Shown: positions 1-64,000 of the stretch, piece after piece
How the letters are laid out: every line of letters begins with the position of its first letter
Position numbering within the stretch: the first letter of the stretch is position 1
Source: Phallusia mammillata
Taxonomy: Eukaryota
Reading direction: 5' to 3'
DNA length: 64,000 bases
NCBI GenBank assembly: GCA_965637545.1
Contig: OZ281498.1
Span: forward strand, 8,432,001-8,496,000
Translations under genes and position numbers: made by a program
The notes under the pieces: generated by a model
Database searches by the model: none
The model's input: only the letters and a program-made list of their open reading frames with translations
Told to the model about the DNA's origin: nothing

Positions 1-500
1 ACCCGAACCGCTAATTATGATTTCCGAAAAACCCGAACCGGAGTTGAACCCCATATTTTGTTTGGTGTTGGACCCGAACCAGTAAAAAATGCAGTCTGTT
101 TTATATTTTGTGATTTTGTAAAAACAGCGCACTGAAGAATACGAAAAATAACACTTATAGGGCTTGTCAAAAATTAACAGTACACGGGCAAAATTCTTGA
201 GTAGTTTGATAAAGTCAGGTANNNNNNNNNNNNNNNNNNNNNNNNNNNNNNNNNNNNNNNNNNNNNNNNNNNNNNNNNNNNNNNNNNNNNNNNNNNNNNN
301 NNNNNNNNNNNNNNNNNNNNNNNNNNNNNNNNNNNNNNNNNNNNNNNNNNNNNNNNNNNNNNNNNNNNNNNNNNNNNNNNNNNNNNNNNNNNNNNNNNNN
401 NNNNNNNNNNNNNNNNNNNNNNNNNNNNNNNNNNNNNNNNNNNNNNNNAAACGAAGCGAACCCGAAGCGAACCTGAACCCGTATGACAAGCGGTTCGACT
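1..500. repeat. Partial repeat rich in (A)CCCGAACC motifs, interrupted by the assembly gap; probable non-autonomous DNA transposon
   Basis: Repeated ACCCGAACCG/GGACCCGAACC/CCCGAAGCGAACC motifs on both sides of the N run. They are the reverse complement of the GGTTCGGG subterminal motifs in the element at 47874-48267. Ends are not resolvable. Confidence 0.4.
222..448. other. Assembly gap (227 N)
   Basis: Run of N from 222 to 448. Confidence 1.
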
Positions 501-745
501 CCTTGCTCAAAGTATTATGGATGTTTACAATTGACCCATACAACCACCATCATTTTCAGTTATACGCAATATTTGTTTTAAGGAACCTTATTACCTGCAG
601 GTAAAGTATTAGTTACACCTCACAAAAATGTTTCGTTTTTTAACCAGTAACTAAATTTTAAATGATTTTGAATTCATTATCACAGGTTTACATTTTTAGC
701 AAATATAATTTTGTTTCTGCTCTGCAATTTTTTTCTAAACTAAAT

Positions 746-1771
746 ATGGCCAACAACACTTCAACATTGGACGATACTTTCACGACTGTAAGTAAATCGA
801 CAATCATTGAAAAGTTCGCAGTTGGATCTGTGATTGCAATAACGGGTTATCTGACAATAACTTCGTTTGTATATCAGCTGTATTCACAACAGCAAGGCTT
901 GCAACTCAACAACCGAATTTGCACAGCCTCTTGTTTTTTGTTGCTTCTGGTGGGATTCCTTTTGATGATTGAGATTAATTTAACTGTGTTTGACACTACA
1001 GTGTGTACTTGGATAGAGAATGTGGCTGTTTTCCCAGCCAGCATTTCGTTATATCTTGTTTACTTTTCTTTGTGGCTTCGCCAGCGTTCAGTGTATAAAA
1101 CAGTTCACTCCAAGAAGGTGTGGTTGGAAAGAGCGAAGATTTTGAGCAAATTTGTTCTTGCTGGCATCACGTTTTTTACACTCCTGCAAATTGCAGCTGC
1201 ACTCACCAACAAAACGGAACATTGGCCAATAAAGAGATGCATCTCAGAACCTATCACACTTCGCTTTGTAATGGCAAGTTCAGTGGGTCTAGTTCTCTTT
1301 CAAATTTCACTTCTGATTCTGTATCTTTTACCTTTATCGACACACTACAGATTCTTGACGGGAACAAAGGGTGTCTATATTCGTAGTGCTTCGTGCACTG
1401 CAGTATGTGTAGCATCTGCAATTGCTTTCGTTTCCCTGATACAACTTTATCGTTTCTTGATATTGAACCTTGACTGGCTGACACATCCAGTTTTGGCAAG
1501 TATTGGCCTTAATTATTACATCATGAATGTCTTTGCATCGATTTTTTCTTTTCCTGATTACAAGAAACGATTGTTTCCCTTCAAGATGATTCAGATTCGA
1601 AAATTGGGAAAAGTCCATCCATCCGAAACTGCAGACAACGGTGGTGTGTGGAATGCCGAATCGCGAACAGCTGCAGGAAACGCTGAAGGAGAAAATATTG
1701 AAATGCAAGTCTTTAGTATCTCGGAGAAAATCAACAGCAAATGGGAGCCAGTGGAAATGAAAGAACAATAA
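746..1771 (+). CDS. Intronless orphan seven-transmembrane (GPCR-like) protein, 341 aa
   Basis: ORF 662-1771; likely start is Met29 at 746 (MANNTS, an N-glycosylation sequon in a short N-terminus). Seven hydrophobic segments, a Cys at the top of TM3 (CTWIE), LWLRQRSVY after TM3, FQISLLILYLLPL in TM5 and SFPDYKKRLFPF after TM7. No DRY or NPxxY. AATAAA overlaps the stop codon. Confidence 0.8.
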   Translation: MANNTSTLDDTFTTVSKSTIIEKFAVGSVIAITGYLTITSFVYQLYSQQQGLQLNNRICTASCFLLLLVGFLLMIEINLTVFDTTVCTWIENVAVFPASISLYLVYFSLWLRQRSVYKTVHSKKVWLERAKILSKFVLAGITFFTLLQIAAALTNKTEHWPIKRCISEPITLRFVMASSVGLVLFQISLLILYLLPLSTHYRFLTGTKGVYIRSASCTAVCVASAIAFVSLIQLYRFLILNLDWLTHPVLASIGLNYYIMNVFASIFSFPDYKKRLFPFKMIQIRKLGKVHPSETADNGGVWNAESRTAAGNAEGENIEMQVFSISEKINSKWEPVEMKEQ

Positions 1772-2769
1772 AAATCTGGGAGAATTTTTTCTTATTTACG
1801 AAAAATGTTTGGCTAACTAAATGTATATTTTTTGTGCATTATCAATGTGTTTAATAGTGTGCGCTGTCTGTAGCTTATCGGTTTGTTTTGGTATTTGTCT
1901 ATCGTATCTTAACATAGCCTAGATGTGGGTTGGACGTGAATAGGAACATACAACATCTGCTCAGCTGTTCAGGAATTAACCATAATTAAATGATCATTTT
2001 ACATACATGAATAAATTTTTTGTCGTCATAAGCTTTATTTCGTGAATATTTAACACAAACTGGTACAGAGCTTAGAGGCGTAACCAACGTCACTTTTATA
2101 GACCAAAAACCGATCGTTTGCTTGCGGTCGTGGCTATAGACAGATGGCTGGTAGCAAAAACTAAAATTAAAAATGTTTCTTTCGTCTGTCATCAAATACC
2201 AACTCTTTAAAAATTATTTAACATATATTTTTGCACCTTTAGAGGCAAAACAAATTAGAATCCTAAACCAAAACTTATGCAGTTTTGAATACCAGTTGCG
2301 TGCGCATGTTAAACTGTAACTCACTTGAAAGCAAAACGACATATTAGAGGTGCGGAAGGCTCCGTAAAATCAGATGATAAAACAGAAGCTAGAATAACGG
2401 GCTTTTCAGTACCCAATTTAAACTTGTATAAAAATGATAAAAGTCTAACTAGAGTCGAGACACAACCACCGCTCAACTCCGGGTCCGCGTCTCTTCGGCA
2501 AATTCGCTACCGCGCCGCAACATAGAATAGCATTTATGATGTCATAAGATAGGACGGTGCAAGAATAAAATTGTAGTAGCAGGACACAAAATAACACAGT
2601 TGAGAAATCCATGGTGCATCAGTTGGGGATAAAGATCAAGGGCATGTCGCCGTTACAAAGATAGTGTTTCGTGTACTGCGGCATATCTATCAACTGCTAT
2701 TGGATTGTTTTGTTTTAATCGTTTGTCCATTGCTTTGACCTCGTGGGCGTGGGTTGTTACCCTTAATGG

Positions 2770-4090
2770 CAGTGTTGGGGAGACTTGAGTCAGTGACTCG
2801 ACTCGAGTCACCTTTTTCAAAGACTTGACTTGACTCGAGTTTCAGCTGTGAAAAGACTCGACTTGACTTGGACTCGTCTTAGTAGAGACTCGACTCGGAC
2901 TCATTATTTTACCAACAAAACGGAAATTTCTTATCATGGATAACCTGTTCAGCCGGCTTCAACCAAACAACAACAGCACTTTGATGTGCTGTGCGATGCG
3001 AAGCTATTTTTGCTTAATTTTAACGTAACGAAGTCGCTGCTACATGCACAAACTTTTTAACTCTGGCATTAAGCATTGTGCTTATTGCTTGTTTTAAGGT
3101 ATGCGAATGTAGTACACGCCAAGGCCAAGTATTCGCTTTTAAGCGCTTATATTACTGTACAAACGCTCTAGCTAGCGCATGCAGTAAAAATATTTTTGGG
3201 TTTTCAAAATTGACGTTCTACTCCAAGCTGTTTAATGAGTGTCAATTAACGTGTTTCATTAAAGTTGGCCCTATACTCCAGGGCTACTCAATTAGTTACG
3301 TCAAAAGTCCAGATAGAAAAGGTAAAAATTACCAAGGGTCCGGACACTTCTGTCAGAAATGCAAATGCAACGTGTCTTAGCCTATTTGGTTATAGCTAAT
3401 GTGCACAATCGCGGTCAGAATACATTTTATCTGGTTTTACAGGATTGCTTCGTAAGGTAATGATTTAAAATTCCGTTTATTAAATCACAGATACAATTAT
3501 GCGCAAACAACCGCCGCTTTGTTAAATGTATAGTGAAATAATCGACCATTTTTTCGTCATAGTTGGACAATCTGAACTCACATAAGATTTTGGCAGGACT
3601 TTAGGCTCCTCGCAGACTGCCGATCAATCGTTATGCCGACCCCAGTTTAAAAAGTGCCTCTACATAGCATTGTTTAGTTAATTAACACACAAATGTTGCC
3701 GTAATCAAAAGACCGTCGAGGTCCACATCGAACGCCTCAAAGGTCCGGATATGGACCGCGGTCCGCCGTTTGAGTAGCCCTGCTATACTCTAAGAAAGGG
3801 ACGTTGATGGGATTTGTTCACTGTAATAAAGTGGGGTCCGTAAAAAAGTCGCGATGAACCATTCAAATAGATTAATTATCCAAACCTTTAACCTTTCCTT
3901 GCAAAAACATTTGGGGACTTGCCTTGACTCGAACCACTAATCACTTGACTTGACTTGAGACTCGAACCTCATTTGACTCGACCCGACTTGAGACTCGAAC
4001 CCCTTCTGACTTGACTTGACTTGGGACTCGAACCCATACTGACTTGACTTGACTTGAGACTCGACTAAAAGGACTCGTTACCTAACCCTG
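2770..4090. mobile_element. Non-autonomous hAT-type element, 1321 bp
   Basis: 8-bp TSD CTTAATGG (2762-2769 and 4091-4098). Imperfect TIRs CAGTGTTGGGG / CCTAACCCTG. Subterminal GACTCGA/GACTTGA arrays at both ends. Confidence 0.9.
3279..3782. mobile_element. hAT MITE nested in the 2770-4090 element, 504 bp
   Basis: Perfect 12-bp TIR CAGGGCTACTCA / TGAGTAGCCCTG. Perfect TSD CTATACTC (3271-3278 and 3783-3790). Confidence 0.92.
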
Positions 4091-6327
4091 CTTAATGGTG
4101 ATTCAGATTAGCAAAATTGGAAAAAGTTCGTTCCTCCGAAGCAGTCAACAATGGTGTGAAAAAATCAGCTGCAAATCAGAGCCAGTCCAAATTAACAAGT
4201 GATGAAAAATATTTATATTATATCTTGTTTTTGCGAATCTTTTTTGGTGGACGACTTCATGACAAACCTTATTGACCGAGGGCGCATGCTGTATCTTTAA
4301 CTTCATAAACAAGACCCATTGAACCCAGAAGACTTATCATTTACTGCAGTGTTTGTTAACCTTTTTACCGCTCGTACCCTTTAAGCTTTCATGAAATTTT
4401 CTCGTACCTCCTGTCTACAATGGCCGACGCAAAGAAAATTGTAATAATAGGAATTAAACTCAGTGTATTTATAACTTGCATGTTCAATGCATGCATTAAC
4501 ACAGTATTGTAAGTAGTGCAAACCAACCCGTTCTAAACATATAACAAAGTAACTTGTTACACATTCTTCACAAATATGCCAAATTAGCGTATAATTTCAC
4601 GCTACATTTCGTACCCCCGTTTTACAACAAATTTATTGCAATTTGTACATTTTTATGTAACAAGGTGGCCGCCGTTGATGTTTGTTCGACCATCAAAAAA
4701 ACAGTGCGTCATCAGTCTTGTACACATTCGCTTTGACGTAACATGTGAGACCAAAACGATAATAAATAACAAATCATCAGAAATAATTATTGTTAAGAAA
4801 TGAAAGCGTTAAGCATTGTCACCGAGATACCATATCTACCACAATAGGACATGCTACTAAGGTTTTAATCGCACGATTTATGTAATATAGCTATGGGTTG
4901 CCTAATATAAAGGTTGTTTTGTTTGTTTTAAGCCCGCAAAAACTGATTGATTGCAACATCGTTTGTGAAAAAACAAACTAAATAGAACTATTCAGGACGT
5001 TTTTAAACACTACAAATTCTTTCTCAAATCAAAAACCTACAAAACGGAGTAACGCTTACATGCAGTACATTTAAGGTTAAAATAACGTATTTTCGTTTCA
5101 ACACAAGTTCCGTTTTTGTTTTGTGTAAACTTATTTCACTCACCTCAAGCAAGCGAAACCACAACATCGAACTATAGTAACCTTTGCAATCACGTAAGTA
5201 ATTATACCCGATGACCTAATCTACTTGTGTGCTACAAAAAACATAGCGTCACTGACCAAGTAATGAGAAAAGCAGTATTCTATGCTGCCTCCCGTACCTC
5301 AAGACTGCATGACACAGTGTTGTTTATAAGTAGCAGTTGATTTCAGATTATTTGTGTGGTTTCTTGCGATTGTTTGCACAAAAATTCAGGATTCTTCTTA
5401 GCTTAGTCATTGTTCATACAATCAGACGTACAATGAATCAGACCTACAAATACTTTTGGGGTATTACCCTGTGATTTTGTGGTATTTATTAAGCGAGGTT
5501 TCAGTGAAACAGACATTTAGAACTTCAACACACACACACATGTGTTGTTAGAACAGCGCTTATCAGAGTACGCAAACTTTAAGAACAGGTATTGTATTGA
5601 AGTCAAGAAATTGTGGCTGTAATTTTCAATTACATAGCTGTAGCTCGATAAAGTTAGCCAATCGTAGACTCATAAGTAACTAGAAGTACAGTGTCGTTGG
5701 TACGAAATTTGGTTAAACTAGTAATTTGTGTTTCAAAAGTGTTTAACATTTGGGCTTGCTAGCTAGATACATGTAATTAAAACAGTGTCTAATACACTTC
5801 TAGTGAAAAACAAGCAGCCAACTTTTATGTGAATATAATTTGAGTTTTCTGACTATATACACGCATGGATTGTTCAAAATGTGTTTTGAACGTGTTTTTT
5901 CTCAAAACAATTTACTCGACAAACTGGGCAAACTGTTTTGTTTCAACATAGCGGAACAGCTACCTCGTGTTAATTCTGATAAACTAAATTCAACTAGCGG
6001 GGAAGTCAAACACAGGCGCTTGGTCTGCGCAATTCTGAGTCACGTGCAGTCGTGACGTGTATAGCAACTGGCGTGTCGTAGGCGTGACCGCGCAACTGAA
6101 GTTGCAAATGTTCGTGTGACTTTAAGTTTTTTGTCAGACGGGAAAGTACACGCTATTTAAAAACGCTCACAGCATTCTTTGTTATAATAGCCTGGTAGTG
6201 GTTAGAACAGAACGCCGTTCTTAACTGGTTTACTTGTTTTCAACATGCAGCACTATTTTTCATCTCAATTAACTTGTTAAGCTAGTTTGTTACCACTACT
6301 AACTACTGTCAGTTGCACAACTAAAGC

Positions 6328-8412
6328 ATGACATCAGCTGTTATGTTACGTCACAATGAAGAATATTCCGTCACAATCGAGGAAGACAATGCGTCGGAAA
6401 TTGTAAACAATATCATGATACCTAATCGAAATGTGATGCCCATTACGACTGAAACTTACAGAAACGAGCATGGGATGTTAGTATCAACTGTCCCCTGCTC
6501 ATGGGATGAAGCCAAAAGAAAGCTAAATGCCGGGGATCTTCTGTTCGGAAGGTTAGAATTGTTAGATTGAAGTTAGCAGTCCAATCTATGTTGATTTTCA
6601 AACGGTATTCATTTGTACAGCAAATTTAGATAAATAATAAGGTGAAACAATTTTGTCATGGGTGTCATTACCTAATAGAGAGAATGTTTTCGTACCAAAC
6701 CATACTGTTGTTTTAGGCGTTAATACAGAAACTAGCGTTCCTTTTTTCGGCATAATTTTTAAACTTATATTTTAAAATAACTTTTACATTACATAATATC
6801 GGGATTTTTCACAGCGCTATTACGGAACATATCCTAATAATTACTAAAATAATTGTGACAAATAGATTTTGTCAACATCTTTTGTGCAACTCGTTAATTG
6901 CGATTTTAACATCTTATTAATGCAAACTTTTTATCTCAACATTATTTACACGACACAGATCACCCGAGGGAGCAAGGATTTACAGAAATGCTTTGACCAG
7001 GATTAAAACGGATTGGGATTCAGTGGACAGTTATTGCAAGCACCGTTTCCTTGGTTACGAATACGCCACTAAAACTCGACAAGCGAACGGGGAACCACCA
7101 AGAATGGTAAACTACGTGAAAGAAGATGCAACTCCAGGTTAGAAGACATTTTTGTGTTGTTCATAAAAATAAAGCGTATTTTTTGTATAAACGTCATATT
7201 TTTTTTCTTTATTAAAACTGTTACTGTTTAAAGCACTTGTACTATTTTCAACTTTGACACAAAAAATGTGCAAGCTTAACGAGATGTTTGAAAAACAATG
7301 TGCACTAAGAAGCCTATAATTTTACAATATGTGTTGCAAAATACGCAACAGAACACTGTTCACAATTCGTCATAAGCGGCTGTGTATTTTTGACGTGAAT
7401 ATTTTGACCCTAATGGACCTCATTAATTGTTAAAAAGCATTACATTCAGCACCCAAATTTTGATGAAAAAGATTACAACATGTTCAGCACGCAATAAAAG
7501 CTGCTACATCAGAGTTGTAAGTCACATATTGTGCACCGAAAAACACCTTATTTCAGACGATATAGGCCAGGGGTTCCCAACCGTTTTACGATCTCGTACC
7601 ACTTGGACTCTCTTTGCTGCCACGCGTACCACTTCTTGCAGAACAACTAATTTGATCATATTTTAGTTGGAAGCGGAATATTAGCCTGCTAAAATAACAA
7701 TAAAGCACTACAACTAAATTGAATTAGATTTTTGTTTACTGTCCACCAATTGGTCAACAAAACCAGATGAACAAAATATAAAGTTGTAAATCCAGGTTTT
7801 TGTGGGGAAAAAACTGAAGCTACTCGCGTACCACCTGAAAAACCTTCGCGTACCACAGATTGGGAACTCTTGATATAGGCTTAAGATTTTAGCGGGTAGG
7901 GTTTATACAGATAAACGTAGGGATTAACGCAGCAATTTGATAAATACAATGTAAGTGAAATACTGTACTAGCGATGTAAGTGAAATTACCCAACAAACAT
8001 GACTTTACCAATTGGGCTAGCTTGAATTCAGCCTGATTTTTTAAGAATACTTGAGCTTGAAGTCCTAAACCTGGCCCAAAACCGACCGTAATACGTCCTT
8101 AAAGGTCTACGTATCCTTTATGTAGAACAACTTTATTTTACAGGCCGCCAAATCGCTCTGGTGAAAAACGACTTTCCTTACAATCTTACAAATGAAATGA
8201 TCCACTACACAATTTGGGCAACCGGAAGTCAGCCTACGTCATCATACGTCAGTGCCATAGAAATGATGTTTCCTTCAACGCGTTACGAAGTTTTGCTTTT
8301 CGAAAATTTGAACAAAAACAAGTCGGTAAAAACTGTCGAGCACTCCCATCTTTACGTTCGAAAGCGACCAAGCATTGTTACGTCACATAACGTAATGCGC
8401 GCGTCGCTTTAA
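6328..8412 (+). CDS. DUF3605 / GIG1-family HIT-like protein, copy 1 (223 aa, 3 exons)
   Basis: join(6328-6551,6959-7137,8144-8412); GT-AG introns of phase 2 and 1, 672 nt. Family motifs: SWDEAK..LLFGRSPEGARIY, IKTDWDSVDSYC, KNDFPYNL...IHYTIW, FENLNKNKSVKTVEHSHLYV. Family assignment is by motif recognition, not a search. Confidence 0.85.
7568..7872. mobile_element. hAT MITE in intron 2 of DUF3605 copy 1, 305 bp
   Basis: Left TIR CAGGGGTTCCCAACC; degenerate right TIR GATTGGGAACTCTTG. TSD ATATAGGC (7560-7567 and 7873-7880). Confidence 0.88.
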
Positions 8413-9276
8413 CTTGAATTATTTGTTTTTATTTTATTTATTTATTTATGTCCGACTGTCAAAAAAATAGTTTTGTTTGTTTATTTACGTCGTGCAAAAT
8501 ACAACAAAAAACGTATTTCTTGCAGAAAAAACATTTAAATTCAACACCATGCACTAGCCGATTTAATAACGATTGATTCAGAAATGCAGTTTTTACCTTT
8601 TAATAGTTTTGTTTGTAAGAAGTAAAACAATCATAAAACAATTTTAATGTTTTAGAATCTGAACCTTAATGTTTGACTTTGTCGTCTGTAACATACTATA
8701 GTAATAAACTGCATTCAAAGTGCATTTTTAAATGCCTAAATTTTCGACACATATAGTTAGTAATTCTGTCTCTGATTTCAAAACCTTTACGTGATCAAAA
8801 AACAAACACACCCACTGTATCCTATTTTATTAAATACTTCCAACCTTACAAACGTGACGTGTTACACCAGCTGTGCAAAAACGTGCGGTGACGCAATGGT
8901 TATAAAAATACTATTAACGCTTCTTTTTTAGCTATGGCATAAAAAGTCATGGAAAGCCAAAACGAAATAGCAAAACGCAACGTTGGAGTTAATGTGTTTT
9001 GGAAGGTCAGGAAATAGCCTTAGCTGTCTGTGTTTAGGTTACGTATGTTGGTTGCACATTTAAACAGTCAAACGTTCAATTCATTTAAGGAATTTTAGTT
9101 TTAACATAACAGTACCTTCAGTTTCGTAGCCAACATTAAAGTGCATAGTTTAGGGTAACTGCATATCATTTGGTCAAAAAAAGTAAAGCTATTTCTCATC
9201 ATCACGAAATGTAAATCTACGCGTTTAGTTTTGTGTTGACTTATTCTTGTGTACAGGCACTACTGTATTCTGTGAA

Positions 9277-9672
9277 CAGGGGTGCCATACCGTCCTTATT
9301 TCTAAGATTTGTCCTTATTTTGAAGGGCAATGTCTTAAAATGGAAAAATGTAAAATGCATTTTCCTTATTTACAAGAAATTTCCTTGTTTTTGACGTGAG
9401 TTCTGATTTTGTCTTATTTTCAACACTTACAAGTCAAATCCATGCTGCAAGCAAAAGTAAACCTATAGACCGGAGCTGTCGTGAGATGCACGAAGTATTT
9501 TCTACGAACAAGAAGTTGCTGGAACAGATTGTTAGTGGCAAAAAATATGTCATATGACATGTCATGGCTTTTATAAATACAAAAAATGGTTCCAAAATGT
9601 TTGTTTCATTACATGTGAAATTTTAATTTTTCGATTGTTCTTATTTTAGGGTCCATGTCGATGGCAACCCTG
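9277..9672. mobile_element. hAT MITE family A (CAGGGTTGCCA...TGGCAACCCTG), 396 bp
   Basis: TIRs CAGGGGTGCCA / TGGCAACCCTG; diverged TSD TCTGTGAA / TCTATGGA. Internal sequence matches the copies at 56122-56459 and 57916-58553. Confidence 0.85.
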
Positions 9673-9869
9673 TCTATGGAGCATAAATTTTGTTGACTTT
9701 TTAGTAGCAAAAACTGAGTGTATCCCCGTTCGCCTGTAATGCACAGGAAATACGTGATGTAGTCTGTCTGTTGTGGTAAAAAAGCTTAGTTTGCCTCGCA
9801 AGCGTGTGTACATTGTGCAGCAACTGTTCGTAGATTTCATTAAACTAAATGCAAATTATGACGTAATCT

Positions 9870-10046
9870 CAAATATATGCTCCATAGACAGGGTTGCCAT
9901 CGACATGAACCCTAAAATAAGAACAATCGAAAAATTAAAATTTCACATGTAATGAAACAAACGTTTTGGAACCATTTTTTGTATTTATAAGAGTCATGAC
10001 ACGTCATATGAAATATTTTTTGTCAGTAGCAATCTGTTCCCAGCAA
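9870..10046 (-). repeat. Inverted duplication of 9516-9692 (fold-back arm)
   Basis: Near-exact reverse complement of the 3' part of the MITE at 9277-9672 plus about 20 bp of its flank (TCTATGGAGCATA). Spacer is about 177 bp. Confidence 0.9.
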
Positions 10047-10817
10047 TGTCAGCGCCGTCATTCAAGCTTGCCCATAGTCCAATGCTTTTCCGGCCATTTT
10101 TTCTGCCGACGGAAATTAGTCGTTTAAGCGCAGTTCTAAATAATGGTTGTGTTGAAGTTTTGTTAAATGGTTCAGTTGAAACTGCAACTGGCGAAAGGCT
10201 CAGTTAAAGCAAAGTGTGGGTTTAGGCAAGAATAGAAGACAATACATGGTTTGCAAATAGTTTCTAAGTTGCTATGTCAACTCGCTTTCGAGCGTAGCGG
10301 TCGCGTGCTTTCAAATCATCATTTTGGCACTTTGGTTTGGCTAAGCATGAAGTAATGCAAAATTTTACCTATGCAAGCATGACTTTTCGTTCCCATGGAA
10401 AATATATGTTGTTTGAGGTGTGTGGCATTGAGCGGTGTAACTTTATTGTACCGTGTGTTCTCATGAATCAAAATACTTAGAAGAAGTCCATATTCAGTGT
10501 AGTTGTTCCCTCAGTGTTACATGTTCCTGACTTCCTGTTTTAAACAGTCTGCCATAAGATGGGCAGTTGCATAAACCAGGTATGTCGAGATAGTTGCAGC
10601 AAGTGTTACAAATCATAATAATGAACTTACTCGCTACTGCAGACGACCGATGCAAACCACCAGAAGCAGAAGAAACAACAAGCTTCCGAGTAAAGAATAA
10701 CATAGCCCAGGAAGCTCAGCTGACGCAGGAGAACATTTCCAAACTAATGGTCAGCTCAAGACCTTGTTATTCAATGCTGGAACTCCGCGCACGCGCACTT
10801 GTGCCTAAACCATCTTA

Positions 10818-11071
10818 TATGGGTTACACTGAGTCATTCGAATATGTCACACAAATGTAGAGAAACGCACACGAAACAATAACCGTTGTAGGTTGCAGAT
10901 TTAGACTTATTTTGTCTTGTGTTACAGGTAAAATAAGGGGTTATTATGGGTTACACTGTGTCATTCGAATATGTCACACAAATGTAGAGTAACGCACATG
11001 AAACAATAGCCGTTGTAGGTTGCAGATTTAGCCGTATTTTATCTTGTTTTGCAGCAAAAATAAGGGGTTAA
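10818..11071 (+). repeat. Tandem duplication of a 127-bp unit
   Basis: TATGGGTTACACTG(A/T)GTCATTCGAATATGTCACACAAATGTAGAG...AAATAAGGGGTTA starts at 10818 and again at 10945. Confidence 0.9.
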
Positions 11072-11159
11072 CTAAAAATCGTTGGAAAGTTTGTGGTTAA
11101 TAATTTTCTACATGTAACTGCCCTTTGCACCCGACTAAACAGGGATCAAAGTCCGTACA

Positions 11160-12391
11160 ATGAATGGGTTCGACCCTGAACTGATGAATGAAGTCATTGG
11201 CGACATCACAACTGTAAGATACAGTTGGGAAATGGTCTTGGAGTTACTTAAAGAGCCCGATTTCAATTTTAAAAGGTTCGTTCAGTTTTTAAAGGCTATT
11301 TGAAATGAACCGTTGGCTTTAATAATTTAGACATGTAACAATTTATATGACTCACTTTTTTAATTCACTGCACCTTTTTCACACCTTTTAAAAGTTATGC
11401 TAAATTAAACCCAAATTTCAAATATTTACCGAAGTCAAATAACGAAAAAAATGTGGCCTATGTAGTGTCAGTCCCGAATCAAGCACGTTGTATTTAAACT
11501 GAAACCCTAACCCGGCCCTTCTTACAACTCTAATTCAAATTCAAAGGTGCATTTTCCACATTACCGTTTTGTTGAGGTTTTGCAAGAATACTATGTTTGC
11601 AAACTCTCGAGAAAAAGATTTCTTTAACCAGTTATAAAAAACGATATACGTGTGTGATTTGAGGTCTGCAGAAGGACATTACAAGTATGCAAAAGACTCG
11701 CATAAAGTCAAACAGGAATGGAACGATTTAAACAGCTACTGTAAACACACTTTCTTTCAATACCCGTACAAAACTAAGGAACTAACGGACCAGGATGGAA
11801 AAACAAGGACTGTAAAATATGTGGACGACGGAGAAACATGTAAGTTTCTTTAGTGGCGATAAGCTAAAACGCAAACCAAAATCATTAGGTCACAAAAATT
11901 AGATTAAGTTTCCTCAGCAGCAATGTAAAACCTTCGCGAACTGATTATACTAAACATCTATGGTGTCATTTTTTAGACTGTGTATTTTAAATTACACAAC
12001 CAATTTGTAATTTGAAAATAGAGTACAAATTACGCAGTTAAACAAGTCCGTTGTCTAAATGTCAAAACTCTAAAACTAATCCGGTGATTGGTTTATAAAC
12101 ACAGGGCCAACAATAACGTTTTGTCGGAATAACTACCCATACTACCTCGAACCAGAAATGTTGCACTACTGCTTATGGACAACCAAGCATTTAAGTGCAG
12201 ATGAATGCAAGACGATAGTGGAAATGTATTTTCCACGAACAAAATACGATGTTATTATCTTTGAGACGCCGAACAGCCTAAAATCTATACCAGACACACA
12301 TCATTTTCAAGTGATAGTGCGACCTCGGCAGACTGGCTTGCTGTACGTGAAAATTGACGGTTTTGAGGAGAAATCTATTTGGACAAGTTGA
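11160..12391 (+). CDS. DUF3605 / GIG1-family HIT-like protein, copy 2 (192 aa, 3 exons)
   Basis: join(11160-11275,11664-11839,12105-12391); same intron positions and phases as copies 1 and 3. Motifs YSWEMV, RSAEGHYKY, RNNYPYYLEPEMLHYCLW, FETPNSLKSIPDTHHFQV. The intron 1 acceptor is a weak GAG. Confidence 0.78.
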
Positions 12392-13407
12392 TGTTTAAAC
12401 CATTACTAGAGCAATTGGTATTTTCAGATTGGTGTTTTATACCCTTTCGCGTAGTTTTGTTGCACATGAGTAGCATTTATACGTAACGATAAAAAAATGT
12501 TTGTAAAACGACCGACTGTTGTATCCTACCAGGTTTTTGCGGCCGGTTGCCATCTTACGGCAGCACATATCCAGAACACAGAACAAAGGCATCATTCAAA
12601 AAACAGGACTCGATAACCCATGTTTTTTGTGCCTATGCTGGTTTGCGTTACCGTTGACACAAAATGCAAATTAAATATAATTTGACATGAAAAAAATCTA
12701 AACTTAAAAACAATGGAAAAGGTATTGTTCAGCCAACGGTAAACGTGGGAATATTGTGTCCAGCCAATATGGCCATATTTTTAAACTAGCAAAATTAGGG
12801 TTGAGAAAAGAGAAACAGTGCTGCATCACACAAATTCAAGTCAGCACCAAAATTAAGCCAAAAAGTTTTTTGGGTTTGTTTAGTGAAAGTACAATTGTGA
12901 CGTGATATAATATGCGTATACACCAAGCCGGAAATATCTGTTTGACGTAACATTTCTGTCGGCAAAGCTATTTGAATCAAAACATACACAAAAAGGTTTT
13001 GTGAAATTAAAGAATAACATCATTCAGTTGTTCAATTGAGTTAAGCTTGTACTTTTGTCGTTAAAATGGCAGCTCTGTCATATATTACTAAAATCAATTA
13101 CCAGTTCAGAAATACCTACGTTACAAGATAGTAGTTGGGTTTAAATATAGCTTAGAACATTTGTAGCTATCGACCTAACTTAACAATTCTTTCACCAATA
13201 TGTGGTCCTGCAATGGACCACGTAGGCATTTTAAGTGGACCGCAGAGTTATGCTATTTGGACATGTAATCATCTGCTACAGGAAAAATATGTTTTCTACA
13301 TGAGGCTATATATAAGAGACATATGGTAGAAACATTTTTAACGACTGGGCGTTTGTTACTTATTGACCGTTGAACCCGATCGGATTTACTATCGAAAAAA
13401 ATCAAGA

Positions 13408-14826
13408 ATGAATGGTTTTGACCCTGAAGTAATGAAAGAAGTTTTTGGCGAACTTACAACAGTGAAATACACTTGGGAAATGGTTTTGGATTTACTTAAG
13501 GAACCCGATTTCCATTTTAAAAGGTTTGTTAAAACAAAGATTTGAACTTCAGTGTATGTAACATTCAAAAGCACTGCCATATTGTAGTTACATTGACTTA
13601 AAGTGCCTTCCCTGATTAGTAGTTTCTAGTAATCTTATTATTTATAATTTCCTAAAGCATAAATTGCCTTCTCTAAACTGGTAGCTAGGCTAGTTTCTAG
13701 TAGCCTATTAGTTGTAGTGCTTTAAAGTGCCTTCCCAAAAATTAGTAGTTACAAGTATTATTTGTACTGCTTAATAGTGCCTTTCCAAAATTCGCCTTTC
13801 GGTCGAAATTGAGAAAAATGACCTTTATTGGTAAGATCCTGCTAGAAGAGATTGACCTTGTACAAGTAATATATTACTCCTTCATAGGTCTGCTGAAGGG
13901 CATTATAAATACGCAAAGGCTACACCGAATGCAAAGCAGGAATGGAAAGACTTGGACAGTTACTGCAAACACACTTTTCTTCAATGCGCGTACAAAACCA
14001 AGCAGCTAACGGATTCAGATGGGAAAACTAGAACAGTAAAATATGTGGATTGCGAAGACGAAGGTACAAGCTTCTAAACTGTTTCCGGTAGTTTGTTTTA
14101 TGAAGGCGGAATTAGCAATACCTATCCATCAAAAGTTTGGAGTCAAACAACTAATAATAGAAAAACATGAGGCAGTACATACAATATGAAATGTGGTTCA
14201 CCTTTATAACAGTAATTAAATGTGTTATATCGTAGGCTATAGCAGAAACAATTTACCAGTTTGGCCAGGTCAAAGCCACAATTGCTGAAAGACCGCTAAC
14301 GTAAAGCGCGATTTTAGAAATAGCCCCAATACTAGCCAAATGTTGCCGCAAATTAAATTGCCTATAAAATCGAAAATAAAGACAGTATTTTGACAACCCA
14401 TTTCAAAAAGCGCAACCCGCAACTCCACCTGAAAACGAAGCACAATTAGGCTACAAAACCGCCACCTTAGCAACAACCACAAACCATTCATTAGGCCAAC
14501 CGAACAAATCTAATGTATAACTTACAGACACAGGGCCAACGTTGACGTTTTGTCGGAACAACTACCCATACAATCTTGAACCAGAAATGCTCCACTACTG
14601 CATATGGACTACGAAGCGTTTAATTGCGGACGAATGCAAAGCGTTAGTGGAAATGTTTTTTCCACGCACGAAATACGACATAGTCATTTTTGAGAATCCA
14701 CACAAACTCCAATCGTTCCCTGATATTCACCACATCCAGGTCATAGCGCGACCAAAGAAAAGTGGTTTGCTGTACGTTAAGATCGACGGTTTTGAAGAGA
14801 AATCAGTAAGGACAAAGTATTGTTAA
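13408..14826 (+). CDS. DUF3605 / GIG1-family HIT-like protein, copy 3 (194 aa, 3 exons)
   Basis: join(13408-13523,13888-14063,14534-14826); canonical splice sites; the first two exons are the same length as in copy 2 (116 and 176 nt). Motifs RNNYPYNLEPEMLHYCIW, FENPHKLQSFPDIHHIQV. Confidence 0.85.
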
Positions 14827-17701
14827 ACGAAATTGTGTTTCAGTGCTTTGTAGTTGCATACTAAATAATTACATTTGTTACAAAAGTATTGCTTTTGTTG
14901 CCGAACTATAATTTTGAAATCATTAGAAAGCTTTCATACTTTTTCTCACGTTTAACTCTTCATTAGGGAGTAAAAAAATAGTTTTTACGCTATTCCATTA
15001 GAACACTTCCAACAAAAAAATACCTAATTCCAACAGCACACAATCTGTTATCACCTTCACATCGATGTATTTAATTTTGCGCAAAAAAACTAAGTTTTCG
15101 GAACAATACACTGTGGTTGTTTCATTACCTTTCTTTTGATGTTGTCCACATTTTTTAGATCTAGCAGCGTGACAAGCCACTCTCATTTTCAGCTAGTTGT
15201 GACACAAAATTGTTCTAAGAATCTAAGGCAATAAGTACAGTCCTTTTCTACAGCGTGTCGGAATATATCATTTTAGCAAAATTCGTGGTATATTTTTTGC
15301 TCTATGTGCCAATAGTTGAAAAGCAATGCAAAAGATTAAACGGTCCGTCATAAAACAAACTTTCCAAAGCCCTGACCTGTGTTAACAGGTCAAATTATCA
15401 AAAACCGCAAATACGAATTTAATTCAAAACAAGCCGACTTTACTGCTTGCAAAGACGGATGTTTGTAAAATAGCAAACAAATTGCCTATATAACAAACCG
15501 CCAAAATACGCAACCGCAATGAAAACTCGATGTCAAAAACTAGCCTAGTTGGGAGGGAAAACCGCCACCCTAGATTCAAAGTACTTTCTGATCTTCAAAT
15601 CAACAAACGACGACATTTCAAGCGATTGTATCGCTGAATTTACCCGTGTAAATGTATTTCACCCAATGCATTATTTCCTGAATGGGGCAGACGACAGACA
15701 CTAGTATAAAAGTGTTACAACACAAACCGGCCAATCACAGTCCGTCACGTAAGCAAAGGCAAACGGATGACGAATGAGAGGGACAATAGTAATTTACGAA
15801 ATCAAAAAAAAACGTGTGAATTCGCCAAAACTTACAAAGCAAGGCACAGCAAATGTAGTACAAATATTTGAGTGGGCCTTCTATAAAGGGTATTTCACGT
15901 TACAGCAAATATAGGAGGCCATTAGCCCCCCAATGCACAAAGAAATCTTCACAGGAAGGGATTTTTTCTTAACGTTCGCTTTTTTTATTGTACTGGCAAA
16001 TTAGGGAGGTATTTTTGGAAAAAAAGCGTAAGTTTTGCCCCAACATATAGTTTTCTAACCCAATAAACTGAATTTTGTTTTCTACTATAGAGTGCAGTGT
16101 ATTGATAAGCAAAAATATGTAAACAAACAATCTATAAAGTATTCGGATTCTACTCAAAGAACAACGAAACTTTTGCACAAAAAAGTATGTTTAGAACAAA
16201 ATGTACAACTTTTGTGAATTGTAATCTCTCTTAACTAGTTGGTTATAGTAGAGTTGCCTGTTTCCAAAAGGCGATGTATTTTCAGAAAGAAAAGAAATAT
16301 AAATACTTTAGACTTGGGAATTGTTTGTTTTTTCGCAATTTATCACACTTTTTCGCCATGAGTTTTTGTAATTGGGTAAACTGTGTAATTCACACAAATC
16401 GCCATTTGAAAACAGGCAGAAGCTATACACCTGACGTGTACATGTTACTACTAACAGTGGGTGAAGAATAATATTGCACCATGTGAAAATCATGAGTCAT
16501 GCTAGCTGTTAGTTAAAGCAGATGAACTTATGACACACCAAAAATGTAAAGACCAAACAAATGGATAGAAAGCGTTGAGTTATCCAGAAAAAAATGTATG
16601 AGGCTTTGTCTTGGACTGTTACGTATTTGTATCCCGTAATTTTTCCTGTAAATTTTATAGTAACATAGCAGTATGCTTTCTAATTAGTTAGGCAAACTTA
16701 GTTTTGCAACTTTGTGACATACCTTGAATTTTATCATATCATACAACGACATCTTAGCTTTTAATTGGCCTACAAAAAGAATAGTTTTACCTTGTTATCA
16801 AAAACACATGGGTTAAAACACCATAATGTAGTCGTATATACCTATTGGTCCACCCAAGCAACATTAGTAGAACGTGGTTGTGTATGCTGAGTACGCTTGT
16901 GAAGTTGTATAGTTGCAATATTTAGTTACACAACAAAAAGTTTGGTTGGAATTTTGTAGAGCACAAAAAATGCTGACAAGGCAAAAATACTAAGGACTTA
17001 TATAACGGCCAGTGCAATACAGAAAGTATAGCCTACTAATAGTATTTTGAAAATAACACAATTGCTTGGTATTTTTATAGGTTGAAATGACCAAGTTGGC
17101 TAAAAATGTTGCAATGCCAACGCTTTGCTTATTTTAGTAATTTCCGGCCAAATTGTTGAGTAGAAGATTGACTGAAATGGTAACCTTTCTTCAGAAGGTC
17201 TGGATAATGTAAACGGTCATGATCCCAACAGAGTTGACTGATTGTCAAATTCTTTAACACTTTTTTATCCAGCAACATGATTCCGTGTTTGTTTTTTTGT
17301 CTTGCATACGACATTTTCCATTTCAAAATTCTTCCAAATTCGCAAATTTTGGGTTCCAAGGATATTTTGACCACAGCTCAGTGCGATACACCACTGGACC
17401 GGGTCTACCAATACCAACATACCTTATAATTGGCCAGCTTTTCGTATTACTATATGTGACTAATCAATTCCAAGACCATATCTTCTTGGCAGTGCTTTTG
17501 GAATTTAAAACTGCTACGGCCAAAGAAAGAAAGAAAAAAATCTATACACCAGATACTGAAGAACAAAAAAATGCGATCTCAAGAATTAGGGGCTTTCCCG
17601 CCGCTCGCTGATGACGTCAATCGGGGAACTTGGGCTAAAGTTGAAGAACACGACTTGCGGCGGATGAGAGGAGCGACGTAGGTCGGATGAGAGGATGGAA
17701 C

Positions 17702-20700
17702 TTATAAAGGCGACTCGAGCACTTCACGGGATGAATCACCAGAAGTTGTGTCAACAGCAATAAGACGAGCTGGTTTGTATGACAGGAGGGTGAGACCGAA
17801 GAACAGAATACTTGCGCCCTGTTAGGTGAAAAAATTTAACAGGTTAATTTTAATTTTGCAAATATTTTTTTCCACGCAGACACTTTGTGTTTTGTTTTGA
17901 AGAATATAGATGTCAACAAAAAGTCGTTTGAAAAATAGATTCTATTTGAATAAGGTAAAATCTAAAGTCCGCAAATACTTACGGTAGACAAATTGTTTTT
18001 TAAGAATTCATTCTGATAAAGAGTATTTGTCTTTATCCTTATTCAAATGAATCTTTTTTTCAAATACGTTTTTAGCACCCATATTTATGCTAGTCCAAGC
18101 ACAGCACGCAAACTCTGAATGGAAATAAGTGATAATTGATAAAAAATCTTCAGCACTTTTGTTAAGAGAATTTTTGTAAAATCGTATACAAAGACAATTT
18201 TGCAATATCTTTATTCAAATAGAATCTATATATCTGCACCGTTGATTTTTCTAAATGCGAAATTGATAAACTCGGAGTGCTTGCGTTAACAAATATTAGC
18301 GTGATGAACCTTAAGGCAAAAAATACAATTTAGATGATACCTTACTTTATGTACACAAAAAAAACAGAAAAAACTGCGGCCAATACCTTGTATATTACTG
18401 ATAGTATCAGTAGGCTGAAAGAGAGCTCTTGGTTTTTGTAAACCATGCAGGAGCCATGTCCTTTAGAGCAAAGCTCGTTCTGACTCCAGATCTGACACGT
18501 GCTGTCAATCATCGCTCCAAAGATGATCGGACCGGGGATTGTCCCCAATGTGCGAATCAGGATCCACTGAATTCCGACCGATAGTGAACGCAAGTGCTGG
18601 GGGAAGCACCTGAAGGGGAAAGTCCAAAAAGTTATTGATTGATAAAAGGGTGAAACTAAATATTTTGTGTATGGAGCTTTAGTTATGCATTGTGATCAAC
18701 GAATTTCAAGTGCTAAAGATCATTTGCACAACCCTACTTAAATCATCTAAATGTCTCAATTTCTTTTTATGTTGATTTTTTTTCTAAAATAGGTCCTAAT
18801 ATTTAGGAAAAAAATTAACATAAAAGTAAATAATCGACTATTAAACACATGTTACACTAAAACAGAAAGATTAGCAGTATAAAACTTATTATGAAAGAGG
18901 TCAATTAATGAAAAGAGTTGTTTTAAAAGCATAAATTGTCTGTGCGTTTTTGTAGTTCACAGAAAAAAAACATGTATGGCGGGTACTAAGAATCACAACC
19001 ACGAGCAGATGCTATCAGAATGGGCCTCTTTGTCTACGTTATAGCGACCGCAACACAGACATTTGGCGCCGGCATACAACAACAATAACTAATATGGCGT
19101 TTCCAGGAAGAAAAAAAATCCAGCCACACACAAACAGCAAAAACCCTAAATCCACCAAATTTAAATTAACAGCAAGAAATTTTGTTCGGCTTTAAAACTA
19201 TTGTAGGTTATTTTTTAAGTGTTTCGTGACAATAATAATTCCTATTTGCGCATTGGGAGTAAGACCGTAGGAGGAAAAACTCTGAAATTGCAAAAAAAAA
19301 TCCCGCTCGTAATTGTTATTAACATCCAATATACAATTTAAGTACACTATTCACGCTTTTGAATAATCTGAGCAAAAAATCAGAGCCAGTATTTGTGTAT
19401 AATAGCACTTGTCGAAACGTAGTTATGTTTTATACACAAATTCTGGTTCTGATTTTTTTGCTCAAGTACACAATATTTGTTACATAGTAGTGCCTGATGA
19501 CTTCGTGAAATACTCATAAAAAAATCATCTGCAACTTCATATCAACACCATAATTTGCATTGGTAACTTGAAACATATCGAAATCAGCAAAAACAATAAA
19601 CAACACAACTAAATGCCAGTATTGGCTTTAACCTGTAATTTTTGCCGTAATTTTATCGTTTCAAAAATCAAAAATTTTAATCAGTGATCCTCATTTTTAA
19701 GCCTGCTGGCGACGAGTTTTTACAATTTTAATACAGAAGTGTTTACATTAACGAAGTAGGTTGCTATAGTTTTAGATTTAGCTGTTCACCTGAGGCTAAG
19801 GTCCACACCAGGCACGGCACACATGAATGTCGTTGATATGACGAGAAATAAACCGACCAAAATCACGTTATGCCACCAGCATGGCTTGAAGCATTTTCCC
19901 CTCACGGCAGTGCCGTCAAAAATCGACACTAAAAATAAATTGAAAATGCAGGGTTAGAAATGAGAATACAATTTAAAAGTTATCACAGAGTTAGAAATGA
20001 GTACGTTTAAGTAAATTTAGCTTGGAAAAAATGCAATATTAAAATTACAAACATGAAAATGAACAGTCCAAAAATGTTAAAACTCAGTCTCCAATATTAA
20101 TATTATTGCACATTTTGTTTTATTATTGAATGTTTTTTTGCAGTGCCAAGTCGTCTCATATAACTTTAATGAGCTGAACGCTTCGAATTGATATTTTCCG
20201 GACACCGAAAACCCATTCAACCTTTCATTACATTACCAACAAAATCACGTGACTGTATAGACGCACCTGATTGGTTGGTTGAGCTCTCGGGGGCAGCTGC
20301 CATGCTGGGAATGCATGAACAATTCGTAAACGTCTGAAAAATGAGACGCTTTACGTAAATAATTCAATGAGGGGAAAATTTAACTGGAGCAAAAAAAATC
20401 TTTTTGTACAGCGCCAATAGGAAACAAAACGACAAAATGCAATTACATGTCTCGTGAATATTTAATACCTGCCCTGTGTACAGCCAACCAACAGAGTATT
20501 TATAGTATTAAAGTGATAGCAGAACTAAGCGGATTTCGTTAAAATTTAAGGGAAGGAATTTACTTTATTTTTTACATGTGGTTGTAAATACAAGCTTTAG
20601 CTCCGGGAAAAGAACCTGTAAAGTTGATAAAAGGCCCAATTTTAAATCATCTTTGCATGGTAACTTAGCATGTACTATGTAGTATTTTAGTGGAATGAAA

Positions 20701-23700
20701 AATGTTTTGAGGTGTTAAGGGAGGAATGCGTCGATAAAGGTTGAGGACCACTGCTTTAGGCATTAACAGTACACTACAGCAATTTGTTGTGCACATTACA
20801 GGAGCGAAACTAGTTGGGTGCAAACTTTATGGAAACGTAGGATAACTTACCTCTTTTCCGCTCTGCTCTGTCGCTAGGCAACCGGCGAGACAGGCCGAGT
20901 AGTAGGTGACGCCGTCGGAACCGCAGACCGGGTCAAACGCTTGCGACACACATCCACACGCGGCGTTGCACGGGTGAGACTTGTCAAATGGACTATCGTC
21001 AGGCACTGAAGGCCTACAATGAAAATATGGTGTAAAAATTAAGAAAATGGGTTTACGGCGAAAACGGCAACAACCTGATTTATAGGTCACCGCTGCATAT
21101 AAACTGTTAATATTTTGCGGAACTGGGTGCTTGTTTGTAAAAGTATAATCTTTTAGACGTTAGAGTGTCGTTATATGAGTACACTAGCCAATACAGCATA
21201 TCTCTCGTCACCGGCTTCACTGATGAGATGAGACCTTATAAGTCGAAACAGTGTGCACAATCTGCAGCTTTTTTTTACCTCTACCAATATGTCGCTATTA
21301 GTACAAAACATCAATTAGTGTTGGAGTCCAGAGTCGAAAACCTTATGTTTAACTATGTTAAGGTCTAAGGACACCATTCCGTGTTGAAAGTTCACGTTTT
21401 TTCTTTTAGGCTACTCATTTTTTTATCATTTAAACCGGAATAACGACCTTCAAAAGTCGTAATTTCAGGATACAGAGTTTGACTCATATTAATAGCGTGA
21501 ATCGGAGCTGGGCCTTATACCTTACCAGGCGATTTAATATGGAATAATATCGAATTCCCGCAAAAAAGTCTACTCAAATCGCTTCAATTTTCCTATGGAA
21601 GGGTCACTCGTCCACTGCCGTACGTTATTAAGAACTAAAATAGCGTTTCTCTTGCATATTTCTTTTTTATATATTTTATATCCTATTTACCGAATTATTA
21701 TACACACCATTTGTCCTACTAACATGATTGTATTTGCAAGCACACACACATGGGTCCCTACACACGTGTTTATGCGAGGTGGTTACGGTAATGTGGAGTA
21801 GAGTAATAAATACTTACAGCTGGGACTTGTAAGGCACGTTAACCCCAGCCAGTGGGATATCATCACAGTGTAGAGTGAGAGCAAACTGAGCGAAGAGTCC
21901 GAGTAAACTCACACAGAAGCACATCCTGAGTGAGTTTCGGTAACTCAGCTTAAGTCCACTCATCAGTACTGAGCCCATCAACATGCCCCCTGCACCAGCC
22001 GGTATACAAACGTAACCTGTGTGCAAGGTTGAAGGGTTATATATTGCATTGCGTATAAAAAAAATGGTAGTTAATATTACATACTTGCACTTTCAACTTT
22101 AAATTAGAATCGCTTAGCTAAAAAACAGTAAGTCATTTGTCCTTAGGATTATGAAATACAAGACACATGCAGGAACTAAGGCCCACATATTTCTTTGTAC
22201 AAAGGATATGAATTCCAGGGTCATGTTGAATTTGTACATACTTAGAACAGTTTACAAAGTTTGTGATCTGTTCGTTTTGTATAAAAGTTTTTTAAAGTGG
22301 TATAGTAAGGTATTAATGCTTTTAGGTACCTTATACATTTCGGCTGTTTCATTTTCTTTGAGTAGGATACTGATGACCCCCTTTGTACGAATGACTTAAT
22401 GTTTTCATGAACTTAGTATCACAGAAGACGAGTTTGTAGGCACAAAAATATAACGTGCCCGAATCAGCAGATCATTATATGAGAGTAGTAGTTTATGAGT
22501 CCGATAGCCTTGTTTCGGTTGGAGTCACGGAACAAAATAAAACAATGGTGGCACAGCTCAAATTGCCACTGCACATACACTATGGCCTATTTCAAAACAT
22601 AAATCTATTTCCTACACTTATTTTATTATGGGCCCCATGACAGCCAACGTTTTTATAACCTTAGTTTGTTTCTGCAAGCAATAACTTAAGGATTCCCCGT
22701 GCAAAGTTGTAAATAATGCATTTCACGAGATAACCATGATAAAACAAATAAAAAAATAAACAATTGGGGTCATAAATTTCGATTTTGAACTCCAAGCCAA
22801 AAAAAAATTACCGAACAGGTTGGCAGCGTCTGATGCGGATTTTCCAAACTGAGATTCGATAAACTTTGGTCCGAAAGTTGAGAATCCTGACACTAGAGTT
22901 CCTAGCACGGCTGCAGCAAGACTCAGGTACAGGAAGGCTTTGTTGGTGACTACTTGACATAAATCACTGTAGAAGTAGAAGAGATTTTGTTAAGATTTTT
23001 ATCTGGGAATGAGGCAGGTTACAATAATGGCACTAGAAATTCCATAAATATACGAAATTATGAGATTATTTAAGTTAAACCAACAAACGACTTGTGCCGA
23101 AGAAAAAATGGTTTCTTGAGAACTAATTACGTTTTGGGCCCAAAATTAAGCAGGACAAAACACCACCACTAGTAATACTGCAAAGTATCCGAAATCATAA
23201 AATGATAAGAGGCCAGAAAACACGACTGACTTGTGCCATTTATTTTGACCATTGGCAGTATTTGGAAGTGACCAAAATGATGTAGCACTGTTACCAGGCC
23301 AAAACTAAAGATTTTTAGGCCTCATAAGTTTATTCTCCTAAGCAGAAGACCAAATATTACAACACCCAAAGACAGTGCACACTGTTTCGACCTATAAGTT
23401 CTCATCAGTGAAGCTGGTAACAAGACATAGGCCGTATCGGTTAGCATAGCAATATAACGACACTCCACTTTGTTGATAGTAACAAGCTAAAACGTCATTC
23501 CTCACCAATTCTGTTCGTGCCTCAACTCGGCATAAACCACAGAGTAATCTGGCTCACAATGGTCAAGCAACTACTTCGAAACCAAAGTGAAGTCGGCTCA
23601 GTGTCATAGTATCAATGTAAAAGCAACAAGCCTATAAATGATAAGCTGCACATAGTGCACACTGTTTCGACCTATTAGGTCTTATCACTGCAGCTAGTGA

Positions 23701-26700
23701 CGAGAGATGGGCCGTATTGACTTGTGAAGCCACCAGCCTCACTAATGAGATGTTATCGGTAAAAACAGTGTGCATTGACAGCAACTTACGTATCATTACC
23801 TAGCTTGATGCTTTTGTATTTATACAGTTATCTTAAAACATCTATTAGCGAGATTTTGACAAAACCAACGTTATACGACAGGATCAACTCGCCTGGCAAA
23901 GAGTTCGACAAGCTCGCAACTTGGCCAGCAAGAAGACGATTTGCCGTCAGCATCCGGACCACCAGGGGATATATTCTGACTCCCAGAAGCAGTGTCTACG
24001 TCACATTGGAGTGGGATCGCCTGCTCCGTTAACTCTTGTGGTCCTGGTGAATAAAAAATGAAAGGTAACCAAAATAAAAAATATCACTAAAGAGAAGACT
24101 ATGAAACGTTTGTCTGATTATGTTTAGTAAGTATAGAAATTTCACGTTTTTCTTAAGTTGAAGTGAGGACGGAACAGGGGTAGGCAGCTTAGGTCAAATT
24201 GGGTCAGCAGTTAACAACAAATAAATTCAGAGCTAAAATTCAGATCTACCTGACTATAATGTGTGTATATTTTATTTAGTGTCTCTTTTGTGATCAAAAC
24301 GTGAAAAACGTCAGTTTCTTCATGTATAGCTTTGCATTTTTGTACATTAAAAAGCACAGAAAATTCATTTACTTTGCAGTTTCTGTTTTCACGAGATTTA
24401 TGTAACTTGAGTTTTAAACTTAACAACTGTGTAAAATTTTGAATGTCATTGAGGAAACCGACACCGGAAAAAATGTTATAACCCCGCAGGCCAGAGCAAT
24501 TTCGTCACACCAGCTAACTCGAGTAAATTGAACAAGTCTCTATGTCAGACCTGGGCATTGTACGGCCCGCGGGCCACATCCGGCCCGTTGGCTGTCCCTG
24601 TCCGGCCCGCGTGAGGTCAAGTAAATTGAAACACAAATCAAAAAAGGCCTATTTATGCTGTGCATAAAATACGACAATTGTTTTTGCAGAAATATATATA
24701 GACAAATTTATATTTGTATATTTACGTATTAACGCACATGCGTGGGCGTACAGCTATATGTGATGCTAATCAAAGTCTACATAAAACACAAATTATCCAA
24801 CCCATTGTTACGCAAGAAAGCCATATTGAGCCCTTCTGTGTAACAATGGGTTGGACAACATGTGTTCTATGTAGATTTGATGCTGGTAAGCTAGCCCTCA
24901 TCATGTCAGCCTACTGCAAAAAGAAAAGAGTCGATTCAGAATGCCGCACTTTCAGCAAGGCATGGACTGTTAAATATTTGTTTACAGAAGTCTAAGATAA
25001 ACCTGTGTGTTTAGTTTGTTGGACTCTGTTGCCCTAATGCCGGAGAAATTGATGAGCAGAATTAGGTTTCAACTTTTATTGGTCTGGCCCTCCAACACAA
25101 GTCAGTTTTCTTGTGTGGCCCTTTTCAAAAATTAATTGCCCACCCCTGCTCTATATAGTGCGTAGAAACTAACGAAACACAAGATTTGTCACTTTGTAAA
25201 CTACAGTCAACCTAGGTTAAACCAGATTCGCTTAATTCAGATCTTCGCCTAATTCGTTCAAAACTCAAAGTACAAATGATTTGTAGTGTAGTAAGGCTTT
25301 TTAACTAATCGACATCGGTTAATCCGGATTTTCGCCTAATTCGGACAAAACTTGAGATACGGATAATTTGTAATGTGTAAAACTTGACACTATAATTGAC
25401 ATCGATTAAACCGGATCTTCACCTAATCCGGATACATTTTTGGGTTTAAACGGGTCCGAATTAACCGAGGTTTACTGAATGTACAAAACCACAGCTATTT
25501 AATTAATTTTTGAGACATGCAAATAAAGCACTTACTTATCTGAAGAAATGGGTCGTTTCGATCCTGCCTGGTTCCATGTTTAGGTTTTCCGCCAACAGTA
25601 ACGACAATCACCTCATCCTTGTTACTGCAGTATTGCTGCTCTTTGATATTCACCATCGTTTGCTTGCGTGTAAAGGTGCTGGGTAACTTGCGGGGATAGG
25701 CCAGAACCGGTATCGACAAAACTAGAATGATCCCAGCGCTGATAACAAAACCCACCCACCATGCTCCCACCCATTGGGGGCTGTCGGGGGTGATTGTGGG
25801 GCTGTGGGTGAAAAATGACTAATTTTAACTGAAGGCTTCAAAATAAGTTATACCCAATAAGGGTTCTTAGTTAGTAAATTGAAGTTCTGACTGCTGGGTA
25901 ATTATGAAAGATTAGGTGAACAGTAATTATGGTGTACGTTTTGTAGGAAAAACAAGTTAACAATGCGTTGTGGCTGTTTTTATAGGGCTGTGATTAAGAA
26001 ATATAGCTGCTATTCGTTAATGAGAATTTCATTTTCAAAGTAGTTATGTGGGTAAAATAAATTAGTGAGTTGTAATTATAGGAAACGTTTATAAAAGTTT
26101 TGAAATCATTAGAGTTTCAGTTCAAAAACGTTACTGTTCAAAGCGATTAGTATACAGTGAACAAGTAAATACGGCAAAACAATATTAAAAGATGGTAAAA
26201 CCACCATAAAATACGTATCAGAAGCTCCCAATTAAGACTATTGTCTCTAGTAAACAGTAGCGTCTCACTACACCAGACAGACATTCACATGACAAGGAAA
26301 CCTTTATAAACCACTAAGACTACGAGAGTAAAAAATGCCACCTGTTAGTTTGGGCAATCGCACAACTCACTGCGACAATACACTTCTGTCTGTCTACACC
26401 ACCACGAAATGACAGGATTATAACGCGGAGGCCGAAAAGATATAATTGAAGTATTTCGTTCAAAGCTAAACAGGTTCAATGCCTTTGTATGTGGTTTTAA
26501 TGGTTTTTGATAGAGACTTGTTGATGTCTATACAGTAAATGCGCATAAAAATGTTGAAGCATTTTTTGAAATGAAAAATCGCCGTAATTAAGTTTATTTA
26601 AGTTAAAAAAAAACATTTAGTGGTTCGTCCATGCAATTTTTAGTTGCACATATTTCGCCTCAAGTTTATGTACGTAAACATAAAAATTGTAAAGATTAAA

Positions 26701-29700
26701 CAGTATGCGCAGGATGGTTCTATATTTATATTTTATTTTATTCTATTTAAGTAGGCTACGTGTATTGTCGTAATTAACGTTGATTTATTACCAAATTCCG
26801 ACAGGCTGCCATGAGGAACTAGCTTATAATCGGATAATTCATTAAGCGAAAGGAAACTAGTCTAATGTTCAAACAGTATCTATTAATTTCTGTTTCGCTT
26901 TCCCATGTGTGGTTTCGCCATATAGGGTCGGGAACCTATGGGTCGAAAGTGAAATGTGGCTCTTTAGAAGACTGCGGCTGACAAGTAAATATTTAACATG
27001 TTTTCGACTTCTTGAGTAAAACAACGTTCTCGGGAAAAAAAGAATAAACTAGTAGACTAATATTGTACTCCTAAATTTGTGTTCGAGAATTTTAAAAGTT
27101 ACATTTATCCTGTGATACTGTATTACGTCGTTTTCGCAATTTGTAAATTACGTTGATCGTTGAGCATATTACATGTTAAATATATATTTGAGTTTTAAGT
27201 GTACACAACTAGCCCATCAATACCTCCTTATCACACTTGTCTATTTTAAGATTACTTGTTAGGGTGCGCCCGGCAATTGTCCGTTACTAATCGTCTAGCA
27301 ATGCCAAATGGTAATTTTCACACAACGAAAGGTTGTTTAAAGACATAAAAACAAAATTTTCGTGGTAAAAATGTGTGGTCTCAGGAGTTAAAAGGGGTAA
27401 ACAGTAAAGATGAACACCCTGTTTAAATCGTTTTTCCTGACCGTTTGTTACCTCAGAATAAAGGTCACAAAAGTAGGGTAATTCATTATTCATTACCCCC
27501 AACGCAAAAATCAAAAATGAACAACTATTTAAGGGTTTTCGTTTAGAAAAAGGTTTAGTAAAATGGGCCATTGGGAAATATTTCGTGCGTTTTTCACATT
27601 GCCGTTAACCCTGAACGGCTTTCATAGCAAAACTCTATTGTCGATTACGTAATAATGACACCATTGTTCGTAGTGGAATATGCTTTGGTTCAACAAACAG
27701 CCTTGATAATGTATTTTGAACAGTATATTTGTGCGATTAGAAAGGGAATATGATTGTTAAGTTTATTTGATTCTGTTAACTTTACACTATCTTGAACAAG
27801 GTCACCGATTATGATGAGTTCATTATATTTATACCTTTTTGAGGCAAACGTTTAATTAAAGCTGCTTTAAATAAAGGAACTTACATAGTTCCAACATCAG
27901 TGAAGACTTTTAGCAACTGGCCACCCAAGATGAAACCGATTGCTGGTCCAATCAGAGCACCCATGTAATAAATACCTGCAAAACAAATAAAGATTAGATT
28001 CTCTACTGCTATCTGTCAAAGAATTTTGAAGGTATACACCAACTATTGAATTCAAAGTGTTAAAGTCAGGGCCAAGAAAAGATAAAAAAGATACTGAATA
28101 ACTTTGGCTTTGTCACTGGTTTGATAGTGCTGATAGGGTAAGATATATGGAAAAGGTCAAATGAATTGTTTTATTGTCCAACACAACTATATTACCTAAC
28201 CAAGCATTTTTATGAGGTTATTAAAACCTATGACTTTTTGTTGCATAACGATTTTATTCAATTCTGTACCTCGCCTCAATGCAATGCGAGCCTTTTCCCT
28301 AATAACGAAAGACCTTATACGACTTTTTATAGTATGACTTTTATTCAATTCTGTACCTCGCTAAACAGGATATCAATGCAACCAAGCCGTTTGCCTAATA
28401 AGGAAACATTGGCACGGATCATAACAACAAGGTTCAATAAAGACTGGGTCAAAACAACAAAACAGTATCACAACAATAAAGATTTTATGCTCGATAGGGG
28501 ATCATTAGGGCGGTTATAAGGTTTTACGAAAGGTGCTTAGCGTATGATGACGTGAGGCGCTACCACCTCTAAATCATATTTAATGATTAATTAGAAGCCT
28601 TTGTTAAAATTTAGCACTTTAATGAGCTCCACTATAAGCTTAGGCAAAAGTAGTAAACAAAACGTCCACATAACAAAGCCCTTGGACCCATGCAGTAAAC
28701 AACTGCTGGTCTGGTGAGTATCAGCACTCCAGTTACAGCTATTTGATAACGTAAATGTGTCGTAGCTTATTGGGAACAGGCTCTTCAATACGACGAACAA
28801 CAGACACTTGAAAACCAGAGTCACGGCAACGATTTTTTGTTCCATGTCGCAATGCAATTGCAAATCACTGAATGGCCACGGTACAGACAGAACGCTTCGT
28901 TTGCACTAAGTGATTTTTTTGCGGTTTTCGCACACCACAATTGCTATGCCCAAGTACGTTTTGAAATGGTATGCAAGACGCTATTTTATTGCACGCCATC
29001 GTCAAAATATTGTTTAAAATCAGGTTACAACCCATGCAGAGGCAGAAAATGGTAGGTTTCCAGCCATTGATTTTCACTGTCTGTGTTTATGTATAAATAA
29101 TGTACGAAATAGTTACACCTAGTTGTTTAGATACGACATACCAAAAATTTATGTTAAAATCTGTGATTGAAAAGCAGTTTTATGGTAATTTTGTTGACAA
29201 TTTTTAAGCTTTTGTCACGATGGATGGCGTATATTTATTATAACAAGGCATGTGTTTTTTAACGAGACATTTAACTTCATTGTTTGCTTTTGACACAAAA
29301 ACTGTTTACTTCTAATCAACAGCTGATCAATGTAAGAGAATGAAAATTACAGTTAAAAACTAATAACAGTGCAAAGCATACATATAAGGCATTATAGCGC
29401 TGTCTGAGACAATTGTTACCGAGGTTAATAGCGCAAAATAGCACAACGCCCAGTTTAGGGCAAGAGGAACTAATAAAAATACGTAACTGGGTTCGGTATA
29501 CACTTTCTCCCTTTTGTGTACTACTAAGAATTCAAGACACCAGGAATTGGAAATTACTTAACGTCTGAAACACCCAATAGCACCTAAAATTGCGCAATGA
29601 AATATGCCTTGTTTTTTTGAAAATTGAAATTTTTGCAAGCAGGAACTGGTATCAGCAATTTTTGCGTGGGTGCGTTTAGCTTCAGGCATTTTTCACTCTC

Positions 29701-32700
29701 GACTGTAGGTATGTCACAAAGTAAGAACTTTAGTCACACAAAGTTTGCTAATGTCCGATAGGGGACGTAAAGAGCATTTGCGAATATTTAAAAGCAAAAA
29801 ATGTGTAAAAATGCTGACGGTTAAAGCCAGTGATGGGATTCAAAGTTTTTGTCAGCCGGTTTTATGACAAAAGTCATATTTTTCAGTCGGTTCTGTTACA
29901 AAACGTCCTTTGACAGTAACCAGTAATGCTAACCGGTTCGCTGGTCTCCTAAAAATTCGTGAGACGGTTCTATAGAACCGGTGCGAACCGGCTGAATCCC
30001 ACCACCGGTTAGAGCTATTGGTTCGTAACATATCCCAGACTCACTGTCAATATAAATTAATGTGCTTTTTACGCCCTCTATCAGGAATTAGCAAACTTTT
30101 TGCGATTTAAGTTTTAACGTTAGTAGATCTACCTAAAACAACCGTTCCAACCATACGCGGAATGCAGATGCACTCAAAGGTAAAGTCATTTGACGTGCTG
30201 ACAGACCAGAAAACTGTATGTCGCAAAAGGTGCATTGTCCATTATTCTATTTTCAGTTCTTGTCACGTTTTGGCGGCCACGAGGAGATTGCGATAACTGA
30301 TATTATGTCACTTAAGTGTGACACATCCGTTAGTAAAGTTGCGCTATAATGGTGTAAGTTCTTTTCAGTTTGTGATTTTGGTATTTTCACATGCGTATAG
30401 TAAGCAAATTAAAATTCTACCTTTGTTTGGAGTAAAAACAGTTCGTAACCACATCAGGTAAAGGTACCTTGATGGGTTAGCTGTACTATAAACACACAAT
30501 TTGAGCGCTTTTAAAAAATAAACTAAACACCCTAAAGGCAACGACATTTTATTTGGATAGACTGTGGCCCAATTCATTGGCTGTGCAACAAATAAAGTTT
30601 AAATTTGCTATGTGACTACCAGAATCATCATTTCGACAAAGAAAACAAAATTTCCTACATATTGTCAATGTGTAAAAAAATGTACATTTTAAGCTTATGC
30701 AAAAAAATTCACTTCGCTTGTCATCGAAATTTGAAAAAAACACAATATTTTTCGTAATTGTGCAAAGCCTCAAGTATTACATTCTTGTTACAAGTTAAGC
30801 ACCGCCAAACGAAATGTCATGGACACAGACACTTAAAACAACACATTTAGCTGTCTGTCGCGAAGACCAAACCACAAAAGGAAAGGTCAATAAGCAAAGC
30901 GTCTACAACTATGTTGATTGAATAAGCGATAGGACGCAGAGATATGAACGTACGCGTTGATACGTCAAAAACCTTTTAACGAGTTCCAGCATGATGTAAA
31001 CGTTTTTGCAAATTAGCAGTTTTTGACAAGGCACCGTGCCAGATTTTATATCACGGTTAAAGCAGTGACTTTACGATCGCAGATTACATTACCTGACGGC
31101 TATGCATTGGAAAAAGGCTTTTGCAACATACAGTACACCTCGGGTAATCCGGATCTTCGTCTAATTCTGACAAAACTCGAGGCATGAATGGTTTGTAGTG
31201 TGGTAAGGCTTTAACTAATCGAAATCGGTTTATCCGGATCTTCGCCTATTTTTTGCTTCGAAACAGGTCCTGTTTAGCCGGGGTTTTTATCTACTGGTCC
31301 AACAGATATTTTTGTTTAAAAATACAAAGTTATACTCGACCATGCGCTTCACAATAGGCTTGTTGGACAGACAGGTGGTCGTTATTAAAAGTATGGACCT
31401 CTCCAGTGGCAAGGGCACTTGGTTTCATTTTTAGGTTACTTTGAAGCAATGAGGCAATATACTGGAGGTCAAGCTACTGGGGAAAATAGTATGAATCAGA
31501 CAAACTTGAAATTTATAAAAAAGTGTGGTCAAGATTTTTTCAAAACATTTTTTTAACTTGTCTTGTATTGGGAAAAAATGATACGCAAAACTTCGACGTT
31601 GATTGCGTTTCTTCTAAACTTTCCACATTTTTAACGGTACTTTCAATCAATGACAACCAATAACATCGATTAGCACCATAATTGGACTTTCAACACGAAC
31701 AATAATGTCAGCATCGTTTTTAGCAGGGGCTAAATATTATTATCCACGCCTCAGGAGACATCTATCGTGCCATTGTTGAAGTAACTTTGCTATTAAATCA
31801 ATGTCTTCTTCACTGTGTCACATGAGAAAAAAATTGGAACTTTTTTTTGCATTTGTTGATGGTTAGTGTCGAACTCTATCTTAACTGCCGGATTGTGTAG
31901 ACATTTTGAACAGTCCGGAATTTTAATTTTACACCCATTTGCAAGATCTTCCAAGTCGTACAAAGATAGCAAATACAGATAATTTTTCACAATTACGACG
32001 CAACAAAAAGTAGTTGTTACAGAATGCAGAGATGGCATTAATTTGTACAGCTCATTTTTTAAGTGGGCCGGGTTCGGGCATTCGGGCCTGACTTCACATT
32101 CTATGTCCGTAATTTTTTTAATATACATTACCAGGGTTTTTTTAAGGTTTGGTTTGGGTGACCGCTAAGTAGTTTTAAGAGACCGCAAGTGTTTCATTTA
32201 AATACCAAAAACTGTAGTTGTAGTTGCAAGTCCAAATTTTGGGAAACCGCTGGAGAAATTTGGGCGACCGTTTCGGTCCCCCAAAACACCTTAAAAAAAC
32301 ACTGTACATTACCAAGATAAGTAGCTAGTTGCTGGGTATATCCGAATATCCAACAGCCGAAAAACTTCTTGTTTAGGCTATTATATATTATTGTCCATCG
32401 TGTATGTCTTCTTTACTATAACTTTCGGGCCTTAACGGGCTTCTCAAAAACGATTCGGGTTCAGGCCAGGCTACAGCCATTACTTTCGGGATCTGGACTG
32501 TTACAACTCGGGGCTGTATATTGTTTTTTTCAGTTGGTACAACGCACACGTGCCCCATAGGTACAAGTACAACGAGTTACGCAACAAGACAAGATCAGTT
32601 GCAGTAAGTGCGTCAACAACTGCCGCAACAGGACATAGAATCAATACAATCCCAGTCAAATCGATAATCTAATTAGAGCGTTGTAAATACACGACTCTGT

Positions 32701-35700
32701 CGCCTGTACAGACTTATCATCAGATGTACAAGGGTAACGATTGTGCGCTCATTGGACGTAAGGTTGCTGGTTCGTTTCTGTTGCGCAATATTGAAAAGTC
32801 TAAGTTTTGTAATGTTGTTCAATTTCGCCACATGGTCGTACTAGAAATTAATGTTATTAATATAAAATTGTTACATGGACTACTTGAAAAGGATCTGTTC
32901 ATAAGTTTAGTAAGAAATATGATGGCCCAAATATACGTAAAAAGTGACATGATTTGTTGTTCAGACGCTTCGGCAAATGCTTAAGAGATTATTACAGTTG
33001 CAAAACCTGGCCTCAAATTGCATTCCCATTCGAGTCAATAATGTTAAAGCAAATTCCAAAACAAGTTCATGTCGTTAACCATAATAGCCCGACGTGTGAA
33101 GTTAGTTGCAAAACAGTAATCTTAACCCCGACTTCGCGATTAAAACTGAGAAGCGAATGGTTTTCTTAAGCAATCTCATGCCAAGATATACAAAAAGTCC
33201 TTTTTTTTACATTTTCACAAATTTCGCGACCGGTTGTGTTAATGCCCCAAAATGCAGGACTTAAAAAAATACTGTTGTAAAACATGGTTTTGTTAAAATC
33301 ATACAAAAACATTGGGCTTAGAACTACCGACAAATAAGAACCTACACAAAAAACGAAACATTGTCAATTAAAAACCTGGTCTGAAAAGAAGACCATAATA
33401 AGGCACCGTATTGTAACAACATCGTACAACAGACATTTTGACTATTTTTCCATCATATGACAAAACGGTTGATGCGGAACGGCCAGGTGTGTTCACGCAT
33501 CCCAAAGCACGCACTGTTTTGTATCTCAAAAACTGCTTATTATTTTAACAAACAACAAAACATGTTTTACACAGTGAATGACCCGAACAAGCTGTTTGTT
33601 TTGGTAGGAGACGGTAAAATCGGTGATCCGTGACGGGATATGCGCACGAGCGAAGTTCGCCGAATTATTGAAACTCGCTAATAATGAAACTAACAACTTG
33701 TAACTTAGCGAGGTAATAGGTACTTAAATAGACCTGCACAGCTTATTACTGGTGCTGTTTTCAACCATAGTTCGTCCAATTTTCCATATATGACAAGAAA
33801 ATGGGTGTGTCTGCGATAACCTAGTGCGATCCCACCAACAACTTGAAACTAATTCGCTTTGATACGAACCATTTACTCGATCAGACATGGCAACTGAAGG
33901 GACCTTACATTACAGTGATAGATGCTTTTTATCACAAGCTATGATTTAACACTATACACGGATCTGTTCATAAGTTTAATAAGGGAAATAGTGGCCCAAA
34001 TATATCACTGATGATGGCATTGACATTTGTCGAAACGCTTTTTATGCCTGTTTGAGACGTTATTATCCTCATTAGGCTATGAAGCGTTCACAGATTTTTA
34101 CAGTAAGTCATACAAACTATAAACTAAAACATGCTACGGGTATCGGTTTTGATATATAAACTTCCTTGCTTACGTTTAAGACACAGCATCATGTCTTGAT
34201 CAATCGTCTTGACATTATGTTACATTTTAATGTTAAATACGTCAATCTGGCGGAAAATTGGTATAGTACTTTTTACACAGGGTATTTTGAGCGGGAAAAA
34301 AATATGTGTAACCCGAAACTGCTTAGAAAGATTCAAACACCCAACAACTTTTTAGTTAATCTAGCCAATCTACACGTGTAGATTTGCCTAAAAAACAAAC
34401 TTGCTTTACTATACCACGTCAGCAAGCTTACTCGATCGCCCGAGCGTGGGTAGACAAGGGGCACTTCGGGATTTCACTGGTCGTGTTTTTCACTACATTC
34501 TCAAGTGGGTAGCTTTGCTCTTGACCTGGTGTTAGTGAATGTTTGTTTTTAGGAATAAACCGGAACTAGAAACAGGAATTGGCGACAATAGCGTGAGAAT
34601 TGCTTAGTGTGGCATGTTTGAGTGTTTGAACTAGATACTACGCTGTAAGTACATCCACCAATCCCACCTGGAAATCAATATCTTGTAAATTACACACGAG
34701 TAAGCCTTATTCAAACGAACGAACTCTACATACAAGCTGTACTGTTTTTAAAGCTGGTTCTTTTTTGACTTGGGTCGTTATTTGTCTTTATCGTTTTCGC
34801 AACATTAAACATTGTATCACCTAATAAATGTTTTTAAGACACCTTTAAATAACACAAAATTAGTAAAACAAGACAGTTGTAAGCACTATTAGCAGCCAGC
34901 GCAGTACCTTTGAGCATATTATAAGCCCCATGCAGAGAAAGTTAGGAAAAGAATCATTACTGGCATTATTAAAAACATGTTTTTTGATTTTTTTTTTTTT
35001 GGAAGGGAAATTATAATGCGTTGACAAATTGCAGTCATGCACAAAAATACATGCAAAGAAAACCAGACAAACAAAAGGCGTATTTTTATGCTCAATCTGC
35101 AAATGTGCCATGAAATCGTATATTTAACCGCTCTATGGTGGGCCATAACATAGCCAATATCTCTAAACCACAGTAATATATTCCCAAAAATAAAACATAT
35201 AAATCTCAGTAACATCAATGAAATAGCACCATACATCACACTAGGCCACCCACCAAGCAGAAAAGCCGGTGGATCGCGTTATAAATAGGCCAGGTTAACC
35301 AACTGCTAAGCTATCGACCAAATAGTAACAGTATGACGGATTACCAGACGTTAATCCCAAGCCGGTGTGCAAAGCATTGCCGGGATTAGCTGGCTAATTC
35401 GGACGCTGTGTGTCAGGTTTATCATTACTGACCTGACAAGGAGAGGGTTAGTAATGTCTGCATACACGGAAACCTGTTGTGCCCTGGATTTTGTACGTGT
35501 AAAATATTGTACACTTAAAATGATTTTTTTGCCCGCACAATGATTCTGCCTCAGTTAAAAACACACAGATTTGAAATATGCTTCAATGCATATAACATTT
35601 TTTGGTTTCGAATCTTGTCTTGCGTTATCTAATTTCAGATTGAGATTTTGAAGCTTAAGATAGATTTTACGTGGGGGACCAGAGACTTTATGAATATGTA

Positions 35701-38700
35701 AACCGCCCGTCACTAAAAAAAATTAAAAGCACTTGCCCAACAGACACACACAAAGAGATGTAAGTCAGGCCAGGTTCGAGTTTAAGCTTGAATAAAACAG
35801 ATGTTAGAGACCCATTTCGTTGAGGTAATTTTTTAGTTTTATGGTTGGTTCGAGACGGCAAGCGCAAAAAAGTATCTAGTTTTACCGATATCAGATAAAA
35901 GGCGAACAAATCAGATTAAATTGGCCGCTCACAAAACGAAAGTTTTCATATTTTGCTTTAGGCAATCAAAAACAATAGAAATCTATTTTAATTTTGCCTT
36001 TTATAGTCGCAGGAAGATCACACAATCATTTAACATCGACATTTCGTCAGACTGTAGGTAACTGGTATACAAGGAACTTCCCTCACTGCAAACACACTCC
36101 AGTAACGGGAAATGTCTACAACTAGTTTCGAAAAGTGTCGTGTCAGTGAACTAGAGTGCCACTCCAAACGCCCCCCGCAAAATTTCCATTAGGAATAGGG
36201 CGCGAAAATTTGCCCTGTTTACCAACGGCCAAACCAGGCGGGCATTGCAGCACTTGCAAAAACGACCGACCTACATGCTACAGAGCGGCTACATTGGGTT
36301 TTGGCACACGCTAAGCAAATAGAAGAATTGAGAACAATGGCTTTTTGCTGTGGATTGTTAAAACGCTTTATGTGACCCTAAACGACCAAAAACAGGTTGT
36401 TTGTAACTACCAGCATAGCGTTCGTTCATAACACTATTTGAAGCACTTTATTCGGCCAATCGGTTTAGTGTTTTGACATTAAAAATGGACTCCAAACAGA
36501 CTTGATGAAATATCAAAGTACCATTTTCACACTGATGATGACAGCGATTGTTCAAAACGTCTGCATTCAAATAACTGCGCTTCGTACAGCCCCTTTGGCA
36601 GATGAGTATTAGACAAACAATACGGTACTACCTTTAACTTAAATTTCAACACGTCCCACTCCCACACACACAAAAAAGGTATTGTAGCAACTTGATTCTT
36701 AAAGTGTATTGTTGTCAAAGTTGTGATCAAAAGGTTATGTAACCGCGTGTTCATGTCTAGTAGTCTGAAAGACTCAAAGACTTTCGCGTAGTTTGAACTG
36801 TATGTCGTTACATTAGCTTCCTAATTTGGCGTGGGGCTCCTAGCAGCAATGACCGTATTAAATACCAAAGAAGGAAATTATGGGATAGATTCAAATTATA
36901 CAACTGAAACCAGATTACACAAAAACGTCACATTACAATAACACACGCGCATCAAAGGCCACACGAGCTGTGTATTGGTAAAAACAGGAACCGAAAAATT
37001 CCAGCCGATACGAACGAATACAAAATTTCATTTCTTTCAACAGCTGCGGGCAGAATGGCTGGCGCAGCCCCTATCGTATGTCATCCGTTTATTAAAACTG
37101 GAAATTACGAGGCACCTGTCGCATAGAAACGTCTGCATAATGCATATAAACGTCTGTTACAATATGTGCAATGCGTTAGCACAGAGCTTTCGTGTTGAAA
37201 AATGCTTTTCAATGCGTCGGTTGAGGTTTTTGTAGGCTTTAGAAGTTTAGATGCTCGGGCATATCCATTACACGCTTAAAAATGCCTACATGCTCGCATT
37301 AAAGCACGGCGTTTGCATAATGCATGCTGACTTGCTACTGCACGTTGCAACGTATGGAATACTGGAGCATACTATAAAATGTTATACATTTGAAACCTGA
37401 AATCGGATTTTCTTTAACCGCATGCTGGCCCAGACAAAAAATCTAAATGCGTCCTGGACCACCTGTCCATATGACGCGTGCCGACGCGTGTTATTGATTG
37501 TAAAGTGGGATATACGTCAAATAGCGTTTTAATGCCGAAAAACATGACCACTTAATAGGTAAATCCGTGTTAAACAAAGAATCAACTCATTAACGCGAAA
37601 TTACAGGCCTATTAGATAGGTAGTGAATCAATAACATGCATTATCACTGCAGTTTATGCGAATTCGTTACGCAAACCTTCCAAAGAGAAGATTAAACTAC
37701 ACAAACATCAAGAAATAAAAATGAAGCAAACATATTCAGTATAGTCCAATTACGATTTCATGTAGAAAACAGCGATGACATTGTACGCATGTAAATGTCA
37801 GGAAAGAGTCAAAACCCCTACAGACCAGAAGATAATGACAAATGACAGGTCGTAGGCCTTAATAGTTGACGTTCATAGGCTAGTTCCCTTTCAAAGATGT
37901 GAAACGTGAGACAGGAACTGGCCACAGGCAATAGAATTCAGCTACAGCATCAAGTAAATACATCTACATTCCTTCGAATAAATATGTTGGGCTGCATTTA
38001 GGTATTTACGCGTTTTTTGCGTACATTAAACCTCGGTTCATACGGACCCGTTCGGACTAAAAAAATTGTCCGGATTAGGCGAAGATCTGCTTAAACCGAA
38101 GTCGTTTTGTTAAAGCCTTGCCACATTACAAATCAAATGAACCTCAAGTTTTGTCCCAATTGGCGAAGATCCGGATTAACCGATGTCGATTAGTTAAAGC
38201 CTTACCACATTACAAATCATTTGTACCTCAAATTTCGTCCGAATTAGGCAAAGATCCAGATTAACAGAATCCGATTTAACCGAGGTTCAGTGTATTTCGA
38301 TAGTTACGCGTTATAAAGTAGTTTTTACCAAATTGTTTTGCCCTAGCAATGCTATAGTAACCACATTTAAAAAAATCAAATCGTTTGCACTGCATTCGAA
38401 CTTACAACAACGCGCATTGAGCGTTTCCTGCTAGCATCCTGTACGTAACAGCGAATTTGGCAGGTGACCAGTGTGTTTCGAGTGTAGGGGGAGGCATAAC
38501 ATTCAATTCACCATAGTCCACGACCAGTCATTTTCCCCTACATGAATCAGGCCGCTTGCCAAAATACCCACTTCGTTACATCCTGTCCTCACCGCACTAA
38601 CAATCAGCTAGTATCAAGCCACCTTTACTACAGCACAGTTTCTAAAGCCGTTTTTCACTACACAGGATTTTGCGTTTGAAAACGGGACCATAGATACACT

Positions 38701-41700
38701 TGTGCTAAAGGCAATATAACAAGGTATAGTTCAGTGGTTTCCGACCAGGGAGGAATTCTTCCCAAGGGGCGATTTTTTTAATTTTTACATGTGGTTTGTA
38801 AATAGACACTTAAGCTCTGGCAATATAACTTGTGAAGTTGATAAAATGCCCATTTTTAAATGATCTTTGTACAGTTTGGCATCCACTATGTAGTATATTA
38901 AGGAGGAATGAAAATGTTTAGAATTGTTAAAGGAGAAATTTGCCAAAAAAAGTTGTCATTTTTTCACAAACGATGGTAAAATATCTTTTCATGATCATGT
39001 CACACCAGGAGATGTTAAAATAGATTCCTGTGTTGATATGGCCCTAGGGGAAAGGCCTTTAATGACCTTTTTGACTGAAGCAGTAGTCGTAGCTACTTTA
39101 ATGTGGTTTGGGTGCAGGGATCTAATTCAAGTGGATTTATTGGGAAATGAAATGTGTATTTTCATAGGTACAAGTTGTATTTATTTGTGTCACTATAAAG
39201 ATATACTGTACGTAATTGTCAAAATTCTAGCAAAATTAAAACTATTTTTATGAATAAAATAACAAACCACAAAGTACTCTTTAAAACTACAATGAAACAG
39301 ATTGCTAACCAGCACACTGACCATTTATTTTTCTAATATTTATCAACATATGCTTTCAAATCTAAACTAGTAGGACAGATTTAGTTTCAATAAAACAATC
39401 AACATATATTTGTTTAAACAAACAAGAAACGTAGGCTCTCTATCAAGACAAAACTGTGTGAGTTTAGAGTTAAAACAAACAAAATATTAAAAGTACATTT
39501 ATATTAATTTGCAAATCAACTTACCAATATACATAGGGTAAACTTGCGGGTCAACACTTTCATCAATAAATGTCACTCCTAGCACAGCCAGTGGTGTACA
39601 TCCAATACCAGTGAGAAATTGTCCGAACAAAAACACATACTTCATTTGGCTGATAGATACGTATGATACAAGAGTGGTAGTAAAATCTGCACAGTCTGCA
39701 ACTAAATACAATTGGTTTGTTGAGCAACAATGGTAAATTAAAGTACATTTAAAGCTAGACATCACAAAAGAGGATCGACCTTGGATAACTAACATGTGTT
39801 AAATATGAATAAGTTTGAATCACTTTTGATTGACAAAAGTCATGGAACAAACTAGTGCTAGAAAGAAAAAATATACAAAAAGAAAAAAATACGGACAAAA
39901 ACAATATGTGTCCCCTTTCCTGAATATAACGCCTTCCAAATGATGTAAAATAAATATCAAACAATAACCAGAAAGCATAATTCATTTTTTCGAACCGATG
40001 CCAACTTTTAAAATCTTTTTTTATCCTCTGGGAGTGAATAAAAGAATTAAAACAGAGGCTTAATGCCAATAAAGAAAGGCATTCCATCCTGTAAAGCCAC
40101 TTTGCATTATAAATGAGTTTGGGACTTATTCAGCACAAAGGTCATGTAATTATGCCTCAGAAGTTCCAACAGCTTCAATGCATCAATACTAGGTTGCTAC
40201 GCAGGAGGCACTAACTCAATTATGCAACACTTTAGTGGAGTTTTAAATCAAACTTTTCTCCTGGAATTAAATTGTGACAAATATAATCGGTTTGATATTG
40301 ATTGGTTTTGTGATCCTAGTGCATGACAAATCAAAAAAGCCAAAAAACAGAAAAATCAATATTTTTTAGACACAGAAAGGTAGCCTTAACCCACGAACAG
40401 TGATCAATAATTCGACAATTGGTTTCACTGCTTTTAAAGTGGCAATTCTGTTGTCTGCTATTGATATCAATACAGTATATACAGTTCAGCTACTGCTGTC
40501 ACAATTATGTCATAAACTTTCTAAGTTCAAAAGTTGGGAGGGGGAGCATTAACAATTTAGTATAAATATGACACACAATATATCAATGTCTGGTGTGTAC
40601 AAAAGCGTCACATATTCTTACCAGTGGCATTCAAAGAAGACAGGTTATGTGAATCTATTACTTGTGTTGCTTGTTTGCATAGAGAATATCCAGTCAGATT
40701 TTCCTGAAAAAATTTCAAATTTCATGAAACAAACAAAAACAAAAATTTTGAAAAACTGCATTAGTACTTGACAAAAACAAAAATTTATCAACAAAATTCA
40801 GTGTAACCTAATTGTATATAACTTGCACAAAACAGCATTTTAAAATTAGTTCAAACAATTGACAGACAGCTGACACTCTTTGTTTTGATTTCGCGGCCTA
40901 GTTAGGCAAATTATCCAACAGTGTTTCATGCATGTGTCAAATTAACCATTTAAAAAAATCAATCAGATTTGTTCAAAACACCATTATTATTACTCACAGA
41001 AAAGTCTGCAGTAGCACTTTGGGATGGGCCCCGGCTAAGCTTGTATTCATAAGGCCCAGTAAGAAAATGGGGCAAAGCAAGGACTAGGGATCCAACACTT
41101 GTAAGAACTAATCCCCAACCAATCCAACGTGGCTTGTGACCTTTGCCACCTGTATAAAGGAATGCAAGCTGGATTAGTAAACCAGACTTTACACATTCAT
41201 TGAATTACATATGGGCACTGCATAAAAACAGGTCAGCAAATTACTATGATAAGGCTAATAAATGTAGAACAACTCACATGGTTGCAATTTTTTATGTAAC
41301 CAGTTGGTAATTTAACAAACAAAACAATACTAAAAAAGATACATTTTTTAAATACATGCATATGCAATTATTATTATTACAGTAATGGACAATAATGACC
41401 AGTTTAATAGCAAACCTAATAGGTGCAAGTGGCTTTAAAACCAATTAACTTGTTGAGAGATAACAGACTTTTTACTTACCTAGATAGCTGATTGGTAGCA
41501 AACTGAGACAGCCAGCAATGTCATATCCACTGACAATCAAACCTGACTCTGAACTGAGCAAGTTAAACCTCCGCTCAATTGATGTTACACTAACCTACAC
41601 AAAACATCAAATATTTAGTATATACAATACACAAGCATCATAAATAAGATAGAGATAAACATTAATAAAGATAGAGATATTATCAATAAAGTTTTTAAAA

Positions 41701-42056
41701 AGGACAAAAGTACAAAAAAATGTTTTAATAGCATTTTTTAATTTATCACACAGTAAAAATTGTTTTGAAGACCTGTTATTTGCTATGTAAATAGTATTTG
41801 CACAATCTTTTAAGCTTATTTTATGCAAAAATACATCGCTTACCTTGAGAAGTCCATTTATAATTATGCCCTGCATAATATTTGCCATGGTCAGCAAAAA
41901 CAAAAACATTTTTGCATTGTTAAAAGACTTTTGAAGGCACCGAGGTTGCAAATATCCCCATCCAAACTGATATACTGTGTTCGGAGATAAATCGGAAGGT
42001 GGACTCTGTGTAGATCCTTCATTAGAGTGGTCTTCTGCATTCCGTGATAAACTCAT
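17702..42056 (-). CDS. SLCO4A1: Organic anion transporting polypeptide, OATP4 (SLCO4A1/4C1-like), 767 aa, 15 coding exons
   Basis: Exons (minus): 41844-42056, 41480-41594, 40998-41149, 40622-40703, 39525-39695, 27885-27975, 25536-25801, 23893-24043, 22812-22966, 21818-22016, 20851-21013, 20267-20333, 19790-19928, 18387-18609, 17702-17818; phases consistent, total 2304 nt. Motifs [50 protein letters not shown] (OATP signature), Kazal-like [44 protein letters not shown]. Subfamily 4A1 versus 4C1 is not resolved. Confidence 0.93.
20540..20753. mobile_element. Degenerate hAT MITE fragment; related copy at about 38732-38945
   Basis: Shared internal sequence (TTTTACATGTGGTT(T)GTAAATA...AAGTTGATAAAA.GCCCA.TTTTAAAT.ATCTTTG). 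hAT-type ends GGTTGAGGACCACTG (20739-20753) and CAGTGGTTTCCGACC (38732). Confidence 0.6.
21214..21268 (+). ncRNA. Decayed type I hammerhead ribozyme motif, family 1, copy H1
   Basis: GCTTCA-CTGATGA-(GATGA)-GACCTTATAAGTC-GAAAC-AGTGTGCACAAT-C-TGCAGC. Core present, stem I 5/6 paired, stem III damaged. Confidence 0.7.
23365..23415 (-). ncRNA. Decayed type I hammerhead ribozyme motif, family 1, copy H2
   Basis: Minus strand: AGCTTCA-CTGATGA-GAACTTATAGGTC-GAA-ACAGTG-TG-CACTGT-C-TTTGGG. Intact core, perfect stem III and a GUC cleavage triplet; stem I lost. Confidence 0.75.
23644..23695 (-). ncRNA. Decayed type I hammerhead ribozyme motif, family 1, copy H3
   Basis: Minus strand: AGCTGCA-GTGATAA-GACC-TAATA-GGTC-GAAAC-AGTGTGCACTAT-G-TGCAGCT. 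Perfect 7-bp stem I and 4-bp stem II, mutated core. Confidence 0.7.
23735..23782 (+). ncRNA. Highly decayed hammerhead motif, family 1, copy H4 (inverted relative to H3)
   Basis: CAGCCTCA-CTAATGA-GATGTTATCGGTA-AAAAC-AGTGTGCATTGAC. Recognisable only by homology to H1-H3. Confidence 0.5.
24546..25148. mobile_element. hAT MITE in SLCO intron 7, 603 bp
   Basis: Ends CAGACCTGGGCA / TGCCCACCCCTG; subterminal CGGCCCGCGGGCC motifs; TSD CTCTATGT / CTCTATAT. Confidence 0.82.
25204..25477. mobile_element. pogo/Tigger-like (Tc1/mariner) MITE, copy 1
   Basis: TA then CAGTCAACCTAGGTTAA ... TTAACCGAGGTTTACTG. Internal repeats of GGATCTTCGCCTAATTCGGACAAAAC. Homologous to 31131-31296 and 38024-38292. Confidence 0.8.
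29828..30007. mobile_element. hAT MITE, 180 bp
   Basis: TIRs CAGTGATGGGATTCA / TGAATCCCACCACCG; AACCGG subterminal motifs; TSD GTTAAAGC / GTTAGAGC. Confidence 0.82.
31131..31296. mobile_element. pogo/Tigger-like MITE, copy 2 (internally deleted)
   Basis: TA then CAGTACACCTCGGGTAATCCGGATCTTCG...; same internal repeat as 25204-25477. Right end is degenerate. Confidence 0.65.
32064..32515. mobile_element. Degenerate copy of the GGTTCGGG-rich hAT family, hosting a nested MITE
   Basis: GGGCCGGGTTCGGGCATTCGGGCCTGACTT and TTTCGGGCCTTAACGGGCTTCTCAAAAACGATTCGGG match segments of 47874-48267. Boundaries are approximate. Confidence 0.55.
32132..32304. mobile_element. hAT MITE, 173 bp
   Basis: TIRs CAGGGTTTTTTTAAGG / CCTTAAAAAAACACTG; perfect TSD TACATTAC (32124-32131 and 32305-32312). 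Confidence 0.9.
34002..34040 (+). ncRNA. Minimal hammerhead-like motif, family 2 (decayed)
   Basis: ATATCA-CTGATGA-TGGCATTGACATTTGTC-GAAAC-GCTT. Homologous to the minus-strand motif at 47238-47280. Confidence 0.45.
38024..38292. mobile_element. pogo/Tigger-like MITE, copy 3 (opposite orientation)
   Basis: TA-CATTAAACCTCGGTT ... AACCGAGGTTCAGTG-TA. Reverse complement of 25204-25477. Confidence 0.82.
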
Positions 42057-43787
42057 GATGTTGATTCAATGTGGGCTATGTTTTCAAAACGGTCTGTTAA
42101 CCGTAAGTCTTACACGTTTGATGTGCTTTCTTGTTATTCCATTCCATGTTGCATCACTCCAGTTATAAGCAAGTTTGCTAGACTAAACGAGCCCATATTG
42201 AAAATATTGACAGCCTAAGAAAACAAAGGAAGTAGTGACTGGAAAACATAAACATTGCCAAACCTATATAAATGAGACCAATGTATAAAGGGCACTTCCT
42301 GACAGGTTTTGCAAAAGAGCTAAAAGTGTGAAACCTTATACTTATTCCGAGATTTTTAGCTTTGTTCATGTACCACTCATATCCTGAAATCGAAAACACT
42401 CAAAGATATGCAATAAAGGGGCAACAGCAACAAGGTTATACAAATATCATCACAAATGTTTAATAAAACAATAAACGTAATTTAAAACAACACATTTTGA
42501 GAATCAATGAGTTGTTTGTACTACTCTTATGCCATCATAAGATAGTGCTCAATAATAGTTTTCCCATTAAACGTGGTAAACACAAATAGTTGCAAGTTTG
42601 CAACACAAAACGCACATTGCATAAAGTCAACTTTTCATAATTTGACCAATTCTTATCTTAAATTTAAGTTTGCACGCCACAGTTTAAGAACCACTGTCCT
42701 AACAGCTATATAGCGGTTCAATTAATGGCCTTTGTTCGAAGGTGGACACTTTTATATCTCGATAAAACGTATTCAATCTCCAACAATACGAGTTCTATTA
42801 ATCTGAAAAGCAGAGCGCCTGTCACAATACAACTACGCTGTAACTGTTTTATGCACAAGATTCTGGGCAACAGTTTTGGAGCCTGTTTTACTCCGCAACC
42901 TGTTCTGTGTCATTAAGTGCAAAAGCTCCTGACAGCACGGTTTGCACAGTTGCCCGGCCGCTACACGCGAAACGGCTAATGCCGAATTCCTTCCCGCCGC
43001 AGTCACGGTTTGTTTTCGTGTGAGGAGAAAAATAAACACACCAATTTGGCCCCATAGCGCCATGTGTCGACAGGAAATACGTGATTAGTTTCGTAGAACT
43101 GTGGTTTGTCGTTCTCCCCTGGTTCGAATATTTATCTGGTACATTGCATAAATATATTTGTGTTTCTTTTACGTTAGTGATTAACCATAGTATGGGTTTA
43201 CAACGAGAGGTTTTTGGACTACATATAATAGTTGCAGAAGGTCCTTTTGGGCCGTATAATAGTTGCAGGAGGTCCTTCAATGCAAATTGCTATTGGCATT
43301 TTTAATTTTTAAATTCGAAACTACAAATGAGAATCCGAGTTATTCGACAACCAAAATAGATTTCGGTGTTTTAACAAATGCACAACTTAATTTGTCTTTT
43401 AAATGGGCTCCACAACACTGACAAGTCAGTTGCCTAAAAAAATAGCAAAAAATGTCAGTTGCCAAAAAAGATTAAAGACCACTGCTTATTTGTTTCCGAG
43501 AAACAGCAAGCAATATTCACCACACGATTTATTCGAGCTATGCAGTAAATATATTTGCATAATCATTAGCATTTAGTTGCAGTTTTACTATGAAACCAAT
43601 TTTACAGTCGTTTCCGACAACAGCTGTTACCTTATGCCCAAACCGTCTAAGACAGCAGTTCTCTTCTAGGTTGGTTCCCAACTTAACATATAAACTAGAC
43701 ATTGCAGAACGTAAACGACAACATACCTGTACAACCGAACCGTTTTACACAATAAAAACAGAAAAGTAATGAACAGAGCATATATAT

Positions 43788-44003
43788 CAGTGGTTCTCAA
43801 ACTCGGTTTTCGGGGCCGCATGCGGCTCCCAACTACTTATTTTGCGGCTCGCACCAGACCTCAGAAAACCACCAAACAATGCTATTTTAGCTTTCAAAGT
43901 CATAATCTTTAGTGATTTTCTTAAGGTTTCGTTTTTTTGCGGCTCCCTGCACACTTAAAAAATACCATTTGGCCCCGACAATAAACAAGTTTGAGAACCA
44001 CTG
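43788..44003. mobile_element. hAT MITE, 216 bp
   Basis: Perfect 15-bp TIR CAGTGGTTCTCAAAC; TSD ATATATAT on both sides. Confidence 0.92.
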
Positions 44004-44273
44004 ATATATATCCTTCAATCAGAAAGATTGCTACCGCATTGTTCCATCACAAAAGTCATTAAGGGGTGGAACAAAGGCGTCTTTACAATTGTACCTTTCA
44101 CCTACTTCGGCGACGTTTGTGTAACGTTTGTTGACTTTGGTATTTGAAAGTGTCTGGTCGTTTTTTTTATGTATACATAACCATCAAGCTGGAGTAAAAA
44201 AAATAAGGAAAACACGAGAAATAATTAGTTCGACCATCATTGCTATCATGCGGCATCATGCCGTATTTAGCAT

Positions 44274-44766
44274 CAGTGTTTCATACCGGAACGGAACGAA
44301 ACGAAATAACGGTATTCGTTCTGAGCAAATTATTTATTTCGTTATTCCGTTCTGGACCGATATTTTTATTTCGTTCCGGTCTAACCGAAATAACTTTACA
44401 ATGGTATTTTTCGGTATTTCGGTCTTAACAAAAGAACATTCCTTTGTGGTCTTTACAGCTATTAAGCGAAAAAAGAAAGAAAGTTGCAACACACAAAAAT
44501 TATTGTCGGTAGTTGTTACGTCGCATAACATTTGTCAATGATGGTCAAACGAATGTAAATTGTAAGAGCTTAACGGCGCGAAATTTTCAGCAATTGTTTC
44601 ATGTCAAATGTTCAGAACAAAATACCGGAATAAAAAATAACGGTATTTCGTTCCGTTCCGGTATTTTGAAATTTTTTTATTTCGGTATTTCGTTCCGGCA
44701 TTTTAGCCAAAAATTATTTATTTCGTTCCGGTATAACGTTCCGTTCCGTTCCGGTATGAAACACTG
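44274..44766. mobile_element. hAT MITE with long TIRs, 493 bp
   Basis: Perfect 25-bp TIR CAGTGTTTCATACCGGAACGGAACG; many ATTTCGTTCCGG subterminal repeats; perfect TSD TTTAGCAT. Confidence 0.93.
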
Positions 44767-47237
44767 TTTAGCATCAACGATGTCAAAATGAAGTTTTACA
44801 TGCAAGAACAAAAATGCCTATGCATGTCTCTCAAAACATGACTACCAAGCTACTTTTTGTTAAAACAACGTGGCCAGATGGTAGCGCTCGAGGGTTTAGC
44901 AGCAGGGCGAGCACAAGGCAAGGTGGGTTTTCCCTAACTTTCACCTAATTACGCACCACGTAAACTGCTCAAGAACTAATGCCGCGTCAACTGTTATATT
45001 TTTTACAGCCATTTTGTTTTTCTAATCCATACAAAAGATCAGGTTTTTCGGCTTTCGCTGGTTGGCAACGACGAAAGTACATGTAGTGGTTACCAAACGG
45101 TGTGCCTGGCAAACTATGGCGCCTCGAGATTTTCAAGTGTGCCGCAAACATTCGGTATTTTAAAAGTGCAAACACTTTACTGTTTTTGGACTTGATGACG
45201 AAATGCACAAATAGCATGACAACGTTTAAAAGTTCATTTTTATTCTTGTTTGAACGACCATTACAAATAAACGGCAAAATATGTTTCTTTTGACAACTTT
45301 TGTCTTCTTAGAGAAAAAATTGGTTTGTTAATGGGCGGCATGCTTAAAAAGTTTAAGATCCACTAGCTTAATGCAACACAATTATCTTTGTTATAGCTTA
45401 ACAAATTCATAGCTGGAACTTTCCAGCAGCAGGGTAGGTTTGTCATAATATAAAAAATTCCCACCGAGTTATATTCAAACGTGTAGCTTGCCCCCTTCCC
45501 CAAAAATCTGTAAGTTTATCCACCCTCATTACGTTTTTCTAACAAAGAAATAATAAAATGGTTTAAGGCAGCATATATCAGCTTTATTGACTTAATTAAA
45601 ATCGACATTTCAAGTGGCCGACCTTTCAATGTCTACAATCTCCAAACACATGGCGAAATTAAGCTAGGCCTATATTAACTATCAAAGAATAACTGGATAA
45701 TGCTTATTTAGATTTCATTTTACGGCACTTTGGCAATATTTTTCGGCTAGTATTTTTGTTTTAAACGATGTTTTGAAATCCTTTTCGTCGTTTCAGCGTC
45801 TGCTAAAACAACATATTTGCCAGAGACCATCATGTATGTTATGTCCGACAGTTAACAGTTCATATGTGCCTCACATCATAAGAACCCCATTTTAAAACAA
45901 AAAGTAGTAATATTTTCACAACGTTGAAGACATCAATTTCATTCTTCAAACGTTTTTGTGTGTGTATTTCAATCAGTTAAGTTTTCTGAGATTGAAAAAC
46001 AACATCAGTAGCCTTTTCTAAACGTAGCAATCAACTGCAACACATTTGTGATGTAACAGAATGCCTACTGAGTTTGTGTAGTGTGAATGAAGTACCCTTA
46101 TAATTCTGACAAGGTATCCAAGCATGCAAGGTCGAATAAAGAAAAACAAAGCACAACACAAGCAGTTGCACAACCATTAGGTTGGTTTCTAACAGTTGCA
46201 GAATGATATAGCTGATGGCGAGTGTCATTTTTAGGCGGGTTGTCAAAAAGCTTTTTTGCTGTTTAAGCGCATTTTGACATTCGCAAGCAGTTAAGTGGCG
46301 GGAATAAGTTGCCTCGTTTTTATGTTACTTTTCAGTTGCGGATTTTAGGCTAGTTTTGGCAATCAGAATAGCGCTTTTTAGGAATTTGATTAACAACTGA
46401 TAACGAATTAAACGAGTATTTGATATAGTTCACCATTGGTTTGAAATCAATCCCCAATCGACCTGTCAATTGCAGTCGGCTGTTTGGGAAGTCCTTGCCA
46501 ATATGATTAACAACAACGGCAACAATGTTTCAGTTTTAAACAGTGATGACCGTAACATATGGTGACACTTATGCGAGCTGCAACAGTAAAAGCGTAAATA
46601 AAAACATTGTAGTGTTATGGTAATAGCCATGTTATTGCTATTAGTAATACAAAGCAGAAGCGCTGCTGTACTGCTAAGTACCTTGCGTTAGAGACAGCTT
46701 GCAAGGCAAATATGCGGACTTGTGCATTTCTTGTCAAGTCTGCAAGTTTTATTCAACCTGTGAATAATGGTTTTTAAAGTTCATGTGAAAGTGCAGCATA
46801 ATAAGAAAGTTCTAGTAAAAACGAGTCATGTTTAAATCCCAAGGCTTCATGATTTTATAAACATAACAAATATTAAATAAATAGCATGTGAATGTTCAAT
46901 GAAACGTAATTCTTAATCATTATCGGGAAGATTTGGACAAAAGTGTGTACAGTTTTAAACAATATTTGATTTTCCTAAGCGTGTGCACACACAGTGCACA
47001 AGCCGAAAAAATGCTTTATATTTACAATTAATTGTTTAAGGATCAATATTACTGAAAATATAACAGTTAGTAAAGTAAAGAGAACACATTAATTGTCTTG
47101 TCGACATAGGGTTCAATTCCGCGCTAGATTTTCTTTTACGCCCCAATGCCTGCTCATATGTTTAAAGGCCAAAACATTGAATTTTTTAATGGTGAAAATA
47201 ACGGCCCAAATAGACGTAAAAAGCGACATGCTTTATT

Positions 47238-47280
47238 GTTCAAACGTTTCGGCAAATGCTCATGCCATCATCAGTGATAT
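47238..47280 (-). ncRNA. Minimal hammerhead-like motif, family 2
   Basis: Minus strand: ATATCA-CTGATGA-T-GGCA-TGAGCATT-TGCC-GAA-ACGT-T-TGAAC. Stem II GGCA/TGCC, palindromic ACGT stem III, 3-bp stem I. It lies in a dispersed repeat also found at about 32890-33000 and 33960-34045. Confidence 0.55.
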
Positions 47281-47873
47281 GAAGGCCAGCAAAAAAACGA
47301 ATATCGCCTTTTTTGGTCACAAGTCGTTTTACAGCAAAAATAGTAAGCTAGACTACTGCAAGTGTTAAAATAGGGCACATCTAGACAAGCAGCGGAGAGC
47401 CCAACATTGCAACTCCTGTCACAACGCCGCCATCATTCTGGTCTTTGGGTTTCGAACGGAGCAAATGTCCAGCAGCGTAATTCACCAACATCTTGTCGCC
47501 GCAGGCAAGGTAGACACCGTATATTCCTTTTTCCGAAAAAACTTCTTCATATTGCATAGTTCGGAGTCGGTTTTGGATGGATAAGGTCCATGAGGATGTA
47601 GGCACTACGTCGGCTGTCGTAGGCACTACGTCGGCTGTCGTTGAATTTTTTGGTTGCACAAGCACGCACGCACTACTCTCTACAATTAGCTGTAAGTCGA
47701 TTGCCCAACTTAAAAATCTGGCAGTTATTTCTGCAGTAATCTAGAACGATTGTTTTTTTGCAAGACTGAGTGAGTGAAGGATCATCATTTATTAGTTGCT
47801 TATAAATTGACACAACCAAAAGAGCTAGAAAGACATTTTAAACTTCTTTTTATGTGAAATAGAGCGTCGGGCA

Positions 47874-48267
47874 CAGAGTTGCAAGTCGGGCCGGGCTTTT
47901 CGGGCCGGGTTCGGGCCGGGTTCGGGCCGGGTTCGGGCTTAGGTATTTGTGAGAAAACGGGCTTAAAACGGGCCTGACTTTACGTTCCGTGTCCGCCATT
48001 TAAAAAAACAAAATAAAATCACTCGGCTAAGAAACTCTGGCTTTGACCTAATGCCCACTCTACTCTAAAACGTATTGTTTACCCCATGGTCTACTATTGA
48101 TCATTGTATTTGTTGTCTATCTCTTTTTTCTTTCTCATCCTGTCAATCAAAATTTCGGGCCTAAACGGGCTTCGCAAAAACGTTTCGGGTTCGGGCCGGG
48201 CTTCGGGCTCATACTTTCGGGTTCGGGCCGGGTTCGGGCTCAGATTTTGGGCCCGCTTGCAACTCTG
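47874..48267. mobile_element. hAT MITE with GGGCCGGGTTC arrays, 394 bp
   Basis: Perfect 12-bp TIR CAGAGTTGCAAG; perfect TSD GTCGGGCA (47866-47873 and 48268-48275). Confidence 0.92.
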
Positions 48268-48485
48268 GTCGGGCAATAAAACCATTTTCCAAAACACAAA
48301 AGATTTTTTTCTTCAAGGTAACATCGTTCTTTGGTCATTCCTTTGCTGCTTTCAATTTGAATTGTTTCATTTATAGTTGCTGCTTACACCTGTCTAAATG
48401 TATATATGTGTTTTTATCTTTCCCTATAAGACTGTAATGAGCAAAGCATTTGAGATAGGAAAATTTAACGGTATAGAGTTTAAAC

Positions 48486-49057
48486 CAGTGGTTCCCAACC
48501 GCCGGATATTTTGCCGGTCCGCAACTTATCTTACTTTATGCCAAGCCACTTTAAAAATGGGATTATAAGTAGGCCTATTGCGAAATTGTTGGTACCTGCG
48601 AAATTCATTTTCCGCTTGGCTGTAAAACTGAAGTAGCTCGTACCCGCAAAATTGTTTAATGAAGCTTTTGTGACGTTTATGACTCTTTTGTCATAAACTG
48701 TGTCTAGCATTAAACACATTTTTGTAAAATATAGTTATTCTTCCTTTTTGAGATGATTTGAGACTTTGACATTCATACCGAAAGCGAAACAACAGTAAAC
48801 ATCTCACTAGCATTAATTTGTGTAAATGGATTGGCGTTTTGTTGTTCAAGTTGACTTGATTGCCGTTTGGTTGTAATTTTTCGTCCTAAATACATAGGCT
48901 ATGACCAAATCTTGCATTAGGTTGCGCCATGACAACTTTGGTGAACAAAAACCTTACAAATATCTGTTTCATTCACTGCTAACTTTTGTTGCCGGTCCGT
49001 GGAATTTTGTTTTACATTTTTACCGGTCCCGCGGTGTAGAAAGGTTGGGAACCATTG
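48486..49057. mobile_element. hAT MITE, 572 bp
   Basis: TIRs CAGTGGTTCCCAACC / GGTTGGGAACCATTG; perfect TSD GTTTAAAC. Confidence 0.92.
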
Positions 49058-49722
49058 GTTTAAACTATAGGGAAATGTCACATGACAGGCTTGTTTTAAA
49101 CGGTTTGTAAAAAAAACTGACAAACCCGCCAGGTACTTTGCAAACCTGATTTTATATATTTTGCAAATATTATATTATTTTGATAGTTATGTAGTTTCGA
49201 AATTAGACTATTCGATAACTGGAACAACTGATTACATGCAATTGCTCTGCGAACACCTTTGAATCGCAAGCAAAATGTGAAACAAAAACTTTAAGCTACG
49301 TTAGTAGAGATAATTTCTACTCCCACAAACTTGCCTCCACTAAACAAACATCCCAGAATCCCCAGAACAAAAACGACAAACGTAAAAATGACACAATTTG
49401 TAATAGGCTATGTGCATTGGGAATGTTTGACTTTTACAAGTGTGTTATACGTTATACCTCACCAACCACTGGGTAGCTTTTGATGTTTAGCGTAAACAGC
49501 TAATGCAGGACAAAATCCGGCGATGCGTGCATGCATGGAGTCTCTTTACAGGCTAAAAGGCAGTGCTTTTTAGCAAATCATCGCTCATGTAGAAACGAAT
49601 GGGGTTCGGGTCTAAACTTTTGCGTACGTTGCAATTTTGCCTCAAACAAAACGCCTAAAATTGTTTGCCTTTAGTGCTATGTGTTAACTTTAGTGTTAAA
49701 TTAACATTTAGTAGGTTTCGAA

Positions 49723-51260
49723 ATGACTTCTGTAACTGATAACGGATTAAACTCCCAAGCGACCAAACAGCCTGAACGAAAGCGGGAACTAAGGTAAGTT
49801 TTATCGTACAACAACAAGTCGCTGACCCCCAAAAAATTAACTTGCCTACAAAATAAAATGATCTTGATCAGTATTTTTTTAATTCTTAAAAAGCTTCAAT
49901 GTTCAAAGCAACAAAAATAAGGCATGTTTGGACATATTACCCCCAAACAGTTCTTAGATGATCTGTATGACAATTGAATAAAGAACATATTTCCTGTTTT
50001 TATGCATATTATAATTACGGTCTATTCTATATGATTTTAACTAGTCAAAATTACAAATTTAAATATGAACAAAATTTAAATCTATTTTTGTTACCTTTCA
50101 AAATGTTTTTTTTTTCAACAATTATTATGTTTTTGTAAAACGTTTATTGCGTTACATGCTCTTTCTATGTTTTTTGCAGACCTCATTTAGTTATTGATAC
50201 TGAAAGTTTTAAGAAGGCGGTGAAAAACAATGAAGTATACGTAGTGGACGTCAGAAGAAAGGATGAAGTTGACGCGGGCCGAATAATGGCAAAACGATGG
50301 GTGCACGTTCCATTGCAGGAATTCGGTAATTCCATGGTGTTTTCGTAGATATAAAGCCCGTATCTTTTTTTTCGTATAAGCATCTCACCTTAATTTTTAG
50401 CTTTAAATTTACCAAGATTTTAAATAATAACCTTACTTTGAATCACCTATAAAATAAAATCTCGTTTTCAAAACACACCCAAAAAAACAGTTTTATCAGC
50501 TAATGGTTGTTTGTTTATTTTGACAACTGAATCTAGGAACCTAATGAATTAAATCAACTTAAAAATACATTAACGAACTGCAACGTCACATCTAGTTGAG
50601 GCATTAGAACTGAGTGAAGAAGCTTTTGAAGAAAAATATGGTGCTTCCAAACCGAGAAAAGATGCTAAGGACGTTATTCTTCAGTGCAGATCGGGAGTAC
50701 GTAGCACTACTGCATTATACTCTGCTATTGATCGAGGCTACAGCAAGTAAGTTTGGTAATGGACACGAATACTCAAATCGCAGTATTCCATGCCTATTAA
50801 AAGTGTCATACCGAATCAAGTTAGGCTCTCAAGAATACCGCATATGACGAATCAAAGGCAAGAAAAAGATCTAGCTTGCGGTGAGATTCGAACCCTCCAT
50901 GTGACCTTGTCGACATGCTGCACTGCCTTTGTCGACTTATCCAAAAACTCGATATTTGTATTCCATACAACCGATCTAAAATATAAACTAAGTGTAACGT
51001 TTCGATTGTCGGGTGGATTTGAAAATTAAGTTAAATGGCACTAACACTGCCCACCTAAACTTCTTTGCCTACATATGTATTGGCCCGGGTTAAAAAGGAC
51101 GTTATATACAGAAAGCCAGGCAAAATACGAAAATACATTATGCAATTAAACAGCCAAATTTTCTAGCTGTATCGTAAACAATAACATTTCTGATTGTTTT
51201 TGCAGTATTCGACACTATGCGGATGGCTGGATTGTGTGGAAGGAACAGACCGATTTATAG
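49723..51260 (+). CDS. Single-domain rhodanese/thiosulfate sulfurtransferase (TSTD1/TSTD3-like), short copy, 140 aa, 4 exons
   Basis: join(49723-49793,50180-50325,50596-50746,51206-51260), 423 nt, phases consistent. Motifs VVDVRRKDE..AGRI, active-site loop QCRSGVRS, RHYADGWIVW. Confidence 0.88.
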
Positions 51261-51708
51261 ATTGCGGACTGACGCAAAATTTTGACACAAATTGCTGCCA
51301 ATACTTGCGCTTATCGACATTCTAGCTAACGATTTTTTGCTCTGCTTTTTAGTTGTAGGCTAATCTTCCATTGTGTAGGCTATATTTGCTTGCTTACTGA
51401 TTTCTGTGCTTTGCATCATTTCAAATGCTCTTTGAAAAGTCGAGAAAAATTTTCTTCGTTTTTGAAACTGTTTTTTTTGTAAATCCGGGGTTTTAGCTAT
51501 CGTTGTTGTATTGTTACAATTAAAAATTCTAAATGAGGCGCCTGTAATTTCTGGTGCTGAGTCATTGTAGCTCAACATGTCAACAGTCACGTTTGCACAG
51601 AATGACGAAGCTAAAAAAATGTTGAGTCAGCATTTCTCCACTTCAAAAACACAAGGCAAGAAGTTTACAGGGCTATTGATTTAAGTCTTAGGCAGCTACA
51701 GTATTATT

Positions 51709-53270
51709 ATGGCTTCTACGAGTATTTACAGAAGACTTCCAGGCGTTTTGAGCCAACTTAAAAACGGTATGTAACTGTAAAAAGTCTTGGTGTGTGCTTC
51801 TGTATGTGTATTTGCTTTATTACTTTAATTAAGGATCACAGACAACGAGGGCAGTTATTCAAAGAAGTTTTATGGTCAAAGTGTCCCCTTTGGTCAATTG
51901 CACAACAAGAATATCTCTTACTTACTCTACTACCTCACAAAAGACAGTCCCACTTTTTACTCCACAAAGTCACAAGCTATTTTCACGTGGAAGTAATGAA
52001 AACGTTGAACTGCGGTAAGTCATCAAACCTCAGTATTTTGTGGGCATTGGACCTGTATATTAGTTTATTTGCAAAATCTGCAATGTGAAAAAGCCTTTCC
52101 AAAACGAACACACGAGTTGAGAACCTTTTGAATGCTGTGTGCGAGTTTACTTGTGTCAAAATGGTAATGACTTTACATGCTAACGTTTTTATGTGTATGT
52201 GACACTATGTGCCAGCTGATTTGAGGAACTATCTGAATACAGACAGATTTTTGCATGTATGACTTTAACAACTTGGCTTAATGACACAACAAGCAATGTA
52301 ATGTTGTTGACATGCCACAAAAGTTATTTATGTGCCAGGATTTGACTTGTAAAGCTTTTGTGGACTTGATGGTTGTTTTAATGCTGCTGATGGAATAAAC
52401 CTCTTATGATAAGCATATTGGTCAGTTTTAAACACTATGTAATGTCCAGATCTGGATTATTGCTTTTTATGAAAGAATTTTTTATTGCAGGGAAAATTTG
52501 ACAATTGATGCTTATGACTTTAAAAAAGCAGTGGAAAAAGATGAAGTCTATGTGGTTGATGTAAGGACCCCAGAAGAGTGTGCGGAGGGAAGAATCATGG
52601 CAAAACGCTGGGTGAATGTTCCTGTTCAAGAATTTGGTAAATTCTTTTCAAATTTGTGTGGACGTTTGCAGATAGTGATGAACCAAACTACTTGTTTGCT
52701 AAACATTTGTGATGTAAAATCATTTTAGGCTCAGAAAATTAAATTTATAGTGATTTTATTTTCAGGAGAGGCATTGAAACTAAGTGATGAGGCCTTTGAA
52801 GAAAAATACAAGTCATCTAAGCCACAAAAAGATGCAGAAGACATAATATTTCACTGCAGATCTGGTGTTCGCAGCACTATGGCTCTTTATGCAGCTATAG
52901 ACCAAGGTTATAGCAAGTAAGTTCATCACTGTACATACAACGAACCACAAGTATATTTTTCCGCAGTCATGAAAGCAAACGGTAAAATCTAGGGTTCTAA
53001 GCCAACAGCATGTTATAAGAATGCGTAGTAGTCTTACAATTTCATTTTCACAGGTATTTCGGTAGTTTTTTTTACTGTAACTGTCTGCTACCAAAACAAC
53101 AATTGTGCTTCCTAGCTGAAAGATTATTGCAAACAAAAAAATAAAGCTCGTTGCAACCACATTTTTATGATGTACACTGAACATCTGTGTTTACATTTTA
53201 CAGAGCCAGGCACTTTCCTGAAGGTTGGATTGGATGGGAAGCACATACTTACCCATTAAAAGATAACTAA
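51709..53270 (+). CDS. Single-domain rhodanese (TSTD3-like), long copy with putative mitochondrial presequence, 200 aa, 5 exons
   Basis: join(51709-51766,51834-52014,52491-52636,52766-52916,53204-53270), 603 nt. Core exons have the same lengths (146, 151) as in the short copy. Motifs VVDVRTPEE..EGRI, HCRSGVRS, RHFPEGWIGW. The N-terminal 75 aa or so are Ser/Thr/Arg-rich and poor in acidic residues. Confidence 0.88.
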
Positions 53271-53772
53271 ACTGCTAGGTACTTCCTACCTTATTCATGC
53301 TGCAGCATAAGCATTTTGTCAGTTACACTGGTATTGCTTCTATACTTTTTTCTGTTCATGTGCTTCCTGCTAAAGCTGATTATGCAATATCTTTAGGTGT
53401 TTCTATTTTATGCTGATATTTTTTGCACATTTTGTGCAGAGGACAGTGATTGTACAGTTGCAAAAACGAATGTATTGCAAAACTCATTACATGTTTTAGC
53501 CTTGCACTACTTTTTGTTCAGCATGTCTATTTGTGCTATTACAGTGTAATGTTTGGCTGTTTGTGCCAGGTTAGAACAATAAACTTGCCATGATGCAATG
53601 GGAATAAATGTGTGCTAATGTAGCTGTGATGCTTTGAGTGGAGTAACCATCATGTTTTGTGCAAACACAACAAAACATTAAAGTGTCTTTTTCTTTAACC
53701 CTCCAGCCTTTTCATGTTATTCCACTCTTCTGGAATCTAATAGCTGTGTTCTGAATCTGAAGAATTTTCCAC

Positions 53773-56700
53773 CTAGTACCAGTATGTTTTTCTTCTTGGT
53801 GGGTCTTTAATGTTGTACAAAGATTTCAATTCATCCTCCCAAAATTCCATGGTTGGTTTGTATGTGCGCTTGCATGCTTCTTCATAAGATGTGTCCTTGT
53901 CACCACAAACATAACTTTCCTTTTTTGTGCCATCATAAAGAATTTCTGGAGGCCTGGTATGGAAAAAAAAGTAGAAAAATTTATGTTAGTGATTGAACCA
54001 ACTCACTGGTGATGATACCACATTTTAGTTGGAGAGGTTATTTTGACTAGAATTTCCTATTCTAAACACATTTAGATATTAATAAAAGACCTTTTCAATA
54101 TTTGACAAGATGAATTTATTATTATCAATGTAACAAAAATGTAGGATGCAGGTTTAGGCATAATCCAACAGTGTGCACCATCAAAACAGTTAACCCACAG
54201 CATTGTTTAGGCCCAGGAAAACAGTCCCTTTAAAATGCATGCTGGTTCAGAAAATGGATAATTGTAGAAGTCAACGTTACCATTCAACCACATGTCCAGT
54301 ACGCAATGAAACACGAACTCGCTGGCCAGTCTCATTGACCCGAAATTCAACCTCCACAGGTTTTTTGTCTGTTGGATCCAACAAGCTGACCTGCATTTAA
54401 AAAATACTATTGTGGAAAAACTAAAACTGAATTTGTGTCTTATCCCATGATGGCTAAACTGTGCATCATGAAAGTCTAAATCATTAAAATTAAATGCAAA
54501 AATGTGTTCATAGACCCTCAAACGGTCTGTGAAGCAGTTCTAAGGAGTCTTTAAAAGTGAAAAAAAAACAGAACAAAATGGGTAATTTTTCCATAGACCG
54601 CTGATTTAGGACAAGAATACTTTTTGCACATTTGTGCGTACATCACAGAATAGTAGGGCAAATAGTAGGAATAGTAGGCCTTCCACTTACAATTGGTCCT
54701 TATTACTAAGTTTCATAACAACTTACTTCATGGTGTTGCAGTGGCTCTTCCCTTCTCCTTATTTCACCATCTGTAGAAAAAAAATCAGTGTGTTTGAACT
54801 TACTAACAGCTTTGTTTTTAGCTTACCTCTTTTTTCATACTTGGTGTTGAGGCCTCCAACAATTATAATGTTCCCTTGTGGCACCACCTGACAATAAAAT
54901 CATATATCACTTTACTTCTCTACTGGACAAAAATTTCAAACACTTAAAGTAAAAAAAGATTTTTTTGTTCGGCTAAGTGCCATACTGTAACTGTATCAAT
55001 GCACTACCGTAATGATATCAATTTAATTTTTTTTAAAGTACAATAGAGTGGTAACGACTCTATTATTGACAATGATGACTCAAAGACACATATTTTGTGT
55101 GACACTGACTGTTACATGGTATTTAAGACATTTTTGCCATGATTGTTAACCTTGAGTGAAACACCAATGATTGTGCATGTCAAAACAGGACAACACAGTC
55201 TAAAAATATATTCGACAAAAAAGTTAAGTTAACCTGAGTAACATCGCCTTGCTTTCCTTTGTCTTTTCCTTCTAGTATTTCTACCTTGTCTCCTACTTGG
55301 TATAACCATTCGTCTGGTGGAATAATCTTCTGCTTCCAAAAATTGTTTTTATACCAACCTACATGCTCAGCAGATAAGATTTTATGCTGTTCAATCGGAT
55401 GATAAGGAGATGTTGTGGACCATTTGTACCTACAAAGTTTTGGCAGGGTTAATATATAAACTGCAGGAAACATTTTTTTTTTGGTGTCCTTGCTGTTTTA
55501 CAAAACTGTTTACCATGGATATGCATAGAGAAGTGACAATGCAAATAAACAAACTTGACTGGGTGTAGTCAATGGCCAAATAATTAAAACACAGCAGAAA
55601 AATTGTACCATTTCTTTGTGGGTAGCCTATAAGCAGTAGTGATGGGACGGGTACCCGGTACTCGGTATCGAACGATTTCAGTGGTATCGATACTCGTACT
55701 CGGTATGGAAATATTTTGCCTCAGTTTTCATATTTGCTTCAGACAGCACAAAATTGGAAAAAAGTTCCGCCAGTTTACATATATCTTTTTCGCTATCACA
55801 TGGAGATTCCATTTTTCGGCATTTGTGTGTGCACGCCTGTACCCCGACCATGGCAGATAAATTAGGCAGTTATATACAACTAACTACAACACTACACCCA
55901 CTTATGGGGAGGCGGGGAGGCGCCGCCTCCCCGGGTATCTGCGTCGCTGACTACGTCATAAACAAGTTTTGCACTAATTTATGCACACACAGTTTTGTAG
56001 TAACTCTGTAGTCTGTACTACTGCACAGTCAACAACTGCCTAATTTGAACAGACAAACCTTTCTGAAAAATCAAACAACGCATATTGTTACGTCACAAAC
56101 GTATACTTGAAGTGTTATATGCAGGGTTGCCATACTGTTCTTATTTCTAAGATTTATCCTTATTTTGACTTGAGTCTATATTTTGTCTTATTTTTAACAA
56201 TTACAAGTCAAAACCCTGCTAAAAGTAAACCTAGACCTGGGCTGTTGTGAGATGCACTACGTGTTTTCTACAAGGAGTTGGAACAGATTGTTCCTGGCAA
56301 AAAGAAATATGACATGTGATATGTCAAGGCTCGTATAAATGCAAAGATTCAAAAACGTTTGTTTCGACATGAAAGTCCAATTTGTTCGTGTGTCCTTTGA
56401 CATGAAAGTCCAATTGTTCGTGTGTCGTTATTTCGAGTTCCATGTCGATGGCAACCCTGGTTATATGCAATGAACCATTGGATAAAAACATGCAAGACGT
56501 GTTTGCTAAAACTCGATCAGCAACATCGACACAAATTGACATCGTTTACAAAGGGGGTAGCCAATTTTTTTTTAAGGGTGACCCGCATAACATGAAAATG
56601 ACATTAGACGGCCACATCGCTTACAAGCACAAACGCAGCGCCGCTCCGCAATTGTGGTCTAAAAAGCGCTTTTGTGGGACCAGCAGGAGCTATACAATAT

Positions 56701-57831
56701 TATTAAGAGATAGCGCTACTGTCGAACTATAAAATTATGTGACATAAATTACTAACTTCTCATTTATGTCATCACAATTAACAAAGAAAGGCACCTGTAC
56801 ACACACAGTAATGAAAGCATTGATACTTTAAGTCTTGTCTATGATGTAACAAACTGTTTTTGGATCATTTTTATGCGTCCTGTGAAGTGTAAAACTAGGT
56901 AAACTTAAGACCACATGTTGTTGTGGGAACTCTTTGGTGGCAAATTAACTTTCAACGGTTGACTCGTTATTTTCCAAGATATATATTTAGAACAAAAACC
57001 TTCTTTGGTAATTCCTGATTTAAAATAAACTTAAATGCGTTACATGCAATTTCCTGTGTAAATAGAAAACATGGTTGAAACCAACCAAACGACCTAGAAA
57101 CGTAAGAAACGATTATTATAATGGCTTTTTAGACGCATGTGCGCCTTGTTGCGTAAAAATAAAACATGCTTTGTAATAACTGTTGCGGGGATGAAAAAAT
57201 GTATTACTGTATAGTTGGGTCGGCATCGGCTGCTAATGTTATGTATACTAGTACCGAAACACTGCAAAGGGTGTAATTTGTGACGTTAGGTGACGTCCGG
57301 GCTGAATATTTCCGTCTTTACCGAGTTATAAAATTCTGCCTCCCCGCCGATTTTAGCAAGTGGGCGCCTATGACTACACCTAAGCCTAAGTACTCGGTAT
57401 CGAAGGTATATACATGTGGTACTCGTACTCGGTATCGGTACTCGCTTCAAAACCTGGTATCGTCCCATCACTAATAAGCAGGTCCCAAAACAAATTTATC
57501 TGTACACGGGGAAAGAAAATTACATTAGAGCATTTCTTTTACTGGGGTTTAGAAAATTGTTGTCAATTGTTTTCCCCTGTAAAACAACATTACAAACCCC
57601 GTTGGCAGTTAGATACCAGATGTACATGAATTGTTTTTTTACAGATTGAACACAAACATGCAAAGTTGTGTTAAAAACACACAACACAACTTACCAATAT
57701 GGAGGTTCAACAAATGGTGACTGGTAATCTTTCCATTTGAGTGGCCCATATTTTATTAAACTTCCATATTTTGGCGGCGCATCCCAAGGTCTCCACCACC
57801 CGCGTTTAAACAAAGTTCTTGTTAATCTCAT
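53773..57831 (-). CDS. MRPL24: Mitochondrial ribosomal protein L24 (uL24m), 242 aa, 6 exons
   Basis: Exons (minus): 57695-57831, 55234-55429, 54827-54887, 54727-54770, 54281-54390, 53773-53953; 729 nt. KOW region GDKVEILEGKDKGKQGDVTQV, VGGLNT, VSLLDPTDKKP.EVEFR...GQRVRVS.RTG, C-terminal KTYWY. Confidence 0.95.
55637..57473. mobile_element. Non-autonomous hAT element family B (TAGTGATGGG...CCCATCACTA), 1837 bp, in MRPL24 intron 1
   Basis: TIR TAGTGATGGGACG; GTACTCGGTATC subterminal arrays; perfect TSD ATAAGCAG (55629-55636 and 57474-57481). Confidence 0.92.
56122..56459. mobile_element. hAT MITE family A nested in the family B element, 338 bp
   Basis: Perfect TIR CAGGGTTGCCA; perfect TSD GTTATATG. 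Confidence 0.92.
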
Positions 57832-57915
57832 TTTGTGCACGTTCAGCTTTTAATTTCAGAAAAACATCTAAAGTAGAATTGCTTGCCAATTTTGGTACAT
57901 TAACCCAACTATAGG

Positions 57916-58553
57916 CAGGGTTGCTATACCGTTCTTATTTGTAAGATTTGTCGTTATTTTAAAAAGTAATGTCTTAGAAAAAAATATTGTCTATATTTAT
58001 AAGAAATTAGTTTTGGGACAAGTACCCGGTACTCGGTATCGAACGATTTTAGTGGCATCGATATTCGGTTTTGAAATATTTTATCTCAGTTTTTGTACAC
58101 CGGCCATGGCAGATAAGTTAGCCAGTGATACACAACTACAACACTAAGTACAACACTGTTTTTAAGTACTCGGTATATATATACATGTGATACTCGTACT
58201 TGGTATCGGTACTCGCTTCAAAACATGGTATCGCCCCATCACTATAAGAAATGTCCTTGTTTTTGACTTCAGTCCTTAGTTTGTCTGATTTTCAACAATT
58301 ACAAGAAACAAATCTAATAAAATGACGTCAAATCCCTGCTACAGGTAGAACTAAACCTAGACCTGAGTGTCGTAACATGCACAAAGTATTTTCTATGAAC
58401 AAGAAGTTGCTTTAACAGATTGTTTAGGGCAAAAAATATGAAACATGGTATTTAAAGATTTGTTCAAAAAACGTTTGTTTCGTTCGTATGAAAATTTAAT
58501 TTTGGGGTTGTCCTCATTTTTTGAGTGCATGTCGATGGCAATTGGCAACCCTA
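57916..58553. mobile_element. hAT MITE family A just upstream of MRPL24, hosting a family B copy
   Basis: Ends CAGGGTTGCTA / TGGCAACCCTA; perfect TSD ACTATAGG (57908-57915 and 58554-58561). Confidence 0.9.
58008..58244. mobile_element. Short family B hAT MITE nested in family A, 237 bp
   Basis: Ends TAGTTTTGGGAC / GCCCCATCACTA; perfect TSD TAAGAAAT (58000-58007 and 58245-58252); deletion derivative of 55637-57473. Confidence 0.9.
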
Positions 58554-59334
58554 ACTATAGGTCTATAAATTATGCAAACAAGCTTTAAATACTTGCCTTG
58601 CCTGAACCTAGCAATTTCGTTGCTATACAAACAATCAAGTCTTGAATTTGTCGTATCTTTTTTTTTCGTCTTGTTCTGCGATTTTATTGGAACAAAGTAT
58701 AAGATTGTTTAACTTTTACCTCACGTGCAAAATACCTTATAATTTGTCGCTACTAATCATTTTTTAATTTGTTTTCAAACCTTAAAGGCAAAAGTTTTCG
58801 ATTTAGCTTGTGCGCAATCATGCGTCACAAGAAGTTTAGTCATGGAAATCATAATTTTCTGCCTGATTTTTTCGATTTTTTATTGTTGCTCCCGTTTTAA
58901 TTTAAATATCAAGTTTTATTTTTTTTTGCGCAACCGCTTGTTAAGGATATTCAATTGTTGTTTTAGAACGAACACTGTGGTTTGTGTAATCAAGTCATAT
59001 TTCTCAAGGACTGAAAAAACAATACGAATGTATACATCCACTATTTATTTTGTTAGTACGACATTGTACAAAGTTGTGTTTAGCATCGATACACCAGCAA
59101 AAACAAACAAAGTCCAAATCTGCCAAGCATGTGTGGCAAATCGGCAACGTACACTTCCAAACTAATTGCATCTACTTTGGATACCATGAAAAACAGTTAA
59201 ATTGACTCTAAAGTTTATCGTAACTTATAGTAAGATCGGACAATATTTACACACATGCGTTGAAATCTACGAAAGCTCTATAGTGGTTGAATACGGGTAT
59301 AGGAGTTTTATAATACATTCTAGCATTGTGTTTA

Positions 59335-62300
59335 TTAAATCATTGGGACACAAGCACTGGGAATGTAGACATCAGTGAGCTGAACATCCAATTTTGTTCC
59401 CACCTCAGTGATCACAACGGCTTTCTGGGGAGCATAGCTTTGTTGGCACCTAAAGCAGTGAATCGTTAATCACGATTCTACATCATATGCAGATAAAATT
59501 TTCATGAAATATGGGCGTGCTAGTGTATAAGTTGAAGTTGAGTTCTCTTTGTAAAAAAAAGAATAATGGTTGTGCAATGTCGAAAGTTTGGAACGCTATG
59601 GAGCGCAATCAGTTTAGGCCTACCATATTTCTATCCCTAAGAAGGAGGACACAGCAATCGGGCAATATCTTGTTTTTTTGCAACACATTGTTGAAAAGAA
59701 CATGTAAAAACCCTTTGAGTCCCACAAAAATTTAAAGGCTTCAGAAATTAGACGGCATACAATAGTTTGGATAAACTTTCGTTTATCACACCACAACACT
59801 AAAATAAGCTTGTATTTTTTTAAAATGTAAAAACTGAATTCTTCAAAAAATAAAAATATGTAAAAATATGGGGAATATGTATAAAGGCATAATTGTCACA
59901 TATGTATTTGATAAATCAGACATTCCTTAAAAAGGAGGACATTTGGGCCCTTTTTATTGTCCTCGGAGGACAACTTGTTTTTCGTCTAAAAGGAGGACAT
60001 GTCCTCCAAAAAGAGGACGTATGGTAGGCCTAAATTAGTTGGACACAATTTGCGAGGCACTATGTGTGTAATCTTGAAAGAGGAGACGTTACTGGGACCA
60101 GTCGAAGGGGCCAAAAAAACTAACCGCCTGGGTTAGGGCTGTACTACGTTTCGCAATCCCATTTAAGTTTTGTTTATAAGTAAGGCAGCTCTGTACAAAT
60201 ATTTCAACTTTTAGAGAGAAGTGCTTAGAAAATGACAGTTAGTTATAACCTGTAGGCCAATGCTTATGCAATTATTTTCAAATATGTCATGTCACACAAT
60301 ATTTTATTAAGATTTCTGTGTTAGTTTCAATGAGTACGACGGCTATAGTTGTCCATTTCTTGTGAAGCTCCAACCTGTCATGTTCAAAATTAGACTATAT
60401 CTGTAAGCTTACCGCATGGCCTCAAAACGGCTCAAGATACACCCAGTGCCCAACACTGTAGTAAGTAATCTCACAAAAACTCATACAGACCCTATTGTTA
60501 AGTTCAATCGACAGAAATTTTACAAAGGTGTTTTCATATTTTGTGTTTACCCGAGCCTGGAGCCCGTGCAAGTGTCTGTGTTGCTGCATCGGACTTCAGT
60601 AAACCACTGGAAGCGTCCATCGTAGTGAAACAATTCGACCTCCTCGTCCGAATATGCATAACGCCTTGCCTTGGTGAGATAAGTCACCGCCTCAACTTCG
60701 TCGCACAACGGTTCAGCTCCTGTAGAAAATCAATTCGAGATATAAAGTGACACACTATATTTATATATATCAGTTTACATTATATCAGTTTTGAACGGTA
60801 ATTGCATTAATACAGCACAAATGCATCAAAAAAGCTTTTTGATTGCTAAGACGTTATATCTCAGTTACATGCTCATTTTAGTGTTGTTTTGTATGCTATT
60901 ATATGTATCAATCATAGTACACCAAGCGTCATACCGAATCAGCCGGTCACCAAGTGAAATGTAGATGAGCATTTTTGATCATATTATTGCATTTGTGTTT
61001 GAAAATCATAATGTCGACGTAAGATCGGAAAAATGTTCTAGGGCAAACAAAGATGAGAAACACTGGTAATTGCATTATCGTTTTTTCCCGTGACGTCTTA
61101 GTTTATATTTTAGTGTTTTGAAAAGTAGGTAATTAAAATTTATCTATTTTTCTTACGGGGAACGATATAAAAAAAGGTTGAGAACCACTGCACTAATCTA
61201 TAATATATAGAATTTTTAACAGTACCTGAGGAATGGTCTCGGCGCAACCTCCTGCTTTTTAGCAAAAGATTTATGTCGAATCGGAAACCCGGGCTACTCA
61301 GTCTTTCCCTTATGAGTTCTGCTTCGGCGCTTGGAACATCATTTCTCAACTCCCCAAACGGGTTGACGGGTCGGTTTTCAAAATCGCTTGGGAAAGAAGA
61401 TTCGAAGTGACTTTCACCAAGTTCAATGGTGACGTTACAATCTACTGGCACATCAGCTGGTGTTTGGAGGAACCATCTAAAGGAGAAATAGACTTCTATT
61501 GTGTTACCACAATTTTAGGTACCAGTCGTATTCAGGTTTCAAACGTATATCGGTCAAGGAATGAACTGGTCAAAAGTTGTAAGTCGTTCAGGCTAGGGCT
61601 TGATTTTTAACAAAAGGGGTTTGATTCGGCCTGACTACACACTCGGGATTAATTTTGTCGCATTTAAGTCAGCTTTGGAGTCGGATTTGGTATGTTGTTT
61701 TTTAATCTGGCTCGGTCCAGGTTTTGGGCCAAGACTATAGTCTTTATAACATTGGGCCGGGTTGGGACCTAATCTCAGCCCCGCATGGTCGTCACAGTAA
61801 AGTTTCGAATCGTATGAAACTGGTCAACAACCCGCTGAAAGATCTGATTTTTGATTTGACTGGATGGAGAACAAGGAATCTTTATACTTTCCTAAACTTT
61901 TTATGCAGCAATAAGACTTGTTATAATAAGTTCTGAAAAACTGGGCCCCAGAAAATGTCGACATTTCTAAATTTTCTTCCAGTCCCCCATATAATGTTAT
62001 AAATGTCTAATCATTGGAAACCATTTAGGGAAAGTTTGTGTTAAGGGGCAAAATCTCAAAACAAGCCGCCGATGAACACGGTATCTATATATTAAAACAA
62101 GACAAAAGATGGATAAATCGTTGAATGAGACCTCAATGGCCTTTCCATTAAACATCACTATGCGTATACCTGTGTAGGATTCGTCTTAACTTGGAAACAC
62201 AAGCATCATGTATTTACTTTATATGACAGCAGTCTTGTAAAGCAATCCACTTCTTTGGAGACTTACGTGTATGTTTTGAGGACGCCTTCACCTTTTTTGC

Positions 62301-63971
62301 TAAACAGATTTTGCATTTTACACGATAAAGTTTCGTTGTTCAAATCACAAGGCAAGTTGTTTTCTGAATCCGCAAAAATCGGAGTACAACCAGAGTAGGC
62401 TGTAAAACAAAAGTTTCAAATGTCAATTGCAGTAAAAAATAGATTTAAACGACAGAATTTTAGAAACTATTTCATGTATCTTTGAACAAAGTTAAATAAA
62501 TCCACTTTATGGAGCCTAAATAAAAACAGAGTGTGTTACCTAAGCAATATGTTTGTTTTGTTTTAAAAATTATAAGAGTTGACGCGATATACGCTTTTTA
62601 CAAAGAATGAAAGGATTTATGGCACGCATTTAGGCTAAAAGGACACCTATTCGACAGAATAGCAACAAAATATCAGGTTAAAACCAAATTTACGTTCAAA
62701 TGGCTGATCCAGCCACATCATAAGGTTATCTCAAATTTTCTGTATATCTGCAATGCAAACCAAATACAGCTCTTTTCCAAAATATGCTCATATACAGCCC
62801 TTAAAGCTTTGTGTATTAACAAACAATTATGAAGATGACCTGAACAAGGCGTTAAAAGATCGGTGCATATTATACAGTTGCAAAAAGAGCTGCACATATT
62901 GGATTCCGAATTTGACGTTTTGTTCGTAATTGAACAGCCGTGTACGTACGTTCGCAATAGGTGCCGTCCGAGTAAACGTCTTCTGCATTATCCTCGCATA
63001 TGCAGGAATACCAGCCATCATCGTTGTAACATGTAGCGTGTACATCGCAGCGGTTATCCTCATCTTCGCATTCGTTTATATCTGAAAAATCAATACAGGA
63101 TTTTTGTTTGTTTCATTTTTATCCTCTGTGGGCGGGCAACGCCTTCCGTCGAGCTGCCTGTTTTATTGCAAGTCCGTTGATCATTTTTTATTTGATTTTT
63201 TCGAGGCAGTTGGTAACCTTTAGTTCAACCCATCGGGAACCACTGGGTTGGAGCAATGCCGCTTAGGTTTCTTGCTCAGGGAAGCACAAGCGACCGAGAT
63301 TGGATTAGAAACCATGACCTTGTGATCAAAAGGCGGTTGCGCTAATCACTCGGGCAATTTCTTAAGTGTGTTCCATCTCAATTTACGTTGCACAGAAACT
63401 CGATATCAAACTGAAATATCGTTGTCCAGTGCCAGACAAAATAACGGACATTTGTGGTATATATCAAATGGTGGAAAACAGTTGTTTGGTATTTTACACG
63501 ATATATTTTGGGGCATGTGTCCCCTGGAAACGCCAATATTACATTTTACCTGAGTGTCGCTAATTAATATTCCTGTGTATGTAAAAGTAAGGTATATTAG
63601 TAAAATGTACTTTGCGTCATAGTGAAAACGCCAGAATTCCATTAACACAGTAAACCAAAATCTAAACATGCACAAAGTAGAAGTCATTGAAAGCCAAAAT
63701 GGGATACAGGGCTAAAAAATGGCCAAAAAAACTGCGCAGAAAACGGTACTAAAGATTTCCAAGATAAATTTTGTTGACAATACAATTTACTCTATAACCG
63801 GCTAAGTTAACAGTTTCATTGCAACAAACAGAAAAGTCAATAGTTTACCTGTACAGTTGTACCCATCACCAGTGTAACCTGAGTTGCATGAGCAGTTGTT
63901 TCCACCGTCGATGTTGATGCAATGAGCGTTATCTCCACAGCTATGAAGGTCCAAGTCGCATTCATCAACGT
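59335..63971 (-). CDS. 3' part of a mosaic protein: cbEGF repeats, Cys-containing pro-region (weakly CUB-like), furin site, neurotrophin/Spaetzle-like cystine-knot domain; 5' end lies beyond the window
   Basis: Exons (minus): 63849-63971 (DVDEC..EGF), 62950-63081 (DINEC..EGF), 62267-62399, 61226-61476 (ends KSRRLRRDHSSG), 60551-60719 (AEPLCDEVEAV...FQWFTEVRCSNTDTCTGSRLG), 59335-59449 (CQQSYAPQKAVV...DVYIPSACVPMI*). All introns are GT-AG with matching phases (1,1,2,1,2). AATAAA overlaps the stop. The EGF call is secure; the cystine-knot call is by motif recognition. Confidence 0.8.
59615..60032. mobile_element. hAT MITE in the last intron of the cystine-knot gene, 418 bp
   Basis: Perfect 13-bp TIR TAGGCCTACCATA; GGAGGACA subterminal repeats; TSD AATCAGTT / AATTAGTT. 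Confidence 0.88.
63105..63357 (-). mobile_element. tRNA-derived SINE (degenerate)
   Basis: Minus strand: A-box-like TTGCCCGAGTGATTAGCGC, B-box-like GGTTTCTAATCC, then CTTCCCTGAGCAAGAAACCTAAGC (resembles the CCTTGAGCAAG.CACTTAAC core common in SINE2 families) and an A-rich tail. The tail boundary is approximate. Confidence 0.65.
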
Positions 63972-64000
63972 CTGGAAAATGTATTGGTAGCAACAATCAA

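Follow-up and report, generated by a model that had tools for sequence, protein, structure and literature searches.

The DUF3605 family is mainly non-animal, and a tandem trio of such genes in the ascidian Phallusia mammillata raises the question of whether these are working genes of the host, what their proteins might bind, and how the family came to be there. Our preferred reading, to which we assign a probability of about 0.6, is that the locus holds a tandem trio of intact, spliced host genes of the HTC/DUF3605 family whose proteins would contain a putative channel for a phosphate-bearing ligand.

Gene models, transcripts and host status

Within the window, the whole 64-kb stretch of DNA that we analysed, we identified three three-exon genes on the plus strand, at 6328-8412, 11160-12391 and 13408-14826 (copies 1, 2 and 3, with 223, 192 and 194 codons, respectively; Table 1). 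All six introns, as read from the sequence, are bounded by GT and AG, and the three genes have both intron positions and phases in common, as had been claimed for this same-strand trio in a preliminary description of the locus. Intron 1 lies in phase 2 within the Arg codon of F-x-R^S (^, exon boundary), and intron 2 lies in phase 1 a few codons 5' of N-(D/N)-(F/Y)-P-Y. None of the three copies has a broken reading frame or splice site. Exon 1 of copy 1 holds 74 codons as against 38 in copies 2 and 3, giving a longer N-terminus, and its last ~32 residues (43-74) are collinear with annotated proteins of Clavelina (P0154) and Ciona savignyi (P0017). We found no copies beyond these three in the 64-kb window using tblastn with each exon peptide, no Rfam RNA families on 5000-16500, and nothing useful when three neighbouring ORFs were searched against Pfam. 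No signal peptide is evident in the trio proteins, which are therefore presumably cytosolic.

Table 1. Exons of the three genes (window positions; ^ marks an exon boundary)
Feature	Start	End	Strand	Remarks
Copy 1 exon 1	6328	6551	+	ATG 6328; 74 codons plus 2 bases; donor AG^GTTAGA, phase 2
Copy 1 exon 2	6959	7137	+	begins R^S-P-E-G; motif W-D-S-V-D-S-Y-C-K-H; donor G^GTTAGA, phase 1
Copy 1 exon 3	8144	8412	+	K-N-D-F-P-Y...H...W...E-N...H-S-H; stop 8410-8412
Copy 2 exon 1	11160	11275	+	ATG 11160; transcript contig begins at or before 11054
Copy 2 exon 2	11664	11839	+	both flanking joints in X1, 3' joint also in X2
Copy 2 exon 3	12105	12391	+	N-N-Y-P-Y...H...W...E-T-P...H-H-F-Q; stop 12389-12391; 3' UTR to at least 12451
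Copy 3 exon 1	13408	13523	+	ATG 13408; 76% identity with its copy 2 counterpart
Copy 3 exon 2	13888	14063	+	78% identity with its copy 2 counterpart; GT..AG, same phases
Copy 3 exon 3	14534	14826	+	N-N-Y-P-Y...H...W...E-N-P...H-H-I-Q; stop 14824-14826

Transcript contigs came from four runs (X1-X4), which we took as putative RNA. For copy 2, a 745-nt contig from X1 joins 11054-11273/5, 11662/4-11839 and 12105-12451, indicating that both introns are spliced. The first of these joints, called as 11273 to 11662 with 'GT..AG (cut +2)', equals 11275^11664, and the second, 11839 to 12105 with GT..AG, is found both in this contig and in one from X2, which belongs to a second study. For copy 1, the match of exon 3 contigs ends at 8141 in all four runs and is followed by 30 letters identical to the end of exon 2 (7105-7134); these contigs of 703-832 nt extend 438-477 nt upstream of exon 3, leaving room for exons 1 and 2 and a short UTR. 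Exons 1-2 of copy 3 had no transcript cover in the four putative RNA runs.

Assembly contamination by a fungus or protist, or a set of dead duplicates, would be another way to account for such a trio, and both the mainly non-animal distribution of the family and the missing transcript cover of copy 3 could be read in that direction. However, the locus lies 8.4 Mb inside a large contig (the assembly totals 240 Mb), its base composition matches that of its flanks, the DNA between copies 1 and 2 includes an interspersed host repeat for which there are at least 1410 candidate copies, and spliced transcript contigs were recovered from two studies bearing the same organism label. With regard to dead duplicates, the intact frames and splice sites and a dN/dS of 0.085 between copies 2 and 3 argue against decay. 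Contradicted by splicing, by the host repeat, by the intact frames and by this dN/dS, contamination or decay is extremely improbable, and the earlier assertion that these are host genes, made from the shared introns, is upheld.

Family membership and conserved residues

The preliminary description had placed the trio in DUF3605, alongside Htc1/YPL067C of yeast and Gig1 of Candida, and had named a scan against PF12239 as the way to check this. When exons were scanned singly against that Pfam profile (length 154; gathering cut-off, 23.6 bits), the last exons of copies 1, 2 and 3 scored 35.7, 34.2 and 37.0 bits, respectively, over profile positions 69-154, all above the cut-off; exons 1 and 2 alone gave no match to Pfam DUF3605. 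A PDB sequence search returned 5KCI, the structure of Htc1, as its sole match, and a profile of relatives aligned with residues 14-171 of 5KCI (E 3e-29), placing His104, His166 and His168 on conserved columns. These scores and the match to 5KCI bear out the family assignment. The trio is the correct annotation of an already catalogued, uncharacterised family, and neither 'DUF3605' nor 'YPL067C-like' occurs as a term in any searchable paper.

Our searches were made by single exons, with database orthologues as full-length proxies. The fold of one such proxy, a Styela orthologue, is Htc1-like and weakly similar to HIT proteins. The trio differs from canonical HIT proteins (Hint, Fhit, aprataxin, DcpS and GalT) in that the motif H-phi-H-phi-H-phi-phi is absent, copy 1 having no more than H-S-H, and copies 2 and 3 no more than H-H-x-Q, and in that the triad is spread over ~60 residues; moreover, Htc1 is monomeric, has a channel and is without known nucleotide activity. 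The exons matched neither the Pfam HIT family nor anything in an NCBIfam scan.

The 'histidine triad with channel' family, equivalent to Pfam DUF3605, was founded on Htc1/YPL067C of Saccharomyces cerevisiae (PDB 5KCI), to which the ascidian proteins are only ~15-19% identical. The ascidian genes also differ by their two introns and by an exon-2 motif, (D/N)-S-Y-C-K-H; the position of His168 is taken by Gln in copies 2 and 3, which also carry an extra His before the position of His166; and yeast has one gene where the P. mammillata genome has five. Candida albicans Gig1 belongs to the same family according to the literature and is similar to Htc1 (PMC8658026). Its defining features are that GlcNAc induces it and that it affects sensitivity to nikkomycin Z, both known only for fungi, the one group in which the gene has been tied to GlcNAc regulation (PMC8658026, PMC12176254).

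Within exon 3, copy 1 carries the loop N-D-F-P-Y followed on the next strand by H-Y-T-I-W, and copies 2 and 3 carry N-N-Y-P-Y followed by H-Y-C-(L/I)-W; the counterparts in Htc1 are N92-Y96, H104 and W108. Alignment of the five exon-3 peptides gives the dispersed triad (H104, H166 and H168 of Htc1) as H/H/H in copy 1, H/H/Gln in copies 2 and 3, and Asp/H/H in two family copies on contig C6. Across 88 relatives, which include very distant lineages, one His is invariant, and the columns of N-D-F/Y-P-Y, the Asn and the second His are more than 90% conserved. Copy 1 alone has the full set of near-invariant residues, with four of the five paralogues deviating; in copy 2, for example, the Asn of E-N-P is replaced by Thr (E-T-P) in addition to the change of the third His to Gln. 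The latter change is found in ~13% of 158 relatives, and Gln at this position thus appears to be a family variant that would not exclude its bearers from DUF3605/HTC.

Divergence, age and origin

Applied to the whole genome, the Pfam model detected only copies 2 and 3, and a paralogue profile search found at least five members. Copies 2 and 3 had been described as close paralogues with many silent changes, and copy 1 as divergent with a longer N-terminus, and the measured values fit on both counts. The exons of copies 2 and 3 are 74-78% identical (pS 0.66, pN 0.12, dN/dS 0.085), and alignment is lost in their introns and flanks (45-61% identity); the exons of copy 1 are 35-41% identical to those of either (36-41% for exon 2). 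With about two thirds of silent sites differing and a dN/dS this low, the duplication that gave rise to copies 2 and 3 must be old and its products constrained.

The named full-length relatives are ascidian, and comprise Styela clava XP_039250403 (automatically named 'YPL067C-like') and XP_039249751, Ciona savignyi H2ZKS9, and Clavelina lepadiformis CAK8698593 and LOC143448273. These automatic annotations, for which no tandem trio is recorded, are orthologue-level relatives at only 35-50% identity and align collinearly with copy 1 through each of its exons, exon 2 being 45% identical to Clavelina P0155. More distant relatives were found in early-diverging fungi (chytrid, monoblepharid and glomeromycete), a giant-virus contig and marine plankton sequences, and atlas clusters fall in Mucoromycota, Oomycota, diatoms and Nucleocytoviricota. 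There was no non-ascidian animal among the ~15 named relatives, themselves a minority of matches. A word-index protein search gave no candidates with exon 3 alone, under a length limit that shuts out full-length proteins, nine matches with a 12-sequence profile and three with an 88-sequence profile.

In trees that are poorly resolved and unrooted, copy 1 and the annotated ascidian proteins form one clade (SH-aLRT 94-97). In quick exon-3 trees the two C6 copies, like copies 2 and 3, fell outside this clade, a placement that we rejected: a single clade of all tunicate-type rows lies 10 log-likelihood units above the free tree and is not rejected (AU p 0.61), and the copies in question share with the ascidian clade its introns and the exon-2 motif, which is common to the tunicate-type clade. 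Both introns are also found in L005 and three eukaryote contigs (L011-L013). Since the family is found with these introns in other eukaryote contigs and is annotated in three ascidians, it is not peculiar to P. mammillata but old within ascidians, the ancestor common to those sampled being the latest date for its presence. The five-member family of P. mammillata has two lineage-specific introns in common, and the pair formed by copies 2 and 3 arose later than the ascidian ancestor, is itself old, and is under strong purifying selection. The suggestion of a lineage-specific expansion therefore stands only in part: the genome does hold five members, but of the events behind them only the duplication of copies 2 and 3 is lineage-specific.

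How the family reached tunicates is a further question. Horizontal transfer into the tunicate stem, with a fungus, protist or giant virus as donor, followed by the gain of two introns and by expansion, would fit the distribution described above, in which all named animal relatives are ascidians and the others are fungal or viral. It would also fit the absence of the tunicate intron positions from three fungal genes (Cladochytrium, Hyaloraphidium and Rhizophagus) and the presence within the tunicate-type clade of an intronless relative from Tara marine metagenomes. However, the 'tunicates only' pattern is drawn from the minority of matches that are named, the trees have the weaknesses noted above, and presence in fungi and one animal lineage also fits vertical descent within opisthokonts, with losses. 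Moreover, because intron turnover is high in both fungi and tunicates, unshared introns say little about origin. We consider transfer rather unlikely. Unlikely, too, is the fuller scenario of a family confined among animals to tunicates, acquired by ancient transfer, with two introns gained and paralogues in the states H/H/H, H/H/Q and D/H/H. The transfer of cellulose synthase into tunicates is a parallel case, and were this scenario true, the family would be a second foreign enzyme domesticated by tunicates. Should the family prove absent from other animals, it would illustrate, at the base of the chordates, either gene transfer or differential loss.

A putative phosphate-ligand channel

The protein would form a single alpha/beta domain as in Htc1, distantly like HIT proteins, in which the N-D-F/Y-P-Y loop, the His of the next strand, the Asn of E-N-P and the C-terminal H-x-H are predicted to form the lining of a narrow channel. 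In the crystal of Htc1, a sulfate occupies this channel close to His166 and His168 (PMC5028414 supplement). We propose that the channel is a putative site for a phosphate-bearing small ligand, whether a nucleotide, a sugar phosphate or a sugar nucleotide, and that the invariant His, equivalent to His166, would serve as a key binding or catalytic residue. Judging from its full set of residues, copy 1 probably still has the activity of the ancestor. In copies 2 and 3, a shift in chemistry or specificity is more probable than a loss, as they are still constrained.

The departures of four of the five paralogues at near-invariant positions could also mean that catalysis has been lost.

Alternatively, the protein could be a non-enzymatic binder or chaperone, its channel holding an unfolded peptide terminus and suppressing aggregation, with the paralogues differing in their clients. 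The one biochemical finding on Htc1, that it inhibits amyloid formation in vitro, calls for no catalysis, and a pure binder would more easily tolerate the replacement of triad residues seen in four of the five paralogues and in many relatives. An invariant His accompanied by other columns conserved above 90% is, however, seen more typically in a small-molecule site, an oxyanion is present there in the crystal, and the fungal gene is co-regulated with GlcNAc catabolism and not with stress chaperones. Taken with the amyloid result, this evidence leaves a chaperone role distinctly improbable.

As to the preferred reading of a phosphate-ligand channel, DUF3605/HTC is a family widespread in eukaryotes and giant viruses with a solved structure, and its members are not known to have any activity or ligand, which counts against that reading. 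Five constrained paralogues, differing among themselves in the conserved triad and Asn, would give a natural mutational series for what the channel binds, and ascidians such as Ciona allow knock-out and imaging.

Gene structure, expression and host origin of the tandem trio

The preliminary description had placed a same-strand trio of genes with common intron positions and phases at 6328–14826. Our gene models bear this out, the two ends of the interval coinciding with the start codon of copy 1 and the stop codon of copy 3. All six introns are bounded by GT and AG and measure 265 to 1006 nt. In each copy intron 1 interrupts F-x-R|S between the second and third bases of its Arg codon, and intron 2 falls between the first and second bases of a codon a short way (a few codons) upstream of N-(D/N)-(F/Y)-P-Y. 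A tblastn search of the whole window with the nine exon peptides found no further gene beyond copies 1–3. Two more members of the same genome's family, L004 and L005, lie ~3 Mb apart on contig C6. L005 has both introns at the positions and phases of copies 1–3 and starts with M-T-S-A like copy 1; L004 has the phase-1 intron, and its first exon was not found.

Gene models of the tandem copies (window coordinates) and locations of the two further DUF3605 paralogues, with departures from the near-invariant residues
Gene	Location	Strand	Codons	Sequence read	Departures
Copy 1	exons 6328-6551, 6959-7137, 8144-8412	+	223	6200-8500	none
Copy 2	exons 11160-11275, 11664-11839, 12105-12391	+	192	11000-12480	third triad position Gln; Asn of E-N-P to Thr
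Copy 3	exons 13408-13523, 13888-14063, 14534-14826	+	194	13260-14900	third triad position Gln
L004	G000:C6:4239496-4242732	-			first His to Asp; Asn to Thr; Pro to Thr
L005	G000:C6:7253931-7257158	+			first His to Asp; Asn to Ile; Trp to Leu

As had been proposed, copies 2 and 3 are close paralogues (74–78% identical in protein and 75–84% in exon DNA, with introns and flanks at background identity), and copy 1 is divergent from both (35–41% identity), with a first exon of 74 codons versus 38. The longer N-terminus of copy 1 is supported by the last 32 residues of its exon 1 (...P-C-S-W-D-E...F-G), for which annotated ascidian proteins have a counterpart collinear with those of exons 2 and 3. 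Counts summed over the three exon pairs of copies 2 and 3 gave a pS of 0.66, a pN of 0.12 and a dN/dS of 0.085, indicating that the duplication is old and that both copies are under purifying selection.

Five sequencing runs that share their organism label with the DNA runs containing the stretch had 6–12% of its sampled words, as expected of exons; that these five are RNA is a guess, and four of them were mapped onto 8100–14099. A single 745-nt contig spans copy 2 (11054–11273, 11662–11839 and 12105–12451) with GT..AG joints, the first of which was given as "cut +2", corresponding to 11275|11664; the joint 11839|12105 also occurs in a contig from a second study. For copy 1, exon-3 contigs from all four runs end at 8141 and continue into 30 letters equal to 7105–7134, the end of exon 2, the CAG at this joint fitting either side. 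Upstream, 438 and 477 nt remain in two of these contigs, leaving room for exons 1 and 2 (403 nt) plus a short leader. Exons 1–2 of copy 3 had no contig cover in the four putative RNA runs, which does not imply silence.

Contamination is ruled out by the transcript-like contigs, by a position 8.4 Mb along contig C5 (assembly size 240 Mb), by a G+C content (35–38%) equal to that of the flanks, and by a host repeat between copies 1 and 2. This SINE- or MITE-like interspersed element of ~285 nt (9277–9560) is spread over all large contigs, with at least 1410 candidate copies that are ~83% identical. In the transcript contigs the first 45–60 nt of the element reach very high depth and are preceded by many different sequences, and intron 2 of L004 contains a related piece (about 2190–2240). 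Elsewhere in the window, a single-exon ORF of 369 codons (662–1771, forward strand), lying just downstream of a run of N at about 220–450, encodes several hydrophobic stretches and has no Pfam hit.

Family identity, fold and conserved residues

Each last exon alone exceeds the Pfam cut-off for DUF3605, and copies 1–3 thus belong to this family, as first suggested. In agreement, the sole PDB sequence match was 5KCI, the structure of yeast YPL067C/Htc1, which a profile of 88 relatives matched over residues 14–171 (E 3e-29). The structure paper introduced the name HTC ("histidine triad with channel") for the family and identified the latter with DUF3605; the Htc1 triad is dispersed over about 60 residues, and a sulfate lies beside His166 and His168 in the crystal (PMC5028414). 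With the full-length orthologue Styela P0006 as proxy and an 88-row alignment, the predicted fold (pLDDT 95.2) is that of Htc1: 5KCI was retrieved with an E value of 3.7e-5 in a Foldseek search with the model, in which HIT proteins reached about 0.2.

Two residues, Trp130 and His172 (Styela numbering), do not vary among the 88 relatives, and Arg40, Tyr48, Asn114, Pro117, Tyr118, His126, Asn160 and position 174 (His) are more than 90% conserved. Profile alignment equates His126, His172 and position 174 with Htc1 His104, His166 and His168, so that the residues around the oxyanion of the Htc1 crystal are, by alignment, conserved. A rough motif count over 158 relatives gave H/H/H in 83 and H/H/Q in 17, making Gln a recurrent variant. 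We suggest that this small protein would be cytosolic and would bind a phosphate-bearing ligand in its predicted channel, where the invariant His would play the central part; copy 1 would be ancestral-like, and copies 2 and 3 may have shifted in function. The main functional rival is a non-catalytic, chaperone-like role, which would follow the reported inhibition of amyloid formation in vitro by Htc1 (PMC5028414).

The literature confirms the background given earlier on Htc1, Gig1 and the fungi: Candida Gig1 and its counterparts in Yarrowia and Trichoderma belong to the family, are regulated by GlcNAc and have no known activity (PMC8658026, PMC12176254). A GlcNAc or chitin link for the ascidian genes, borrowed from this fungal regulation, is speculation.

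Distribution and age of the family

At a threshold of E ≤ 0.001, an exhaustive search with a profile of the five exon-3 peptides returned 852 representatives, no E value being lower than 1e-30. The nearest clusters include ascidians (three proteins of Clavelina lepadiformis, two of Styela clava, and Ciona savignyi) and fungi (Cladochytrium, Hyaloraphidium, Rhizophagus and Acaulospora); atlas clusters cover Mucoromycota, Oomycota, diatoms and Nucleocytoviricota. DUF3605 in ascidians is already present in automatic annotation, one Styela protein being auto-named "YPL067C-like". Among hits with an organism name there was no vertebrate or other non-ascidian animal, which is weak evidence.

Trees built on 149–171 columns were unrooted and poorly resolved; in them copy 1 formed a clade with the named ascidians and four further rows (SH-aLRT 94–97). 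Constraining all five genome paralogues into this clade changed the log-likelihood by +10 relative to the free tree (AU p 0.61). Copy-1-type genes on three sparse-ORF eukaryote contigs (L011–L013) have both introns, each placed and phased as in the tunicate genes. Contig L028 carries a copy-2/3-type gene in which the matches to exons 2 and 3 are separated by about 1.45 kb. In three fungal genes the introns lie at other positions. Taking the constrained-tree likelihood together with the introns and exon-2 motif held in common, we read a single tunicate family that had split into three or more types ahead of the divergence of the sampled ascidians, a later duplication giving copies 2 and 3. The lineage-specific expansion initially proposed therefore holds for that duplication only, and not for the family, which is old in ascidians. 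DUF3605 may have reached tunicates vertically or horizontally, the trees being unrooted and most hits lacking an organism name.

Tara marine metagenomes and metatranscriptomes yielded further relatives, among them one without introns. This protein, P0022 (L008–L010, Tara Oceans contigs; 183 residues), groups within the tunicate-type clade and has retained the D-S-Y-C-R motif, with ~880 nt upstream lacking a called gene; its candidate source is either a pelagic tunicate or a sister lineage outside the animals. The DUF3605 gene of metagenome locus L006 (ERZ22666121 Scaff274382, 6001–6474) looks like a giant-virus copy, given its gene-dense 100-kb contig and the adjoining C962R-type primase. A weak NUDIX hit lies nearby, and the N-terminal half is still alignable with the tunicate proteins. 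In Cladochytrium replicatum (L022, JAHLKD010000001.1, 1–2133), the DUF3605 gene stands head to head with a gene for galactose-1-phosphate uridylyltransferase, a HIT-superfamily sugar-nucleotide enzyme, with ~230 nt between them, a single case that may be chance.

What the first reader, a model, noticed from the sequence alone, without database searches (positions are those of the whole stretch)
59335..63971. Neurotrophin/Spaetzle-like ligand domain behind a furin site, fused to calcium-binding EGF repeats
Seen in sequence: six phase-compatible minus-strand exons, which the ORF track shows only as unrelated fragments or misses, join into EGF-EGF-pro-region-KSRRLRR|DHSSGAEPLCDEVEAVTYLTKARRYAYSDEEVELFHYDGRFQWFTEVRCSNTDTCTGSRLGCQQSYAPQKAVVITEVGTKLDVQLTDVYIPSACVPMI*. 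The predicted mature peptide is 98 aa. Established knowledge: neurotrophins are furin-released cystine-knot dimers with the pattern C..K..A....EV.V...Q(Y)F.E.(K/R)C..C.G..C...KAL..I..ACVC. Spaetzle-family domains have the pattern LC...Q...E.C..C..C.Q.Y...D...PSCC.C. This peptide mixes both (QWFTEVRC, KAVV and SACV are neurotrophin-like; LC, CQQSY and IPS are Spaetzle-like). Canonical neurotrophin and Spaetzle precursors have no EGF repeats, and clear neurotrophin/Trk genes have been reported missing from Ciona. Inference: this may be an undescribed, matrix-tethered or latent neurotrophin/Spaetzle-superfamily ligand released by proprotein convertase, a candidate for Toll-like, p75-like or RTK signalling in a lineage thought to lack it.
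Basis: partly seen in the sequence, partly recalled or inferred. Interest (0 to 1): 0.9.

Follow-up and report, generated by a model that had tools for sequence, protein, structure and literature searches.

The report
EGF protein ending in Spaetzle-like domain
The six exons are real and form the tail of a sea-squirt-type gene for a calcium-binding-EGF protein. It ends in a small, well-conserved domain that most resembles the insect Toll ligand Spaetzle but lacks one cysteine of the knot, a domain combination I found in no paper.

Summary
Observation confirmed. Six minus-strand exons with AG/GT borders join in one frame into a 306-aa C-terminal peptide. It holds two cbEGF domains, a 4-Cys linker, KSRRLRR, a 98-aa domain with 5 Cys, a stop and AATAAA.

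The peptide aligns along its whole length (E 4e-49) with Ciona intestinalis 'uncharacterized protein LOC108949614'. A spliced Tara Oceans transcript encodes a third member with a signal peptide, about 14 cbEGF and the same domain. EGF repeats and end domain therefore share one mRNA in relatives.

Interpretation partly supported. A family profile searched against all PDB sequences hits only Drosophila Spaetzle C-106 (E 0.003, next hit 0.8), end to end, with all five Cys aligned. Language-model neighbours of three lineages are Spaetzle, NGF and IL-17 clusters.

Against it: Pfam models do not fire, NGF structures are not hit, and two AlphaFold models were poor (pLDDT 46-47). The sixth knot cysteine is absent in every member, and one lineage has only 4 Cys. 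The RxRR site is present in two copies but absent in the third. No RNA of this organism covered the exons.

Best reading: a divergent Spaetzle/neurotrophin-superfamily domain with an incomplete knot, on a secreted cbEGF protein. The scan noted another Spaetzle-like gene elsewhere in this genome (s1-361529, unchecked).

The parts
63849..63971 (-). Exon 1 in the window: a calcium-binding EGF domain. The gene continues 5' beyond position 64000.
   Evidence: AG acceptor and GT donor, in frame. Pfam EGF_CA 1.2e-08 and EGF_3 6.4e-10, both above the gathering score.
62950..63081 (-). Exon 2: second calcium-binding EGF domain
   Evidence: AG/GT, in frame. Pfam EGF_3 4.8e-07 and EGF_CA 1.9e-06. Aligns to P0006 residues 644-688.
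62267..62399 (-). Exon 3: start of the linker or pro-region, with three conserved Cys and an N-E-T sequon
   Evidence: AG/GT, in frame. The C..PI..PCD..LSC..Q pattern is shared with the Ciona protein. No Pfam family.
61226..61476 (-). Exon 4: rest of the pro-region, with a fourth Cys and an N-V-T sequon; ends with the dibasic site
   Evidence: AG/GT, in frame. Weakly conserved and of variable length among relatives. No Pfam family.
61239..61259 (-). K-S-R-R-L-R-R, a furin-type R-x-R-R site followed by Asp
   Evidence: Read from the sequence. Aligned with R-T-R-R followed by Asp in Ciona LOC108949614. Absent in P0016. Cleavage itself is inferred.
60551..60719 (-). Exon 5: first half of the Spaetzle-like domain (Cys1-Cys3, motif VELFHY..FQWF)
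   Evidence: Phase-1 intron upstream and phase-2 intron downstream, as in L007 and L002. 46-53% identical to P0006, P0001 and P0004. Atlas neighbours Spaetzle 0.94 and 0.93.
59335..59449 (-). Exon 6: second half of the domain (Cys4, long hairpin, Cys5) and the stop codon
   Evidence: Invariant columns C, Q, Y, P, A, I, K, V, S, C across three lineages. Aligns to the C-terminal hairpin of Spaetzle C-106.
59331..59336 (-). AATAAA polyadenylation signal overlapping the TAA stop
   Evidence: Read from the sequence.

Best explanation
The window holds the last six exons of a gene for a secreted extracellular protein. It is built from calcium-binding EGF repeats and ends in a roughly 95-residue domain of the Spaetzle/neurotrophin (cystine-knot cytokine) superfamily.

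The domain keeps Cys1-Cys5 of the knot but has lost Cys6. At most two intrachain disulfides (1-4 and 2-5) can form. Cys3 is left unpaired in the ascidian copies and is gone in a planktonic relative.

Between the EGF array and the domain lies a variable linker. In this gene and in its Ciona relative the linker carries an R-x-R-R site.

Inferred mechanism: a furin-type convertase cuts there in the secretory pathway. This frees an 11-kDa acidic peptide, or leaves it non-covalently attached. The peptide dimerises, perhaps through Cys3, and binds a receptor, as Spaetzle does Toll.

Shown: the gene model, the architecture, its conservation, purifying selection on the domain, and weak but specific similarity to Spaetzle C-106. 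Inferred: the fold, the disulfide pairing, cleavage, dimerisation and any receptor.
For: - Gene model: six AG/GT exons in one frame, colinear with Ciona LOC108949614 at E 4e-49.
- One mRNA in a relative: contig L008 (Tara run ERR1719494) is spliced relative to genomic L002. It encodes a signal peptide, 14 EGF stretches by Pfam, and the same end domain.
- Exon structure: a phase-1 intron before the domain and a phase-2 intron in the codon before Cys4 in the window, L007 and L002.
- Constraint: dN/dS is 0.10 for the domain against 0.35 for EGF exons, L002 against L008.
- Homology: a family profile against 177,635 PDB sequences gives Spaetzle C-106 at E 0.0029 and 0.0036, with the next hit at 0.8. 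It covers profile positions 3-93 against chain 8-104, and all five Cys fall on Spaetzle Cys.
- The score rose tenfold when one more lineage was added. The single Ciona sequence alone gives E 0.038.
- ESM-Atlas neighbours of three lineages are Spaetzle, NGF and IL-17 clusters, at 0.88-0.94 with 175-200 shared features.
- AlphaFold secondary structure shows two long beta hairpins, the second between Cys4 and Cys5.
- The RxRR site is aligned in two genes.
Against: - Pfam Spaetzle, NGF and IL17 models give no hit on the domain in any lineage, even at E 10.
- Halves of the domain and P0016 alone find nothing in PDB.
- Both AlphaFold models are unreliable (pLDDT 47 and 46), and fold searches on them returned noise.
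- The defining six-cysteine knot is not present.
- P0016 has no RxxR site, so release by a convertase is not a family-wide feature.
- No RNA of this organism was seen on these exons. The two runs that hold the stretch look like DNA, and the RNA-labelled runs touch only repeats.
- The E-value of 0.003 is suggestive, not conclusive.
Confidence: 0.62

Rival explanations
1. The end domain is a lineage-specific cysteine-containing beta-rich module with no common ancestry with Spaetzle or NGF. The resemblance comes from cysteine spacing and hairpin-type sequence patterns.
For: No Pfam hit. Marginal E-values. No confident model. Language-model neighbours score only 0.88-0.94, a range that shuffled proteins reach 4-10 times in 100. 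The knot is incomplete.
Against: Spaetzle C-106 is the only hit below E 0.8 in the whole PDB sequence set and is aligned end to end. The score improves as family members are added. Three lineages independently have the same clan as nearest neighbours. Many other Cys-rich folds in PDB are not hit.
Confidence: 0.2
2. The domain is an IL-17-type ligand of the 'T1C' kind, a knot that has lost the Cys3-Cys6 disulfide, rather than a Spaetzle or neurotrophin relative. Its partner would then be an IL-17 receptor.
For: PMC11087794 defines T1C as Cys1/4 plus Cys2/5 only. That is exactly the pattern in P0016 and L002. IL-17 clusters appear among the Atlas neighbours at 0.84-0.86, and one mixed Spaetzle/IL17 cluster is the top hit for P0016.
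Against: No IL-17 structure is hit in PDB at E 10, though all solved ones are of the vertebrate type. Pfam IL17 does not fire. Spaetzle clusters rank above IL-17 clusters in two of three lineages. The same paper reports T1 types as lost in tunicates and vertebrates.
Confidence: 0.1
3. The domain is never released. It serves as a C-terminal dimerisation or anchoring module of a cbEGF matrix protein, as the C-terminal cystine knot does in mucins, von Willebrand factor and Slit. This concerns function and is compatible with Spaetzle ancestry.
For: P0016 has no RxxR site between the EGF array and the domain. The odd Cys3 could make an interchain bond. The Ciona protein also carries a TIL-like stretch (E 1.6e-4 to 2.7e-4, just under the cut-off), as gel-forming proteins do.
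Against: The R-x-R-R plus Asp site is conserved in position between two genes only 34% identical. The linker is long, variable and poorly conserved, as a tether or pro-region would be. No CTCK-type protein is hit in PDB.
Confidence: 0.25

Closest known systems
Drosophila Spaetzle C-106 (PDB 3E07, 4BV4, 4LXR; Pfam PF16077)
   Same: A C-terminal domain of about 100 aa at the end of a secreted precursor, set free by cleavage after Arg. It aligns end to end with Cys1-Cys5 in register. It shares C-x-Q-x-Y after Cys4, a Gly-containing turn in the long hairpin, and I-P-S before the last Cys.
   Different: Spaetzle has seven Cys: a complete knot plus an interchain Cys. This family lacks both Cys6 and the interchain Cys. 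The Spaetzle pro-domain has no EGF repeats, and a clip-domain serine protease cuts it, not furin (established knowledge). The Pfam model does not recognise this family.
Vertebrate neurotrophins NGF, BDNF and NT-3 (Pfam PF00243), and fly DNT1 and DNT2
   Same: A furin-type R-x-[KR]-R site before a mature domain of about 100-120 aa. The motif Q-W-F-x-E-x-x-C before Cys2 resembles the neurotrophin Q-Y-F-x-E-T-x-C (the neurotrophin motif is from memory). NGF clusters are among the Atlas neighbours at 0.85-0.90.
   Different: No NGF-family chain is hit in PDB, and PF00243 does not fire. The C-x-C end of neurotrophins is reduced to a single Cys. Neurotrophin precursors are small and lack EGF.
Invertebrate IL-17 ligands of the T1C disulfide type (PMC11087794)
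   Same: An incomplete knot keeping only Cys1-4 and Cys2-5, and the same clan.
   Different: No IL17 profile or structure match. IL-17 precursors are short, have no EGF array and are not pro-protein processed. T1 types are reported absent from tunicates.
Profibrillin and asprosin (an analogy of mechanism only; established knowledge)
   Same: A long array of calcium-binding EGF domains followed by a furin site whose C-terminal fragment is released as a signalling peptide.
   Different: Asprosin has no knot-like cysteine pattern and no sequence similarity to this domain. No homology is claimed.
Ciona intestinalis 'uncharacterized protein LOC108949614' (XP_026690971 and isoforms)
   Same: The same architecture, exon phases, convertase site and 5-Cys domain. 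Identity is 34% over 306 aa and about 46% within the domain.
   Different: A different locus with no nucleotide similarity. Whether it is a paralogue in the same genus or the orthologue in another ascidian could not be settled, because the window's species is not known to me.

Membership tests
Spaetzle (Pfam PF16077) | Match to the family profile at the curated threshold | tested here: not met
   hmmscan at E up to 10 gave no family on window exons 5 and 6, P0006:836-934, P0008:780-959 or P0016:860-966.
Spaetzle (Pfam PF16077) | Sequence similarity to the solved C-106 domain over its whole length | tested here: met
   The family profile gives E 0.0029 and 0.0036 at 20.9 bits, positions 3-93 against chain 8-104, with the next hit at 0.8. 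A single sequence gives E 0.038. Weak but specific.
Spaetzle / NGF cystine-knot cytokines | Six knot cysteines forming three intrachain disulfides (1-4, 2-5, 3-6) | tested here: not met
   Five Cys in the window, the Ciona protein and (as far as seen) L001; four in P0016 and L002. The position of Cys6 holds V, S or E.
Spaetzle / NGF cystine-knot cytokines | Fold of two pairs of long twisted beta strands | tested here: inconclusive
   AlphaFold2 twice gave two long hairpins, but at pLDDT 47 and 46 and pTM about 0.3. Foldseek against PDB and VIA-align wide gave only noise.
Spaetzle / NGF cystine-knot cytokines | Proteolytic activation site just upstream of the C-terminal domain | tested here: met
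   RRLRR then D in the window and RTRR then D in Ciona, aligned. Not present in P0016. Only the site was tested, not cleavage.
Spaetzle / NGF cystine-knot cytokines | Dimeric ligand that binds Toll, Trk or p75 | not testable with these tools
   Needs protein chemistry and binding assays.
Neurotrophin (Pfam PF00243) | Match to the NGF profile or to solved NGF, BDNF or NT-3 chains | tested here: not met
   No Pfam hit. No NGF-family chain at E up to 10. Only Atlas neighbours at 0.85-0.90.
IL-17 (Pfam PF06083), T1C type | Knot reduced to Cys1-4 and Cys2-5 | tested here: met
   The pattern is exact in P0016 and L002. The window and Ciona copies keep an extra Cys3.
IL-17 (Pfam PF06083), T1C type | Match to the IL17 profile or structures | tested here: not met
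   No hit.
Calcium-binding EGF (Pfam PF07645) | Profile match above the gathering score with the D-x-[DN]-E-C start | tested here: met
   Exons 1 and 2 score 35.4 and 28.4 bits against a cut-off of 27. D-V-D-E-C and D-I-N-E-C are read in the sequence.

The most novel reading that the evidence does not exclude
Tunicates, which the literature says have lost neurotrophins, Trk and the complete-knot IL-17 types, keep a true member of the Spaetzle/neurotrophin superfamily. It is hidden as the convertase-released C-terminal peptide of a large cbEGF matrix protein, and it acts as an endogenous ligand for a tunicate Toll-like or other LRR receptor. That would be a protein ligand for a deuterostome TLR, and a new way of storing a knot-type cytokine in the matrix.
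Probability: 0.15. Interest if true: 0.9.

Novelty: new variant of a known kind. Interest (0 to 1): 0.66.

Why it matters
Papers state that Ciona lost neurotrophins and Trk (PMC2586362, PMC2772990, PMC13663574) and that tunicates lost the ancestral IL-17 knot types (PMC11087794). No endogenous protein ligand is discussed for Ciona TLRs in the 2026 repertoire paper (PMC12816324).

A conserved, strongly constrained Spaetzle-like domain in at least four lineages (the window, Ciona intestinalis and two metagenome organisms) would give a concrete candidate ligand to test. It would also add two things:
- a new architecture for the superfamily, namely a cbEGF array followed by a knot-like domain;
- a new case of knot erosion.

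The closest named protein is annotated only as 'uncharacterized', and its locus name appears in no searchable paper.

Tried and rejected
- RNA support: one sequencing-run run and one read-laying run. X1 and X2 have flat depth over introns and exons and contigs colinear with the genome, so they look like DNA. The RNA-labelled runs X3 and X9 touched only the intronic repeats. No junction could be confirmed or refuted.
- Pfam on each exon and on the whole domain of two relatives: only EGF families, plus a TIL-like stretch just under the cut-off in the Ciona protein.
- AlphaFold2 on the Ciona domain with 6-row and 7-row alignments: pLDDT 47 and 46. Foldseek against PDB had a best E of 1.6; VIA-align wide had a best Z of 2.3. 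These are uninformative, not negative.
- Representative search with exon 5: six hits. P0002, P0003 and P0005 are repeat proteins without the cysteines and were rejected as spurious.
- PDB searches with each half of the domain and with P0016 alone found nothing.
- Species of the window: the only long ORF (662-1771) is not in the collection and has no homologue. Rfam and tRNA scans were empty. The species stays unknown to me.
- Second copy: none in the window.
- CTCK, TGF-beta, PDGF and Noggin readings: no such chain among the PDB hits. Noggin appears only as a lower Atlas neighbour.
- Left undone: the window's own spliced 98-aa peptide was never submitted whole to Pfam, PDB, Atlas or AlphaFold. 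It has no single reference and I did not type it. The Ciona and Tara orthologous domains stood in for it.
Full report
**1. Observation**

I read 59200-64000 on the minus strand and joined the candidate exons by script. With these borders every exon has an AG acceptor and every internal exon a GT donor:

| Exon | Coordinates (minus strand) |
|---|---|
| 1 | 63849-63971 |
| 2 | 62950-63081 |
| 3 | 62267-62399 |
| 4 | 61226-61476 |
| 5 | 60551-60719 |
| 6 | 59335-59449 |

- The six pieces give one open frame of 306 codons ending in TAA TAA.
- K-S-R-R-L-R-R lies at 61239-61259.
- The 98 residues after it weigh 11.0 kDa, have pI 4.6, and carry Cys at 10, 49, 55, 62 and 94.
- An AATAAA signal at 59331-59336 overlaps the stop.
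- Exons 1 and 2 each pass Pfam's gathering score for EGF_CA and EGF_3. The other four exons match no Pfam family, even at E 10.
- The gene continues 5' beyond the window.

**2. Relatives and the gene model**

A search of 1.84 billion representative proteins with exon 5 alone (55 aa) gave three real hits, P0001, P0004 and P0006. It also gave three repeat proteins that I discard.

*P0006, the Ciona protein.*
- P0006 is 934 aa. By exact look-up its cluster holds the RefSeq isoforms of Ciona intestinalis 'uncharacterized protein LOC108949614'.
- The window's spliced peptide aligns with P0006 residues 606-933 in one colinear alignment, E 4e-49 and 34% identity.
- That alignment runs through both cbEGF domains, the four linker cysteines, R-R-L-R-R then D against R-T-R-R then D, and the end domain.
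- The Ciona locus (L007, AP043573.1) shares no nucleotide similarity with the window beyond a SINE-like scrap. The two are therefore different genes or different species. I could not tell which, because the window's species could not be established.

*P0016, the Tara transcript.*
- P0004 sits in a 90% cluster with P0016 (966 aa), encoded without interruption on a 3,025-nt Logan contig of Tara Oceans run ERR1719494 (L008).
- Against the genomic scaffold L002, this contig's matching blocks lie next to one another or overlap slightly, while in L002 they are separated by introns. It is therefore spliced mRNA.
- P0016 has a hydrophobic N-terminal signal-like sequence, 14 EGF stretches by Pfam, the same 4-Cys linker and the same end domain.
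- The refuting condition 'EGF exons belong to a separate transcript' therefore fails in a relative at the RNA level, and in the RefSeq models of Ciona.

*Exon structure and constraint.*
- The intron before the domain is phase 1 in the window, L007 and L002. The intron inside the domain is phase 2, in the codon just before Cys4, in all three.
- Between L002 and L008 (dS about 0.4), dN/dS is 0.10 for the domain and 0.35 for three EGF exons. The end domain is the most constrained part measured.

*RNA of this organism.* I could not confirm the window's own junctions. X1 and X2 show flat depth across introns and look like DNA. The RNA-labelled runs touch only the intronic repeats.

**3. What the end domain is**

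*Sequence profiles.*
- Pfam's Spaetzle, NGF and IL17 models are silent on the domain in all lineages.
- A profile of the family searched against all 177,635 distinct PDB sequences returned Drosophila Spaetzle C-106 as the two top hits, at E 0.028 and 0.034.
- After adding P0016 the E-values became 0.0029 and 0.0036, with the next hit at 0.8.
- The Ciona domain alone by phmmer finds only the same two chains, at E 0.038.
- The alignment runs from two or three residues before Cys1 to the C-terminus. It puts Cys1-Cys4 on Spaetzle cysteines. It puts Cys5 on the middle Cys of Spaetzle's C-C-K-C, which is the first Cys of the C-x-C.
- Halves of the domain, and P0016 alone, find nothing.

*Language-model neighbours.* Nearest clusters in the ESM Atlas were checked for three lineages:

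| Query | Nearest clusters and scores |
|---|---|
| Window exon 5 | Spaetzle 0.94 and 0.93, NGF/Spaetzle 0.90, IL-17 0.84 |
| Ciona domain | Spaetzle 0.90, NGF/Spaetzle 0.89 |
| P0016 domain | Spaetzle/IL-17 0.90, Spaetzle 0.89 and 0.88 |

These scores are leads, not proof, but all ten best named hits fall in one clan each time.

*Structure.* AlphaFold2 with the shallow family alignment gave pLDDT 47 and 46. Only the secondary structure is worth noting: two long hairpins, the second spanning Cys4 to Cys5. Foldseek and VIA-align on these models gave noise.

**4. The knot is incomplete**

- All members end with a single Cys where Spaetzle and neurotrophins have C-x-C.
- The window, Ciona and L001 copies keep Cys3, whose partner would be the missing Cys6.
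- P0016 and L002 have lost Cys3 too.
- At most the 1-4 and 2-5 disulfides can therefore form. This is the pattern that PMC11087794 calls T1C in invertebrate IL-17s, and reports as lost in tunicates and vertebrates.
- This is why I keep an IL-17-type rival, although neither the IL17 profile nor any IL-17 structure is matched.

**5. Mechanism**

*Shown:* a secreted-type precursor (signal peptide in P0016, N-glycosylation sequons here), cbEGF repeats, a long poorly conserved linker, an R-x-R-R site aligned in two genes, and a constrained Spaetzle-like end domain.

*Inferred:* a convertase cuts after RRLRR and frees an 11-kDa peptide. The peptide dimerises, possibly covalently through the odd Cys55, and binds a receptor.

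P0016 has no RxxR site in its linker, only single arginines. Release is therefore either achieved differently there or is not universal. I give the non-released dimerisation-module reading 0.25. That reading concerns function and does not conflict with the ancestry claim.

**6. Comparison with what is known, and novelty**

- The closest known protein is Spaetzle C-106. Neurotrophins share the furin logic and a Q-[YW]-F-x-E-x-x-C motif; the neurotrophin side of that motif is from memory.
- By the membership test it fails two defining features: the curated profile and the six-Cys knot. I therefore do not file it as a Spaetzle or a neurotrophin, but as a divergent, knot-eroded member of their superfamily, with confidence about 0.6.
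- I found no paper describing a fusion to a cbEGF array. The Ciona locus name occurs in none.
- The literature treats Ciona as having lost neurotrophins and Trk.
- Verdict: a new variant of a known kind. It is of real interest to people working on Toll, neurotrophin and IL-17 evolution, but it still rests on weak homology statistics and has no structure and no expression data for this locus.

Noticed in passing
window 59844-60165, 60810-60970 and 63064-63385: Three intronic stretches have 100- to 400-fold the single-copy depth in the DNA-like runs X1 and X2, with many variant contigs and loose ends. They are high-copy interspersed repeats. Positions 63184-63282 are 76% like a stretch in the Ciona locus L007. 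ARAGORN finds no tRNA there.
   Followed up: partly
L002:1-900 against L008: In the Tara genomic scaffold the two exons of the end domain lie on the strand opposite to all upstream EGF exons of the same gene, although the transcript L008 is colinear. This is probably a mis-oriented piece of the scaffold, or possibly a real inversion in that organism.
   Followed up: partly
L007:5335-8981 and L007:25249-34145: Ciona LOC108949614 is flanked on both sides by other genes with EGF_CA domains, one of 155 aa and one of at least 1002 aa that runs off the locus. This may be a local cluster of cbEGF genes. I could not see whether the downstream one also ends in the Spaetzle-like domain.
   Followed up: no
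window 662-1771 (+): An uninterrupted 369-aa ORF, with several hydrophobic stretches by eye, has no homologue at E 0.001 among 5.8 billion proteins and is not in the collection. It is either an orphan single-exon gene or a chance ORF.
   Followed up: partly
window 1-64000: An Rfam scan at gathering thresholds finds no RNA family anywhere in the window. Decayed copies would be expected to fall below the threshold, so this does not refute that note.
   Followed up: no
P0006/P0008 residues ~100-211: The Ciona relative carries a TIL-like (trypsin-inhibitor-like) cysteine-rich stretch (E 1.6e-4 to 2.7e-4, just under the cut-off) and Ser-Gly repeats upstream of a roughly 400-aa region with no Pfam family. 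The N-terminal part of this protein family differs strongly between lineages.
   Followed up: no
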